Source: Eledone cirrhosa (taxonomy: Eukaryota). From it: a stretch of DNA of 64,000 bases. Shown here one piece after another: positions 1 through 64,000 of this stretch. The position numbers and the translations under genes were made by a program. Positions within the stretch are counted from its first letter, which is position 1; each line of letters opens with the position of its first letter. Under the pieces are notes generated by a model. The model ran no database searches. It saw only the letters and a list, made by a program, of their open reading frames with translations, and was not told the DNA's origin. The stretch is taken from contig OZ024743.1 of the NCBI GenBank assembly GCA_964016885.1, forward strand, positions 344,844,001-344,908,000, in the 5' to 3' direction.

Positions 1-407
1 AGATTAATCCAAGCAAGCAGGAATAGATGAGGGTACTGGTTGATTGATCGAATGTCAGTTTGTAAGTTATACCTTGCCGAAAGGAAAGAAAAGTAAATAT
101 TGTCAGGAATTGAACCTAGAATATAAAGTAATGAAATAATTTTATAAGAATAGTTATTAATGGTAGGACAACCAGTAAATATTATTTGTACATATACACA
201 GTTTATACAACAAACACTTTGCAGTAAATTCGAAATCTTCCCAGGTCAAATTTTCCTTCATCAATAAATAAAATACCACTCGACTTCATGAGTCGAATTT
301 TTTTCTTTTTTTAAATTCGGTCACACTACAGTTGGGGATTGTATTGAGTTCACTCCAATGGTCCCTTACTTCAAGCAAATAGAAGAAAGTTTAACGAGGG
401 TTTAACA

Positions 408-730
408 CAGAGGTTCTCAAAGTAGGCGCTACCGCCTCCCGTGGGGAGTTGAGAAGGTCCATGGGGGCGCTGTGTATTAAGGGGTCGCTAGAGATGATAT
501 AATATTATATTAAATATCAAACGATACATCTATATAAATATAGTAAAATAATATATATTTATATATACATAGTATACATTATATAAATCATGTATAAATT
601 AATGATTTTATGTATTATATATTACTTACAATTTGGGTGTAGGCAGGTCTCTCTGGAAACAGGAGTGGGGGCGGTGAGGGTATTAGGTGGCCGTAAGGGG
701 ATGATGGCCCCAAAAGTTTGAGAACCTCTG
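408..730. mobile_element. hAT (Charlie/Buster-like) MITE
   Basis: 14-bp perfect TIRs CAGAGGTTCTCAAA / TTTGAGAACCTCTG; 8-bp TSD GTTTAACA (400-407) / GTCTAACA (731-738) with central TA; no ORF. Confidence 0.85.
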
Positions 731-1159
731 GTCTAACACATCATCTCCTTTTGCACACGACAAGGTATTCACAGATTATGGTTGTGAAATGACCAGAGAG
801 CGATGCGACTGAAAACATTACAGAATTACAAACATTCTATACGTTGTCTATTTCAGGCACTTGCAAAGTGGGACCTGCTGATAGATGTTGTGGGTTAGAG
901 AAATAAGATGTTTTTAGTAAAATTTATTTAACCTTTTGTATATGAATAAATCTTCTCTTTTAAAACGAATTTTGTTTCATTTAATATGTTATTGATATTA
1001 GGTTTTCGAGAACCGTCCGTAAAATACTATTATGGGTTAACTGTATATTTTGGAGTATATCTATCTATAGAGACACATTAGTTTGTATGGATGTATAGAG
1101 ACACACTTACACACACACCAACCACACACACACACATAAAATATCATAAAATAAAAGTT

Positions 1160-4648
<3,489 letters not shown>

Positions 4649-4652
<4 letters not shown>

Positions 4653-6681
4653 TATAGACATAGAATATTCGAAAATATTCTGTATGTTTATAATAAACAT
4701 TTTGAAGACCTAATCGCTATAGAATAGAATACGTCACGTATTACAATTAGATTCTCGATAAAAGCAAGGGAAGTAAATCTACGCGTTTCATTCTTATTAG
4801 AAATCGTCAGGACTACATATCCAGTGCTTTCATCGAGAATGACACAGCTAGAGACTTATAGAATACTTAGCTGTGTACAGGAACTGGTTTGAAAGAGCGG
4901 TTGCCGGTCCGGCAGAAATTAGAAATTGGAATAAATGCTCTGAAATAGCGATATATATGTGAATATAGACATAGAATATTCGAAAATATTCTGTATGTTT
5001 ATAATAAACATTTTGAAGACCTAATCGCTATAGAATAGAATACGTCACGTATTACAATTAGATTCTCGATAAAAGCAAGGGAAGTAAATCTACGCGTTTC
5101 ATTCTTATTAGAAATCGTCAGGACTACATATCCAGTGCTTTCATCGAGAATGACACAGCTAGAGACTTATAGAATACTTAGCTGTGTACAGGAACTGGTT
5201 TGAAAGAGCGGTTGCCGGTCCGGCAGAAATTAGAAATTGGAATAAATGCTCTGAAATAGCGATATATATGTGAATATAGACATAGAATATTCGAAAATAT
5301 TCTGTATGTTTATAATAAACATTTTGAAGACCTAATCGCTATAGAATAGAATACGTCACGTATTACAATTAGATTCTCGATAAAAGCAAGGGAAGTAAAT
5401 CTACGCGTTTCATTCTTATTAGAAATCGTCAGGACTACATATCCAGTGCTTTCATCGAGAATGACACAGCTAGAGACTTATAGAATACTTAGCTGTGTAC
5501 AGGAACTGGTTTGAAAGAGCGGTTGCCGGTCCGGCAGAAATTAGAAATTGGAATAAATGCTCTGAAATAGCGATATATATGTGAATATAGACATAGAATA
5601 TTCGAAAATATTCTGTATGTTTATAATAAACATTTTGAAGACCTAATCGCTATAGAATAGAATACGTCACGTATTACAATTAGATTCTCGATAAAAGCAA
5701 GGGAAGTAAATCTACGCGTTTCATTCTTATTAGAAATCGTCAGGACTACATATCCAGTGCTTTCATCGAGAATGACACAGCTAGAGACTTATAGAATACT
5801 TAGCTGTGTACAGGAACTGGTTTGAAAGAGCGGTTGCCGGTCCGGCAGAAATTAGAAATTGGAATAAATGCTCTGAAATAGCGATATATATGTGAATATA
5901 GACATAGAATATTCGAAAATATTCTGTATGTTTATAATAAACATTTTGAAGACCTAATCGCTATAGAATAGAATACGTCACGTATTACAATTAGATTCTC
6001 GATAAAAGCAAGGGAAGTAAATCTACGCGTTTCATTCTTATTAGAAATCGTCAGGACTACATATCCAGTGCTTTCATCGAGAATGACACAGCTAGAGACT
6101 TATAGAATACTTAGCTGTGTACAGGAACTGGTTTGAAAGAGCGGTTGCCGGTCCGGCAGAAATTAGAAATTGGAATAAATGCTCTGAAATAGCGATATAT
6201 ATGTGAATATAGACATAGAATATTCGAAAATATTCTGTATGTTTATAATAAACATTTTGAAGACCTAATCGCTATAGAATAGAATACGTCACGTATTACA
6301 ATTAGATTCTCGATAAAAGCAAGGGAAGTAAATCTACGCGTTTCATTCTTATTAGAAATCGTCAGGACTACATATCCAGTGCTTTCATCGAGAATGACAC
6401 AGCTAGAGACTTATAGAATACTTAGCTGTGTACAGGAACTGGTTTGAAAGAGCGGTTGCCGGTCCGGCAGAAATTAGAAATTGGAATAAATGCTCTGAAA
6501 TAGCGATATATATGTGAATATAGACATAGAATATTCGAAAATATTCTGTATGTTTATAATAAACATTTTGAAGACCTAATCGCTATAGAATAGAATACGT
6601 CACGTATTACAATTAGATTCTCGATAAAAGCAAGGGAAGTAAATCTACGCGTTTCATTCTTATTAGAAATCGTCAGGACTA
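4649..6681 (-). repeat. Tandem array of a 311-bp hammerhead-containing unit (~6.5 copies; retrozyme / Penelope pLTR-like)
   Basis: Unit motif AATATAGACA recurs at 4651, 4962, 5273, 5584, 5895, 6206, 6517; copies look identical; each has a minus-strand hammerhead. Confidence 0.92.
4773..4816 (-). ncRNA. Minimal type I hammerhead ribozyme (first array copy; repeats every 311 bp)
   Basis: Minus strand GUAGUC-CUGACGA-UUUCU AAUA AGAAU-GAAA-CGCG-UA-GAUUUAC: intact core, stem II, palindromic stem III ACGCGU, GUA cleavage triplet, stem I GUAGUC/GAUUUAC. Confidence 0.88.
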
Positions 6682-6682
6682 T

Positions 6683-6884
6683 GTAGTCCTGACGATTTCT
6701 AATAAGAATGAAACGCGTAGATTTACTTCCCTTGCTTTTATCGAGAATCTAATTGTAATACGTGACGTATTCTATTCTATAGCGATTAGGTCTTCAAAAT
6801 GTTTATTATAAACATACAGAATATTTTCGAATATTCTATGTCTATATTCACATATATATCGCTATTTCAGAGCATTTATTCCAA
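6683..6884 (+). repeat. Inverted terminal arm of the 311-bp array, with plus-strand hammerhead at 6683-6726
   Basis: Reverse complement of ~6481-6681 with essentially no spacer (GGACTA-TG-TAGTCC); ends in (TA)n. Confidence 0.92.
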
Positions 6885-8033
6885 TATATATATATATATA
6901 TATACATAAATGTTTATACAGGAACTCAAATATAGTACATATATTGGTATTTAAGCATGCATGATATTTATATGTCAAGTGACGTTGCATAAGGTTTTAG
7001 CCGGCGGCAAGCTGGATTTGACATCTGCGTTCCAAATTTGGCTGAGGTTATTTGTTTCCATCCACTAATGGCATTAGGAATTGTATGAGCACCACAAAAT
7101 CTACTTCTTCCTCGCGCTATAAAAGAAAGTCTGATCACTTGCACATCTGAAGTTTTCATCGGTTTCTTTGGTTTTATTTTTTTCATTAGAATATTGACCG
7201 ATCCCTATTACTTTTTTCGCTGCGCTTTCTGAATTCTGAGTTCAAATCTTACAGGGGCCAACTTCACTTCTTATCATTTCGAGGTCTAGTAACAACCCAA
7301 TATTGGAGGCTGAGTCTTTCTCTATATCTGTTGCCTCCACCCCCTCCGCTCCTTCTTTTCTTGTTCTCATGAAGACATCGGCTGTTACCCATTAGGAATT
7401 ACAAGTTTATACATACATTCTAGTACATAACACTTGAAAACAAAACCAACTGATATGGTTCAATATTCGTATTAATTATCTATTTGTCCTTCAGTTTTTA
7501 TTAGTTTTAATCAGCAAGTAGTAGACCAAGCTGCTGTAACAAACACGGTTTAAGGGTATTCGATCTGGCACAATTGTTAGTCCGTTCGATATTCGTTCTG
7601 TCTCTCTTCGTTTTGAGCTCAAATCATGCAGCGAACCATTTTGCTTTTTTAATCTATAAGGTAATATAGACTTTTCGATAAAACATATTCTATCCCAGTA
7701 CCGGTGAGGCCCTTCCCCACTGTCAGATGCTAGATATTCCAGTGGATGAAAGGAGAAAGGGACGAGAGAGTATCAGTTTGCCGATATCTTAAAATATATA
7801 CATTTTTTCAATTCACTTTTAAAAATGATTAAAATCTATTGATCAAGGATTAAAAAAATCACGATTTCAGATGTATTCAAATTACTATCAATCTAAATGT
7901 ATGCATTACGTACCTACATATGTATGTATTTATGTATGTATGTACGTCGTACGTACGTATGTATGTATGTATGTATGTATGTATGTATGTATGTATGTAT
8001 GTATGTATGTATGTATGTATGTATGTATGTTAT

Positions 8034-8642
8034 GTCAGGTCACCAGTTGGTGCTACTGGTAACATGTATCCCAGTACAACCTGTCTCATGGTCGGGTCGT
8101 TGGCGACTAAACTGGCAACCCCACCAAGGTTTCTTGGTGAGGAAGGTGACTTTAGACATCCTGCAGGACTAAAAACAAAACCTGTCAAAGGGCAAAGGAG
8201 TTCTTAAGAGTCAATGGCCATCCAAAATCACCGGGAGAGATGACCCCTTAGCCTTTGTCAAGGCAGAATTCTAGGAGAAGGAAAACTCTGATATAACACC
8301 TGCAACCCTGATGGTATCCAATGATGTTGACTTGTTCTTCTTTTTGGTAAATATCATCTTGGTTAAGAGAGTGGGACTGGCTTTGTGCAGTGCCTTTGCT
8401 AACTATAAAAGCTTCACGGCACAGGCATTGCTTTATATCTGGAGATCTCTCTGCACTTGTTGTCACATGGTACCATGGGCCCAGCACTATGAGTCAATAA
8501 TTGTCACAAGTTTAGTGTTTGTAACAGAGTTTTCAAGTCGCTGGCTGGACTAAAAATTCACACTCGTTCAGCGCATCGGTAAGGGTTCTCCTACATGGAT
8601 ATGAAGTAGTGGCCGTACTCGAAAACGAGTTGGCAGCCACCA
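8034..8642 (+). mobile_element. ~610-bp putative non-autonomous retroelement, copy 1, in (TATG)n
   Basis: Near-identical copies at 8757 and 20092 with the same ends (GTCAGGTCACC... / ...GCAGCCACCATGTATG); TATG tail. Confidence 0.75.
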
Positions 8643-8756
8643 TGTATGTATGTATGTATGTATGTATGTATGTATGTATGTATGTATGTATGTATGTATG
8701 TATGTATGTATGTATGTATGTATGTATGTATGTATGTGTGTATGTATGTATTATAT

Positions 8757-9366
8757 GTCAGGTCACCAGTTGGTGCTACTGGTAACATGTATCCCAGTAT
8801 AACCTGTCTCATGGTCGGGTCGTTGGCGACTAAACTGGCAACCCCGCCAAGGTTTCTTGGTGAGGAGGGTGACTTTGGACATCCTGCAGGACTAAAAACA
8901 AAACCTGTCAAAAGGCAAAGGAGCTCTTAAGAGTCAATGGCCATCCAAAATCACCGGGAGAGATGAACCCTTAGCCTTTGTCAAGGCAGAATTCTAGGAG
9001 AAGGAATACTCTGATATAACACCTGCAACCCTGATGGTATCCAATGATGTTGACTTGTTCTTCTTTTTGGTAAATATCATCTTGGTTAAGAGAGTGGGAC
9101 TGGCTTTGTGCAGTGCCTTTGCTCACTATAAAAGCTTCACGGCACAGGCATAGCTTTATATCTGGAGATCTCTCTGCACTTGTCGTCACATGGTACCATG
9201 GGCCCAGCACTATGTGTCAGTAATTGTCACAAGTGTAGTGTTTGTACCAGAGTTTTTTTAAGTCGCTGGCTGGACTAAAAAGTCACACTCGTTCAGCGCA
9301 TCGATAGGGGTTCTCCTACATGGATATAAAGTAGTCACCGTACTCGAAAACGAGTTGGCAGCCTTG
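8757..9366 (+). mobile_element. ~610-bp putative non-autonomous retroelement, copy 2
   Basis: Direct repeat of 8034-8642 separated by (TATG)n. Confidence 0.75.
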
Positions 9367-9392
9367 CATGTATGTATGTATGTATGTATGTA

Positions 9393-9950
9393 TCCTGAAA
9401 AAACCTTTGAATGGTGAGCTTTGTAAAGGTAAGAAACCATCTAACAAACCAAAGAACCGATTCGAAGGTTGTGTAAAGGCCTTATTGAAAAAAATTGGTT
9501 TGATGGTGGCTGACTGGGAGAGAGAAGCTCTTGAAAGAGAAACTTGGCGTGGAACGGTGAATGATGGGGTCCATAATTTTAAGGACAGACCCATAGAGCA
9601 CGAGAAGATCAAACGGGGTGTGCGTAAGCAATGCCCTGGTGTATCTCTCGAAACGATCGGTGTCTCCATTAAATTGAAGTGCCCTAAGTGTGGACAAATT
9701 TGCTTGAGCTAATCTGGTCTCAGGAGCCACAGTGACAGTCATGTTCAAAGAGAACCAGTGAACTATAATCTCCACGGTATTGTGAAGGTTCACAGGCAAG
9801 CTGATGCAAGACCTCAGGTCAGAGAGATCCATAGTTGTCGATGTGCGAAAGAGTGCAATTGTCTAACAGGCTTGAAAGCCATATGCAAGCGTCGCACATG
9901 TGAATGTGACAAGCGATTGCAATACACTTAGCAGAGATTGCAGCCATCAT
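9393..9950 (+). mobile_element. RTE-clade LINE 3' fragment (5'-truncated, decayed)
   Basis: GELCKGKKPSNKPKNRFEGCVK...WEREALERETWR...CPKCGQICLS*SGLRSH resembles the RTE/BovB C-terminus with zinc fingers; ends GCAGCCATCATGTATG. Confidence 0.75.
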
Positions 9951-9992
9951 GTATGTTTGTATGCATGCATGTACGTATGTTCTGCGTAAGTT

Positions 9993-10035
9993 TCACTGAT
10001 GAAAGATTAACAAATCTTGAAACAACTTTGTTTGA
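9993..10035 (+). ncRNA. Type I hammerhead motif (solo)
   Basis: UCA-CUGAUGA-AAGAUU AACA AAUCUU-GAAA-CAA CU UUG-UU-UGA: intact core, perfect 6-bp stem II, GUU triplet, short stem I. Confidence 0.72.
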
Positions 10036-10173
10036 CACTCTCAGAATATACTGGCAACTTTACTATATACTCATAAAGGAAAATAGAGAAAAATAAAATT
10101 CTTTTCGTTTCGTTCTATTACGGAAAAAATAATAACGCATGATATATCTTTATATATATCTTCATATACACCC

Positions 10174-10295
<122 letters not shown>

Positions 10296-10346
10296 GTATA
10301 TATATATATATATATACATATATATGTATATATATATATATAAGAA

Positions 10347-10688
10347 AAAGACCCCCTTCCGTCACGAATGACCATGTATTTTGCTTTGCATCTAGAAAGA
10401 TCCTCTGCGAAGCACAGAACATGATAAGTTTATTTTGTGGAAGACAAGCAGTTGCACACGCATACCAGTCTCCCCTCTCCATGCCATAGATGTTGTCCAA
10501 GGGAAAGGCAAGAGCTGACACAGCTTGGCACTGGTGACATCGTACCTCATTTTTACAGCTGGGTGAACTGGAGAAATGTGAAATGAAGTGTCTTGTTGAA
10601 AGACATAACGCATCACCCTGTCTGAGCGTCGAACTTACAATCTCACAATTGTAAATCCAAATTTCTAACCACTACGTTTCGCGCTGCC
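10347..10688 (-). mobile_element. tRNA-derived CORE-type SINE
   Basis: Minus-strand A box (TAGTGGTTAG), B-box-like GTTCGACGC, CORE-like CAAGACACTTCATTTCAC...CCAGCTGTAAAAATG. Confidence 0.7.
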
Positions 10689-10986
10689 ACTCACTCCAAC
10701 TCTCTAGCTAATTAAGATTAGTAAGAACATTATTCAAATTTCGTATGAGTGTAGTTTTTATAATATATATACTGTATATAAAAATTATAAGTGTGAAGAG
10801 CAAATAGACCAAAATATACCTAATTACTCAGGCCATGAGGTTATCGGCTTGTCAAAAGGCTCCCGTAATGAAAGGACATATTTCTCGAACTGATCGCTAC
10901 CAATAACATTTTCAAGGAGAATTATATATACATATATATCAGAAGTACGTGAGTTGCATATATAGTTTGTGGATATTTCGAGCTCC

Positions 10987-11074
10987 ATGCATTACATATA
11001 TATACTGTATGCATTACATATATATACTGTATGCATTACATATATATACTGTATGCATTACATATATATACTGT
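10987..11074. repeat. 22-bp minisatellite x4
   Basis: ATGCATTACATATATATACTGT repeated four times. Confidence 0.9.
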
Positions 11075-11152
11075 ATGAAAATTTGAACATGTGAGTCTCA
11101 ATCATAAACTTATAAAGTTATGTACGTATGTGTATAATAGAAATAGATTTTA

Positions 11153-11300
11153 GCAGGAGTTCCGTCACCTCCTACGATGAGGGTTCCAGTTCTTTGATCA
11201 ACGGGACAGCCTACTCGAGAAATTAACTTGCGAGTGGCTGAGCATTCCAGGAACACGCACTTTCTCAACGTATTCCCACTGTTTAAAAATATACAGGTAG
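11153..11300 (-). mobile_element. Fragment of a common octopus-type SINE
   Basis: GGGTTCCAGTT...GATCAACGGGACAGCCT...GAAATTAAC...GTGGCTGAGCATTCC recognised from memory as an abundant octopus repeat; partial match at ~52840-52910. Confidence 0.55.
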
Positions 11301-12447
11301 TAGTCTTAATCCATCGCACAGTTAAGAACATCATCTGGCCATTTGGTGCTTTTTGCAGACTCACTTCTATAGCATGAATCCGGGGCAAGTCTTTGCTTAT
11401 AGTTCTTCCTCACCTTTTAATACAATTTCCATCTGTCTTGTAGACTCGGAAGTAGGAAATGGGCTCTGTTTAGTCCCAAATCAAAAATGATAATCAGATG
11501 GTTTAATCCGTTACTCGATCCTGGCGCTTGTGTCTTTAGCGGCATCAATTCTTTTGCAAGCATCCGAGGCAGTTCCTTATTCTTCTTCTTCTTCCCTTTC
11601 CATGTTTCTTCATTTTTTGTCTTACTTTCCTTCTCACGTTCTTTCATTCGGTCTTTTTTTTTTTAATTCATTCCTTTTCTTTCTATCTTTCTTCCTTTCT
11701 TTATTCATTCATTCCGATATTCTTCTGCTCTTTTCTATGTCTGTCGTTTCCTTCAAATATTTTGTTTTCCCTCAAGTTTAGTCGTTCATTTCTTCTTTTT
11801 CAATCTCTTTTCTATTTCTCTTCACTAATTCATTCCTCTCTATATTCCATGCTAATTTCCATTCTTCCTTCGACCTTTTCTTATCCTGTCCTCAATTTTT
11901 ATCTTTTTCGCCCCCATTTACCCCTCCTTAACCCTCCCACTATCTCACCCTCACCCTTTCCTTCCCTTTCTTCCACCCCTCTCTCATTCAGTCCCCCTGT
12001 CTCCACCTCTTTCTGTCTTTGTTCTATGTCTCTCATTCTTCTTCTCTCCATTTCACATTTTCTTCCATTCAATGACCCAAGCATTCATTTTCCTGATCAT
12101 CTATTTATTCATTTCATTTCATTTCATTGCATTGCATTGCATTTCATTTTCCTTCATTGTTTGTCTGTTAATAACATCGTCACCTTCACAGTCCCTAATG
12201 TTCCAACTCCACTGCGTATCATCCACTTCTGCCATGCCCCTGCCTCCATCCATCCTATTCCAGACACTACCACACACCGCTCCTATTTCACACCGTACTG
12301 TTTTCTTGTGTTCCTGTATAACTCTTTACTTATTACATTGGCAACATTTTGCTGCCAATTTTGGCTCAGCTGACCAGTTGGCCTCCACCCACACCTCCAC
12401 ACACTCACACATACATACATGCATACATACATACATACATACATACA

Positions 12448-12515
<68 letters not shown>

Positions 12516-12521
12516 CATACA

Positions 12522-12557
<36 letters not shown>

Positions 12558-12562
12558 TATAC

Positions 12563-12684
<122 letters not shown>

Positions 12685-12778
12685 ACAACACTCCTCCCAT
12701 TAGCACCAACTCCTCAATTTCCCAAAACGCACACATACATACATATATATACATACATACATATATATACATACATAC

Positions 12779-12830
<52 letters not shown>

Positions 12831-12844
12831 ATATATATATGTAT

Positions 12845-12961
<117 letters not shown>

Positions 12962-13342
12962 GTCAACACTACCCCATCATCAGCACCAACTCCACAATTT
13001 CCAAAAACGCAACCATCAATACTACCACAGCCACCACAACCACACCAAAAAGAATAACAACTGCAGCAATCTACTTAACACCACCAACACCCCACAGCAT
13101 TACTACTTCCTCAACCTCAATCAACACCGGCAGCTCAGCTACCATTAACCCCCTCAACCAATCACCACCACCACCTATCTACCAAAAGATAAAATAACAA
13201 ACCCGCAAGGAAGTTTGTGTGTTGTCATTCAAACTTTTAGAAAGAGCAGCCAAATTTCAATCATATCAACCGCTACTACCATGAAGAGAAAAGGACATGC
13301 TGAATAATAGCGTTCCAGATGCAAACAGGCAATTTTATTTTA

Positions 13343-13525
13343 GCAGTATCGGTAGAGCGCCGGGCACGATACTTTGTGGCATATATCTTCGGTCTTTTAC
13401 GCTTTAAGTTCAATTCCCGCCGAAATAAGCTTTGCCGTTCATCCTTACATTATCGATTAAATAAAGTACCAGTAATGCACTGTGTTCAATTTAATCTTCA
13501 AATTGCTGACCTTGTGTCAAACGTA
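13343..13525 (+). mobile_element. tRNA-derived SINE with Nin-like domain (diverged)
   Basis: GCAGTATCGGTAGAG head, GTTCAATTCC B box, TTTGCC-TTCATCCTT...GATTAAATAAAGTACCAGT; homologous to the 39177 family. Confidence 0.75.
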
Positions 13526-14382
13526 TAAGCAATTCTTTTATACTATATATTCTATATAAATTTGTTATTCCATATATTATATAATATATGTATAAATGAA
13601 GTAATTCCGTCGGAAAAGTCCAGGAAAAAATATGTATAAGACATTTTAAAAATGATATATATTATATAATATATATAATTTTTAAAATGTCTTATACAGA
13701 TTTTATAGTAGCCCAACAGACGGGCCCCCGAGAGATATTTCATTTTCCTGAAAAAGCGTTTTGTTCTTGAATAAGGTGGCAAATTGATTAAGTTGCTACT
13801 ACTTCAGATAGAATATCATATGCTATTTCTTCCGAAGACAACATCCATTTGATGTCAATAAAATAAATTACCAATCCATTGAGTTGGATTGGCGGAGTTG
13901 TTAACGCGTCCGACTTGATATCTTGTGATATCTGTTTCAACTCGGTACTTTTCGATAAAATTATACCTAACACTGCTTGAATATATACTGATCTTCATGA
14001 AAGTGGTTGTTTGCAATTAGTTGAATGAACAGTTCCTTGAAAATATAGTTTATAGCTAACCTGTTTCTTGATAGATCTCCAGATCTTCCCCATATCTATT
14101 TCTTTTGATGGAATCCTACAAATCAAAGGTGTACGACACTCAATCTATAGTCAAAACGAAATAGAAAGAACGTATTATAGTTGCATTTAGCGAGATCACA
14201 GACATGATGTGACAGAAAACTCTACTCGAATATCATATATGTATATACCTTTCACTTTCAGATTGTTACTCAGTCAATCTTGATCCCTATCCCCATCCCC
14301 CCCCCTAGCTAACACTTCTATTGTTCCCTTCTTTTTCTGTTCTATATTTATAACCTTTCCATTTATATTTGTGTAGCTTTTC

Positions 14383-14436
<54 letters not shown>

Positions 14437-14437
<1 letters not shown>

Positions 14438-14817
14438 TCAGTGTATACTGATTAATGTTCAGAGCCATCCTCAGCATTCTCGTGTAGCACCCATCCACCA
14501 TCTGAGTGAGTTTCTTGGTCAGTCAGTGTCCAAGTCTCAAACCAGTACAGCAGCAGAGACTCCACTACAGCTAAAATGTGACACAGCGGAGACTGAGGTT
14601 AGCTGGACATGCTCACCGACATCCAGTGTAGACATTGCACTCAGTGCTCCTGTGGGAGTCCCTACATGGACACACTGGAAAAGGAAGACCAAGGTTAACG
14701 TATGTTGATGTCCTAAGGAGAGACACTGGTCTGTTGGAGGCGCAGGACATGGCAGCGACAATGAGGGACAGAGACCGCTGGAGAGAACTCGTCCATGGAT
14801 CTCGGGAATTTTACCCG

Positions 14818-14820
<3 letters not shown>
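14437..14820 (+). mobile_element. RTE/RTE-X-like LINE 3' fragment
   Basis: RLRLAGHAHRH...LLWESLHGHTGKGRPRLTYVDVLRRDTG...MRDRDRWRELV; flanked by (TA)n. Confidence 0.7.
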
Positions 14821-14875
<55 letters not shown>

Positions 14876-14879
<4 letters not shown>

Positions 14880-15265
14880 AAATAACAGGAGGCTGGACTG
14901 GTGTAATTCCTTAAAGGTTTATTATACTATGATCATTTCAATGACCGGGTTCAGTTGCCCTCATGTCTCTTGGATTTTGTCTATTATATTCCTTTGTTAT
15001 ATTTCGAATACCTGATGATGTCACCGGATTCATACTGAACCCGGTCATTGAAATGATCATAGTATAATAAACCTTTCAAGGATTTACACCAGTCCAGCCT
15101 CCTGTTATTTTATAATAATTAACTCCGTACTCGCACCACCAACTACACAAACGAAGACGGGTGAGTTGCATTACGTTGAGTGCTCTCCATAATATTACAT
15201 CGAGGTTGACTATACGGAATGACCAGTTCGATCCAGTGGTGAACCAACAAACCTAAATAAATAAA
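14876..15265 (+). mobile_element. Solo Penelope-type pLTR with 5' inverted partial copy
   Basis: 14876-14955 is the reverse complement of ~15034-15113; hammerhead, AATAAA, candidate donor GTGAGT at 15161; (TA)n on both sides. Confidence 0.8.
15009..15064 (+). ncRNA. Type I hammerhead ribozyme
   Basis: UAC-CUGAUGA-[long stem II, ACCGG...CCGGU]-GAAA-UGAUCA-UA-GUA; palindromic stem III; followed by AATAAA. Confidence 0.8.
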
Positions 15266-15344
15266 TATATATATATATATATCTTCCATATACTGTACCG
15301 ATTGTGTTGTTATTTCTGTTTACCTTTTACATACATATTTATAT

Positions 15345-15375
<31 letters not shown>

Positions 15376-15535
15376 CATATATATATAGATTTTGAGTTTA
15401 TGTTGGTTGTATACCAACACCTCAGTATGCAGGCTGGAGCACTCGACGAAGTGCGCAGGTTGGTTTGGTTACTCCGGAGTAGTGTAAAATAAAGTTAAAT
15501 AAAAGTCAAATGATTAAAATTTAGCTTCGTTTATT

Positions 15536-15590
15536 ACTGCTATATATATTTCAGTGACAGCCATCTTTGGCTGTGACCTCTTCAGGCAGT
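15536..15590 (-). ncRNA. Type I hammerhead ribozyme (left arm)
   Basis: Reverse complement of 17066-17120. Confidence 0.85.
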
Positions 15591-17065
15591 TTGAATTAGT
15601 ATGGTATAGACAAGTACATATGTTGTTTAGGTGTATGATATTGTCAATACTCTGATATGCCCAGTTCCTTGTTGGGTTGTTAATTCACTGGGGAACTGGA
15701 GTCATATGAATTCAAACAAACGAATTTTAGTGTCACAGGTCCCCTTCTCCTCTCATTGGTCAGTTATTAGTGTTGTCATTGTTGGAGTTAGCTTAAAAAT
15801 TGATAAAATGGTAGAAGGGACAAGGTGTTGAAGGAACAAAATATCAAAAAATGTGTCAAACTTCCCATTGTTCAGTTCTGAGAGCATTCCTCAGTCAGAA
15901 GTCTATAGAATTCTTTCTGGGGTGAGGCTCCCTGTAGTGTTTATGCCTGCTATTGTTCAGTACATTTGACCTCCACCATTATTTTGGTACTGTTGTTGTT
16001 GTAGTGGTCAGCTTATATCTTGCTGCTGCTAACAATTTAGAAGTATTCAGTTTGTGTTTTCTCTTCATCCCACCCGCCAACATCTATAACACAAACACTT
16101 TTAATTTACCAGATTTCTGACTTTAAAGTTCCAATCTTAAATCTTGATTTCTCTATATTAATTTGTTATTTGTTTTCTGCCCTCTTCACTGTATAACCTT
16201 ATATTTATATTTATTTTAAGTTGAGATAGATTATAACACAAACACATTGAATATCTCATCTTAACATCTTGTATCATACCAATCTATCCAACATATTCTG
16301 ACCTTGAGATTGGTTATAGCACACACACACACACACTTTATCCTACATTATTTCTCACTTCTCCATATACATTATCATTACTTTTTCACCAATCTCTCAT
16401 TTACTCTTTATTCTTTATTCTCTATTTATTTATTTATTTTCAAATTACACAAATTATATTAATTATTTTATTTTATTATATTATTTATTTATCTTCTGTT
16501 TTCTTCATTTATTGCCTTATATTTCTTCATATACATGAAATAACCGCCCCCCCTCCCGCCACCACCACTACGATGGTGGCGGGTGGGATGAAGAGAAAAC
16601 ACAAACTGAATACTTCTAAATTGTTAGCAGCAGCAAGATATAAGCTGACCACTACAACAACAACAGTACCAAAATAATGGTGGAGGTCAAATGTACTGAA
16701 CAATAGCAGGCATAAACACTACAGGGAGCCTCACCCCAGAAAGAATTCTATAGACTTCTGACTGAGGAATGCTCTCAGAACTGAACAATGGGAAGTTTGA
16801 CACATTTTTTGATATTTTGTTCCTTCAACACCTTGTCCCTTCTACCATTTTATCAATTTTTAAGCTAACTCCAACAATGACAACACTAATAACTGACCAA
16901 TGAGAGGAGAAGGGGACCTGTGACACTAAAATTCGTTTGTTTGAATTCATATGACTCCAGTTCCCCAGTGAATTAACAACCCAACAAGGAACTGGGCATA
17001 TCAGAGTATTGACAATATCATACACCTAAACAACATATGTACTTGTCTATACCATACTAATTCAA

Positions 17066-17120
17066 ACTGCCTGAAGAGGTCACAGCCAAAGATGGCTGTC
17101 ACTGAAATATATATAGCAGT
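17066..17120 (+). ncRNA. Type I hammerhead ribozyme (right arm)
   Basis: ACUGC-CUGAAGA-GGUC ACAGCCA AAGA UGGCUGU CACU-GAAA-UAUAUA-UA-GCAGU, then AATAAA. Confidence 0.85.
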
Positions 17121-17418
17121 AATAAACGAAGCTAAATTTTAATCATTTGACTTTTATTTAACTTTATTTTACATATATATATATATATATATGATAGTCG
17201 CCAGTGTTTTTGCATAAATACTTATTTATAAATGTTTATTTATAAACATAACGTATTTCTTTAGAAATACAAAATTATAATACATATCTGTATACAGCTA
17301 TGCTCGGAGCTAAATTATAATTCTCTCTCTCTCTCTCTCTCACTCTACCTACGCACACACACACATATATACATATATACATATATACATATATATATAT
17401 ATACATATATATATATAC

Positions 17419-17452
<34 letters not shown>

Positions 17453-18080
17453 TTATATATCTATCTATATATTTATCTATCTCCCTCTCACCCACTCACT
17501 ATTAGTCAGTACTTACACTTTGCTATAGTATTTTGTGTCCGTTTTTCCGTATCATTCACTCCGCCATTTCTTTCGCGGACGTTCTGAAAAACTACAATTA
17601 CTTTCCATTTCTCTTAATTGACCAACACCTACTGACTGGCCGTACCCAAATATTTGACCATATATCAGGACATTGCCAACACTATTCGAACTATCCGCGA
17701 TAGCATTATTCATTGCAAGGTAAAATACGATGACCTCCTCTCTCATGAGATATCTATTATATCTGTGTATGAATGTATGAATGTATGTATGTATGTATGT
17801 ATGTATGTATGTATGTATGTATGTATGTATGTATGTATGTATGTATGTATGAATGTATGTATGTATGAATGTATGTATGAATGTATGTATGTATGTATGT
17901 ATGTATGAATGTATGTATGTATGAATAAATGTATGTATGTATGTATGTATGAATGTATGTATGTATGTATGTATGTATGAATGTATGTATGTATGTATGT
18001 ATGTATGTATGTATGTATGAATAAATGTATGTATGTATGAATAAATGTATGTATGTATGTATGTATGTATGTATGTATGT

Positions 18081-18830
18081 TATCTCTTTCTCTTAATTTC
18101 GAGTATATTTTTTTGACCGGCCACCTTCCTGGTAGCAAGGTTGTAAATAAAAAGAAATTGTCATCCCTTGAATCGCAAGAATGTTTTGCAAATTTTGAAG
18201 GTGCCAGCTATCGCAGCCATTTGCAGACTATGAATTAGGGGGCTGCGCTCTTTGTCCGCAAATCCAAGTTCAGTCATACTTTGGTCCAAGCGGGTTGGTA
18301 TATAACCCGTAGCACCAATAATGATGGGTATGAAGCTAAAGGTGTATCTTGGATACTGGATTTGTAAACTCCTCATCAATGGTCCGTAGATGTCCTCCTT
18401 CTCCTGTATTTTTCTGACAACGTTTACATCAAGTGGGCAGCTGATCTCCACAACAGAACACGTTTTCAATGTGTGGTCCCAAACTACAATATCAGGCCGG
18501 TTGTGCTTTAATTTGGTGGCAGTTTTTATTTTCAGGTTCCACCAGTATTCCTTGGTGCCATCATTCTCAATATATTCTTCCTCGTTTGTTGTTAATTTTG
18601 TTTTCCGAAGTGCGTTCCAGATGGTTCTAGCTATCCCATCGTGTCTCGTGGGGAAGTAGTAGCGAGATGACATTCTTTTGCAGCTGGCAACAATGTGGCT
18701 TACATCCTCGATCTTTGTTTTACATAGCCTACATTTATTGTCAGCTGCTGGCCCTCCTCTTTTGTGCAGCAGATATTTGGTAGGGAGTTCTTGTTCCTGT
18801 ATTGCATAGAGATATCCCTCAAGGGGTGAT
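18081..18830 (-). mobile_element. R4/Dong-like non-LTR retrotransposon 3' fragment (RLE domain), copy 1
   Basis: CRLC..HI..SC zinc finger, RHD, HNRPDIVV..VEISCP..K PD-(D/E)xK endonuclease motifs; embedded in (CATA)n. Confidence 0.85.
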
Positions 18831-19015
18831 GTATGTATGTATGTATGTATGTATGTATGTATGTATGTATGTATGTATGTATGTATGTATGTATGTATGA
18901 ATGTATGTATGTATGTATGAATGTATGTATGAATAAATGTATGTATGTATGTATGTATGTATGTATGTATGTATGTATGTATGTATGTATGTATGTATGT
19001 ATGTATGTATGTATG

Positions 19016-19972
19016 TTATCTCTTTCTATTAATTTCGAGTATATTTTTTTGACCGGCCACCTTCCTGGTGGCAAGGTTGTAAATGAAAAAAAATTGTCAT
19101 CCCTTGAATCGCAAGAATGTTTTGCAAATTTTGAAGGTGCCAGCTATCGCAGCCATTTGCAGACTATGAATTAGGGGGCTGCACTCTTTGTCCGCAAATC
19201 CAAGTTCAGTCATATTTTGGTCCAAGCGGGTTGGTATATAACCCGTAGCTCCAATAATGATGGGTATTAAGCTAAAGGTGTATCTTGAATACTGGATTTG
19301 TAAACTCCTCATCAATGGTCCGTAGATGTCCTCCTTCTCCTGTATTTTTCTGACAACGTTTACATCAAGTGGGCAGCTGATCTCCACAACAGAACACGTT
19401 TTCGATGTGTGGACCCAAACAACAATATCAGGCCGGTTGTGCTTTAATTTGGTGGCAGTTTTATTTTCAGGTTCCACCAGTATTCCTTAGTGCAATCTTT
19501 CTCAATATATTCTTCCTCGTTTGTTGTTAATTTTGTTTTCCGAAGTGCGTTCCAGATGGTTCTAGCTATCCCATCGTGTCTCATGGGGAGGTAGTAGCGA
19601 GATGACATTCTTTCGCAGCTGGCAACAATGTGGCTTACATCCTCGATCTTTGTTTTACATAGCCTACATTTATTGTCAGCTGCTGGCCCTCCTCTTTTGT
19701 GCAGCAGATATTTGGTAGGGAGTTCTTGTTCCTGTATTGCATAGAGATATCCCTCAAGGTGTGATGTCATAAACTTGTCGGAACTCCATGCTAGGCTTTT
19801 TGAGTGGTTTATCCCCTCTATGGTCTGTGTTTTACGCCTCGTATCCATGCACAACTTTTTCTGTAAATTGGTCAATTTTTTTTATCTTGTTTGAACATTG
19901 AATAGGATCTTCCGATTTCTCTGGGTGAGAGATTTATATCAGGCTTTATTCCATATCTCTCCTCCAGATCAG
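19016..19972 (-). mobile_element. R4/Dong-like non-LTR retrotransposon 3' fragment, copy 2
   Basis: Same family, same 3' end, longer 5' extent (EGYLYAIQEQELPT), frameshifted. Confidence 0.85.
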
Positions 19973-20091
19973 TATGTATGTATGAATGTATGTATGAATG
20001 TATGAATGTATGTATGTATGAATGTATGTGTAAATGTATGAATGTATGAATGTATGTATGTATGTGTGTATGTATGTATGTATGTATGTGT

Positions 20092-20700
20092 GTCAGGTCA
20101 CCAGTTGGTGCTACTGGTAACATGTATCCCAGTACAACCTGTCTCATGGTCGGGTCGTTGGCGACTAAACTGGCAACCCCACCAAGGTTTCTTGGTGAGG
20201 AGGGTGACTTTGGACATCCTGCAGGACTAAAAACAAAACCTGTCAAAGGGCAAAGGAGCTCTTAAGAGTCAATGGCCATCCAAAATCACCGGGAGAGATG
20301 ACCCCTTAGCCTTTGTCAAGGCAGAATTCTAGGAGAAGGAAAACTCTGATATAACACCTGCAACCCTGATGGTATCCAATGATGTTGACTTGTTCTTCTT
20401 TTTGGTAAATATCATCTTGGTTAAGAGAGTGGGACTGGCTTTGTGCAGTGCCTTTGCTCACTATAAAAGCTTCACGGCACAGGCATTGCTTTATATCTGG
20501 AGATCTCTCTGCACTTGTCGTCACATGTTACCATGGGCCCAGCACTATGTGTCAATAATTGTCACAAGTGTAGTGTTTGTACCAGAGTTTTCAAGTCGCT
20601 GGCTGGACTAAAAAGTCACACTCGTTCAGCATATCGGTAGGGGTTCTCCTACATGGATATAAAGTAGTGGCCGTACTCGAAAACGAGTTGGCAGCCACCA
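20092..20700 (+). mobile_element. ~610-bp putative non-autonomous retroelement, copy 3
   Basis: Homologous end-to-end with 8034-8642; in (TATG)n. Confidence 0.75.
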
Positions 20701-21550
20701 TGTGTGTATGTATGTATGTATGTATGTATGAATGTATGAATGTATGTATGTATGTATGTATGAATGTATAAATGTATGAATGTATGTATAAATAAATGAA
20801 TGTATGTATGTATGTATGTATGTATGTATGTATGTATGTATGTATGTATGTATGTATGTATGTATGTATGTATGAATGAATGTATGTATGAATATATGTA
20901 TTCCTTTATGTGCATAGGCATATACATGTATGAATATGTGTATACATAAATAATTAGACGCATATGGACAGCTTCATATATATAATATATGATTGATATC
21001 GCTTATGACCAGCATTTGTACACCCTTCCACTTTGCATTTACTGATGTAGGGCCTCCGTTTCATGGACGGAAGCTGAAGATATATAGGAGACTGCAAGAA
21101 GGGCCAAACTCCATGTTTTATTGTATAATATACGAGTTCTTATATTTTAATCAATAAATTTACTTTATTCGAGTAAATTTAGATAATTATCATTATTACT
21201 AGGAATTATTTGAATGTCTTTAAGCAGCTAATCGGAATCTTTATAATTTTTAAAAGATCGATTAAACACGTACCATCTTATATATATATAGGAGGGTCTC
21301 TTTTCTAAATTGACATAATTTAAACCTACAATGAAAGTACGCCCACTCGGCTGTCACGAGTAATTTCAAGTTATGAAGATCTATGTGTTCGAGCATCATA
21401 TACAGAGCTATATTACACTGACAGTCATAGATTGTATGTCCTGAGAAATAATATGTTTCTAATGTAGTTCGACATGTTAAATCAGATATGTTTTCCGATT
21501 CTTTCTGTCAGCCATGACTTTCTTGCTCCAGAACAGTGATGGACAATAAT

Positions 21551-21590
<40 letters not shown>

Positions 21591-21592
<2 letters not shown>

Positions 21593-21787
21593 CTTAAACC
21601 ATTTTGTTTGTTTACTCTAGCGTCCCCTTTATTTACGTGTCCCAACGACTTTTTTTAGCCGTTGCTCGCACCAACCTGAGGTATATGGCCTTTAAAGCGA
21701 CGAAATGCCTACGACGGTTGGAAGGCCACTGATGAAGGACAACCTTTTTCATATGTAATCCATTTGCAACGCCGCAGCTCCATTATT

Positions 21788-21790
<3 letters not shown>
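21591..21790 (+). repeat. Structured non-coding repeat flanked by (TA)n; homologous to 51312-51520 (-)
   Basis: Shared GCACCRACSTGAGGTATATG...GAAAT..CTAYGAYSGTYGG....CACTGATGARGGAC. Confidence 0.65.
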
Positions 21791-21863
<73 letters not shown>

Positions 21864-21867
<4 letters not shown>

Positions 21868-24800
21868 AATATTGAACAAAACACAAGCCGAACGGCTAAA
21901 ACACACAATAACAGTTAATATGAAAAGAACAACATACACAAAAGTCAACGCATTCTACAGACAAAAACGCATCAACGGTAAGGAAATCCGAAATCTCATC
22001 ACAGCAAACGAGAGAGATGACTTCATGAGCGTCATCCGACGCGAAACGAAATACGCTCGAAACGAATCCTGTAGGCATTTCAAGAAGAAATTAGAATGGA
22101 TGAATAAGAAAAAACTACAAGAAAGGAAAATCGAATATTCTCAAAAATACCCAGATAACATCGACAATATCCGTATGACTGATGTAAAACTACCAATGAC
22201 CACACAGTAAATATCTATGGGAACACTTTAATCAGTGAACAAGAACAACAAATCCTAAGGTTACCACCAAAATTTGCCATCTACAAAAAGATTAACCCTA
22301 TGGAATGCAAAACGGGGCTGGAAAAGTGTTTCACAAAAATACGTTGGAATGCAAAGGTAAACAACAACAACAATAATAACGGTAGTAGTAATATAAACAA
22401 TAACTCTGGGTATAGAAATAACAGCCATAACCATAACAATGGCAGGAAAGTGAGAAATAGTGATAATGGCAATAATACTAGCGATAGACGGAACAACAAC
22501 AACCACAATAATAATAATAATAGAAACGTTAACCACAGACACAGCAACAGTGACCACAGTAGTAATAACAGTAACAATACGAACAACAACAACAATAACC
22601 ACAGTGGTAATAATGGAAATAGTACATGTAGCAACATCAACAAAAACAAGAAACATAATAATAGTAACAACCACAATGGTAGAAATAACAGTAACAACAA
22701 CAACAATAACGGTGAAGTAAACAACAATACATCTAGCAATCATAACAATAATAATAATGCTAATGATAGAAACAACAACAACCACCATGATAACAATAAC
22801 AGCCACCATGATAACAATAATAGCAACACACACAACTATGACGATAGAAATAACGACAACCCCTTAGAGAAACTATTTTTCAACCCAGCTGACAAAACAT
22901 ATAAGATGGGTAATATCTATCCTACGAGGTTACCCTTTAATAAAAGAGTTTGCATACCACAGCAAATAGATGACGAGACGGAGGCACAGTTCACCATAGC
23001 TAGAAATAAGATTAGACAAGTAGTAGACAGGTATACTATGAGACAGAGCAAACCAGAGGCCCAACAACTTGGCAGAAAACCTGTAGAAGGCTTGGTTAGC
23101 CTCAAGCAGCGCACAAGGGATGGTGAGGTAGTGTGTCTACCCACAGATAAGTCTGGTAGGATGTCAATAGATAGCATGCCGAACTACATCGAGGCTATGC
23201 AACCCCACATCACCAACACGAGCGAGGTTGCACAACAAACACACGATGGGAGAGAAGAAATCCTCAACGCTCACATGATGATGTGGACTGACATCCTAAA
23301 GCCAAGCAGACGCACTGCCAACAACTTCCAGGCGTCTAACAATGGCATACCACCCTTGTATGGGCTCCGCAAAGACCACAAGACAGTCGACGACCCGACA
23401 ACAGGACCACCAACAAGACCCGTATGCGGAGCTAATATAGCTAGCAACTACAGGATCTCCTACTTCCTCTCAATGGTTATACGCCCCATAATCAAGATGT
23501 CCCCAGATGTATGTGAAAGTACAGAGGACCTCCTCAGCAGAATCAGTGAGTGCAACAAAAACAGGAGCCTATCCAACTGCATAATAGGCAGCATGGATGT
23601 GGTGTCACTGTACCCATCCATTAACATTGATTTTGCTGTGAAAAAATGTGTGGAGATGATCATTGAGAGTGAGGTGGAGTTCTGCGACGTCGACACAGAC
23701 GAACTGGGCCTCCTACTTAGACTTACCTACGACACTGACTACCTAGACAGCCATGACCTTAGATGTTTCTGCCCTAGTAGACCTATAAGAGGTAGACCCC
23801 CCACCATAACCTCAATGGCTAAAAAGACTCCCATAGGAAGGTGGATTGGGTGGACCAAAGCTATACGGACCCCCAAAACACTGATCAGGTAAGAAAAATG
23901 GTCGCACATGCAATAGGGGCTAGTATCAAAACTACCTAAAGGGCCACATATTTAAGTTCAATGAGAAAATCTACACCCAAAATGAGGGAGCAGCCATCGG
24001 CGTCAGCATAGCTGGTGATGTTGCCAACCTTTTCATGGTATGGTGGGAAAGGAGACTTAAAGATCTCCTTAATGAAAGCTCCATAGACCTCATCATGTAC
24101 TCTCGTTATGTAGACGATATCAATATAGTTATTAGAACACCCCCACTAGAGAGCACTAACAGGTTTGATTTAGAACGTAGCACGATGGAAAGCATCCAGC
24201 AGATAGCTAATTCCATACACCAGAGTATAACTGTAACTATCGACTTCCCTTCCAAACACCCTAACAATAGACTACCAGTATTAGACACAGAACTCTGGAT
24301 TAACACTATAGACGAGAGAGCCCAAATTCTCCACTCACACTATGCTAAACCCATGGCCTCCAAATACCTGGTACTCAAAAACTCAGCAATGTCCGGTAGT
24401 GCTAAGTTTAATATTCTGATCGCAGATTTGGTACGAGTAATGAAGAATGTGTCCAGCATGTGCGACCCAAGAAATGGAAAGACACATCCAACACTTCATC
24501 AACCGCATGCAGTTCTCTGGCTACAACCAAAGAGACAGAGTCAGAGTATACGAAGGGGCCATGGAAAAGTATAAGACCCTCATAGAACTGGATATGAAAG
24601 GAATTTGCCCACTATACAGGAGCAAATCATGGAATAGCTTAGATAGGGCTAGACATAAGATAGGGAAGGCCACATCATGGTACGACAACCAGAGATATCA
24701 GAGTGTCATGTTTGTGGACGCCACCCCTGGAGGGAAATTAGCTAACCAGTGTAGAAAGGCCCTGAGAAAGACCCACTTAAAAATAAAGGTGGTAGAAAAG

Positions 24801-25786
24801 CCAGGAACCACCATAAAATCCCTGATCAGCAAAACCTACCCTTTTAAGAAAACCCACTGTACCAATAGGAAATGTATCATATGTAAGGTGAACCCCCGGA
24901 TAAACTGTAAAACTAGAAACGTAGCATAAGATGTACAGAGGGTACTTGCAGAAACATGACAACAACATACATAGGTGAGACAGCTCGTAGCATAGGTGAA
25001 AGGATAGACCAACACTGGGGGGAACTAAAAGGACGAAAAAACGGGTCAGTACTATACGAACATGCTAGACAACAACATGACGGTAACATAGACAACATAT
25101 AAATTAGAATAATATCTAAACATAGGAATGACCCAGCAGATAGGCAAATCAGAGAGGCCAGTGAAATAGAAATTAGAAGACCAAAGCTAAACAGAAAGAA
25201 TGAGTGGAACAACAACAACACCCAAACAAACAACACTGACCTAAGAGAAGTATAAATAAGTAAATAAAATAAAATAAAATAAGATAAATAAATACATACA
25301 CAAGCACAATAACAACAAGCACATAAATACACACTAGTCACCCAGCAGACACAACACTATACACACTAGTCACACAGCACACATAACACTATGCACACAC
25401 GCAAACGCATGCGCAAAGAAGACAAAATAAAATAATATAAACAAATAAGCAAATAAATAAATAAATATATAGACAGACTGAATAAAAAATGGCGTAGACA
25501 TACAACACAACAGGAGGAACAAAGAATATAACACCACTGACGATGTTGCAGATGTGCAACGAAAGATTTATGTAAATTATGTAAACTATATATATGTGTT
25601 TGTGTCTATATTGTATCTGTATTATTTTTGACCGTCGGTCAGTCAATGGCAACATTGAGGACCGAGTAAGTTAGATCGCAGATATATATATATAAAAGAC
25701 AGCGAGAAGCGAAAACCAACCAAACAGTGAGTGTGTTCTGTTATTAATTCTGGCAATATTACGCAAATATGACCCTCCCCAAGTAT

Positions 25787-25790
<4 letters not shown>
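21864..25790 (+). mobile_element. Penelope-like retroelement (RT + GIY-YIG), near full length, disrupted by stops/frameshifts
   Basis: LPPKFA, DKSGR, PPLYGLRKDHK, RPV, SMDVVSLYPSI, QNEGAAIG, RYVDDI, LPVLD, Cys-rich linker, YIGETARS..R (24968), RQIREA..LNRKNEW; (TA)n flanks. Confidence 0.93.
25533..25573 (+). ncRNA. Hammerhead-like motif in the 3' pLTR of the Penelope-like element
   Basis: CUGACGA-U-GUUGCA GAUG UGCAAC-GAAA-GAUU-UA; stem I weak. Confidence 0.6.
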
Positions 25791-25863
<73 letters not shown>

Positions 25864-25895
25864 AATATAGATGAAATCGAAAATGCAACTTGAGT

Positions 25896-28800
25896 CTTTT
25901 TTTTTTTAAATATATATATTTATTTGGTTCCTTTACCGGTTTCGCAGTTCTTCTGATTTTCAAAAGTATAATTGAGATGGAGGGTCTGTGGCTTTTCTCA
26001 CTTCTGATGTGAGAAAAACCACAGACCCTCCATCTCACGAAGGGGCCCACACCGGTTGTCCGGTGAGGAATACGTGGAGGTGCGGCAGCCTGAGCGCGTG
26101 TTTGTGCATCGTCAGCCACGGCATCCCCAGCCCTCCGCTTGAAGGGTGTTGGAAGCAGATGGATCTTCTCACCAAAGGAGCCCGTTCCTTCCAAAGGAAT
26201 TGGAAGAGTGCGCGCTCCATTTTGGCGAGGGTTTTGGTTGGACAAGGCACGACAGTCAAGCGGTAGTAGATCACGGACGCTATAAAAGTGTTCGCCATCT
26301 CCGCTCGACCTTGCAAGGATAGTTTGCACTCGGCCCACTTCTGGGTGAGCGCAAACACCTTGGCCGTCACCTCATTCCAGTTCTTCTCCACCTGGAGGTC
26401 CTGACCAAACCAGACCCCGAGCAGCTTTAACGGTCCTTCCGTCCAGCGTCTGACGACGCCATTAGAAGGCATCGGATTACCTCTCCACGTTCCGAGTTGC
26501 AAACCGACGGATTTGTCCCGGTTCAGCTTCGCTCCTGTGAACCTTTTGTATTCCTTCAGTAAGGTGCCGACCTCCCCGATTTGCGAGGTGCTCGACACCA
26601 TTACTGTCACGGCATTGGCATAAGCCGACGCCGCTTTTCGCAGTCCTGGTTCCAAAGGGATGCCCTGCAATAGCCCCAACTTCCGCAGTAGTAGCTCGAG
26701 AGTCAGTACGTACAGAAGGGAGGAGAGAGGGCATTCCTGTCGGATGGATCACGTGATATGGAATGGCTCCGAGAGGTAACCGTTCACCTTGACCCTTGAG
26801 CAGATGTTGCTGCTGTGCATTGCAACAATCCAGCCCCTGAACATGGGTCCGAAGCCTGCCGCCTCGAGCAGCGCATCCAGGTAACGATGGTCAACCCTAT
26901 CGAAAGCCTTAGACTGATCCAAGTTGATCAGGGCCCCACCGAAGCCGGGTTTACACCCTACCCTCTCTATGGTGTATCGCATGACGTAGAGGTTGTCGTG
27001 TATGGACCTGGTCGGGATTGCGCATGTCTGCGCTTCTCCCACCAGGTTTTCGACGACAAGCGCCAGCCTCTTTGCCAACACCTTGGCCAAAATCTGTAAC
27101 TCTGTGTTTAGCAGAGTTATAGGCCGGAAGTTGCCTATGTCATCCCCCTTATTGTCGTCCTTCCTGACTAACGCGACTATGCCCTTGGTCACAGAAATGG
27201 GAATTCTCCCGTTCTGCTGCCAGTTGCAGTAGACCGCTTCCAGGAGACCGGAGAACAAGTCCGGCATTGCTACGTAAGATTCGCAGGGTAGACCGTCGAG
27301 ACCTGGAGATTTGCGTTTGCCGCATTGGCTCAGCGTGTCCCCTATCTCAGCGGCCGAAATCAGCCTTTCGCAGACTTCGCCTCGCTGTCCGAGAGTCGCG
27401 GCAGGCCGTCGAGGTATGGACCGAAATCCATAGCCCCTCCCGTCGCGCCACCCTGCCCGAACAGTTGAGCAAAGTGCCACTGAAAGGCCGCGCACATCTG
27501 CTTCGCCTCACGTATCATGCGTCCGTCTTTGTCCTTCAAAGACCGAAACGTGGACTTGTTGCCACTTTTCGCCTCCGTGCCTCGGGCCCAGCTAACAGCT
27601 TTGGCTCCCTCGTTTCCCAGAGCACCTATTTTGCTCCTGACAACGCATCCTTCGTGCTTTGCGTCGAAGAACTGGTCCAAGGCCTTTCTCGTCGCTAGCA
27701 CGCTGGCTACGTTGCCACTCCTAAGTGCCTCTTCTACTTTATCTAATAGTTCCTTTTCGGTCTTATTTCTATCTAACACTAATTCTTTATTAAAACCTAT
27801 CGAGTCTAATCAAACTGCCCTCTTGAGAGAGTACCACCATCAGTTGTTGACGATGGCCCCCGTCAAGTGCTGCTTAACTAAAGTGCTAATCCGTCTACTG
27901 AAGGCTTTGCATGTCGGTAACGACAAGTTCAGCTTCCAGTAGCCGGGTCCCTGTCTATGGGTTCTGTCAATGTTGACTAAGCAATTCACTAGTTTGTGAT
28001 CTGAATTGGCAACCATGAACATTTGTGGACAGTTTAACATGTCCCTATCACTAACTCTAACTAGAAACCTATCTAGGTACGATCTAGATGTTCCGCTGTG
28101 GTTGGCCCACGTCCACAGTGCCACAGTCGGAAAATCTAGTCGATATCTATCGACCAGTTGAAATCGGCCGATTAACTGTTTGAGGCTGTTACACCCCCCT
28201 CTATCGGGACATGCTCCCACATAGTCTCAACGTGCATCTAGATTCCATTCCAGTCCCCCACTAACAGCAAGGAGTGAGATGTTCTCAGAAAAGTTTCTAG
28301 ACGTTTGAAGAAGTCTGGCCGCGGTGTCTTGGATAGGGCATATGCGGCCACCAGCCTGAAGGCTCCACCTTCACTACCATCAACGTCGAGGACTACCAGT
28401 CGACCCTCCGGGTCCAGATGTACCGTCTGTGTTACGAGGTCCAGGTGTTTCCGCAACAAAACGGCAAACCCGCCCCCACCCCTCGGCTGACAGAGAGATG
28501 CGTAGATCTCAAAGTCGTCGAAGATGGGTTCCAGATGTCGTTCGCTGTGGATCCTGGACTCGCAAATGGCTACTACATCCATACTGTGCGACCTGAGGTC
28601 GTTTAAGTGTTTGCACTGTTTCCAGGACATCCCCAGACCGCGTACATTCACACATCCAACTCTTATATTGGTCATGTTGGTGCTGAAAAGTTAAAAGAAG
28701 AGGAAAAGAAATCACTCACCTCTTCGTCTCCTGGGGACCAGGCTGCACGATTTCCATGGGGTGTTGGAGGGGTGTCTGGTGAGATGGGGGTGTTTGGGGT

Positions 28801-30330
28801 GGGGATGTATGGGGTGGGGGTGGGTAAACATTTTGACAGGACTCGATTCTAGGGTTTGACGCTGGGGTTACCTACGTCGTTAGGAAATTTTCCTTTTAAC
28901 TGTTTATGGAGATCCTAATCATTTTAAGATTTGGATTTAAATTTTATTGTTAGTATTTATTGTTAGTATTTATGTAGGTGTAACATTTTTGTTGTGTTGT
29001 GTTGCTTTTTGTCTGTGGTTCTTGTGTGTGTTTACGTTTTGTAGTAGGTGTTTTGTTTTCAGGAGGGGGTGTTTTTGTTTGTGCTGTTTGCGTCGCTTGT
29101 GTTGGTGTTTGTGTGTTTGTTGAATTTTTGTTTGTGTTATGTCTTTGCTTTTTTCTTTTTACTGGTCGGAAAGGCTCTCCCTCATCGTCACTAGATGACG
29201 TTGATGAGGCCTCATCCGTGGTGGGGAGGGGTACATTTTGGGGAGCTGTTATGTGTGTGGGTATTTCTGGAGTTTTTTTAGGTGGGGAGGGGTTGGGTGG
29301 GAATGTGTTTGTCGTTTGTTTTGTTGTCACTATTTGTTTATGTTGTTGTTGTTGTGGTGGTGGTGATTGTTGTGCTGGTGTTGCAGGTGTTGGCAGTAGT
29401 GCCTTTTTTGGGCTAGTTAGCCGAGGACAGGAAGCTCTCACGCGACCCCTGCTTAAGCAGTGGTAACATGAGGGCCGCCTACGCTCGACCAAAATGTTTA
29501 TGTATATAAGCCCATCCAGCAGCACACGTTCCGGGATCCTAGCTATTCGTTCTGGTGTCATCTGAACCAGAATTTCCAGGCTAGTTCCGCTGAAAAGGTC
29601 GCCGGAGGACTTACCTACCGATATTATTGAGTCTTTTGGGAGGTTTAAACATTCACATAGTACCCACCAAATATCAACATTTGGTGTGATACTTTGGATT
29701 TATATTTTCTGTGTTCTTTTCCCCATGTAAGTGGGGAAAAAGGTGAACAGCGGTGACACAGTTGGTGACACAGAATTATGTGCTGTCAATTGGTCTTTCA
29801 TCAGAATGGATAAACTCCCGTAGAAAGCAATGTCTTTTACAGCATCTTTTAAAACCAACTCAATTTCACCTTGTGAAAGTTGAGTTGGTTTTCATGTTTT
29901 GTTTGAGACTGTCCTGAAAACCACAGTTTTCAAGGCAGTTTCTCTTTGCAAATCTGGGGGAGAGTTTATGGAGAATGATCCGTTCTCCCCAAAAGTTACG
30001 TACTGTCTGGCGTTATTCAAAAGCTGATTAGCATTTGAAATATCCACCGGAGTGTAGCTTACCATTTTCTTTACGGTTTGCGCAAATGATATTTTATCGT
30101 TTACATCCTTGTTGCAGTTATTGGTCTTGTTTTTGTTGTTATTGTTCTTGTTGGTGTTGTTTTCGTTCATAGTATTGTTGTTGTTGTTGTTGTTGCTGGT
30201 GCCGCTGGTTGTGTTGTTTTTGTTCATTGTTTCACACTTTTTGGTTTTGGTTTGTTGCCATGGCAACGTCAAGTTGTTGGTCAGCAGGTGAACAAAATCC
30301 TTCTTCTGGCTGACCTTTGTCTGAGACATC
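25896..30330 (-). mobile_element. Tx1/L1-like LINE, decayed, C-terminal part of ORF2 missing
   Basis: ORF1 remnants (29892-30329; 28950-29561 with degenerate knuckle CYHC...C); APE from 28675 (VNVRGL, LLLVGDWN, SYLDRFLV, SDHK); RT (KSPGLDG, FRPITLLN, LDQSKAFDRVDH, RQECPLS); AATAAA and poly(A) at ~25896-25925. Confidence 0.92.
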
Positions 30331-30648
30331 TGCTACTATTACAGTGGAAGGAGTAAGCTGTAAGCATGTCTTCCCTTTTCCTCGTTCGAATGTCGGTGAA
30401 GCCTTTTTTTAAAAAAACGTTAGTTTTTCCAAAAAATGTTTATGAACTATTTCGCCTAAAGGCGTAGAATAATTTGAGAGACTGACCAGATCAAAATTTT
30501 ACCTGGCAGTCCCTCTACAAATTGCTATAAAAATGAAGGTTCACAGTCAAGAGTTTCTATAGAAATTTAAGCAGAACTTACCCAGCAAGTTTCACGCATG
30601 CGTCCATCCCAGAGATAGATAGATAGATAGATAAACAGATACACAGAG

Positions 30649-30684
<36 letters not shown>

Positions 30685-30694
30685 AGACACACAG

Positions 30695-30841
<147 letters not shown>

Positions 30842-30842
30842 A

Positions 30843-30873
<31 letters not shown>

Positions 30874-30900
30874 AATATATATATATTTATAAATATATAT

Positions 30901-30995
<95 letters not shown>

Positions 30996-31545
30996 CATGT
31001 GCGTGCGTGCATGTGTTTTTGCGCATAGTTGTATGATTAAGAGACAACACATGAGAGAAGGAGGCTCGTAGTTGAAGCTTGCGCTGTTCGTGATCACTGG
31101 CTATCTTGATTTGCTTGAAGTTAACTTAACGGTTCAAATATTTTGAGAGTGGTTCTCATGCTGCACAAACCTTTGTCACTGAAGGCATTTATGATTCCAT
31201 ACTTTTCCATAATATTCTTTCTTTTTTTTCTACACTCTCTCCAACTTAATGCAAACCAGGACATGGATGATTTAAAGCAACATACAACTGGATGAACTTC
31301 TTTTGATACTGCGGTCAGCGTATCTCAGGCATCTGCGATTATTATATACGACCACGTCTTTAGTTTCATCAGTTAGAATGTGTGATATAAGCTGGAGCCA
31401 TCGTGGTTATCATATGACTATATATATCAAAGTTAATTTCTTGTAGATAGTTAGTTTTCACGTACAGATTTAAATACGAAAAATTATTTTTCTCCATTTT
31501 ATTATTATTCGTATAAACATGTAATTTAACTGCACTATACACTTC

Positions 31546-31584
31546 CGTTGTTGAAAAAGCATATATAGCTGAAACTGGTACACG
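31546..31584 (+). ncRNA. Minimal hammerhead-like motif with U3/A8 core variant
   Basis: CGUUG-UUGAAAA-AGC AUAUAUA GCU-GAAA-CUGG-UA-CACG; AATAAA downstream, then (TA)n at ~31690. Confidence 0.5.
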
Positions 31585-32435
31585 ATTAAATGCGGAAATC
31601 CCTACTTTATGAATAAATGTTTTGATATTATACCGTAAAATCCCTCCAGTATTTTCTACTCTATTTTTTTTCCTTTTTACTATTTGTTTATATATATATA
31701 CGCAATGTCAGCGGAAGCTGACCAATTGCTGTTTGACGATTGGTGTGCGGGCTTAGATATGGACAGCCATCAAATTGTTGTGGGATGTTCATATTTTAAT
31801 TTTAGTTAATGGCTATGAATGTCTATTCATGTCATCGCCTGTCGATGATTTATGGAGATAAGTTAAGAGGTGACAAGTTTATATTGTTCTTCAGAAAGAT
31901 GATTAAGGTGTTTATGATCTATGTCCAAACTAATCATAGGTGGCAAGGAATTTCTATGGGAATTTACAATTTTTGACCGGCCTGTGATACGTGTATATAT
32001 GCGGTTTGTTAATGGTGTTTTGATCAAGATAGGTTAATTTCTTATGAAGACGCTGGAAGTTATAGTAGTGACCCTTGTAAGGGGAATAAGAGATAACAGG
32101 AAAAATTTATAATATATTATATGTTACTGTGATGTAGAAATTCTACAGTAGAATTATGTGTATTACATAGATATACATGTTGTATATGGAGAGGTCATGT
32201 GTTCGAATTGTGTAGATACATTTTTGTAATAAAATTTGCTATGTATGTTATTAATATCTCATTGTGTTATTAGCGAACGCATGAGTATTCTGGATAAAAG
32301 GATATTCATATATATATATTTTAAGCGTTTAAGATGCATGTTTTGTTAAGTAACAGAACGGGTTTATTCATAGAGTATGGCTTTAGGCGTCAGTGGTTTG
32401 GTTACTTAAAAATTTAGTGTAGCTAGAGAGAGAGG

Positions 32436-32517
<82 letters not shown>

Positions 32518-32701
32518 CGGATTATTTAGAAAAATGATCATTATCATGATAGATAGACAGATTTTATAAAATATCTATATTACCTTGTGTAGGCTGTTAA
32601 AAATCTAGTCATAAATAAGTTATTCTTGGTCACAATTCCCAATAGCAGAGATTACATAGACGTCGTTCACCCTGATCGGGTATAGCAGATAGTATGGTGA
32701 C

Positions 32702-32735
<34 letters not shown>

Positions 32736-33830
32736 ACTAAATATTATATACTATGTATGTACTATGTGTTTCTTTAATGATATATGGCTATATACATACA
32801 TTTTCCCCAAGATGCCACGCAGGGATATAGAACCCCAAACCATGCGACTGATAAGCGAACTCCTTAACCACATATCTATCTATCTATCTATCTATCTATA
32901 TATATATATATATATATATATGCAAAGTTTTATTTAAATTGTTGGGTTAACAACGAGTAAATATTTATAACTGATATAAAAGCACTCAACAAGTATTTGG
33001 AGTATATTTACGATATTAAATAAATGGAAACTATATTTATAAAACCATATTTATTTCATTATATATATTTCAGGGATATCATATTAAAAATATGTTATGC
33101 CTTCCTCGGACAAAATACAATATGAACAGTCTTATAAATAGATAGATTCGACATACCTTTCAACATCGACTTCAATTTGAAAAGTTGAATTGGTAGTGGA
33201 AAAAATATATTAGGGACAGTTATAAAAAGAAAGAAAGAAAAAAGAAAAAACGGAGAAAAAGAAGAAATGCATGCAACTAAATAGAGAGAGAGATAGATAT
33301 AGAGAGATAGATAGAGAGAAGAAATTCATGTAAAAAAACAGAGAGAGATATATAGAGAGAGGAAAAAACATAGAGGGAGATAGATAGAGAGAGAGAGAGA
33401 GAAGAGAGGAGAGAGAGAGAGAGAGAAAATATAGAGAGATAGATATAGATAGAGATAGAGAGAAAGAAAATAGGTAGTTGTGCACCTGTTGAATGACGTA
33501 TCAATGATATATTTATTTATTTATTTATTTATTTAGCTCTAGTATCAATGTAGAGAGAGATATATGTGGTTAAGAGAGAAAACAGCCGTTACATAGAGAG
33601 AAAAGAAAAAGAAAAATATCCAGACAAAAACGAGGCAGATTTAAAACACTATGTATCATCAATGTAAAAAATATCAATTCGTATAAAACAGGCATTATAA
33701 TGTAAATATCAGTATTCATGAATGAGACACGTATCAATAAAGTGTGAAAAATAATGATCATATGTCTAGTTTAAAATTCATAGGTTTATATTAGAAGGTT
33801 ATCCCAGATTTTATACTATATACATCATGT

Positions 33831-33930
33831 GAAGCTCGGCCACTCATACACCAGGATAAAAATCCTCATCTAGTCCAGAATCAGCCGTCGAAACGGCCCG
33901 AGCCCAGCCGTCGGGGTCCTACTCGTCCCT
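33831..33930 (+). repeat. pLTR arm A (T>C-hypermutated copy)
   Basis: Gapless 100-bp match to 36592-36691 with 11 T>C and 1 A>T. Confidence 0.9.
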
Positions 33931-33959
33931 ATATATATATATGTATATATGTATGTATA

Positions 33960-33995
<36 letters not shown>

Positions 33996-34132
33996 TATGT
34001 ATATATATATATATGTATATATGTATGTATATGTATATATATATATATGTATATGTATATATGTATGTATATGTATATATATATATATGTATATGTATAT
34101 ATGTATGTATATGTATATATATATATATATAT

Positions 34133-36688
34133 GTAATAGGAACGAGTAGGACCCCGACGGCCGAGCCCAAGCCGCTTCGACGGCCAACTCTGGACCAAAT
34201 GAAAACTCCCATCCTGGTACATGAACAGCCGAGCCTCTCAGGGGGTAATTCCATACATGGCAAAAGTGATTGTCACAAGGATCGGTCAAAAGTTTGTTGC
34301 TGAGACACACAACTCCATCATGGCAACTTGTGGAAGGAAGGGGCAGCTGAACCCGCCAGTAGAAGAAAGAGGGAGAGAGGGTGGAGGAAACCCATCCGCG
34401 CGCCGATAGCGCCAACTACAGCAGGACAGGAGGTCAAGGAAGTATACTAGGGAGGGGGAGGGCGAGGAAGTTGAAACAATAAGTAAAACAATATGGGGCA
34501 AATATATAGAAAAATACCGAGAATGTTAAAAAAAACAATTAAATATAAAAAAAAAACAATTTCTGGTTACTATCACCTAAGGACAGCTATCAAGTCTCTC
34601 ACTGGAACTGCTAGACTAAAGAAAGGTTTACTAGGTGGGACGGAATTATAATGAGACCTTTTTAAGAGGTAGTAGTAATCAACCGAGTATATCTTACGGT
34701 GACAGGTCAACAAGTCGGGAGCCAAAATACTAAAGAAACTACCACGTAAAAATAATTCAGAGTCCCGAGACTAATACGAAATAATCGTTTCTGCCCTAGG
34801 CACAAGGCCAGCAACTACACAGTGCAAAAAATAAACTAATACGAAATAATAATTCAGAATCCCGAAAAAGAATACTAATACTATCTCTAAGGATGCCGCT
34901 ACGATACAAACATTTTAGTGCAAACTACATAAATGCTCGTACGAAGTATATGAAAAATTTGATACGGAAAATTAATTCAGACCCCCCCCCCCCCCCACAC
35001 CAAAATAAAAAAATACTGATATACGAGAAATTGAAGCAAAGATACCACTAGAGAAATGTAGAAAGCACGGAAAAGGGGCAGCCATCGGATAAGAAGGCAA
35101 GTATCCGGGTCTATCACATCTGCTATAAAAAGTAGAGTCGGCCAATTCTATCTTAGAATAGGGGAAGGAGGTGCGGTACTGAGGCTACAAAGGACCGAGG
35201 GGCTGCCTCGGGTGGGCGAGAAAGTGAAAAGGACGACGACAAAGAAAGAGGACTGGGGTGGAAGGACTAGGGAGGGATGGGGGGAAGAAGGAAATATAGA
35301 GGAAGCGATAAAAAGATATAAAATAAATCTTACGTCTACCTTTGCAAGCTGGGGTTACCCATTACAAAGTCGGCAAGTGGGGTGTTACAACCCTTGTCTA
35401 CCCCCCCCCCCCCCCGGGTCATTATGGGGTTTGAGGGCGAGGTAAGTCCTACGCAATCTATGTTTGCATGCAGTTACCAGTTCATCTTTTTTGTTTAGGA
35501 GTTGGTCCGTCGAAAACAGCATTTGTAAAGTTTCCTCCGAGCATAAATTGCACCGACGGCGTCCTCCCGTGTAAGAGTTGGCTCTGGACAGTAAGCTCCA
35601 AGTGAGATCATAGGTAATATTGTTATCATTGAGGTCCCAGATGTGGCCCGAAAGTGTAGTGGCGTGACGCCGGGCCGGGTTTCGGAAGGTATGTCAGTGT
35701 TGGTATAGCCAGGTCTTGAAGTCACATGCGGTTAATCCTATATAAGCTTTGTTGGAGGTGTCCGTCCTCACGTTGCACTGGTAGATCACATTACGATCTC
35801 TACATCTGTTGTCGAGGGGGAAAATGGATCCATCAGGACAGTTGCACCTCCTGGTCGGCTCTCCACTGCTATTTAGGTTATTTCTTCCATAGGGGTTGAG
35901 TTTTTTGTTGTTAGAGGAGACGATGTTTTGTGCAAAGTTTGGTGTGGTGCTGTAGGAGAGTTTGATGGTATTTTTGTTAATTATGTTGTGGTAGCAGTGT
36001 TGTGGTGGGAAGTGTTTTTCAATGAGCCTAAAGAAGATTTTCCCGATAGGAGTTGTCACCTCGGCGTTGTGGGGAGGATTGAACCATGTTACATTGCGTG
36101 AGCGGCGGTGTCGCCTGCTGGTTCCGCTAATGGAAGCTGGACAGTAGGATATTTCATCCCGGAAACCACTCCGCTTGAGGGCCTGGTTGTAATAAGGCGC
36201 ATGTTCCTCGAATATCTGCTCATTGGCGGACAAACGAGATATGCGGAGGTAGATGTTTTTAACCAGGTTATTGGTGATGTTCCTAGGATGGTTTGACCGG
36301 CGGTGGATGTAGTGCAGGTTGTCGTTAGGTTTCCTGTATGGGTAGTACAGATCATTATCGAGGTCAAGGGTAACGTCCAGGAAGTTTACTCGGGTCAGGG
36401 ACGTTTGTAGGGTTATTTTAAATCCCCAGTCGCGGAAGAAGCTGATTAATTGTTTACGGACCCGATCTGTACTACTGGGGTCGTACCCTTTAAGGGTAAG
36501 GAGCCCATCATCACGGTACAATCCACCGCCGAATGCGGGAAACATATCGGTGAGTTTAGTTAGTAGGTACCATATATGGAATGACCCATGAGAAGCTCGG
36601 CTATTCATATACCAGGATAAAAAATTTCATTTAGTCCAGAATTAGCCGTCGAAACGGCTTGAGCTCAGCCGTCGGGGTCCTACTCGTT

Positions 36689-36691
<3 letters not shown>
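34133..36691 (-). mobile_element. Penelope-like element, 5'-truncated, with 3' pLTR (~34133-34260) and inverted 5' pLTR arm (~36570-36691)
   Basis: YRDDGL, VNFLDVTLDL, PYRKPND, TWFNPP, KLSYS, CNC..NVIYQC..YIGLT (GIY-YIG); after a frameshift CNLC..LNKKDELVTACKH ending ~35450; (TA)n flanks. Confidence 0.92.
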
Positions 36692-36782
<91 letters not shown>

Positions 36783-36843
36783 TGTGTGTGTGTGTGTGAT
36801 GTGTGTCGAAGGAATAAATGCATATACACATATGTGCATATGA

Positions 36844-36874
<31 letters not shown>

Positions 36875-36877
<3 letters not shown>

Positions 36878-37075
36878 CGAAGGAAATGTGGTAAGGAACC
36901 AGGTGGACCATAACGCACCAAAGTACTCAATACTTAGGGTAGTAGAGTGGGTAATAGGAACAAGTAAGACCCCGACGGCTGAGCTCAAGCCGTTTCGACG
37001 GCTAATTCTGGACATTAGCCGTCCAGAATTAGCCGTCGAAACGGCTTGAGCTCAGCCGTCGGGGTCTTACTTGTT

Positions 37076-37080
<5 letters not shown>
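36875..37080 (-). mobile_element. Short inverted-pair pLTR insertion (same family as 36570-36691)
   Basis: Long minus arm with tail ~36875-37012; short plus arm ~37021-37080 ending TTCCTAT + (TA)n. Confidence 0.85.
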
Positions 37081-37113
<33 letters not shown>

Positions 37114-37218
37114 TAAACATATTAACATATATACATATGAATATTTATATATATATTCACACACACACAATATATTTATATATATATGTATATATAATTT
37201 TCCTCATGTATTCCTCAC

Positions 37219-37263
<45 letters not shown>

Positions 37264-37264
37264 C

Positions 37265-37325
<61 letters not shown>

Positions 37326-37338
37326 GTAAATATATATG

Positions 37339-37371
<33 letters not shown>

Positions 37372-37400
37372 GTATATGTATATGTATATATATATATATG

Positions 37401-37461
<61 letters not shown>

Positions 37462-37466
<5 letters not shown>

Positions 37467-37653
37467 AACAAATAAGACCCCGACGGCTGAGCTCAAGCCG
37501 TTTCGACGGCTAATTCTGTACAGAATTAGCCGTCGAAACGGCTTGAGCTCAGCCGTCGGGGTCTTATTTGTTCCTATTACCCACTCTACTACCCTAAGTA
37601 TTGAGTACTTTGGTGCGTTATGGTCCACTTGGTTCCTTACCACATTTCCTTCG

Positions 37654-37656
<3 letters not shown>
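37462..37656 (+). mobile_element. Short inverted-pair pLTR insertion, mirror orientation of 36875-37080
   Basis: Short minus arm ~37462-37518, centre CTGTACAG, long plus arm with tail to 37656. Confidence 0.85.
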
Positions 37657-37707
<51 letters not shown>

Positions 37708-37724
37708 GTATATATATGTATATC

Positions 37725-37838
<114 letters not shown>

Positions 37839-38499
37839 TATATGTTTGTGTATATATTGGTTGTGTATGTGTGTATGTTTTCATACACATTGACTGTCGA
37901 ATTTTACGTTTTTCAGCCAATATTTTTGCCGTTTTTCTTACTATGCAATGTCTTATATTCTTTTCCTTCTTGTCCTGTATCAAACACAAACTTCACCATT
38001 CAGCTCGTCAGGTTAAAGGTTAACAACTGAATATGGCAGCTAATTACCTGTACACAGTATCATAATAGGTTTTGTACATGAAGAGCAACTCGCCAATTCC
38101 CTGCCTGACTTCACATCCAAAAATATTAATACGTCAGGTCATCATTAACCAGAGGTCATTCATATCACACAGCATAACTTCCTTCCTATTTTACCTTTTT
38201 TTTCTGTCTGTCTGTCCCTCTTTCTGTTTTACATTCTTTCTGTCTAACTATCTTTCTCTCTGTTTATCTTTCTTTCTTCCTTTCATTCATGATTTTTTTT
38301 CTTTCTCCATTTTTTTGTTTCATTTATATATATTTATTTTTATATTCATTTATTTGTTTATGTATTTATCTATCTATCTATTTTCTCTTTCAATCAAATA
38401 CAACCAAATGTCTGTAATTGTCCAATCAGGGATTTATAATGAAATGAACCTAAAATGATAACGTCCATTTTCCTTTACTCATGCCAACACACGCTCAAG

Positions 38500-38720
38500 T
38501 TCTAGCTCGTCGTCGTTGTCTAATACCGTTCACTTTCCTGGCCAACGTTATCTCTACACATTCCTCTCCCACAAACACTAATCCCTTGTCGCATCATTCT
38601 ACGTCCACTTTCGTCGTCCACTTCCGACCACTTCCGTCCATTTCCGTCGCCTAAAGGACTTGCCGCCGCGTATCGGCCGTAGAAAAAGGTTTCTTCATAA
38701 AAAGCTTCTAATATTATGAT
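38500..38720. promoter_or_regulatory. CpG-rich patch with ETS-like motifs, possible promoter
   Basis: Local CpG excess; CACTTCCG twice plus CATTTCCG in tandem (~38619-38646); no transcript evidence. Confidence 0.3.
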
Positions 38721-39176
38721 GGGAAAAATTCGTCGTTTCTCTTTTTTTCTTTTTCTTATTATTATTTAGACTTTTATTTGTTTTCTTCCTGACATTCCGA
38801 GTGCAGTCCATTGAAAATACTTGTAATCAATGGAATAATGGAATAATGTAGAAAAGAGAATCTATTCTTCGGTAGACTGTTCTTATGAAACTATTCTTGA
38901 GAAACTATTCTTAGGAAAGCATTCATATAAAAGACATGATATATAAGAGAAACCTATATGAATGCTGACATGGCTTTTATATTTTCGATTAACTTTATTA
39001 TTATTTTTTCCTTTCAATTTCCACCTCAATTGTAAAGTCTATAAAATAGGGTTAACTTCATTTGTTCCTTAAATATTATTATTGTTATTGTAGTTGTTGT
39101 TGTTGCTATTATTATCAACATCATTATAAACATCATCATCACTAATATTATTACTCTTACCATTGTTATTGTTGTT

Positions 39177-39800
39177 GTGAATTGGCAGTATCGGTAGAGG
39201 GTTGGACGGCATGCTTTCTAGTATAGTTACGTCCCTTTACGGTCTGAGTTCAAATCCCGTCGAGGTTAACTTTGCCTTTCATCCTTACGGGGTCGATAAA
39301 ATAAAGTACCAGTAATGCACTGGCTATTTGCTGGCCTTGTGTCAAATGTAGAAACAATTATTATTATTGTTATTATTATTATTATTATTATTATAAGGGC
39401 GGTGGATTGGCAGTATCGATAGGGGGTCGGACGCCATGCTTTACAGCATAGAGTTACGTCCCTTTACTGCGTGAGTTCAAATCCCGCCGAGGTTAACTTT
39501 GCCTTTCATCCTTACGGGGTCGATAAAAGAAAGTACCAGTAACGTACTGAGATAATTGTTGGCCTTGTGCGAAAAGTAGAAACAATAATTATAATTGACA
39601 GCATTGGTAGAGCGTCGGACACCCTGCTTATGACAGAGAGTTTTACCCATTTACTTTCTGAGTTCAAATCCTGGCGCCGTTAGCTTTGCCATTCATCCTT
39701 ACAGGGTGATAAAATAAAGCGCCAGTAACACACTGGGGTCGATTTAATCGACTTACCTCTCTCCCTAAATTGCTGGCTTTGTACGTATAGTAGAAATTAT
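39177..39800 (+). mobile_element. Three tandem tRNA-derived Nin-domain SINEs (~39177-39360, ~39397-39590, ~39597-39800)
   Basis: TGGCAGTATCGGTAG A box, GTTCAAATCC B box, GAGGTTAACTTTGCCTTTCATCCTTACGGGGTCGATAAA; (ATT)n tails. Confidence 0.85.
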
Positions 39801-40029
39801 TATTACTATTATTATCGTGTTCGTTAGTTTGTGGATACGTATTGCTGATCGCTCTTGTAAGTTAGTTGTTATTCTCTAGTCATACAAACTATTTTGTTGA
39901 ACATTTGATATGGTTTTATAGTTAAACCAACCAGATTCTTCATGAGCTGGTTAGTATTTTTCAACCTGTAGCACGTATTAGCTAAACCTACGTTTGTTTT
40001 CTGAATACGCCCTTTAATTCTTATTTAAA

Positions 40030-41327
40030 AGTAAGATGGCTGATGACAAAAATTCCTCCACTCTATTCAAAAATTTTTTTTTTTCGCAAGATAGAACAGC
40101 TGTCATCACCACCACTACAGACAGCGCCAATAGCAGCAACAACAACAAAAATACCTCAGTAACAGTAACAGCAACAGCAGTCATAGCTGTAACAGTACCA
40201 ACATAAAAAAAACAGCGGGCTGTCCACAAGATTGGACAGCTAAAGTTAAAAAAACGACAGTATTAGCAATAGCAAGGTCTCTGCACTTTAACAACGCATT
40301 TACAAGAACCACTAAATAAAACAACACAATCACAGCCACCGAGGCTACGAATATCAACATCATACCCCTCTCCACAAGAGACATGTTTCGTTCAAGCGAC
40401 CAAACTAATAAAAAATGATGGGCTGAGGTAACCATCCGCCCCGAGGTGCCGACAGAAAGGCAAAACAATGTGATCTACAAATACACGTCCACAAACATGA
40501 AACGGCCGGAGCCAGCAAATCAGAGAGTCGTAGAAAGAGCACTGAAAGAGAAAATTCCCGACATAATTCACCTTCCAAGAGGGATGAACCTTCAGAGTAC
40601 GGTGGAGAAACTGGTCTCTTAAGAGCTTTCTGACCTCAACAGAAGACAGGGAAACACACAGACGCTTTGTTGCCAACACCAGCCCCAAAACGCCACAACT
40701 ACCTCGACAACACCATCAGCAAACAACAACAACAGCTGTACCAACCTCGGTTGCAGGACAAATCCGCAGCCAAACCAACAACCGCAGCAGAACACCTACC
40801 AACATTAGAAACAACAGCAACCCCAGCAACAGCGGCAGCAGTATCACCACCACAACCACTAACAAACAACATGAAAAACACACAGAAGGATGTCTCCCAA
40901 TGAAGCTCACACTCAGCCTCTTCTTCTCTCTCTAACCATAAATAAGCATAGACACTCACACGAATACAAACACACTCTCACTCACACCAGAGAAAGATTC
41001 CGCAGATACAAGTACCACCTCATCAGGAAACACAGAAAACATACCCACAACAAACACAGACGCATTTACAACAACACCAAATCCACCAACATCATCACAT
41101 CCGTCGATGCAACTAGCGGTACAACCTTGAACACCACCAACACTACCAGATATACAATTACCCTCTAAAACCAAACATACACACAACAACTAACCACACC
41201 GACACCAAATGTCGTTCAAGAGAGAAGAACTAACGTAAAAGGACCTACAAGAAGTAAAGATATTGAGAAAGAGAGAGAGAGCGTGAGAGAGACAGAGAGA
41301 TAGATATATAGATAGATAGATATATAG

Positions 41328-41424
<97 letters not shown>

Positions 41425-44400
41425 GAGATGGGGAGGTTTTCGGCATCACCAATTTTGAATTGCCACAAATATATATGATGGTGCATATGTCATTAGAAAA
41501 TTACAAAAACATTTGGGTGTGCTTCCTTAATGCTACGAGTAGGCTTTCAAAGGTTTCCCGAAAGAACACAAACCAGATATGGGAACCAAACCACCAAATG
41601 TTCAACTGATGGTAAATCGCCACGTAACTCTTTCAATATAACATGGATATTTTAAGAGTAGGATGCATAAATATACATATCCTGAGGTTGTCCTGAAAGC
41701 AAGGTCTCTTGCTCAACTTGGTAAGTTCACAAGCTATGGATGTAACAGCAATCAGCGAGACAAGTATCTGTGACACACGCACTTTGTCTCCCATTTTTTA
41801 TGAATTAGTGATCTACGCATCTCCTAGTCGGCCTGGAAAGGGAAGCGAGGTGCCAGTGCTGTTTAGGAAAGACCTGGATCTCAAGATACGGACAATCCTC
41901 TTTGACCAAGCCGATAAGTTGGTGGTTCTGTATGTGAGCAGTAGCGAAGTTGGTGCTTTTGGACTGGTGGTCGTCTATGCCCCGACTAGGGCAAGACGGC
42001 CGGATTTCTTCAGGCGTCGGAAAGCCTTTCTAGGAATGTCTCGCCTTTAACTGTTAGCGGGGCCTTGAAAGGGCACGATTGTGTGGGAGTAGCTGATAGA
42101 AGCGGGAGATGTTGGGCTACTAAAACCTCAAGAACTTTATCCCGCAGTTTCAACTGTTTGACAGGTACCGACAAGATTTCCCGAATGTACCAGTGCGTAT
42201 CTGGGCCAATCACATAAATTCATCTAGATCCTATTTCGATAGGATTTTCATTAGAATCGCTGATAGGGTGTCCACAATTTCAAACAGTTGCCTATTGAGA
42301 TCACAAATTCATGATGTCCATGGTCAACCGAGGTACAACGCGTAAACAGGGACCCGGTTACTAGAAGATTAATGCATTGTTCACGGCGCGTAAAGCCTAC
42401 TGCAACCAGATTAGCACATGAATTAAGTAATAGTTGATAGGGCCAGTCATCCACAACAGGTGATGAGGCGCTCTCAAGAGGACGATTAGAGAAAAATTAA
42501 TATCATTTAATAAAGAAGTAACGATAAGAAAATATTGAATGGAGTAGGGATTAGTAGGTAAATTAGAAGAAGTAATGAGGAGTGGCATTGCACCCGACGT
42601 GCTAGCTGCGATAAATGCACTTCACCATGTCTTCAATGCGAAAAATCAAGGTCATTTTCAGAGTTAAGGAGTGTGCTCTAAGAAACAAGGAACGATCACT
42701 GGAGGTGCAAAGTAGCAACAAAAAATACGATTCAATCTTTGACGGAACGTGTTGGGCATGTGCAGGTCAATTCCAAGCAGGTATGAGTGGCTTTTTGCCA
42801 GCACTTTGCACAACTGTTTGGGCGCGTGGGAGTCGGACACGGCAATTGATTACAGTTCCTACCTCGACGGCTTGCTGTAACTCTCGCCAGCTGATGCGGA
42901 GTGCTGTGAAAAGCCGATAACAACAGGCGAGATACAAGAAACCCCGGCCGGCTATACAAGGCGTAGGTTAACCAATTTAGATGATCTCCCCTACGAGTTT
43001 TACGTAGACATGCCAGACATGTTCTCCGATGTCCTCGAATCTGTTTACTCAGACAGGCAGCACAAAGGGATTATTCACAGTTCTGTGAGTCGGGGCGTAG
43101 TAACGTTGACGAAGAAAGAACAGAGCAAGGGGGAGTCTAGATAATTTCCGGCCCATATGGCTACTCAAAACGCAGTTTAATATTTCGACAAGGGTGCTAG
43201 CAAGAGGTTTGCACTTGTTAAAAGTCTGGTAGGGAAACACAAACATTCGCAAATCCGACCGGGTTTATACACGACAGCCTCCACCTCATGCGATGCATCA
43301 TAGAGAGAGAGAGAGTAGGAGTGAACCTCGCTTCGATGGAGCTCTGATGAATTTACATCAATCGAATGATTTCTATAAGGTCGAAAATTGATACCTGGAC
43401 GCTGTCATCAATAAAGCTGGTTTCAGTCCCATCTTCAGAGGCTGGATCGCTGCAATGCACAGCGACATATGTTCAGTTTTTGGATTAAACGACCACCTAT
43501 CGGAACCGTATCAAATCAGGCGTTGTATCCGCCAAGGATAACCTTTATCCTCCCTTCTATATGTATTGATTCTCGAGCCATAAATGAGGAGCCTGAAACT
43601 TTGTTGAGCATCCCATTCCAACAGGAACATTGATATGAGCAAAGATCAATCCGGAAATATTGGTGGGTTTGCAGCTTAGCACCAAGAGAAGAAAATCCAT
43701 GCTGTTGAACAGTGTCGTCAGATGCTGGTCGGACTAATTAGTCACGTTGCTCGGAGAGTGGTTCGTCCGGACCTCCAGTTGGATAGGAAGTGGGATGAGG
43801 TAACAGACAGGGTTGAAAAGTCGAGTGGAGGTGGGGAATACGCACATCACGTCCGTCATTTAATACAACTTAACCCACGTGCCTTGCACCCGTTCACGCT
43901 TTGCTAAATTGGAATACCTCCTCTTAAACCTCTTGTAGAAAGGACAGGTTCCATTAGAGAGGTGATCCATCTGCTGCAAGCACCCTATACACGCAGGACT
44001 GGGCAGACTGTAGCTAATGGTGCATAAACATGCGCTGAGGCTACAGCATCTTCAGATATTCCTAAACAGTGAACAGGTGTGGTCACCCTTTGTTAGATAT
44101 TTCTTTCTGCAGCTCGTTTCTTTGACTAAGCAGCAGTCGTGCGTCAGGTGAAGACCGAGATCGGGCGCCCAGTATCAGGAATGATGTCAGGCGCTCAGAG
44201 TCTTCTGCCAATCGGGGAATGCAGTCATTGGAAATTCCAGTCTGGCGTTCTATAGTGTACTAGTGGTGGGCTAATGCGACTCCGATCTCAGGGAGGCTAT
44301 GATCGTCGAAGAAATCGAACTGACCAGTCGGTTCCGGAGAAATTTCATGCCAGGTTCTATGGACAGAGTTCAGAATTCCATGACTTTGCAGTACTACCGG

Positions 44401-44700
44401 ATGGCACTGCCATGCATTATTGATTTGTGGAGTTCTGTCGAACAGCTTTTATCGTTTGTATGGCAGATCCGGCTATCGACCGAGTAGATCGTGAAGATCG
44501 CCCTTCGTTTGGCCGGGAAAGGCAGGCAGTTATGTTCTGCTTGGTTGCTGTAGTGAAACAGTTTGCATGGTGGACGCGGCTGAAATGACTGAAAACAGAC
44601 ACCTTTTTCTTTGACTAATCTGCCATCAACTTTTTCAAGTTTCACTTGGAAAGGAGGGTGAGGGTGGAGAGGGAAGTGCTGCCCTCAAAGTAGTCAGCCA
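40030..44700 (+). mobile_element. Heavily decayed Tx1/L1-like LINE
   Basis: APE start ~41643 (MDILRVGCIN; AISET; VVVYAP); RT remnants (NFRPIWLL ~43143, IRQG*PLS ~43527); collinear with 25896-30330; GA/GATA tract at 41270-41430. Confidence 0.8.
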
Positions 44701-46331
44701 TACTGATCATGAATTCATGATTTGTATACTCGACATAGATAGACTTCATAAATAGGAACTCGGTTACCATAAGCCGAATGATTCGTCATTGGCACGCAAA
44801 ATGTACAGAGACCGTATTCGTGAATTAGTCAGAAGCAATTAGAATAGAATCGATAAGATTTAGTTAAGGAGTAACAATAAAGAAAACCAGACAACAAGAA
44901 GAGTGAGAAAGTCAGAAGAGGTCTTTATTAAATGCATTGCAACCAAACGTGCTTGCGACGATCTCCACCAATTCTTTAATGGTAAGTACGAAGGCCGCGT
45001 TGTCAGAGCTAGAACGCGTGCACATGGACACGAGAGGGTGGGCCCGAGTTGATGAGGCGTGGCGTGGCAACCAAGCCACAAACTGATGTTGGGCGGACGA
45101 TAAAGGGCACATCTTACTCAATCCCAAACAGATGTATGTGGTTTTTCAGCGAAAACTTTCCCAGCTATTCAGGAGCAATGGTGGGACTGTTCGATGACGG
45201 ACGGGCAGTGTTGTGAAAAATCAATAACAGCCGCTGAAATACGGGAAGCGACGACATGACGAGCAAATCTCTTGGTTCGGATGGTCTGTTTACAAGCTTT
45301 ACTCTTACGTGCCAGCCGCAACTTATAGGAGAATTGAAGAATTCCAAAGAGTTCAATATTTTAGCCATGGTGTTAGAGATGTAATGATCTAATGCTCAGT
45401 GGTCAACAAATTCGCATAGTTTACACCTAATGCTTAAATCTATTATTACACTTCAAGTGCTATTGGGTTTCAAACATACTTTCTTTACTATTTGGTCAAG
45501 GATGGAAGAGCATTGTCAATGACACTTTCTGGGGCTCCGAAACTGGTGGGAAGTTGAATGGAAAATATCATCGAACCAGAGCGCTGATTCAAATGCTTGC
45601 AACATAGTGAGCTTTGTTTAAGATACCCAAGAGGTTGTATAACGAGATATGGATTAACTAAGTCAGAGAAAGATTTAAATTCAGAGAATGTAAAGAGCCG
45701 GAATAAACACTGCGAGGCATCTTGATCTAAAAAATCCAGCTATCCACCGCCTTAGACTGGCAATGAATGCGATATGGAAGAGGTTCATATCATTAAAATA
45801 GTCAAGAATCATCTTAAGGGATATAACCCCGCATGAGACCAACTAAACCTACATAGGTGTGAACTTTAAATTTCATTTTATTCCAATACATTGCATATGT
45901 TATTTGATATGCTAGCTTGCAGCTCACATATTCGAACGAATTAAACTCTAGTTCTGGTAGAATCATTCCACTAAGCATATGAAGCAAAAACCTCGTTTAT
46001 TTCACTACCATATTTTCCAGCTCACCATTTATTCTTTCATTCTACAAAGATGTATTGTGAGTAAGCATACATAGATTGTACTCACACAAATACACAGCTT
46101 TGATTATCTAAAGTAATCTGATAAAGAACCGAATATTCAATGAAAAAAAAACGACATAAAAAAACAAACAGTTGCAAAAACATACGGGAACAATTGCTGT
46201 TAATATTCGTTCTACCGAATCTGGTGCAACTCTGGTATTTCCAATAATTTGATAGGTTATGTGTGTATGTAAACCTATATATGAATAGTGGTATGTTTAT
46301 ATGTATATATTTGTATATATATATATACATG

Positions 46332-46367
<36 letters not shown>

Positions 46368-46387
46368 AACATACATACATACATACA

Positions 46388-46421
<34 letters not shown>

Positions 46422-46634
46422 AATATATAAATATATAAATATATAAATATATATATATATATGTGTGTATATATACATACATATATATATATGGACATAA
46501 ACAAATATAACAAATATATGTGCGAGTGGATGTGGGTACATATGGATGAGTGTGTTTGCATCTATTTATCTTCCATTACACTGGTTCCCTATATGGATAT
46601 ATGTATGTATTCATTTACACACACACATACACAC

Positions 46635-46718
<84 letters not shown>

Positions 46719-46808
46719 ACAAGTATTCGAGGATAACAAGAATATATGCATATATCCAATCACATATATTTGTGTGTATTTATACAAATATGTATGTATA
46801 TATGTATG

Positions 46809-46905
<97 letters not shown>

Positions 46906-47284
46906 CGTGCGTATGTTTGTGTGCATGTGTGCGAGTATGTATTATGGCCATTATTGTCAGAAAAAATTGACTGTGGCGCTCTGGCCGTCTGAAACAGTAA
47001 TAGAACAGTAAATATTGGACGTGGAATCGCAAAATATTAACAGAGATCAAGTGAAACACATGACAAGAGAACTTTTGAAAATAACGAGGAGGAGGAGGAG
47101 GAAAGAAGGTGCTGTAAGGGGGGTAGGAGAGAGATTTGATGGGTTTTCTCTTTGCTTTCCCTTTATACTTTTGCTTTTTTTTACTTCCCCTTTTTTTTCT
47201 CGCCATTACTGTTACTTTTTTCTTATTACTTTTTATGTTTGTTTTTATTTCTTCTTTACTATGTTTTCAGTTACAGTTATTTTT

Positions 47285-47317
47285 GCCTATTCTATTATTA
47301 TTGTTGTTATTATCGTT

Positions 47318-47358
<41 letters not shown>

Positions 47359-47693
47359 TATCCTTATTACTATTATTATTATTATTGTTGTTTTTTATTT
47401 TGCTTTCGGATTTCGGAGACATCGAGGAATATTTGCCAAAATTAAGGTACTAACGGCTCTTTTTCGATGGAATAATGGAATAAGACAGTTTCTATGAAGG
47501 ACTTGAAATAGTTTCATAGCACTGCCATTATAGATCAACAAAAGATTGTTGGCCAGGAAATGGACGAGTTAAAAATTATGTGTCTTTCCAAACAGTCTGG
47601 CTATTTTTTTGTTATATTTCCATTGTTATTATTGTTTTTGTTGTTGTTGTTGTTGTTGTTGTTGTTCTTCTTCTTCTTCTTCTTCTTCTTCTT

Positions 47694-47765
<72 letters not shown>

Positions 47766-47790
47766 CTTATTATTATTATTATTGTGGTTG
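47285..47790. repeat. Compound trinucleotide microsatellites (ATC, TTG, TTC, TTA)
   Basis: Directly visible. Confidence 0.95.
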
Positions 47791-47929
47791 TTTATAGTTT
47801 ATTCTCCTTTCTTTCATATTTAACGGAGTCTATTGATTTGGTTAAATGTGAAGGCTGATGAGATGAGAGTTGATGTTGGCTAGCTGACGAAGACTGGACG
47901 ACTTAAAGATAATATAAAGGGGCGTATAT

Positions 47930-50830
47930 AATATAATAAAATAATTCTTTCATTTATTGGCCACAAGGGCCGATATACAGGGAACAATAAAAGACATGGA
48001 CAGTGTGTGTGTGGGGGTACAATAAAATCTAGTACAAATACACAATAACAAAACGAATTAACAATAAAATATAACAAAATAAATGCCCTAATACGGTTTG
48101 AGGGCACCCAGGAAGGTTACCATTCTCCTTTTCAAGTTAAACAACATACAGGCACATGTCCATAGTAGGCCTATTCACCCGGCCATTCTCGCCACATTCA
48201 ACCACCTTTTAACAAATATCTCCGATAGTTTCCCCAGGTAGCACTTGCAAGCAAGGGATTTCTGGAAGACATTCATAGTCGATGGCTCCAAAGTCCCCCA
48301 GTACAAACTGGTCAGCTAGACTTTGTCAACGTCCAGAGCCTCTCCGAGTGAATCGTCGCACTTGCCCACCTCTAATCCTCTGTAGAACTGGAGAGTGGAA
48401 GTTCCATTGACCGCATTGCCCACCTGGTAGAGAGCAGTGAGTACATGGCAACAAAGAGACGAGATGCAGAAAGGCCTGTCTCACAAACGGCGACCGCACC
48501 TATTCACAATTTAGGCAGAATGTCGCAACCACAGTGCATGTTAGCCATAACATGCCCAGCCCTCCGCGTAGAAGGTGCTGGGAGCAGTGGACCGCCTCAC
48601 TAACGGAACCTGTTTCGGAAGGAGTGGAAGAGGAGCCATTCCAATTTGGCGAGGCGGGAACAGAGGCAAGGCGCGACTGTCAGGCAGTAGTGGATGATGG
48701 ACGCGATGTACACGTTCGCCACCTCCACCCAACTTTTTGGGACAGCTTCCTCTCGATGGAGTGTGACTACCCTGTTCGTAACCTGATCCCAATTCTTATC
48801 CATCTGGAGTTCTGGTCCGAACCTAGCAACTTTACTGGTCCGTCCGTCCAGCGCCCAACGAGGCTGTTGGACGACATGGAGTTGCCTCTCCGGTGCCGAG
48901 ATGCAAGCCCACTGACTTTTCTTGTTTAGCTTTGCTCCTGTCAAACTTTCATATTCATCCAGTAAGGTGCCTACCACTTCGATTTCCGAGGTGTCCAACA
49001 CCTTCACGATGATGTAGTCCGCATATGCCGACAGAGCCTTTCCACGTCCCGGTTCGAACAAGATGCCCTGCAACAGCTCCAGCTGCCGCAGTAAAGGCTT
49101 GAGAGTCAATACGTACAGAAGGGAGGAGAGAGGGCATCCATAACGGACCGATCCGGAGATCTAAAACGGTTCCGAAAGATGGCCATTAACTTTGACCACC
49201 AAGCTTATGCCGCTGTGCATAGCCACAATCCCGCCACTGAAGACGGAACCGAAGCCAACTGCCTTGAGGACAGCCTTCAGGTATCGATAGTCGACCCTAT
49301 CGAAAGCTTTCGATTTATCAAAATTGATCAGATTTATAACCTACTCTCTCTATGTTGTATCGCATGAGGTTGGGATGTCACGTATGGATTTGGTTAGGAT
49401 TGAGCAAGTTTTCGCACCCCCTACCAAATCCTCGATGACACGTGCCAACCTCTTCCCTCACACCTTCAACAAAATCTGAAACTCTGTGTTTAGCAGAATT
49501 ATGGGCCTGATGTTATCTAATGTATCCCTCTTGTTCTCGTCTTTCATTATCAGCGCCACTGCACCCCTGCTCGCAGGACTGGGAATACTCCCGTTCTGCT
49601 ACCAATTACAGTAGAGGGCTTCGAGGAGAACGAAGAACAAATCTGGCCTGTCTACGTAAAGCCCGTAGGGAAGAGCATCCAAACCCGGATGACAAGTCAT
49701 CCTGAACCTCGGCTGTATTTATAGGCCTTCCACAAAGCTCAGCATCGGCTGGCGAGGGACTTTAGGCCGTCGAGGTAGGGACAGAAATCCGCCACCGTCT
49801 CTTCCCCCTTCTCCCCATGAACAGCCTCGCATATTGGCCTGGAATCATTAAGCTCGCGTTCATCTTGGTTCGTTAAAGACCAATTTAGGGTTTTGTTATC
49901 ACGTTGCGCCTCTTCCACGCGGGCCCATCGAATAGCTTTGGTCCCCCCTCCCCATTTCTTAGAGCACGCGCCTTAGCTCTGACAATGCAAACCTCGTGTT
50001 TTGCATTGAAGAAATGGTCTAATGCCATTCTCGCCGCTAGCACGTCAGTTCCACTGCCTTTACAAACAGCCTAGTCTAATTTAACTACCACCTCCCCCTC
50101 CTTTATATTTTTCTCTAATGCTACTTCTTTGCTAACACCTATGGGGATTAATCTAAATCTCTCTTTTGACCCCCACCATATGTTGTTGACGACCACCCTT
50201 GTCAACTTTTGTTTAACTAAATTGTTGACCCGGTCCCTGTAAGCTGTATGTCCTGGAAATGGCATGTTCATCTGTCAGTAACCAGATCCTAGCCTGCGTG
50301 TCTTATCTAAGTCGACCATACACATCACAAACTTGTGATCTGAATAGGCTAGGTCTTGAAAGTGTGGACAACCTATGCTATCGTTATCTATTGACTTAAT
50401 AAAAAAAAACCTATCTATATATGATCCTGATGACCCTATGCGGTTGGTTCAGGTTCACACTGGCTTATTAGGGAAATCTCATCGGCATCTATCAGACAGT
50501 TGATACTGGCTGATCAGGTACTTGGGGTTTTTGAATTTGCACCCTCCGCTCCTATCAGCTACTCCCACACAATCCCAAGATCCCGTTCCAGTTCCCCGCT
50601 AGCTCTAAGGGGTAAGACGTTACCAGAAAGGCTTTCAGGCGCCTGAAGAAGGCCGGCTCTCCTGCCTCGGTCAGGACGTAGAGGGCCACCTGTCTAAAGA
50701 CACTACTTTCGCTATTGTTCACGTCCAGGACCACCAACTTACCGTGTGGGTCCCGGAAGATCGACCTTACCTCGAAATCTAGGCCTTCCCAAAACAGCAC
50801 TGCCACCGCACCTCCGATTCCCGGTCGACC
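47930..50830 (-). mobile_element. Decayed 5'-truncated Tx1/L1-like LINE ORF2
   Basis: DPHGKLVVLDV, LAGNWNG, VRYGCPLS, SAYADYI; collinear with 26040-28675. Confidence 0.85.
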
Positions 50831-50944
50831 ACGTATATTTTGAGTTATATGTGTACATGTGCATATGTTTTGCATCTATACATGCGTATATGTAATTATT
50901 AGACGCAGAAGTTTTGGAATGTTTTACATATTTTTACATTTCCA

Positions 50945-51297
50945 TTAATGGATTGTATTTTGTAACTTCCTAACTAGTCGAGTTCCTTCCGGTTCTCTGA
51001 AGCCCAACTTCTCAAAATTTATACTGACGCATTTACTAACATATCCCAGAGCACCAATGATCACAGCTATAAATCTGAAGGCATAGTCGCGTTGGATGAT
51101 CTGCAGATTTCTCATTAGTTTTGCATAGATGTTCTCCTTTTCGCTAATCTTTAATATTATATTGGCATCTGCAGAGCAGGTGACTTTCACTTGTATACAT
51201 GCCTTCATTTCCCTGTCCCATATCATTATATCCGGTCTGTTATGTGTGCATTTTTGGGGGGCTTTGACTGGAACATTCCACCAGTAGATCTTCATAT
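50945..51297 (-). mobile_element. R4/Dong-like RLE 3' fragment (distinct subfamily)
   Basis: YWWN...HNRPDIMIWD...KENIY..L.RNLQ...IIGALGY. Confidence 0.8.
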
Positions 51298-51311
51298 TAC
51301 TTATATATATA

Positions 51312-51928
51312 TATGTGAAAAAATGGGGAGAAGAATACTGCAGGTTGCACATGGATAACATGTTATAAAATGAGTCCCTCATCAGTGATTTGCCGACGAT
51401 CATAGATATTTCATTGCATTAAAAATCATATACCTCACGTCGGTGCAATAATAACTAAATTAAGTTATTAGGACAATTAAAACGCGTAAAGCGAGTGAGA
51501 CAAGTAAACAACAAAGAGGAAAGCTAACCGTAGAGAGGAAGGGAACAAGCTACATAGTTATTCTGTTAGCATAAGCTAGGTGAATATATGAGCGCTTAGA
51601 AAAAAGACCTTTCGAGATGAATCCAAATGTAAGAAAGAAGGAAATGTATTCGTCGCGAACGGGGTGAAGTGAGAAGGGGAGAAACAGTGAGTGAGTGAGT
51701 GGAAGTGTGAGGAAGAGTTAACTGACATGACAGAGGGGGAGAAAGAAAGTAGGAGAAACAGAGAGAACGAGGGAGCAGTAAGAGAGAGAGAGAGAAAAAC
51801 AGAATCGCAGTTTAGGTAAATATATGTGAAAAAATGGGGAGAAGAATACTGCAGGTTGCACATGGATAACATGTTATAAAATGAGTTCCTCATCAGTGAT
51901 TTGCCGACGATCATAGATATTTCATTGC
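51312..51928 (-). repeat. Segment bounded by ~107-bp direct repeats (51312-51418, 51821-51928) of the structured family also at 21591-21790
   Basis: Near-identical direct repeats containing minus-strand CTGATGA. Confidence 0.7.
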
Positions 51929-52223
51929 AATAGTGATTTAATCCTGGTATGTATATAACCATTTCTAACATTAATTTTTACCTAATTATGTATGGTTGAC
52001 CGTATATTTACTTAATTTCCACGTGCTGTTGAAATGTTGGGTAAATATTCTATAGCGGTTGCACGCGAAGACGCCACGATGGTATATTTATTTACTGTTT
52101 CTTCATAGACGCATTTTATTCTTATAGCCTGGTCTAATTGATTTTTTGTGTGGTTAATTATGGTGATTGGGAGTAGAGATGATGTATATATATTATCAAA
52201 TAATTCTCTGGACATGCTTTACT

Positions 52224-52335
<112 letters not shown>

Positions 52336-53539
52336 ATTTATATATATGTATAATTTTATATATATATATATATGTCTTCCACATTGCTGTAACTTTTAAT
52401 ATGCTTATTGTCTTTTTTACAGATTGCATTGTATAGTGTTTTGATCACTACATCATTCCTCATAGATAGATAGTACCGTTATATCTTTGGACAGCTGCTT
52501 TATGAAATGGGTGACATTTCCAATGTAAATTCCTGCAAAGTCTGCATTTATCGTCACCTCTAGGTGTATTGCCTGCATGTCTATCTCATTTTTGAATGAG
52601 GTAGTTAGTATAGGTTTCCTGGTCTTGGATTGTAAAACTATATCCTTCAAAGTGAGAGCCAAATATAGCGGTTGTTGATCCAAGATAAACTACTTTATTT
52701 ATCTACATTACTCTCAATTTGGAGCCTCCTGGCAACATAGCCATCTATGTTCTTTTTGCTGTAAAGCATGCAGTTTTTCATTCATGGATTCAATGTGGTT
52801 TTGCAGAGTAATTTCCCTGAGTGTGAGCTCTGATTATCATTCAGGGAGTGATTCGGCTTGCTCATGAAACTAATAAGCAAGTGGTTGAACATTCCTCAAA
52901 TACGTGTACCGATAATTGCTGGCCTTGTGCCAAAAGTAGAAACAATTATTTTGACAATATATCTATTACATGATATTCGTGTTTATTTATATCCATGTAA
53001 CTAATACATATATATACATATATATAAATAATTCGATTAAAATTCCTTTATATAGTTTTTCTCTAAAAAAAATTTTTATATTGATTAAAATAAAAGATAT
53101 TTTGAGAAATCTTCAAAATAAAAATGCTTTATTATTTAAGGCATAACGAAAAGGGTTAGAGTATTTGGCTCCAAAGAATCACTCTTGAATGCACACGTGT
53201 TCATGTTTCTTGTAAAAGCTAAGTCTTCCCACCGTTTCCTTCTCTTGAAAATAGTGTCTTAATCCCGTATTAATGTTCGCATTGTACATGTTTTCTCAAA
53301 ACAATCCTAACCAGTATTAGGTGAAAGCAGCGAGATCGGTGAGATTGAAGGGGACTTCCCTGATGATACATTTCTACGAAAAAAAGAGACTGTTTGAGAG
53401 TATTTTCAATGTCCTTGATGCGGCAGAGTAATCGAGGGATTCTGTCTGGTATTTTCCTGGGGCTACACTGGTGCCTCGTACACTTCTCTGTTGACTTTTA
53501 TTGTTATTTGTAATGTGATCCAAAAAAGAGGGTTGGGCT

Positions 53540-54720
53540 AATGTTGTTTAACCAGGCTTGGAAACTATTCGAGATAGTACCTACTGCTCCTATGGCGATG
53601 GGGACGATATTCATCTTATGACAGTTTCAAATCCTTTTCAATTCCCACTTTAAATCTTAGTACCGGTTAGGGGCAAATTACATCTATGATCAAGCAAATT
53701 TTTTTCCTCGTCAAAAAGCACCAGGTCAGGCCCATTGTGTTCTAATCATTTTGTTTGTTTGTATCTAAAAGCCCACAGTACCGATCGATTTCTATCACCG
53801 AATCTGGCTTATGCTCATATCCTTTCTCAGAATGTGATAAATTATTTAGTTTGTATAAATGCCGGTGGATCACATTTCCTATGATAACATGTCTCCATCC
53901 TTTATAATTGTTTCTACTTTTGGCACAAGGCAGCAATTATCCCAATGTATTACTGCTGCTTTATTTTATCGACCCCGTAAGGATGAAAGGCAAAGTTAAC
54001 CTGGGCGGGATTTGAACTCACACCATAAAAGGTCGTAACTATTTGCTGCAAAGCATGGTGTCAGACTCTCTACCGATACTGCCAATCCACCGCCCTTCCA
54101 TCCTTTATAATGAGTCTGGGTTAGGTGTTTACACTCGGATACGATGTCAGCCACAGTCTCTCATCTCTCTTCCCACAGATCCTACAGAGTGGGCTAGCTT
54201 CCTCCTTCTCAATGTAATATCTCATCCACTTCACTGTAAGTGTTTGTTCCTGTGCAGCCAGTAGCATTACCTCTGTAGCTTTTTAATGGTCCGCTTTCTT
54301 TAGCCAGCCAGATATCTGCGGATTTCTGAAGTCTGTTTTCTTCAAATAGATGCTATGAAGGGGCTTTTCATTCATGTTGTTCTTCCTCTTTGGTGTTACT
54401 TCTATCTCGGACACCCACTGATCTATTGTCTCCTCATTCAATACAGCCTTAAACATTGGCTCGTTACTCTCAGACACATATTTATGTAAACAGCTTTTCA
54501 TCTGAACACAGTCCTTCACGCTGATAATGCCTCTTCCAAATTCAGGTCTCTTTAAGTACAATCGATCAACATTAACCCTTCACATAAAAAAAACATTGCA
54601 GGAAGTCATTAATTTCCTTGTCTTTCTATCCATTTCTTTTTGCTCGTTTATATTCCATTTAAGAATTCCCACACTGTACCTAATAATAGACACAGGTCGG
54701 GAATTTGCTGTACCTTTCTA
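53540..54720 (-). mobile_element. Old R4-like RLE LINE fragment interrupted by a SINE
   Basis: LYLKRPEFGRGIISVKD, YKGWRH..GNVIH, YEHKPDSVIE, HNGPDLVL, VPIAIGAVG in shifting frames. Confidence 0.7.
53909..54096 (-). mobile_element. Nin-domain SINE with 15-bp TSD
   Basis: TSD TCCATCCTTTATAAT at 53894-53908 and 54097-54111. Confidence 0.88.
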
Positions 54721-54764
54721 CTATTCAAATGTGATTTTAGTATGTTCCTTACTCCCCTTATGCA

Positions 54765-54975
54765 TTTGGCTGTATCGTTTGAGCGTCGGACATCATTCTT
54801 TATAGCATAGAGTTACGTCCCTTTACGTTCTGAGTTCAAATCCCGCCGAGGTTAGTTTACCTTCCATCAATACAGGGTCGATAAAATAAAGTACCACTCA
54901 GTCACTGGGGTCGATTTGATTGACTTTCACTTACCCCAAATTTACTGGCTTTGTGCTTAAAATAGAAACAATTAT
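54765..54975 (+). mobile_element. Nin-domain SINE
   Basis: B box GTTCAAATCC, GCCGAGGTTAG...GGGTCGATAAAATAAAGTACC; (ATC)n tail. Confidence 0.8.
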
Positions 54976-55096
54976 CATCATCATCATCATCATCATCAGT
55001 ATCATTTTATGACCTAAAAGCACACTCGATCTTTTGTTCTGACTGCCCCGGACGGCACCGGCTTTAAACATATATATATATATATATATATATATA

Positions 55097-55395
55097 CTAG
55101 GAGAGGTACCCGGCGTTGCTCGGGTATTAAATAGCAGTTATGTATACCATTTATGTCAATACATCAGTGCTGCTCCGAAAACTATTCTTTTACAAAATCA
55201 TCGGCTTTTTCCAAAAGAGGGTTCCTGCCCCCAGGGGTCCCCTTCTCAATATGTGCCAATTCTGAGAGTTCACATTCATCTGTAGAACAGACGTAGCCCA
55301 TGTGTCAAGTTTTGTGAAAATCGGTTGCGAACTCCAGAAGTTATGACGTTTTGTTGCATTGCACTGCAGTACTTCAGTCGACTCCAAGGCAGTGG
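55097..55395 (-). mobile_element. Helitron-like non-autonomous element, 3' end (5' extent uncertain)
   Basis: Minus strand hairpin TACCCG-AGCAACGC-CGGGTA followed closely by terminal CTAG then T, within a TA tract. Confidence 0.55.
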
Positions 55396-55684
55396 TTATA
55401 TATATATATATATATAGGCACACACGCACATATATATATATCGCATAAATTCATACATATACTGGTGTCTGTGTGTAAATGAGATTGTCTTGGTGTGTCC
55501 GTTTGTTGTCTGCTGTGCGTTTGTGTGAATATGCGTGTGTATCTGTGTGTGAGTGTCTATGTGTGCGTTTGTGTGCGTGTCTGTTTGCGTGGGTGCTTTT
55601 GTATGTGTACATTTCAAATTTCCATGCACTTTATCATCAGACGGTCATGAAATATAAGGAAGAGAGAGAATGTGAGTAAGAGTA

Positions 55685-55761
<77 letters not shown>

Positions 55762-56334
55762 CTGTGTGTGTGGCTGTGTGTGTGAGTGTGTGGGAGAGTG
55801 AGAGTGAGAGCGTCAGAGAGAAGAAAAGAGCGAAACTTTGACATATTCTTATCAATATGACAATTTAATCTTTTCACTTCGTTATCGGACAAAATCAATC
55901 AATAGGTAAAGCCAACACCGCTTTAATTGTCTGTTGTCTTGACATTTTCATGTCTTTAACCTCACAGATGAGGACTCTCTTACATAGAAGTCAAAATCAA
56001 ACGGACTAACAACAACAATTCCGCTACCTCACCTCAAGATCACCGTTGTAATTAACTTCACTTCTTCGTTATTCTTCATGTCGTCTTTTGACAGCCGCCT
56101 GTTGGCTAAAATGGTTTAGTGCTTGGCTAGATGGCTAAATCAGAACCACAGCCCCAGAGCTTCACCGACTCACTGTCTTATCGTGGCATATTTCTCTAAA
56201 TCATTGTCTTAATCCGGAGATCTTTTCTGTCTTATTTTGATCTTTTATTTATTTATATTTTCCTCTTTATCTCTTCTTTATTTTCTTCAAAAGTTATATT
56301 TGCCAAACAGAGAAATACTACATCGTTACTCGAT

Positions 56335-56569
56335 AGATTGCGTAGCTCGTAGATCAGGGAGTTGCTCCAGGTAGAGCCGCTACTTCCCCGACTTGAGAGA
56401 TTACAGCTCCAATACTACATGTGGTCAGAAGGTCTTAGGCAGGAATTGGTGGACAGGATTTATGGGAAAAATAATCCGGCGGGGGATCCAGGCGTAGGCA
56501 GCGAGCAACATGGTTGGATAACATCCATGAGCTCGACTGATCTCACCTGGGGATCCTTAGACATTCTAA

Positions 56570-56570
<1 letters not shown>
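56335..56570 (+). mobile_element. Decayed RTE-like LINE 3' fragment
   Basis: IRELLQVEPLLPRLERLQLQYY... and TWLDNIHELD*SHLGI remnants. Confidence 0.5.
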
Positions 56571-56631
<61 letters not shown>

Positions 56632-56650
56632 ACACGCACACACACACACG

Positions 56651-56773
<123 letters not shown>

Positions 56774-57348
56774 CAAAAGAAATAGATATATAGTATAACG
56801 CTCAATCAGAAAATTGAAACATCGAATTGCCTTATATTAAGGTTCTATCTGATGAAATCGTGCTGATGCTTGCGTGATGATTAAATTGCACAATCATGAA
56901 CACCACAGAAATATGTATTACAGATTGTTATGCACTTAAATTTTATTTGTATATATTCTATATCAGTCTATATCTTAAATAAATCAGGAATGTTCTGTCC
57001 CACCAAGTAGTACATGCCAAACGTCAGTCCATATAACCACAACGAATTCGTGGCAGATCAGAATGCGTACACTTTCAGACCTCATTCCACCAACATGTTC
57101 ACCTATCAATCGGAAATATGTATCAAATGATTCTCAGGTAGTGGATATGGAATTTGTTTCGTAACCCTATGATTCGGATTGAAGTCTGCGCGGTACCATG
57201 GGCAAGTGACTTTTGATATAGCATCGTTTGAACAAGTGCCCTGACAGTGAAATTTGGTTGACGGAAACTGTGCTATAGCAGAGTGCATACATTAAGAAGA
57301 ACAAAAGGAGGTTTCACATTGAAGTTTTAATTGATTAGGCTCAGTTAC

Positions 57349-57850
57349 AAACGTTTCACAGATGCATGGTCCATATACGTATTATAGACGCGACTCCAAT
57401 CACAATCTGCTCATCAGACTTGTTAATCAAGCAAAACCAGAAATTCCTTAGAGGGTATCGTAGTTCAAATGGTGTATATAAACGTGCGTACAGGCCTACA
57501 CCACACACGCGCATGCATACATACATACACACACCACACATGGGGGGCGGGGTTAAGCTTACCCGCGCACACACACGCTAGTCAACCTGTGTGTGTGTGT
57601 GTATGTGTGTATGAGTATGTGTGTGTGTTGCGCGCGCGCGCGCGTGTGTGTGCATCTGAGAATATGTCTGTGTGTGCAGTAGTAGGTCTATACTCACATC
57701 ATTTCAGCTGGGATGCCCTCAGATGAATATCTCGCTTTGCTTGAATAACAAGTCTGATGAGCAGCTTGGGGCTGGAGTAGGTCTATAACATAAGTATAAA
57801 CCTTGAGCCACTCATCTGTGAAACATTCATAAATGATCGTCATCAATAAA
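57349..57850. mobile_element. Old diverged inverted pair of hammerhead-bearing pLTR-like arms
   Basis: ~57349-57510 (-) homologous to ~57670-57825 (+); both read AACAAGT-CUGAUGA-GCAG...AUCUGU-GAAAC. Confidence 0.65.
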
Positions 57851-58817
57851 ACCCTTAAAAATCATATTTCTACCACCTGAGTGACATAGACAACACGAAC
57901 CCGTTTAGTCAGTAAAGATACGTTAATACGAAGGATTTCGAATGATATTTGATGCGCATTAATTTTCATAATAAATGATGAAATTGATAGAACGTTGGCT
58001 ACGATTGCTAGTGGTATTTGCTCTAGGACTAGAGTGGAAATAAAAGCTAAATCAACTGATTGAAAATAAATAAGGAAAACATATAATGTTTGTTAACTGT
58101 TAAATATTTTACAAAGAGAAGAGAGAGTAATGTGACTGATATTTTCTCCAATGCAACGTGTAACCAATGAGAAGTGATTTTACATATATTTATTAGTTTC
58201 AAGGTAAATAACGATTTCTTGTCCCACCATCCATACATACATTTACTAGCCACTGGTCAGCACTTACTGTCCAAAATTGATTTCAATAGATCGATAGAGG
58301 AAATTTACGAATGAAGCAGCTACCAGTCTTGTGGAACCGAATGATAAATGTTTTTGTCTGTTCTCTTGCAAAATCTCATGAAATCGTTTACAAGAGACCA
58401 GTTGAGGAATACTAAATAGGGACAAGAATTTGTTCGTAATTGTAGGGTTTCAATTTTGGCTCTTAATTCGGACACACGTAGACAGAATGGAACCATTTTA
58501 AAGACCACTATTTTTTCACCAAAACTGGTCTTTAAAACATGAAGAAACACAAAATATAGGTTATATTATAAAAGATGGGAAACAAAAATAAGAAGTGAAG
58601 TGGTTATGTTATGTATAATGGTGCTGGCATGTACATTGTGTGGTGGTTGGCGTTTAGAAAACATGGCATTGTGAGAAGTATTAGAATGGAGGGCTTCAAT
58701 GTGATGAATATTGGCAGATATGTAGATAAGTTAGATAAGGCTGTCATTATACATAAAAGATACATAAAAGATAGATACACACATATAAGTACGCTCACGC
58801 TTACACACACATACGTA

Positions 58818-58930
<113 letters not shown>

Positions 58931-58996
58931 GTGTGTGTATATATATATATATGTATATATATATGTATATATATGTATATATATATATATATATAC

Positions 58997-59029
<33 letters not shown>

Positions 59030-59048
59030 CATATATATATACACACAC

Positions 59049-59099
<51 letters not shown>

Positions 59100-59262
59100 C
59101 ACATATATATATATATACGGATTCTAGGTTTATTCTGTATATGTACACTTAATTGTACATATGTTGTTCAAATTTGGAATCGATTTCCCCTACCTACACA
59201 CACACAATCACGTATATGTAGTTATCATTCTAACTATTTAGCTATCAACTATTTCTTTCAAC

Positions 59263-59346
<84 letters not shown>

Positions 59347-60082
59347 TTGCGTGTGTATGTATGTGCATGTGTGTATCCATACATCCAGCCTACTATTTAA
59401 CTATCTGCCTAGCTATCTATCATTATGTCGGCTCCACTCGTGTATTTATTTCTGCAGCTCAGTAATCACATTAAACTTCGGACAATTTAAAAGACAGTTT
59501 TTATGTTAGTTTAGATTAGGTGACTCTTAAGTGTCCGTATTTCGAAGAGTTATCATCTTCTTCCATTTACTGTTTAAATATTTCTCGAAGTCGGTCTAAC
59601 GACGTTTGCACCACACACACTGCTACAGTGCATTGAAACTCGTTGCGGTAGTAGTATAATATAAAAACGTACGCTACTCACCAATGATTATGGTAGACAA
59701 AGCAGATTTGGACGGGGGTTGCATTCATTTAGAAGCACACATGAATTATTATCTAATTGATATAGGTAAATACATAGAGCAATGGCCAGTATTACTGCCC
59801 GGGCAGTAATATATCTATTCGGTTAGAGAGAAGGAATACTACATATACCTTATTTCAGAGTCTTTATCGCTTATGTGAGGGGAAGATTTCTGAAACTGGA
59901 GGCCAACAACATAATGAATTCCATCAAAAATAGCTAAGCATCTATGTACTAACGATGTTGTGCAACAGGACGACACATTAAGTATAGAATCAACGTAGGC
60001 CATAGCGGGATTTGAAATCAAAATCAAGTCGCAACAACCGGGAGCCGACATTCCACTGCCCGAAAATGGTACATTATTTTAT

Positions 60083-60268
60083 GGATTGGAAGAATCGGTA
60101 GAGGGTCGGACGCCATACTTTGCAGCATAGAGTTATGACCGTTTACGAATTGAGTTCAATTCCCACCGAGGTTAACTTTGTCTTTCATCTTTACGGGGTC
60201 GATAAAATATAGTACCAGTAATGTACTGATTTAATTGCTGGCCTTGTGCCAAAAGTAGAAACAATTAT
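60083..60268 (+). mobile_element. Nin-domain SINE
   Basis: Homologous to the 39177 family. Confidence 0.85.
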
Positions 60269-60442
60269 TTCATTTGCCGCGAAAGGATGAAATGCAAAGT
60301 TAATGGTGGCTAGAATTGAACTCAGAGCTAAGGGTTCTATTCAAAGATATAACGGAGCTTCTAATTCGCCTAAAAATAATTTTAAATATTTTAAAATGCA
60401 TCACATTAAAATAATTTCATGTCTATTGAGGTTACGACAGAA

Positions 60443-60632
60443 TAGTTGTTTCTACTTTTGGGCACAGGGCCAGCAATTAACCAGTACATTACTGGTACTT
60501 TATTTTATCGATCCCGCAAGGATGAAAGTCAAAGTTAACCTCGACGGGATTTGAACTCAGATCGTAAAGAGACGTAACTATGCTGGAAAGCTTGGCGTCC
60601 GACCCTCTACCGTTACTGCCAATACACCGCCC
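60443..60632 (-). mobile_element. Nin-domain SINE, inverted relative to 60083-60268
   Basis: Reverse-complement homolog. Confidence 0.85.
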
Positions 60633-60849
60633 TTTGCCTAGTATGAGGAAAATATAATAGAAGGTACTATAGTAAGTGGAGTATGTCATAGTGCGAAGTA
60701 ATAGATAGTAAGAGAAGAAGAGAGCTGAGGTAAGAGAGAGGTGCAAGTAGGAGAGAGGAATAGGGGCAAGGAGTGATAGAGAGAACTGAAGGTGGAATTA
60801 AAAGATGGAGGTATGACAAGGTAGTGATTGTGGTGGTGGTAAGATATTG

Positions 60850-61245
60850 GTGGTGATGATGGTAACAGTGATGTTCCTTATGATCGGGATTATGATAATC
60901 GTGACTGTTCCCGTGGATGGTGTACGTCACAGTCATAGTAGCCGTGATGATGATGGCGGTTGGGTTGGTGGTGATGGTGGTGGTGGTGTGGCTGATGATG
61001 GCGTTGGAGGTGAGAATATGATGATGATGATGATGATGATGATGGTGACGGGGATAATGTTAATGATGGTGGTGATGATGATGTTGATGTTGATGACGGG
61101 GATAATGGTAATGGTGGTGATGATGATGATGATGATGATGATAATGACGGGGATATTGGTAATGATGGTGATGATGATGATGATGATAATGATGATGACG
61201 ATGATGATGACGATGAGGGTGGTAATGATAACGATGATGATGGAT
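60850..61245. repeat. Degenerate (ATG/GTG)n microsatellite
   Basis: Directly visible; explains the poly-M/poly-I ORFs. Confidence 0.9.
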
Positions 61246-61919
61246 AAGTAAATCAAAGTGACATTGACGGTGAAAACAACAACAACAACCTTTAATGAAA
61301 GACCTCTGTTCATGTCTTCAGTAAAATAATTGACAGTTCAGTCGCCATATTTGTTGTTGCTCTTTTTATCTTTCTTGCTCTTTCGTTCCTTCATTTTTCT
61401 CTTCTATTTTTTTTCTTTAATATCTATCTTATTTTTTCTTTCTTTCTCTTCTTTTAATTCTTCATGTTCCGTCATTTCTCTTCGTACATTGGGGCACTGA
61501 GGGTGGTGACAGTGATTATGTGAGGATGATGGTTGTAATCTGGTGGTAGCGTGTTGTTGTTGGTGGTGGTAGTGTTAGTGGTGTCATTGCATAGGGTGGT
61601 TAGGCTGATGACGGTGAAGGCTAAAATCCAGTATGTAAAAGAAAAAAGTAGAAGGATGATTAAGGTACAAGAAAAGAAGAAAGTGTCATAAGCATATATA
61701 ACTGTCTCCATGTCTCTGTGCCATATCAATACAAGACCATATACCACTAAAACTACCACAGCAAAGAAAATATTTAAATACCAGTAGTACCATTACATGA
61801 ACTACATCCATACAGCTATCAAGCTGCTAGAAATAGTAGCCAAATTACTTCCAAAATAAACACTATAATCTTAAATGAACAACGACACCGTGGTTTGTAT
61901 GTTCCAAGGTAATAATTTT

Positions 61920-62285
61920 TACTACTTTTTGGCACAAGGCCAACAAATAGCCAGTGCATTACTGGTACTTTATTTTATCGACCGCGTAAGGATGAAACGC
62001 AAAGTTAACCTCGGCAGGATTTGAACTCTGATCATAAAGGGAGGTAACACTATGCTTCAAAGCATGGCGTCTGACCCTCTACCGATACTGCCAAATAATG
62101 ATTTCTACCATAGACACAAAGCCAGCAATTTTGGGGGCGGGGAAAGTCGATTAAATCAACCCCAATGTGCGACTGGTACTTATTTTATCGAACCCGTAAG
62201 GATGAAAGGCAAAGTAATCCTAGCCGGATTTGAACACAGACAGTGAGGGGCCGTAACTTTATGCTGTATCTCCCGATACTGCCAA
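61920..62285 (-). mobile_element. Two tandem Nin-domain SINEs
   Basis: CTGGTACTTATTTTATCGA...GGATGAAA.GCAAAGT...GGATTTGAAC twice. Confidence 0.8.
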
Positions 62286-62558
62286 CGAGATAAGAATAGC
62301 ACATGCCTCCTGTACTTTTATATACTACTATATACCAAACCTATGTATATAGTATGAAAGAAATTATCTTCTTTTCTTAAACTGTACTATTTTTCTATTC
62401 CTTTTTCTTTCCCTATCTTTCATTCTACCTTCCGATGAAAGACTAACTTCCGATACGTCAAGACTGTTTTTCTACTAATTAATCTAAAACGTATCATCAT
62501 TGTGCTGGGCATTTCTCTCATGTTGATTTTTCTCGTTAATTTCCTCATAGGTAAACAC

Positions 62559-62644
<86 letters not shown>

Positions 62645-62715
62645 GTATATATATATTAGTTACGTGTGTAACTAATATATATGTATATATATATTAGTTA
62701 CGTGTGTAACTAATA

Positions 62716-62756
<41 letters not shown>

Positions 62757-62796
62757 ATTAAAATACTGGCCGATAATACTTCTTGTTGTTTTAATT

Positions 62797-62834
62797 GCCC
62801 TGATGAGTCCTTAATAGGACGAAACATTATTGGC
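62797..62834 (+). ncRNA. Minimal hammerhead motif (stem III imperfect) in a short TA-flanked insert (~62753-62880)
   Basis: GCC-CUGAUGA-GUCC UUAAUA GGAC-GAAA-CAUUA-UU-GGC, then AATAAA. Confidence 0.7.
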
Positions 62835-62900
62835 TAATAAAGACTTTTGATGTATTGAAGGCTTCTTTGTTTTACTTTCATATATATATGTATATATATA

Positions 62901-63268
62901 TATTAGTTACGTGTGTAACAACAGTTACAGGCGGCTCTCTGTTCGAATCACTCAATGTTGTTACGAGGTCCGTCTCACGTTAGTTTGTATTCCTGTTAAT
63001 GCGTCTGTAGTGTGCAGGGTGTACACAGAGTAAATACATTGGAAGTTAGTGTTGCAGCATAAGTACAATCTTTATTGGCATATTACAATTGTTTCGATAT
63101 TGATCAGTTCGGGGTACAATCAAGATGACCGGGGCGCGACTGATTTTCGACATCTCCTCAGATATGCGAGTTTATGTGTGCGAAGACACTGTACGACGTA
63201 CTGTTCGATACTGAAACAATTGTAATATGCCAATAAAGTTTATACACATTTTGCAAAACTGACTTTGA
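62901..63268 (-). mobile_element. Solo pLTR with tail plus diverged inverted arm (~63200-63266)
   Basis: CTTTATTGGCATATTACAATTGTTTC (63070) vs GAAACAATTGTAATATGCCAATAAAG (63213). Confidence 0.75.
63078..63167 (-). ncRNA. Type I hammerhead ribozyme with extended stem II
   Basis: GCAUAU-CUGAGGA-GAUGUCGA...AUCAGU..ACUGAUCAAUAUC-GAAA-CAAUUG-UA-AUAUGC: perfect 6-bp stem I, palindromic stem III, GUA triplet, then AATAAA. Confidence 0.85.
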
Positions 63269-63287
63269 TTCCCCCCCCCCCCTCTCT

Positions 63288-63341
<54 letters not shown>

Positions 63342-63413
63342 GTGTGTGTAAAAGAAAGAGTGAGATACGTATGTATATATATTATATGTATCTATCCATA
63401 CTCACATATAGTG

Positions 63414-63475
<62 letters not shown>

Positions 63476-64000
63476 GTGGATATCTATAAATAGCTTTTTT
63501 ATAATGAAATTATACTCCATTTGGTCGGGTTGCCATAAAGTTTTCCTGTTGATCATACCTTATATGGTGTGAAATCAAACCATGGCTGACAACAAAATAT
63601 ATCAACCTCAACAAGTTTCCAATATGGCTGTTCGATGCCATACGTTGAAGCTCGAGATGTCATACATGTATTGGAGAAGGAAAAGAATCAATGTAAGGGC
63701 GACAAACTTGATGAGTTATTTCCCTTCGAAGTACTGAGAAGTATATATTACGGGTATATTGGAAGTTAGAATAGAAATAACACTAAAAAGACATCTGTGG
63801 ATGTGTCTATTACTATAGGTCATTCCGGTTGGGTGAAAGATGAACCAGAAGGTGCGTGTTCCAGAATGCAAGACAATATTTTATGAAATGAAGATAGGTT
63901 GTGAATATTTTCATGTTGGAGTTTAGATACACGTGAAGAATTGGAAACTATCTAGTGTATTCTTTAATGTAGACCTTAGATTTCTCAAGCAGGCTCCAAT

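What the first reader, a model, noticed from the sequence alone, without database searches (positions are those of the whole stretch)
4649..6884. 311-bp hammerhead tandem array capped by a fold-back: retrozyme-like circular-RNA replicon
Seen: ~6.5 apparently identical non-coding units, each with an intact minus-strand minimal hammerhead, in (TA)n and ending in a ~200-bp inverted arm with almost no spacer. The inverted arm runs across the unit junction, and that junction contains a TATATA run matching the target. Established: animal non-LTR retrozymes are short tandem repeats with minimal type I hammerheads whose palindromic stem III supports dimeric cleavage; they are linked to Penelope elements and yield circRNAs. 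Inference: a multimeric transcript self-cleaves to 311-nt monomers, and the array arose by rolling-circle reverse transcription plus snap-back.
Basis: partly seen in the sequence, partly recalled or inferred. Interest (0 to 1): 0.8.

Follow-up and report, generated by a model that had tools for sequence, protein, structure and literature searches.

The report
Two-armed hammerhead retrozyme insertions
This is one of about a thousand very young insertions of a small self-cutting-RNA parasite in an animal genome, and their shared layout suggests how Penelope-type jumping genes copy an RNA circle into DNA from both cut strands at once.

Summary
Real, not an artefact. The array (4649-6681; 6.54 identical 311-bp units, a type I hammerhead in each) plus the 206-bp inverted arm is one of at least 1,024 young insertions in (TA)n. 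Of 54 complete insertions mapped, 52 have one head-to-head inversion, and 52 end at two fixed unit positions about 35 nt apart: the Penelope-like-element (PLE) 'tail'. Inversion points are random round the unit (4 of 52 near-mirror, 3.5 expected) and 7 of 51 cannot be made by fold-back, so the hairpin here is coincidence: both nicked target strands most likely prime (twin priming), not snap-back. Units and both arms share an array-wide haplotype (31 of 33), as rolling-circle copying of one monomer predicts. An older ~70% subfamily shows hammerhead covariation, including the 3-8 core pair. Two intact PLE families target (TA)n with the same layout, but no partner was matched by sequence. No RNA data: cleavage and circles are inferred. 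It is a non-LTR retrozyme (known kind); my searches found the tail, inverted arm and twin-priming evidence in no retrozyme paper. The scan noted PLE-type ends on a ribozyme-free tandem element in another genome.

The parts
4649..6681 (-). Long arm: 6.54 identical 311-bp retrozyme units; ribozyme (sense) strand is minus; its 3' end lies at unit position M131 (M1 = first nt after the hammerhead cut), the 'short' priming site
6680..6885 (+). Inverted arm, 206 bp, sense on plus, M272 to M166; joined head-to-head with a 2-nt microhomology; its 3' end is the 'long' priming site
6851..6885 (+). 35-nt PLE-type 'tail' (M132-M166): present at one outer end only; the distance between the two inferred reverse-transcription start sites
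   Evidence: PLE tail as defined in PMC8557442 and PMC11167929
5081..5133 (-). Type I hammerhead of one unit (repeats every 311 bp): extended helix I, core C3 at 5121, helix II 4 pairs + U-U, palindromic helix III, predicted cut GUA^ between 5091 and 5090
4780..5090 (-). Predicted 311-nt monomer / circle between two cuts; branched fold, z = -4.1 linear, -3.9 circular; 34% GC
4951..4959 (-). Internal (AT)4 patch (M132-140) just 3' of the short priming site; can pair with the nicked (TA)n target
   Evidence: short ends at M131 in 25 and M140 in 17 of 54 insertions
4560..4648 (.). Left target: (TA)n run (part of a longer degenerate TA tract)
6886..6903 (.). Right target: (AT)n run; any target-site duplication is hidden in it

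Best explanation
A young, high-copy non-autonomous passenger of Penelope-like elements (a non-LTR retrozyme). (1) Arrays are transcribed; the hammerheads, probably as dimers through the palindromic helix III, cut out 310/311-nt monomers that are ligated to circles [inferred from coral, mussel and axolotl retrozymes; not observed here]. (2) A PLE protein nicks both strands of a (TA)n tract [in vitro for one PLE; inferred here]. (3) Each nicked 3' end primes reverse transcription inside the RNA: one at M131/M140, helped by the (AT) patch, the other about 35 nt downstream at M166 [positions shown; priming inferred]. (4) Both cDNAs run round the circle for 0.2 to more than 18 turns, ignoring the cleavage site [lengths and uniform stop positions shown]. 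(5) The two cDNA 3' ends are joined, mostly through 0-5 nt of microhomology and sometimes with templated filler, giving a head-to-head double concatemer with a tail at one end [junctions shown; chemistry inferred]. The window copy is one such event whose two cDNAs happened to stop 4 nt apart.
For: Family: 1,024 exact long-end/(TA)n junctions and 1,211 short-end matches, some internal to variant units, controls 0. Layout: 52 of 54 complete insertions have a single antisense|sense inversion; 52 of 54 have one end at M122-140 and the other at M166-173. The 16 visible long ends among the 17 insertions not chosen by that end lie at M166-169. Both arms exceed one unit in 39 of 51. Inner ends are uniform round the unit (KS p = 0.72); 3 of 104 lie within 5 nt of the cut, 3.3 expected. 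Microhomology of 2 nt or more in 27 of 42 blunt or overlapping junctions vs 18% at random (p = 5e-11). Single-unit template: 376 of 424 units equal their own array's majority haplotype; both arms agree in 31 of 33 (23 of 24 among arrays not chosen for identity to the window unit), while two random arrays agree with probability 0.068 (18 haplotypes in 33 arrays). Ribozyme under selection: 0 of 23 array-wide variants hit the 12 core bases though 11 lie in the ribozyme region; across 4 young and 11 older units 96% of cells pair, 8 of 11 pairs change on both sides, the 3-8 pair swaps C-G to U-A, slid controls 14-42%. Machinery present: two PLE families with intact 1,217- and 784-aa ORFs insert in (TA)n; 5 of 5 of their inverted copies seen at both ends have one short and one long end (43- and about 83-nt tails). 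PMC11167929: a PLE protein nicks and extends both strands and starts at two internal RNA sites that define the tail.
Against: No RNA was seen, so cleavage, circles and expression are unshown. PMC11167929 found that hammerhead mutants did not impair insertion in vitro and that uncleaved RNA was the main template; 8 of 9 Xenopus dimers did not cleave in vitro. The core-conservation test within the young family alone is weak (p = 0.06), and the covariation rows are related (two subfamilies). No partner PLE shares sequence with the unit, and the two intact families have other tail lengths. L070 switches haplotype inside one arm, so the arms need not come from one molecule; a clonal pool of circles fits as well. 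One complete insertion has no inverted arm and one has two inversions.
Confidence: 0.72

Rival explanations
1. The same PLE-driven twin priming, but the template is a long uncleaved multimeric transcript of a homogeneous source array; the hammerhead plays another role or none.
For: Uncleaved RNA was the dominant template for the anole PLE in vitro. The autonomous PLEs here also form tandems of 3.5-4.1-kb units. Source arrays are internally homogeneous.
Against: 23 distinct array-wide variants and 18 haplotypes in 33 arrays need a repeated single-unit bottleneck. Arms reach 18 or more units despite random truncation at each round. The ribozyme pairs covary.
Confidence: 0.15
2. Snap-back / self-priming (first reader; proposed for PLE palindromes in PMC3846280): one cDNA folds back on itself, and the second arm is its copy, ended by an endonuclease cut at a fixed site.
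For: The window junction is a near-perfect hairpin (4-nt offset). It also explains why the arms share a haplotype. 44 of 51 insertions have arm lengths compatible with it if either arm may be first.
Against: Mirror offsets are uniform: 4 of 52 within 10 nt, 3.5 expected. 7 of 51 are impossible because neither arm is contained in the other, as many as independent arms predict (mean 5.1, 95% range 2-9). Neither end type is always the longer arm (14 vs 30). L070 has a haplotype in one arm that the other arm lacks.
Confidence: 0.07
3. Satellite-like DNA amplification (unequal crossing-over, concerted evolution) from solo PLE ends, as suggested in bioRxiv 10.64898/2026.07.22.740005, with homogeneity kept by gene conversion.
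For: An old-subfamily array (L138) shows a 3-4-unit higher-order pattern, so DNA-level amplification does occur later. L082 has a two-base variant in 3 scattered units.
Against: Dispersed insertions with fixed ends, a single random inversion and identical haplotypes across inverted arms are marks of the insertion event, not of later expansion.
Confidence: 0.04
4. Assembly or chimeric-read artefact.
For: Tandem plus fold-back structures are known read artefacts (recalled). The junction of this particular copy was not checked against reads.
Against: The arm ends at the family's fixed M166 site and continues into unique flank. More than 1,000 loci share that end. Single-unit variants are resolved inside arrays. 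Contigs of a separate public run (X1) show (TA)n loose ends at the same two unit positions.
Confidence: 0.02

Closest known systems
Metazoan non-LTR retrozymes (Cervera & de la Pena 2020, PMC7229834; Li et al. 2026, bioRxiv 10.64898/2026.07.22.740005)
   Same: Non-coding tandem units of about 300 bp and under 45% GC, one type I hammerhead per unit; helix III of one pair plus a palindromic tetraloop as in axolotl HHR_Amex1, and a U-U at the base of helix II as in HHR_Amex2; co-occurs with PLEs; copying of a circle by a borrowed reverse transcriptase was proposed there.
   Different: Here nearly every insertion is a head-to-head double concatemer with two fixed ends and a 35-nt tail in (TA)n. 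The word 'inverted' does not occur in PMC7229834; 'tail' and 'priming' do not occur in the 2026 preprint. No pLTR homologue was found here, and the RNA was not observed.
Endonuclease-bearing Penelope-like elements (Craig et al. 2021, PMC8557442; Arkhipova et al. 2013, PMC3846280; Frangieh et al. 2024, PMC11167929)
   Same: Tandem copies, an inverted 5'-truncated copy at the 5' end, a 30-40-bp tail at one end, microsatellite targets that hide TSDs, two internal start sites for reverse transcription.
   Different: No ORF; a unit 11-13 times shorter, so each arm records many turns of the template; the data favour twin priming over the self-priming proposed in PMC3846280.
Twin priming of L1 retrotransposons (recalled; no call)
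   Same: Both nicked target strands prime cDNA on the element RNA and the two cDNAs join by microhomology, giving a 5' inversion.
   Different: In L1 the second primer lands at variable internal sites of a linear RNA and the first at the poly(A) end. Here both sites are fixed, 35 nt apart, and both arms are multimeric.
Viroid-like circular RNA replicons / plant LTR retrozymes
   Same: Small, highly self-paired RNA with a hammerhead.
   Different: Type I rather than type III ribozyme, no LTR layout, ribozyme seen on one polarity only, no sign of RNA-to-RNA replication.

Membership tests
Metazoan non-LTR retrozyme | Short tandem unit (150-450 bp), GC below 45-50%, no ORF or LTR layout | tested here: met
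   311 bp, 34% GC; no ORF of 120 aa or more inside the array; no tRNA
Metazoan non-LTR retrozyme | Type I hammerhead in every unit | tested here: met
   Core and helices in all units; covariation in 8 of 11 pairs including 3-8. No Rfam model hit
Metazoan non-LTR retrozyme | Dispersed multicopy insertions, dimers to multimers | tested here: met
   At least 1,024 insertions; 0.7-24 units each
Metazoan non-LTR retrozyme | Self-cleavage in vitro | not testable with these tools
   Bench assay needed; helix III self-duplex -7.5 kcal/mol is compatible with dimer cleavage
Metazoan non-LTR retrozyme | Expressed as linear and circular monomer RNA | not testable with these tools
   No RNA holder listed
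Metazoan non-LTR retrozyme | Homology to the pLTR of an autonomous PLE (Li et al. 2026: 21 of 57 Xenopus families' matches were PLEs) | tested here: inconclusive
   No match to the two intact families or to four other PLE fragments in fetched flanks; the genome's PLE families were not all sampled
PLE-mobilised insertion | Inverted 5'-truncated copy joined head-to-head | tested here: met
   52 of 54 single inversion, 1 double, 1 none
PLE-mobilised insertion | 30-40-bp tail at one end only | tested here: met
   M131 vs M166 = 35 nt; 52 of 54 have one end of each kind
PLE-mobilised insertion | AT-rich / microsatellite target, TSD hidden | tested here: met
   (TA)n at the ends; one left end (L041) is not in (TA)n
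Autonomous Penelope-like element | ORF with reverse transcriptase and GIY-YIG endonuclease | tested here: not met
   None inside any of the 60 insertions, which consist of unit sequence and short fillers only
Circular RNA replicon (viroid-like) | RNA-to-RNA replication; often ribozymes on both polarities | tested here: inconclusive
   Hammerhead core found on one polarity of the unit only; no RNA data

The most novel reading that the evidence does not exclude
Each insertion is the fossil of one reaction in which a dimeric Penelope-type protein nicks both strands of (TA)n and runs two rolling-circle reverse transcriptions at once on a hammerhead-made RNA circle, from two fixed start sites 35 nt apart, then joins the two cDNAs. 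This would explain in one mechanism the tandem, inverted and tail features of all PLE insertions and the purpose of their hammerheads. The family would still be active, and it would use its helper without sharing the helper's terminal sequence.
Probability: 0.5. Interest if true: 0.8.

Novelty: new variant of a known kind. Interest (0 to 1): 0.6.

Why it matters
How retrozymes move, and how PLEs make their tandem/inverted insertions with a one-sided tail, are both described as unresolved (PMC8557442; PMC7229834; 2026 preprint). Because this unit is only about 310 nt and the family is very young and polymorphic, about 1,000 insertions record both start sites, both stop points and the template haplotype of each event. 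They tie retrozymes to PLE chemistry by insertion marks rather than by co-occurrence, give genomic evidence for rolling-circle copying, and separate twin priming from self-priming. They also supply a minimal RNA substrate and two intact candidate proteins for an in vitro test. For assembly work, such fold-back arrays in (TA)n should not be discarded as chimeric reads.

Tried and rejected
Horizontal transfer: one search listed 20 runs under 18 organism labels holding 55-90% of the sampled words. Laying 4 of 24 runs gave summed depth near 400,000 in X1 but one contig at depth 5 (X17), one at 34 without flanks (X7), and 0 reads in 1,938 million letters of raw reads from another sample of organism F (X24; about 1 in 100 of the run). 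Expression: no RNA holder listed. Partner by captured sequence: the 54-nt filler at the L084 junction is a piece of the 784-aa family's end, but it is 100% identical to a copy about 0.85 kb away in the flank, so it is a local templated insertion and no evidence of a partner. Partner by homology: none; the one score above shuffles (L043) was the TA run. A survey of (TA)n-abutting ends in 677 kb found many families but none like the tail. Rfam: no hit. Pfam and PDB sequence searches gave nothing for the candidate PLE proteins, so their PLE identity rests on recalled motifs (YxDD, GIY-YIG-like end with CxxC) and on their layout. Metagenome scan with a 24-nt pattern: 0. tRNA scan: 0. Literature: 8 searches found no paper reporting tails, inverted arms or twin priming for retrozymes; one search used 'octopus' on a recalled resemblance of the repeats, and the host was not determined. 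Subscription papers and all supplements (e.g. the model figure S9 of PMC7229834) were not seen and may bear on this. Six of 60 insertions were dropped from layout counts because they ran into a gap or off the fetched stretch.

Full report
Observation. The window holds 2,033 bp of perfect period-311 sequence (4649-6681, 6.54 units, 0 mismatches) followed by a 206-bp inverted copy (6680-6885) that overlaps it by 2 nt; both ends abut (TA)n. Each unit has a type I hammerhead on the minus strand: C3-U4-G5-A6-N7-G8-A9 core, helix II of 4 pairs closed by U-U, GAAA, a palindromic helix III and a GUA cut site, with an extended helix I. I number the unit from the first base after the cut (M1-M311). Rfam finds nothing. 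The monomer folds better than shuffles (z -4.1 linear; -3.9 circular).

Family. The 3.0-Gb host genome (G000) gave 398 matches from 40 of 197 candidates scored. An exact pattern for the right-hand end joined to (TA)n occurs 1,024 times, and one for the left-hand end 1,211 times (some inside variant units); reversed controls 0. I mapped 60 insertions: the window, 16 best hits to the window unit, the first 37 listed right-end sites on contig C1, and the rest from 4 further C1 regions and neighbours in the fetched stretches. Six ran into gaps or off the stretch and were dropped. Of the 54 complete ones, 52 are an antisense arm followed by a sense arm, 1 has two inversions and 1 has a single arm. 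52 have one outer end at M122-140 (25 at M131, 17 at M140) and the other at M166-173 (50 at M166). The long end was the selection criterion for most C1 loci, but in the 17 insertions not chosen that way all 16 visible long ends lie at M166-169. Both outer ends are 3' ends of the ribozyme strand, so the arms are joined head to head. Complete insertions are 0.23-7.5 kb; both arms exceed one unit in 39 of 51. About 1,000 insertions of 2-3 kb would be roughly 3 Mb (inference).

PLE marks. Craig et al. 2021 (PMC8557442; passages read) describe PLE insertions as tandems with an inverted 5'-truncated copy, a 30-40-bp tail at one end and microsatellite targets, and call the mechanism undefined. Frangieh et al. 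2024 (PMC11167929; parts 1-2 of 4 read) show a PLE protein nicking and extending both target strands, with reverse transcription starting at two internal RNA sites whose distance is the tail. M131 and M166 are 35 nt apart. The short site is followed in the RNA by an (AT)4 patch that can pair with the target; the long site has 2 nt of homology. Two PLE families with many identical copies and intact ORFs (1,217 and 784 aa) occur in the genome, found with fragments from this window. They insert in (TA)n, and 5 of 5 inverted copies seen at both ends have one short and one long end (tails of 43 and about 83 nt). Their assignment as PLEs rests on recalled motifs and layout; Pfam and PDB gave no hit. 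Neither resembles the unit, so the helper is not identified.

Twin priming, not snap-back. Here the offset between the two inner ends is uniform: 4 of 52 within 10 nt (3.5 expected), 10 within 25 nt (8.5 expected). Fold-back needs one arm to be contained in the other; 7 of 51 insertions violate this in both directions, as independent arms predict (mean 5.1, 95% range 2-9), and either end type can be the longer arm (14 vs 30). The other 44 do not exclude fold-back case by case. Junctions show 2 nt or more of microhomology in 27 of 42 blunt or overlapping cases against 18% at random (p 5e-11); 10 of 52 carry filler, one copied from flank DNA 0.85 kb away. This fits two cDNAs, each primed by a nicked target strand, being joined at their 3' ends (twin priming; term recalled from L1).

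Rolling circle. In 53 insertions with whole units, 376 of 424 units equal their own array's majority haplotype. Both arms agree in 31 of 33 insertions (23 of 24 among those not chosen for identity with the window unit), whereas two random arrays agree with probability 0.068 (18 haplotypes in 33 arrays; mean difference 3.9 variants). One exception is a private variant in a lone unit; the other (L070) switches haplotype after four units of one arm, which shows that more than one RNA molecule can be used. Inner ends are uniform round the unit (KS p 0.72) and not enriched at the cut site (3 of 104, 3.3 expected), so the enzyme does not see an RNA end there. Many array-wide haplotypes need a single-unit bottleneck, which a monomer circle gives and a linear multimer does not. 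This is the genomic footprint of the model proposed by Cervera and de la Pena 2020 (PMC7229834; section 15, the discussion and passages read) and in their review (PMC7761336; passages). Against it: hammerhead cleavage was not needed for insertion by the anole PLE in vitro, and 8 of 9 Xenopus dimers did not cleave (Li et al. 2026; parts 1-3 of 5 read).

The ribozyme is under selection. Of 23 distinct array-wide variants, 11 fall in the 53-nt ribozyme region and none in the 12 core bases (p 0.06 alone); they sit at N7, the base of helix II (U-U to A-U), loop II and helix I. An older subfamily about 70% identical (mostly 315-322 nt; 144 candidates, 40 scored) has the same two ends and inverted arms. 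In an alignment of 4 young and 11 older units, 96% of cells of the named hammerhead pairs are paired, 8 of 11 pairs change on both sides, the 3-8 core pair is C-G in 6 and U-A in 9, and slid controls give 14-42%. The rows are related, so these count few events. The stretch around the two start sites (M69-M200) is the best-conserved part and forms covarying hairpins inside an invariant 4-pair stem; I infer that it is the protein-binding signal. Helix III of the young unit matches the axolotl type that cleaves well only as a dimer.

Artefact, spread and expression. The arm ends at the family's fixed site and runs into unique flank, and contigs of a separate run show (TA)n loose ends at the same two positions; the window's own junction was not checked against reads. 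Runs under 17 other organism labels hold the unit, but the two laid did so at depth 5 and 34 against about 400,000 in X1, and raw reads of a third label had none; I read this as carry-over. No RNA holder was listed.

Verdict. A new family of a known kind, the non-LTR retrozymes, meeting every membership feature that could be tested from sequence; cleavage and circles remain untested and pLTR homology was not found. What is new, as far as 8 literature searches reach (supplements and subscription papers not seen; PMC8490949 passages only), is the insertion anatomy: two concatemeric arms, fixed PLE-type ends, and population-scale evidence for twin-primed rolling-circle copying. An earlier scan note (e1-7881736; unchecked) reports PLE-type ends on a ribozyme-free tandem element in another genome. 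Interest 0.6.

Noticed in passing
window:62752-62900 (+): A second, unrelated hammerhead family (core at 62800) ending in (TA)n; 1,135 candidates in the genome, 96-98% identical top hits, some inverted pairs and a tandem of about 2-kb period on C297. No ORF found beside 7 copies.
   Followed up: partly
window:21680-25700 (+) and L107-L111: Broken copy of a very active PLE family whose intact copies have a 1,217-aa ORF with a long asparagine-rich insert, a hammerhead-like motif in the pLTR and a 43-nt tail.
   Followed up: partly
window:35694-37900 and L112-L117: Fragments of a second very active PLE family (784-aa ORF, 3,531-bp tandem period, about 83-nt tail); no canonical hammerhead core matched my pattern, but a stem followed by GAAAC lies just before the short end.
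   Followed up: partly
L138 (G000:C1:268926506-268929610): An older-subfamily array with a 3-4-unit higher-order repeat pattern: a retrozyme array turning into satellite-like DNA.
   Followed up: no
L070: Haplotype switch after four units inside one arm: template switch between two RNA molecules, or conversion.
   Followed up: partly
L084:2030-2083: 54-nt filler at the inversion junction copied exactly from flanking DNA about 0.85 kb away.
   Followed up: yes
L047; L032; L082: L047 has a duplicated inversion junction (antisense-sense-antisense-sense); L032 has a 74-nt duplication before the junction; L082 carries the same two-base variant in 3 scattered units of an arm of more than 18 units.
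   Followed up: no
L048:2295-5191; L080; L110; L130; L043:3-329: At least four further PLE families (35-53% identical to the 784-aa protein) in the fetched flanks; the genome is very rich in PLEs.
   Followed up: partly
window:7100-9860, 17750-20260, 26035-30330: Fragments of other non-LTR retrotransposons (reverse-transcriptase, AP-endonuclease and restriction-like endonuclease-like ORF pieces by recalled motifs), some in partial tandems ending in (ATGT)n.
   Followed up: no

What the first reader, a model, noticed from the sequence alone, without database searches (positions are those of the whole stretch)
33831..34237. Apparent ADAR-hyper-edited RNA hairpin written back into the genome by a Penelope-like element
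Seen: arm A (33831-33930) and arm B (34138-34237) are inverted 100-bp copies of one pLTR around a ~200-bp TA/TATG spacer. Against the copy at 36592-36691, whose T states are supported by the partial copies at 36952-37080 and 37462-37576 where they overlap, I count 11 plus-strand T>C in A and 13 in B. The single other difference is shared by A and B. All 24 private changes are therefore A>G on the minus strand, although the arms face opposite ways. The dense bias matches the pairable 100 bp; beyond 34237 the differences are mixed. The minus-strand 5' neighbour is U/A at 19 of 24 sites and G at 3, and many unchanged A's have a 5' G. Established: clustered A>G with 5'-G avoidance in a duplex is the ADAR hyper-editing signature, and coleoid cephalopods edit heavily. 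Inference: a minus-strand transcript of the adjacent element (34133-36691) read through its pLTR into the inverted arm, folded, was edited, then reverse-transcribed and integrated. That would be a route making RNA edits heritable. Caveat: the TA spacer shows no T>C changes.
Basis: partly seen in the sequence, partly recalled or inferred. Interest (0 to 1): 0.93.

Follow-up and report, generated by a model that had tools for sequence, protein, structure and literature searches.

The report
RNA edits copied into octopus DNA
In this octopus genome, repeat RNAs that folded back on themselves appear to have been heavily A-to-I edited and then copied back into the chromosomes, so that RNA edits became inherited DNA, and one edited piece has since spread to about 18 places.

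Summary
Against the family majority, 37 of 93 minus-strand A's over 33841-34410 read G, versus 0 of 103 on the other strand. The tract runs about 175 bp past the pairable 100 bp. Seven more same-strand loci exist in this octopod genome, in both assembly orientations. Pooled over five loci, 175 of 730 sites changed against 2 of 697, with 5'-G avoidance (p=2e-7). Unpaired spacers inside these loci are unedited. At one locus 8 edits are mirrored into a 2.1-kb inverted arm with one other substitution. One edited hairpin rides in 18 copies of a 3.9-kb unit with Penelope-like structure; its edits lie on the inferred RNA strand and sub-lineages carry more. Best reading: ADAR-edited hairpin RNA copied into germline DNA by a Penelope-like reverse transcriptase; here probably primed from the neighbouring Y element, not from the X element alone. 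Open points: no reads confirm this locus, no donor was found, so new insertion versus in-place rewriting is unresolved, and no RNA data show editing at these sites.

The parts
32921..33833 (-). Family Y Penelope-like arm: 3' end at a TA repeat on the left, 5'-truncated at 33833; young and unedited; probable priming element
   Evidence: 40 copies at 89-100%; extent and junction; RT/EN-like frames and orientation in other Y copies; 0 of 171 T>C; 5 substitutions against 12 near copies
33831..33932 (+). Arm A: 3' end of family X in plus-sense, 11 T>C; joined to Y through a 3-nt overlap
   Evidence: junction compared with Y and X copies
33933..34132 (.). TA/TATG microsatellite spacer, itself a tandem array of a 34-40 bp unit; no T>C
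34133..34499 (-). Arm B and its extension: 3' end of the X element in sense; 27 of 77 conserved A's read G, dense to 34410
   Evidence: minus strand folds a 100-bp duplex with A, z=-13.8 against 20 shuffles
34500..36567 (-). Body of 5'-truncated X element (3' UTR plus ORF end); ordinary divergence, 33 of 1,915 columns, 1 of 508 A>G
35385..36566 (-). ORF remnant: RT C-terminal part, Cys linker and C-terminal GIY-YIG-type endonuclease, one in-frame stop near 35694
   Evidence: frames; 962 homologues, top ones 36-57% identical, many about 700 aa; endonuclease end aligns to P0003, E=2e-13; no Pfam hit in the local copy
36568..36691 (+). Copy C: inverted X 3' end at the element's 5' junction; unedited
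   Evidence: 0 of 31 T>C, 0 of 33 A>G
36875..37656 (.). Two short head-to-head X insertions (about 60-nt arms plus tail) in TA repeats; unedited in-window controls

Best explanation
Penelope-like elements (PLEs) in this octopod insert repeatedly into TA repeats, often as inverted pairs. A minus-strand transcript through such a cluster (X body, B, spacer, antisense A) folded into a long duplex and was hyper-edited A-to-I by ADAR (inferred from signature). A PLE reverse transcriptase then copied that RNA into germline DNA, reading I as G. At this locus synthesis most likely began at the Y element's 3' end (TA repeat near 32921), ran through Y and continued, by a template switch at 33833 or along one read-through RNA, across A, the spacer and B. 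Shown: sequence pattern, strand, context, confinement to pairable segments, recurrence, later copying of edited DNA. Inferred: ADAR as the enzyme, the PLE RT as the copier, the order of events.
For: One substitution type on one strand across oppositely oriented arms: 37/93 vs 0/103 here; 175/730 vs 2/697 over five loci; 29/124, 35/110 and 31/139 vs 2/121, 2/109 and 3/140 at three more. 5' neighbour rates U .31, A .32, C .18, G .09 (p=2e-7; p=9e-6 without this window); 5'-G depletion is the cross-species ADAR motif (PMC5625713, passages). Unpaired segments lying between edited hairpins are clean: 0/87, 1/56, 1/73. Within-locus controls: C9 right arm vs its own left arm 51 T>C of 72 substitutions; C22 middle arm 35 of 38. 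At C22, 8 edits are mirrored into an inverted arm with 1 substitution in 2,144 columns, the inverted-arm layout described for PLE insertions (PMC8557442, PMC3846280, passages). A 3.9-kb unit (18 copies, 10 plus, 8 minus) has a TA-anchored left end in one copy and an inverted copy of that end plus a minus-strand PLE ORF piece in another (2 copies examined in full), so its RNA is the minus strand, the strand of its edits: 26 fixed, 15 segregating against 2 of the opposite type; outside the hairpin 8 vs 9 (microsatellite end left out). In 3 loci (window, C9, C22) the tract starts at the truncated end of an unedited minus-sense PLE arm. ADAR deaminase domains at 4 loci; one is 96% identical to O. 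vulgaris ADAR2.
Against: No read-level confirmation: of 4 runs laid, only X1 holds the family and it shows T at the listed tract sites. No RNA run showing editing of these repeats. No donor locus: window body best hits 97% and 95% (40 of 3,594 and 4,234 candidates scored); C22 spacer has one match. B is edited about 175-260 nt beyond any partner in the window, and its own fold explains this weakly (mean pairing 0.59 edited vs 0.47 unedited). Left arms at C9 and C22 are natural partners of the edited arms yet unedited (0/82), which a single-RNA model does not explain. TA spacers are unedited in 3 of 3 tail-to-tail loci. 3'-G enrichment is modest (0.31 vs 0.20-0.24) and absent in the AT-rich Y loci. 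Loci were found with motifs forcing 1-2 edits, which slightly biases the context counts.
Confidence: 0.72

Rival explanations
1. Same ADAR editing of the locus's own transcript, but written back in place by host RNA-templated break repair or gene conversion (a repair polymerase or another retroelement's RT), not by a PLE insertion event.
For: No donor for the window or C22. Body and copy C are unedited and older (33/1,915 differences) than Y (5 in about 900). Palindromic junctions are break-prone (established knowledge). RT activity of Pol theta and Pol eta on edited RNA has been proposed (PMC10209271, passages).
Against: Tracts start at PLE truncation points (3 loci). C22 ends in a PLE-type inverted arm that copies the edits. 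The 18-copy unit is dispersed over at least 7 contigs with PLE-type ends. A PLE RT nicking its own pLTR (PMC11167929, passage) could also act in place.
Confidence: 0.16
2. DNA-level mutagenesis: ADAR deaminating dA in an RNA:DNA hybrid, or an error-prone polymerase (Pol eta-like, W-A preference) on a single-stranded gap.
For: 5' U/A preference is shared with the Pol eta motif (recalled). ADAR acting on transcribed DNA is cited in PMC10209271. It would explain unedited left arms.
Against: Edits stop at unpaired segments lying between edited hairpins in one locus (0/87, 1/56, 1/73); a hybrid or gap would cover them. Other substitution types are at background in the window tract (4 in 452 columns).
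Confidence: 0.06
3. Assembly or polishing artefact (RNA reads, ambiguity codes or hairpin-induced read errors).
For: No raw DNA reads checked for this locus. The first five same-strand loci all read T>C on the assembly plus strand.
Against: Two further loci read A>G on plus. The 18-copy unit shares 26 edits in both orientations with a mostly tree-like pattern of further edits (3 of 28 site pairs with four gametes). C22 mirrors its edits on the other strand. Most inverted pairs are unedited: 1 locus with 4 or more changes among 231 arms in 146 loci.
Confidence: 0.04
4. C is an ancestral or subfamily state, or the product of an RT error bias.
For: The family has a C-richer subfamily and a general sense-strand T>C excess (581 vs 212 A>G).
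Against: Mean family G frequency at B's edited sites is 1%. A and B change in opposite element-sense directions. The family-wide T>C excess has no neighbour bias (5.0-5.8 per 1,000) and runs opposite to B and to the unit's RNA strand.
Confidence: 0.02

Closest known systems
APOBEC 'DNA editing' of retrotransposons (G-to-A clusters in IAP, HERV, AluY; PMC2873906, passages seen)
   Same: Deaminase clusters in retroelement copies that end up in genomic DNA through reverse transcription.
   Different: There the cDNA is edited C-to-U. Here the change is A>G, confined to fold-back segments, spans both arms of inverted pairs on one strand, and is in an invertebrate. That paper treats A-to-G clusters as RNA-derived or as the comparison class.
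ADAR A-to-G hypermutation in avian retroviruses RAV-1 and ALV, and HTLV-2/STLV-3 in culture (PMC8586724, passage seen; primary papers not read)
   Same: ADAR-edited RNA is reverse transcribed, so edits appear in DNA.
   Different: Exogenous viruses in somatic cells or culture, called rare. Here endogenous Penelope-like repeats and flanking sequence, present in a reference genome and amplified to 18 copies.
RNA hyper-editing of Penelope in lizard and of octopus repeats (PMC5625713, passages seen)
   Same: Penelope repeats are massively edited substrates (over 40,000 sites in lizard); octopus has an exceptional hyper-editing rate; 5'-G depletion.
   Different: Measured in RNA only; the passages seen do not report the edits in DNA.
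PLE trans-mobilisation and inverted pLTR structures (PMC3846280, PMC8557442, PMC11167929; passages and part 1 of 4 seen)
   Same: Head-to-head inverted arms, optional tail, TA targeting, capture of host sequence, internal initiation, extension of both target strands.
   Different: No editing reported in the passages seen. The edits here act as strand and template markers for the PLE mechanism.
Retroprocessing of edited RNA in plant organelles and kinetoplasts (recalled, not checked in a call)
   Same: RNA edits become DNA by reverse transcription.
   Different: C-to-U or U-insertion editing in organelles; not ADAR, not nuclear repeats.

Membership tests
ADAR hyper-editing signature | Dense cluster of A>G only, on one strand | tested here: met
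   37/93 vs 0/103; 175/730 vs 2/697
ADAR hyper-editing signature | Depletion of G 5' of the edited A | tested here: met
   4/22 vs 33/71, p=0.024 here; 14/155 vs 161/575, p=2e-7 pooled; 3/41 at Y loci
ADAR hyper-editing signature | 3' neighbour preference | tested here: inconclusive
   3'-G 0.31 vs 0.20-0.24, p=0.011, not seen at Y loci; PMC5625713 reports weak 3'-G preference in octopus
ADAR hyper-editing signature | Confined to double-stranded RNA | tested here: inconclusive
   Met at C22 and C2 (unpaired spacers 0/87, 1/56, 1/73) and for the A/B duplex. Not met for 34238-34499, whose partner is missing from the window, and some pairable left arms are unedited.
ADAR hyper-editing signature | ADAR enzyme present in the host | tested here: met
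   A_deamin matches at 4 loci; ADAR2 96% to O. vulgaris. Germline expression not tested.
ADAR hyper-editing signature | Same sites edited in RNA | not testable with these tools
   No stranded RNA reads of this organism were offered
Penelope-like element (canonical EN+, Neptune-like) | Single ORF with RT and C-terminal GIY-YIG endonuclease | tested here: met
   ORF remnant homologous to about 700-aa proteins over both parts; motifs read by eye, no Pfam support
Penelope-like element (canonical EN+, Neptune-like) | 5' truncation, inverted pLTR, optional tail, microsatellite targets | tested here: met
   61 head-to-head pairs among 231 arms; tail in some copies; features as in PMC8557442
Penelope-like element (canonical EN+, Neptune-like) | Cys linker before the endonuclease (Neptune/Nematis) | tested here: inconclusive
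   Cys-rich linker present but one expected Cys is missing in this copy (against P0003); no tree built
Penelope-like element (canonical EN+, Neptune-like) | Hammerhead ribozyme in the pLTR | tested here: not met
   No hammerhead among 40 Rfam matches to E=1 over 32800-37800; the element is 5'-truncated, so this is weak
Retroposed (new-site) insertion | Unedited donor locus elsewhere, or empty site in other individuals | tested here: inconclusive
   No donor found; haploid assembly, only 40 candidates scored per DNA search; other individuals unavailable

The most novel reading that the evidence does not exclude
PLE reverse transcriptases in octopods jump onto nearby nascent, ADAR-edited transcripts and overwrite the very locus that made them. 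This is a standing, locus-directed RNA-to-DNA channel that could also fix edits in host genes, and each round of retroposition adds a new layer of edits.
Probability: 0.3. Interest if true: 0.97.

Novelty: new variant of a known kind. Interest (0 to 1): 0.87.

Why it matters
Whether A-to-I edits ever become heritable DNA changes is an open question, argued so far from A/G polymorphism at edited sites (PMC7186786 and PMC10209271, passages seen). Here whole hyper-edited molecules appear fossilised in a reference genome of the animal group with the heaviest editing, at eight independent loci found with a few motifs from two repeat families. This gives (1) physical evidence for germline ADAR activity and write-back, (2) a mutational source that dating and selection studies of repeats ignore, and (3) strand and template labels that show how Penelope-like elements build their inverted arms. 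A genome-wide scan needs only existing assemblies.

Tried and rejected
Read support: the run search was dominated by the TA spacer (best share 0.21). Of 4 runs laid on 34133-36691, X1 covered all 30 bins with family contigs showing T; X20, X21 and X17 covered 6, 3 and 0 bins through simple repeats. This neither confirms nor refutes the locus. Donor searches gave nothing for the window or the C22 spacer; two other 'unique' pieces turned out to be repeats. My reading that the C9 left and right arms share private variants is weakened: the left arm has many 98-99% relatives that were not in my pool. A first screen of all loci was contaminated by microsatellites and is not used. One search included overlapping self loci and was redone. 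A worry that all edited loci lay on the assembly plus strand was dropped. Single-edit motifs returned mostly ordinary single variants (348, 3, 19 and 208 rows; only the first 100 rows were listed in 35 and 49). L280, L228, L201-L203 and L206 were examined and are not hyper-edited; L283 was left out of the 18-copy count because it continues differently. Pfam found nothing on the ORF; Rfam gave only sub-threshold hairpin matches. The X 3' end alone folds no better than shuffles (z=0.0). Three look-ups of earlier scan findings returned nothing.

Full report
Observation. The counts are exact: 11 T>C in A, 13 in B, one shared other difference, 5' neighbours U/A 19, G 3, C 2. The window is G000:C4:344844001-344908000 in a 3.0-Gb genome. 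The host is an octopod: deaminase domains occur at four loci and one frame is 96% identical to O. vulgaris ADAR2. The repeat (family X) is abundant, with 4,242 matches to one degenerate 31-mer. T is the family state at these sites, and the edited combinations are unique.

The tract is longer than reported. Against column majorities from 240 aligned pieces, 37 of 93 conserved minus-strand A's in 33832-34415 read G, against 0 of 103 on the other strand and 1 of 508 in the element body. Fifteen of 53 lie in 34238-34503, beyond the present arm A. No longer plus-sense X copy exists in the window. The minus strand folds A against B as a full duplex. The spacer has no C and is a tandem array of a 34-40 bp unit, so it may have expanded later (inference); TA spacers are also unedited at the two other tail-to-tail loci.

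Anatomy. X is a 5'-truncated Penelope-like element on the minus strand. Its ORF remnant covers the RT end, a Cys linker and a GIY-YIG-type endonuclease (motifs read by eye, no Pfam hit). Copy C (36568-36691) is the usual inverted arm and is unedited. Left of A lies a different, younger PLE family, Y, with its 3' end at a TA repeat near 32921. It is cut at 33833 and joined to A over a 3-nt overlap, and it is unedited (0 of 171). So A was probably longer once, or B's partner lay in a part of the RNA that was not copied (inference).

Recurrence. Motifs forcing one or two edits found four more same-strand X loci: C9:18.397 Mb (L163), C22:27.426 Mb (L232), C2:96.356 Mb (L229) and C1:42.438 Mb (L235). 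Pooled with the window, 175 of 730 T's are C against 2 of 697 A's being G. Rates by 5' neighbour on the edited strand are U .31, A .32, C .18, G .09 (p=2e-7; 9e-6 without the window). Forced sites make up 1-2 per locus. Unpaired stretches between edited hairpins are clean (0/87, 1/56, 1/73), as are left arms (0/82, 0/57). Direct arm-to-arm comparison gives 51 T>C of 72 substitutions at C9 and 35 of 38 at C22. One Y-family motif returned 23 rows, 11 forward and 12 reverse. Two are independent loci that read A>G on the assembly plus strand (L282 35/110, L267 31/139), which removes the orientation worry raised by the first five. As a control, 146 loci not selected for edits held 231 arms and 74 inverted pairs, and one locus had 4 or more such changes (some loci overlap). 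Write-back is therefore a rare event, not a property of inverted pairs.

Evidence that the edits were in DNA and were copied. At C22 a 2.1-kb inverted arm differs from its partner by one substitution in 2,144 columns and carries 8 edits in mirror image. Eighteen of the 23 Y rows are copies of one unit of about 3.9 kb. Of two copies read in full, one starts at a TA repeat, and the other ends in an inverted copy of that start and contains a minus-strand PLE ORF piece. The RNA strand is thus inferred from structure alone, and the edits lie on it. Twenty-six are fixed in all 18 copies and 15 segregate, against 2 of the opposite type; copies carry 29-34, mostly tree-like (3 of 28 pairs with four gametes). 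Outside the hairpin the two types are balanced, 8 vs 9 (microsatellite end left out). Some of the 18 are tandem or inverted neighbours or possible haplotype duplicates (C3 pair, C545 pair), and three high-frequency segregating sites could be reversions.

A second class. Forcing one G gave 139 rows; 14 of the 100 listed had further G's. Most are short head-to-head X insertions with sense-strand A>G at the same few sites, on either genome strand. The two arms match in some (L241, L236) and differ in others (L242 3 vs 5, L243 3 vs 4, L244 2 vs 7, L240 0 vs 2). All 15 site pairs show four gametes (14 arms taken plus the unedited state). This suggests repeated light editing of the element's own RNA, and two RNA templates for some insertions, in line with a PLE that extends both target strands (PMC11167929, part 1 of 4 seen). 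Conversion between copies could mimic this, and the X 3' end has no exceptional fold, so the duplex for this class is unidentified.

Mechanism. Shown: pattern, strand, context, confinement, recurrence, later copying. Inferred: ADAR edits a fold-back transcript, and a PLE RT copies it. In the window, C9 and C22 the tract begins at the truncated end of an unedited minus-sense PLE arm, where an RT moving left to right would leave its own RNA. I therefore favour priming on an intact PLE RNA followed by a switch to the edited molecule, which also explains unedited partner arms. No donor was found for the window (best 97% and 95%) or for C22's spacer, so the edited RNA may have come from the same locus and overwritten it. 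A donor absent from this haploid assembly fits equally.

Against and unknown. No genomic reads or RNA reads confirm any locus. The 3' neighbour signal is weak and inconsistent. B's extension has no partner. Germline ADAR expression is untested.

What is known. I ran ten literature searches in an open-access library; none listed a report of ADAR-hyper-edited retrotransposon copies fixed or amplified in an animal genome. Subscription papers are not covered, and no supplements were read. Nearest cases: APOBEC G-to-A editing of retroelements (PMC2873906, passages), A-to-G hyperedited avian retroviruses (PMC8586724, passage), RNA-level hyper-editing of lizard Penelope and octopus repeats (PMC5625713, passages), PLE capture of host genes (PMC3846280, passages), and the hypothesis of edit-to-DNA replacement (PMC10209271, PMC7186786, passages). 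PMC5974252 (3 passages) added nothing. Organelle retroprocessing is recalled, not checked. The label 'Neptune-like' rests on PMC8557442 passages and by-eye motifs, not on a tree.

Verdict. Real, recurrent and mechanistically informative: a new variant (ADAR, RNA level, nuclear germline, PLE-mediated, amplified) of a known kind (deaminase marks fixed through reverse transcription). Interest 0.87.

Noticed in passing
G000 C1:83.200-83.204 Mb and 17 other places (L264-L266, L268-L279, L284-L286): A 3.9-kb unit with PLE-type ends carries a pre-edited Y hairpin; sub-lineages have extra edits on the inferred RNA strand.
   Followed up: yes
L232/L233 (C22:27.4237-27.4299 Mb): Three separate edited hairpin modules on one strand between 2.1-kb inverted Y-type arms that differ by one substitution.
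   Followed up: yes
L236-L244, L145, L161, L148/L149, L154/L155, L152: Short X insertions with sense-only A>G at recurrent sites; the two arms of one insertion often differ.
   Followed up: partly
family X, all sampled copies: Sense-strand T>C exceeds A>G (581 vs 212; singletons 3.1 vs 2.1 per 1,000) without neighbour bias; possibly G misincorporated opposite U by the RT.
   Followed up: partly
L139, L153, L154, L158, L160, L163: A second X subfamily sharing the terminal 100 bp but about 85-88% identical further in; young, with many 97-99% copies.
   Followed up: partly
window 36875-37080 and 37462-37656: Minimal X insertions of about 60-nt inverted arms plus an 80-nt tail; common genome-wide, perhaps a non-autonomous form.
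   Followed up: partly
window 26000-30400: GC-rich, LINE-like stretch on the minus strand with broken frames, judged by eye only.
   Followed up: no
window 39132-39811: Three diverged copies of a repeat about 225 bp apart, with pieces also matching inside the X 3' UTR.
   Followed up: no
L207 1-3979 (C9:18.388-18.392 Mb): Near-identical tandem array with a 311-bp period and an inversion at its left end.
   Followed up: no
window 32810-32870: Short tRNA-like or SINE-like stretch just left of the TA repeat at Y's end, by eye only.
   Followed up: no
L293 (C6:13.6436-13.6464 Mb): Two large exons of an ADAR2-like deaminase domain.
   Followed up: partly
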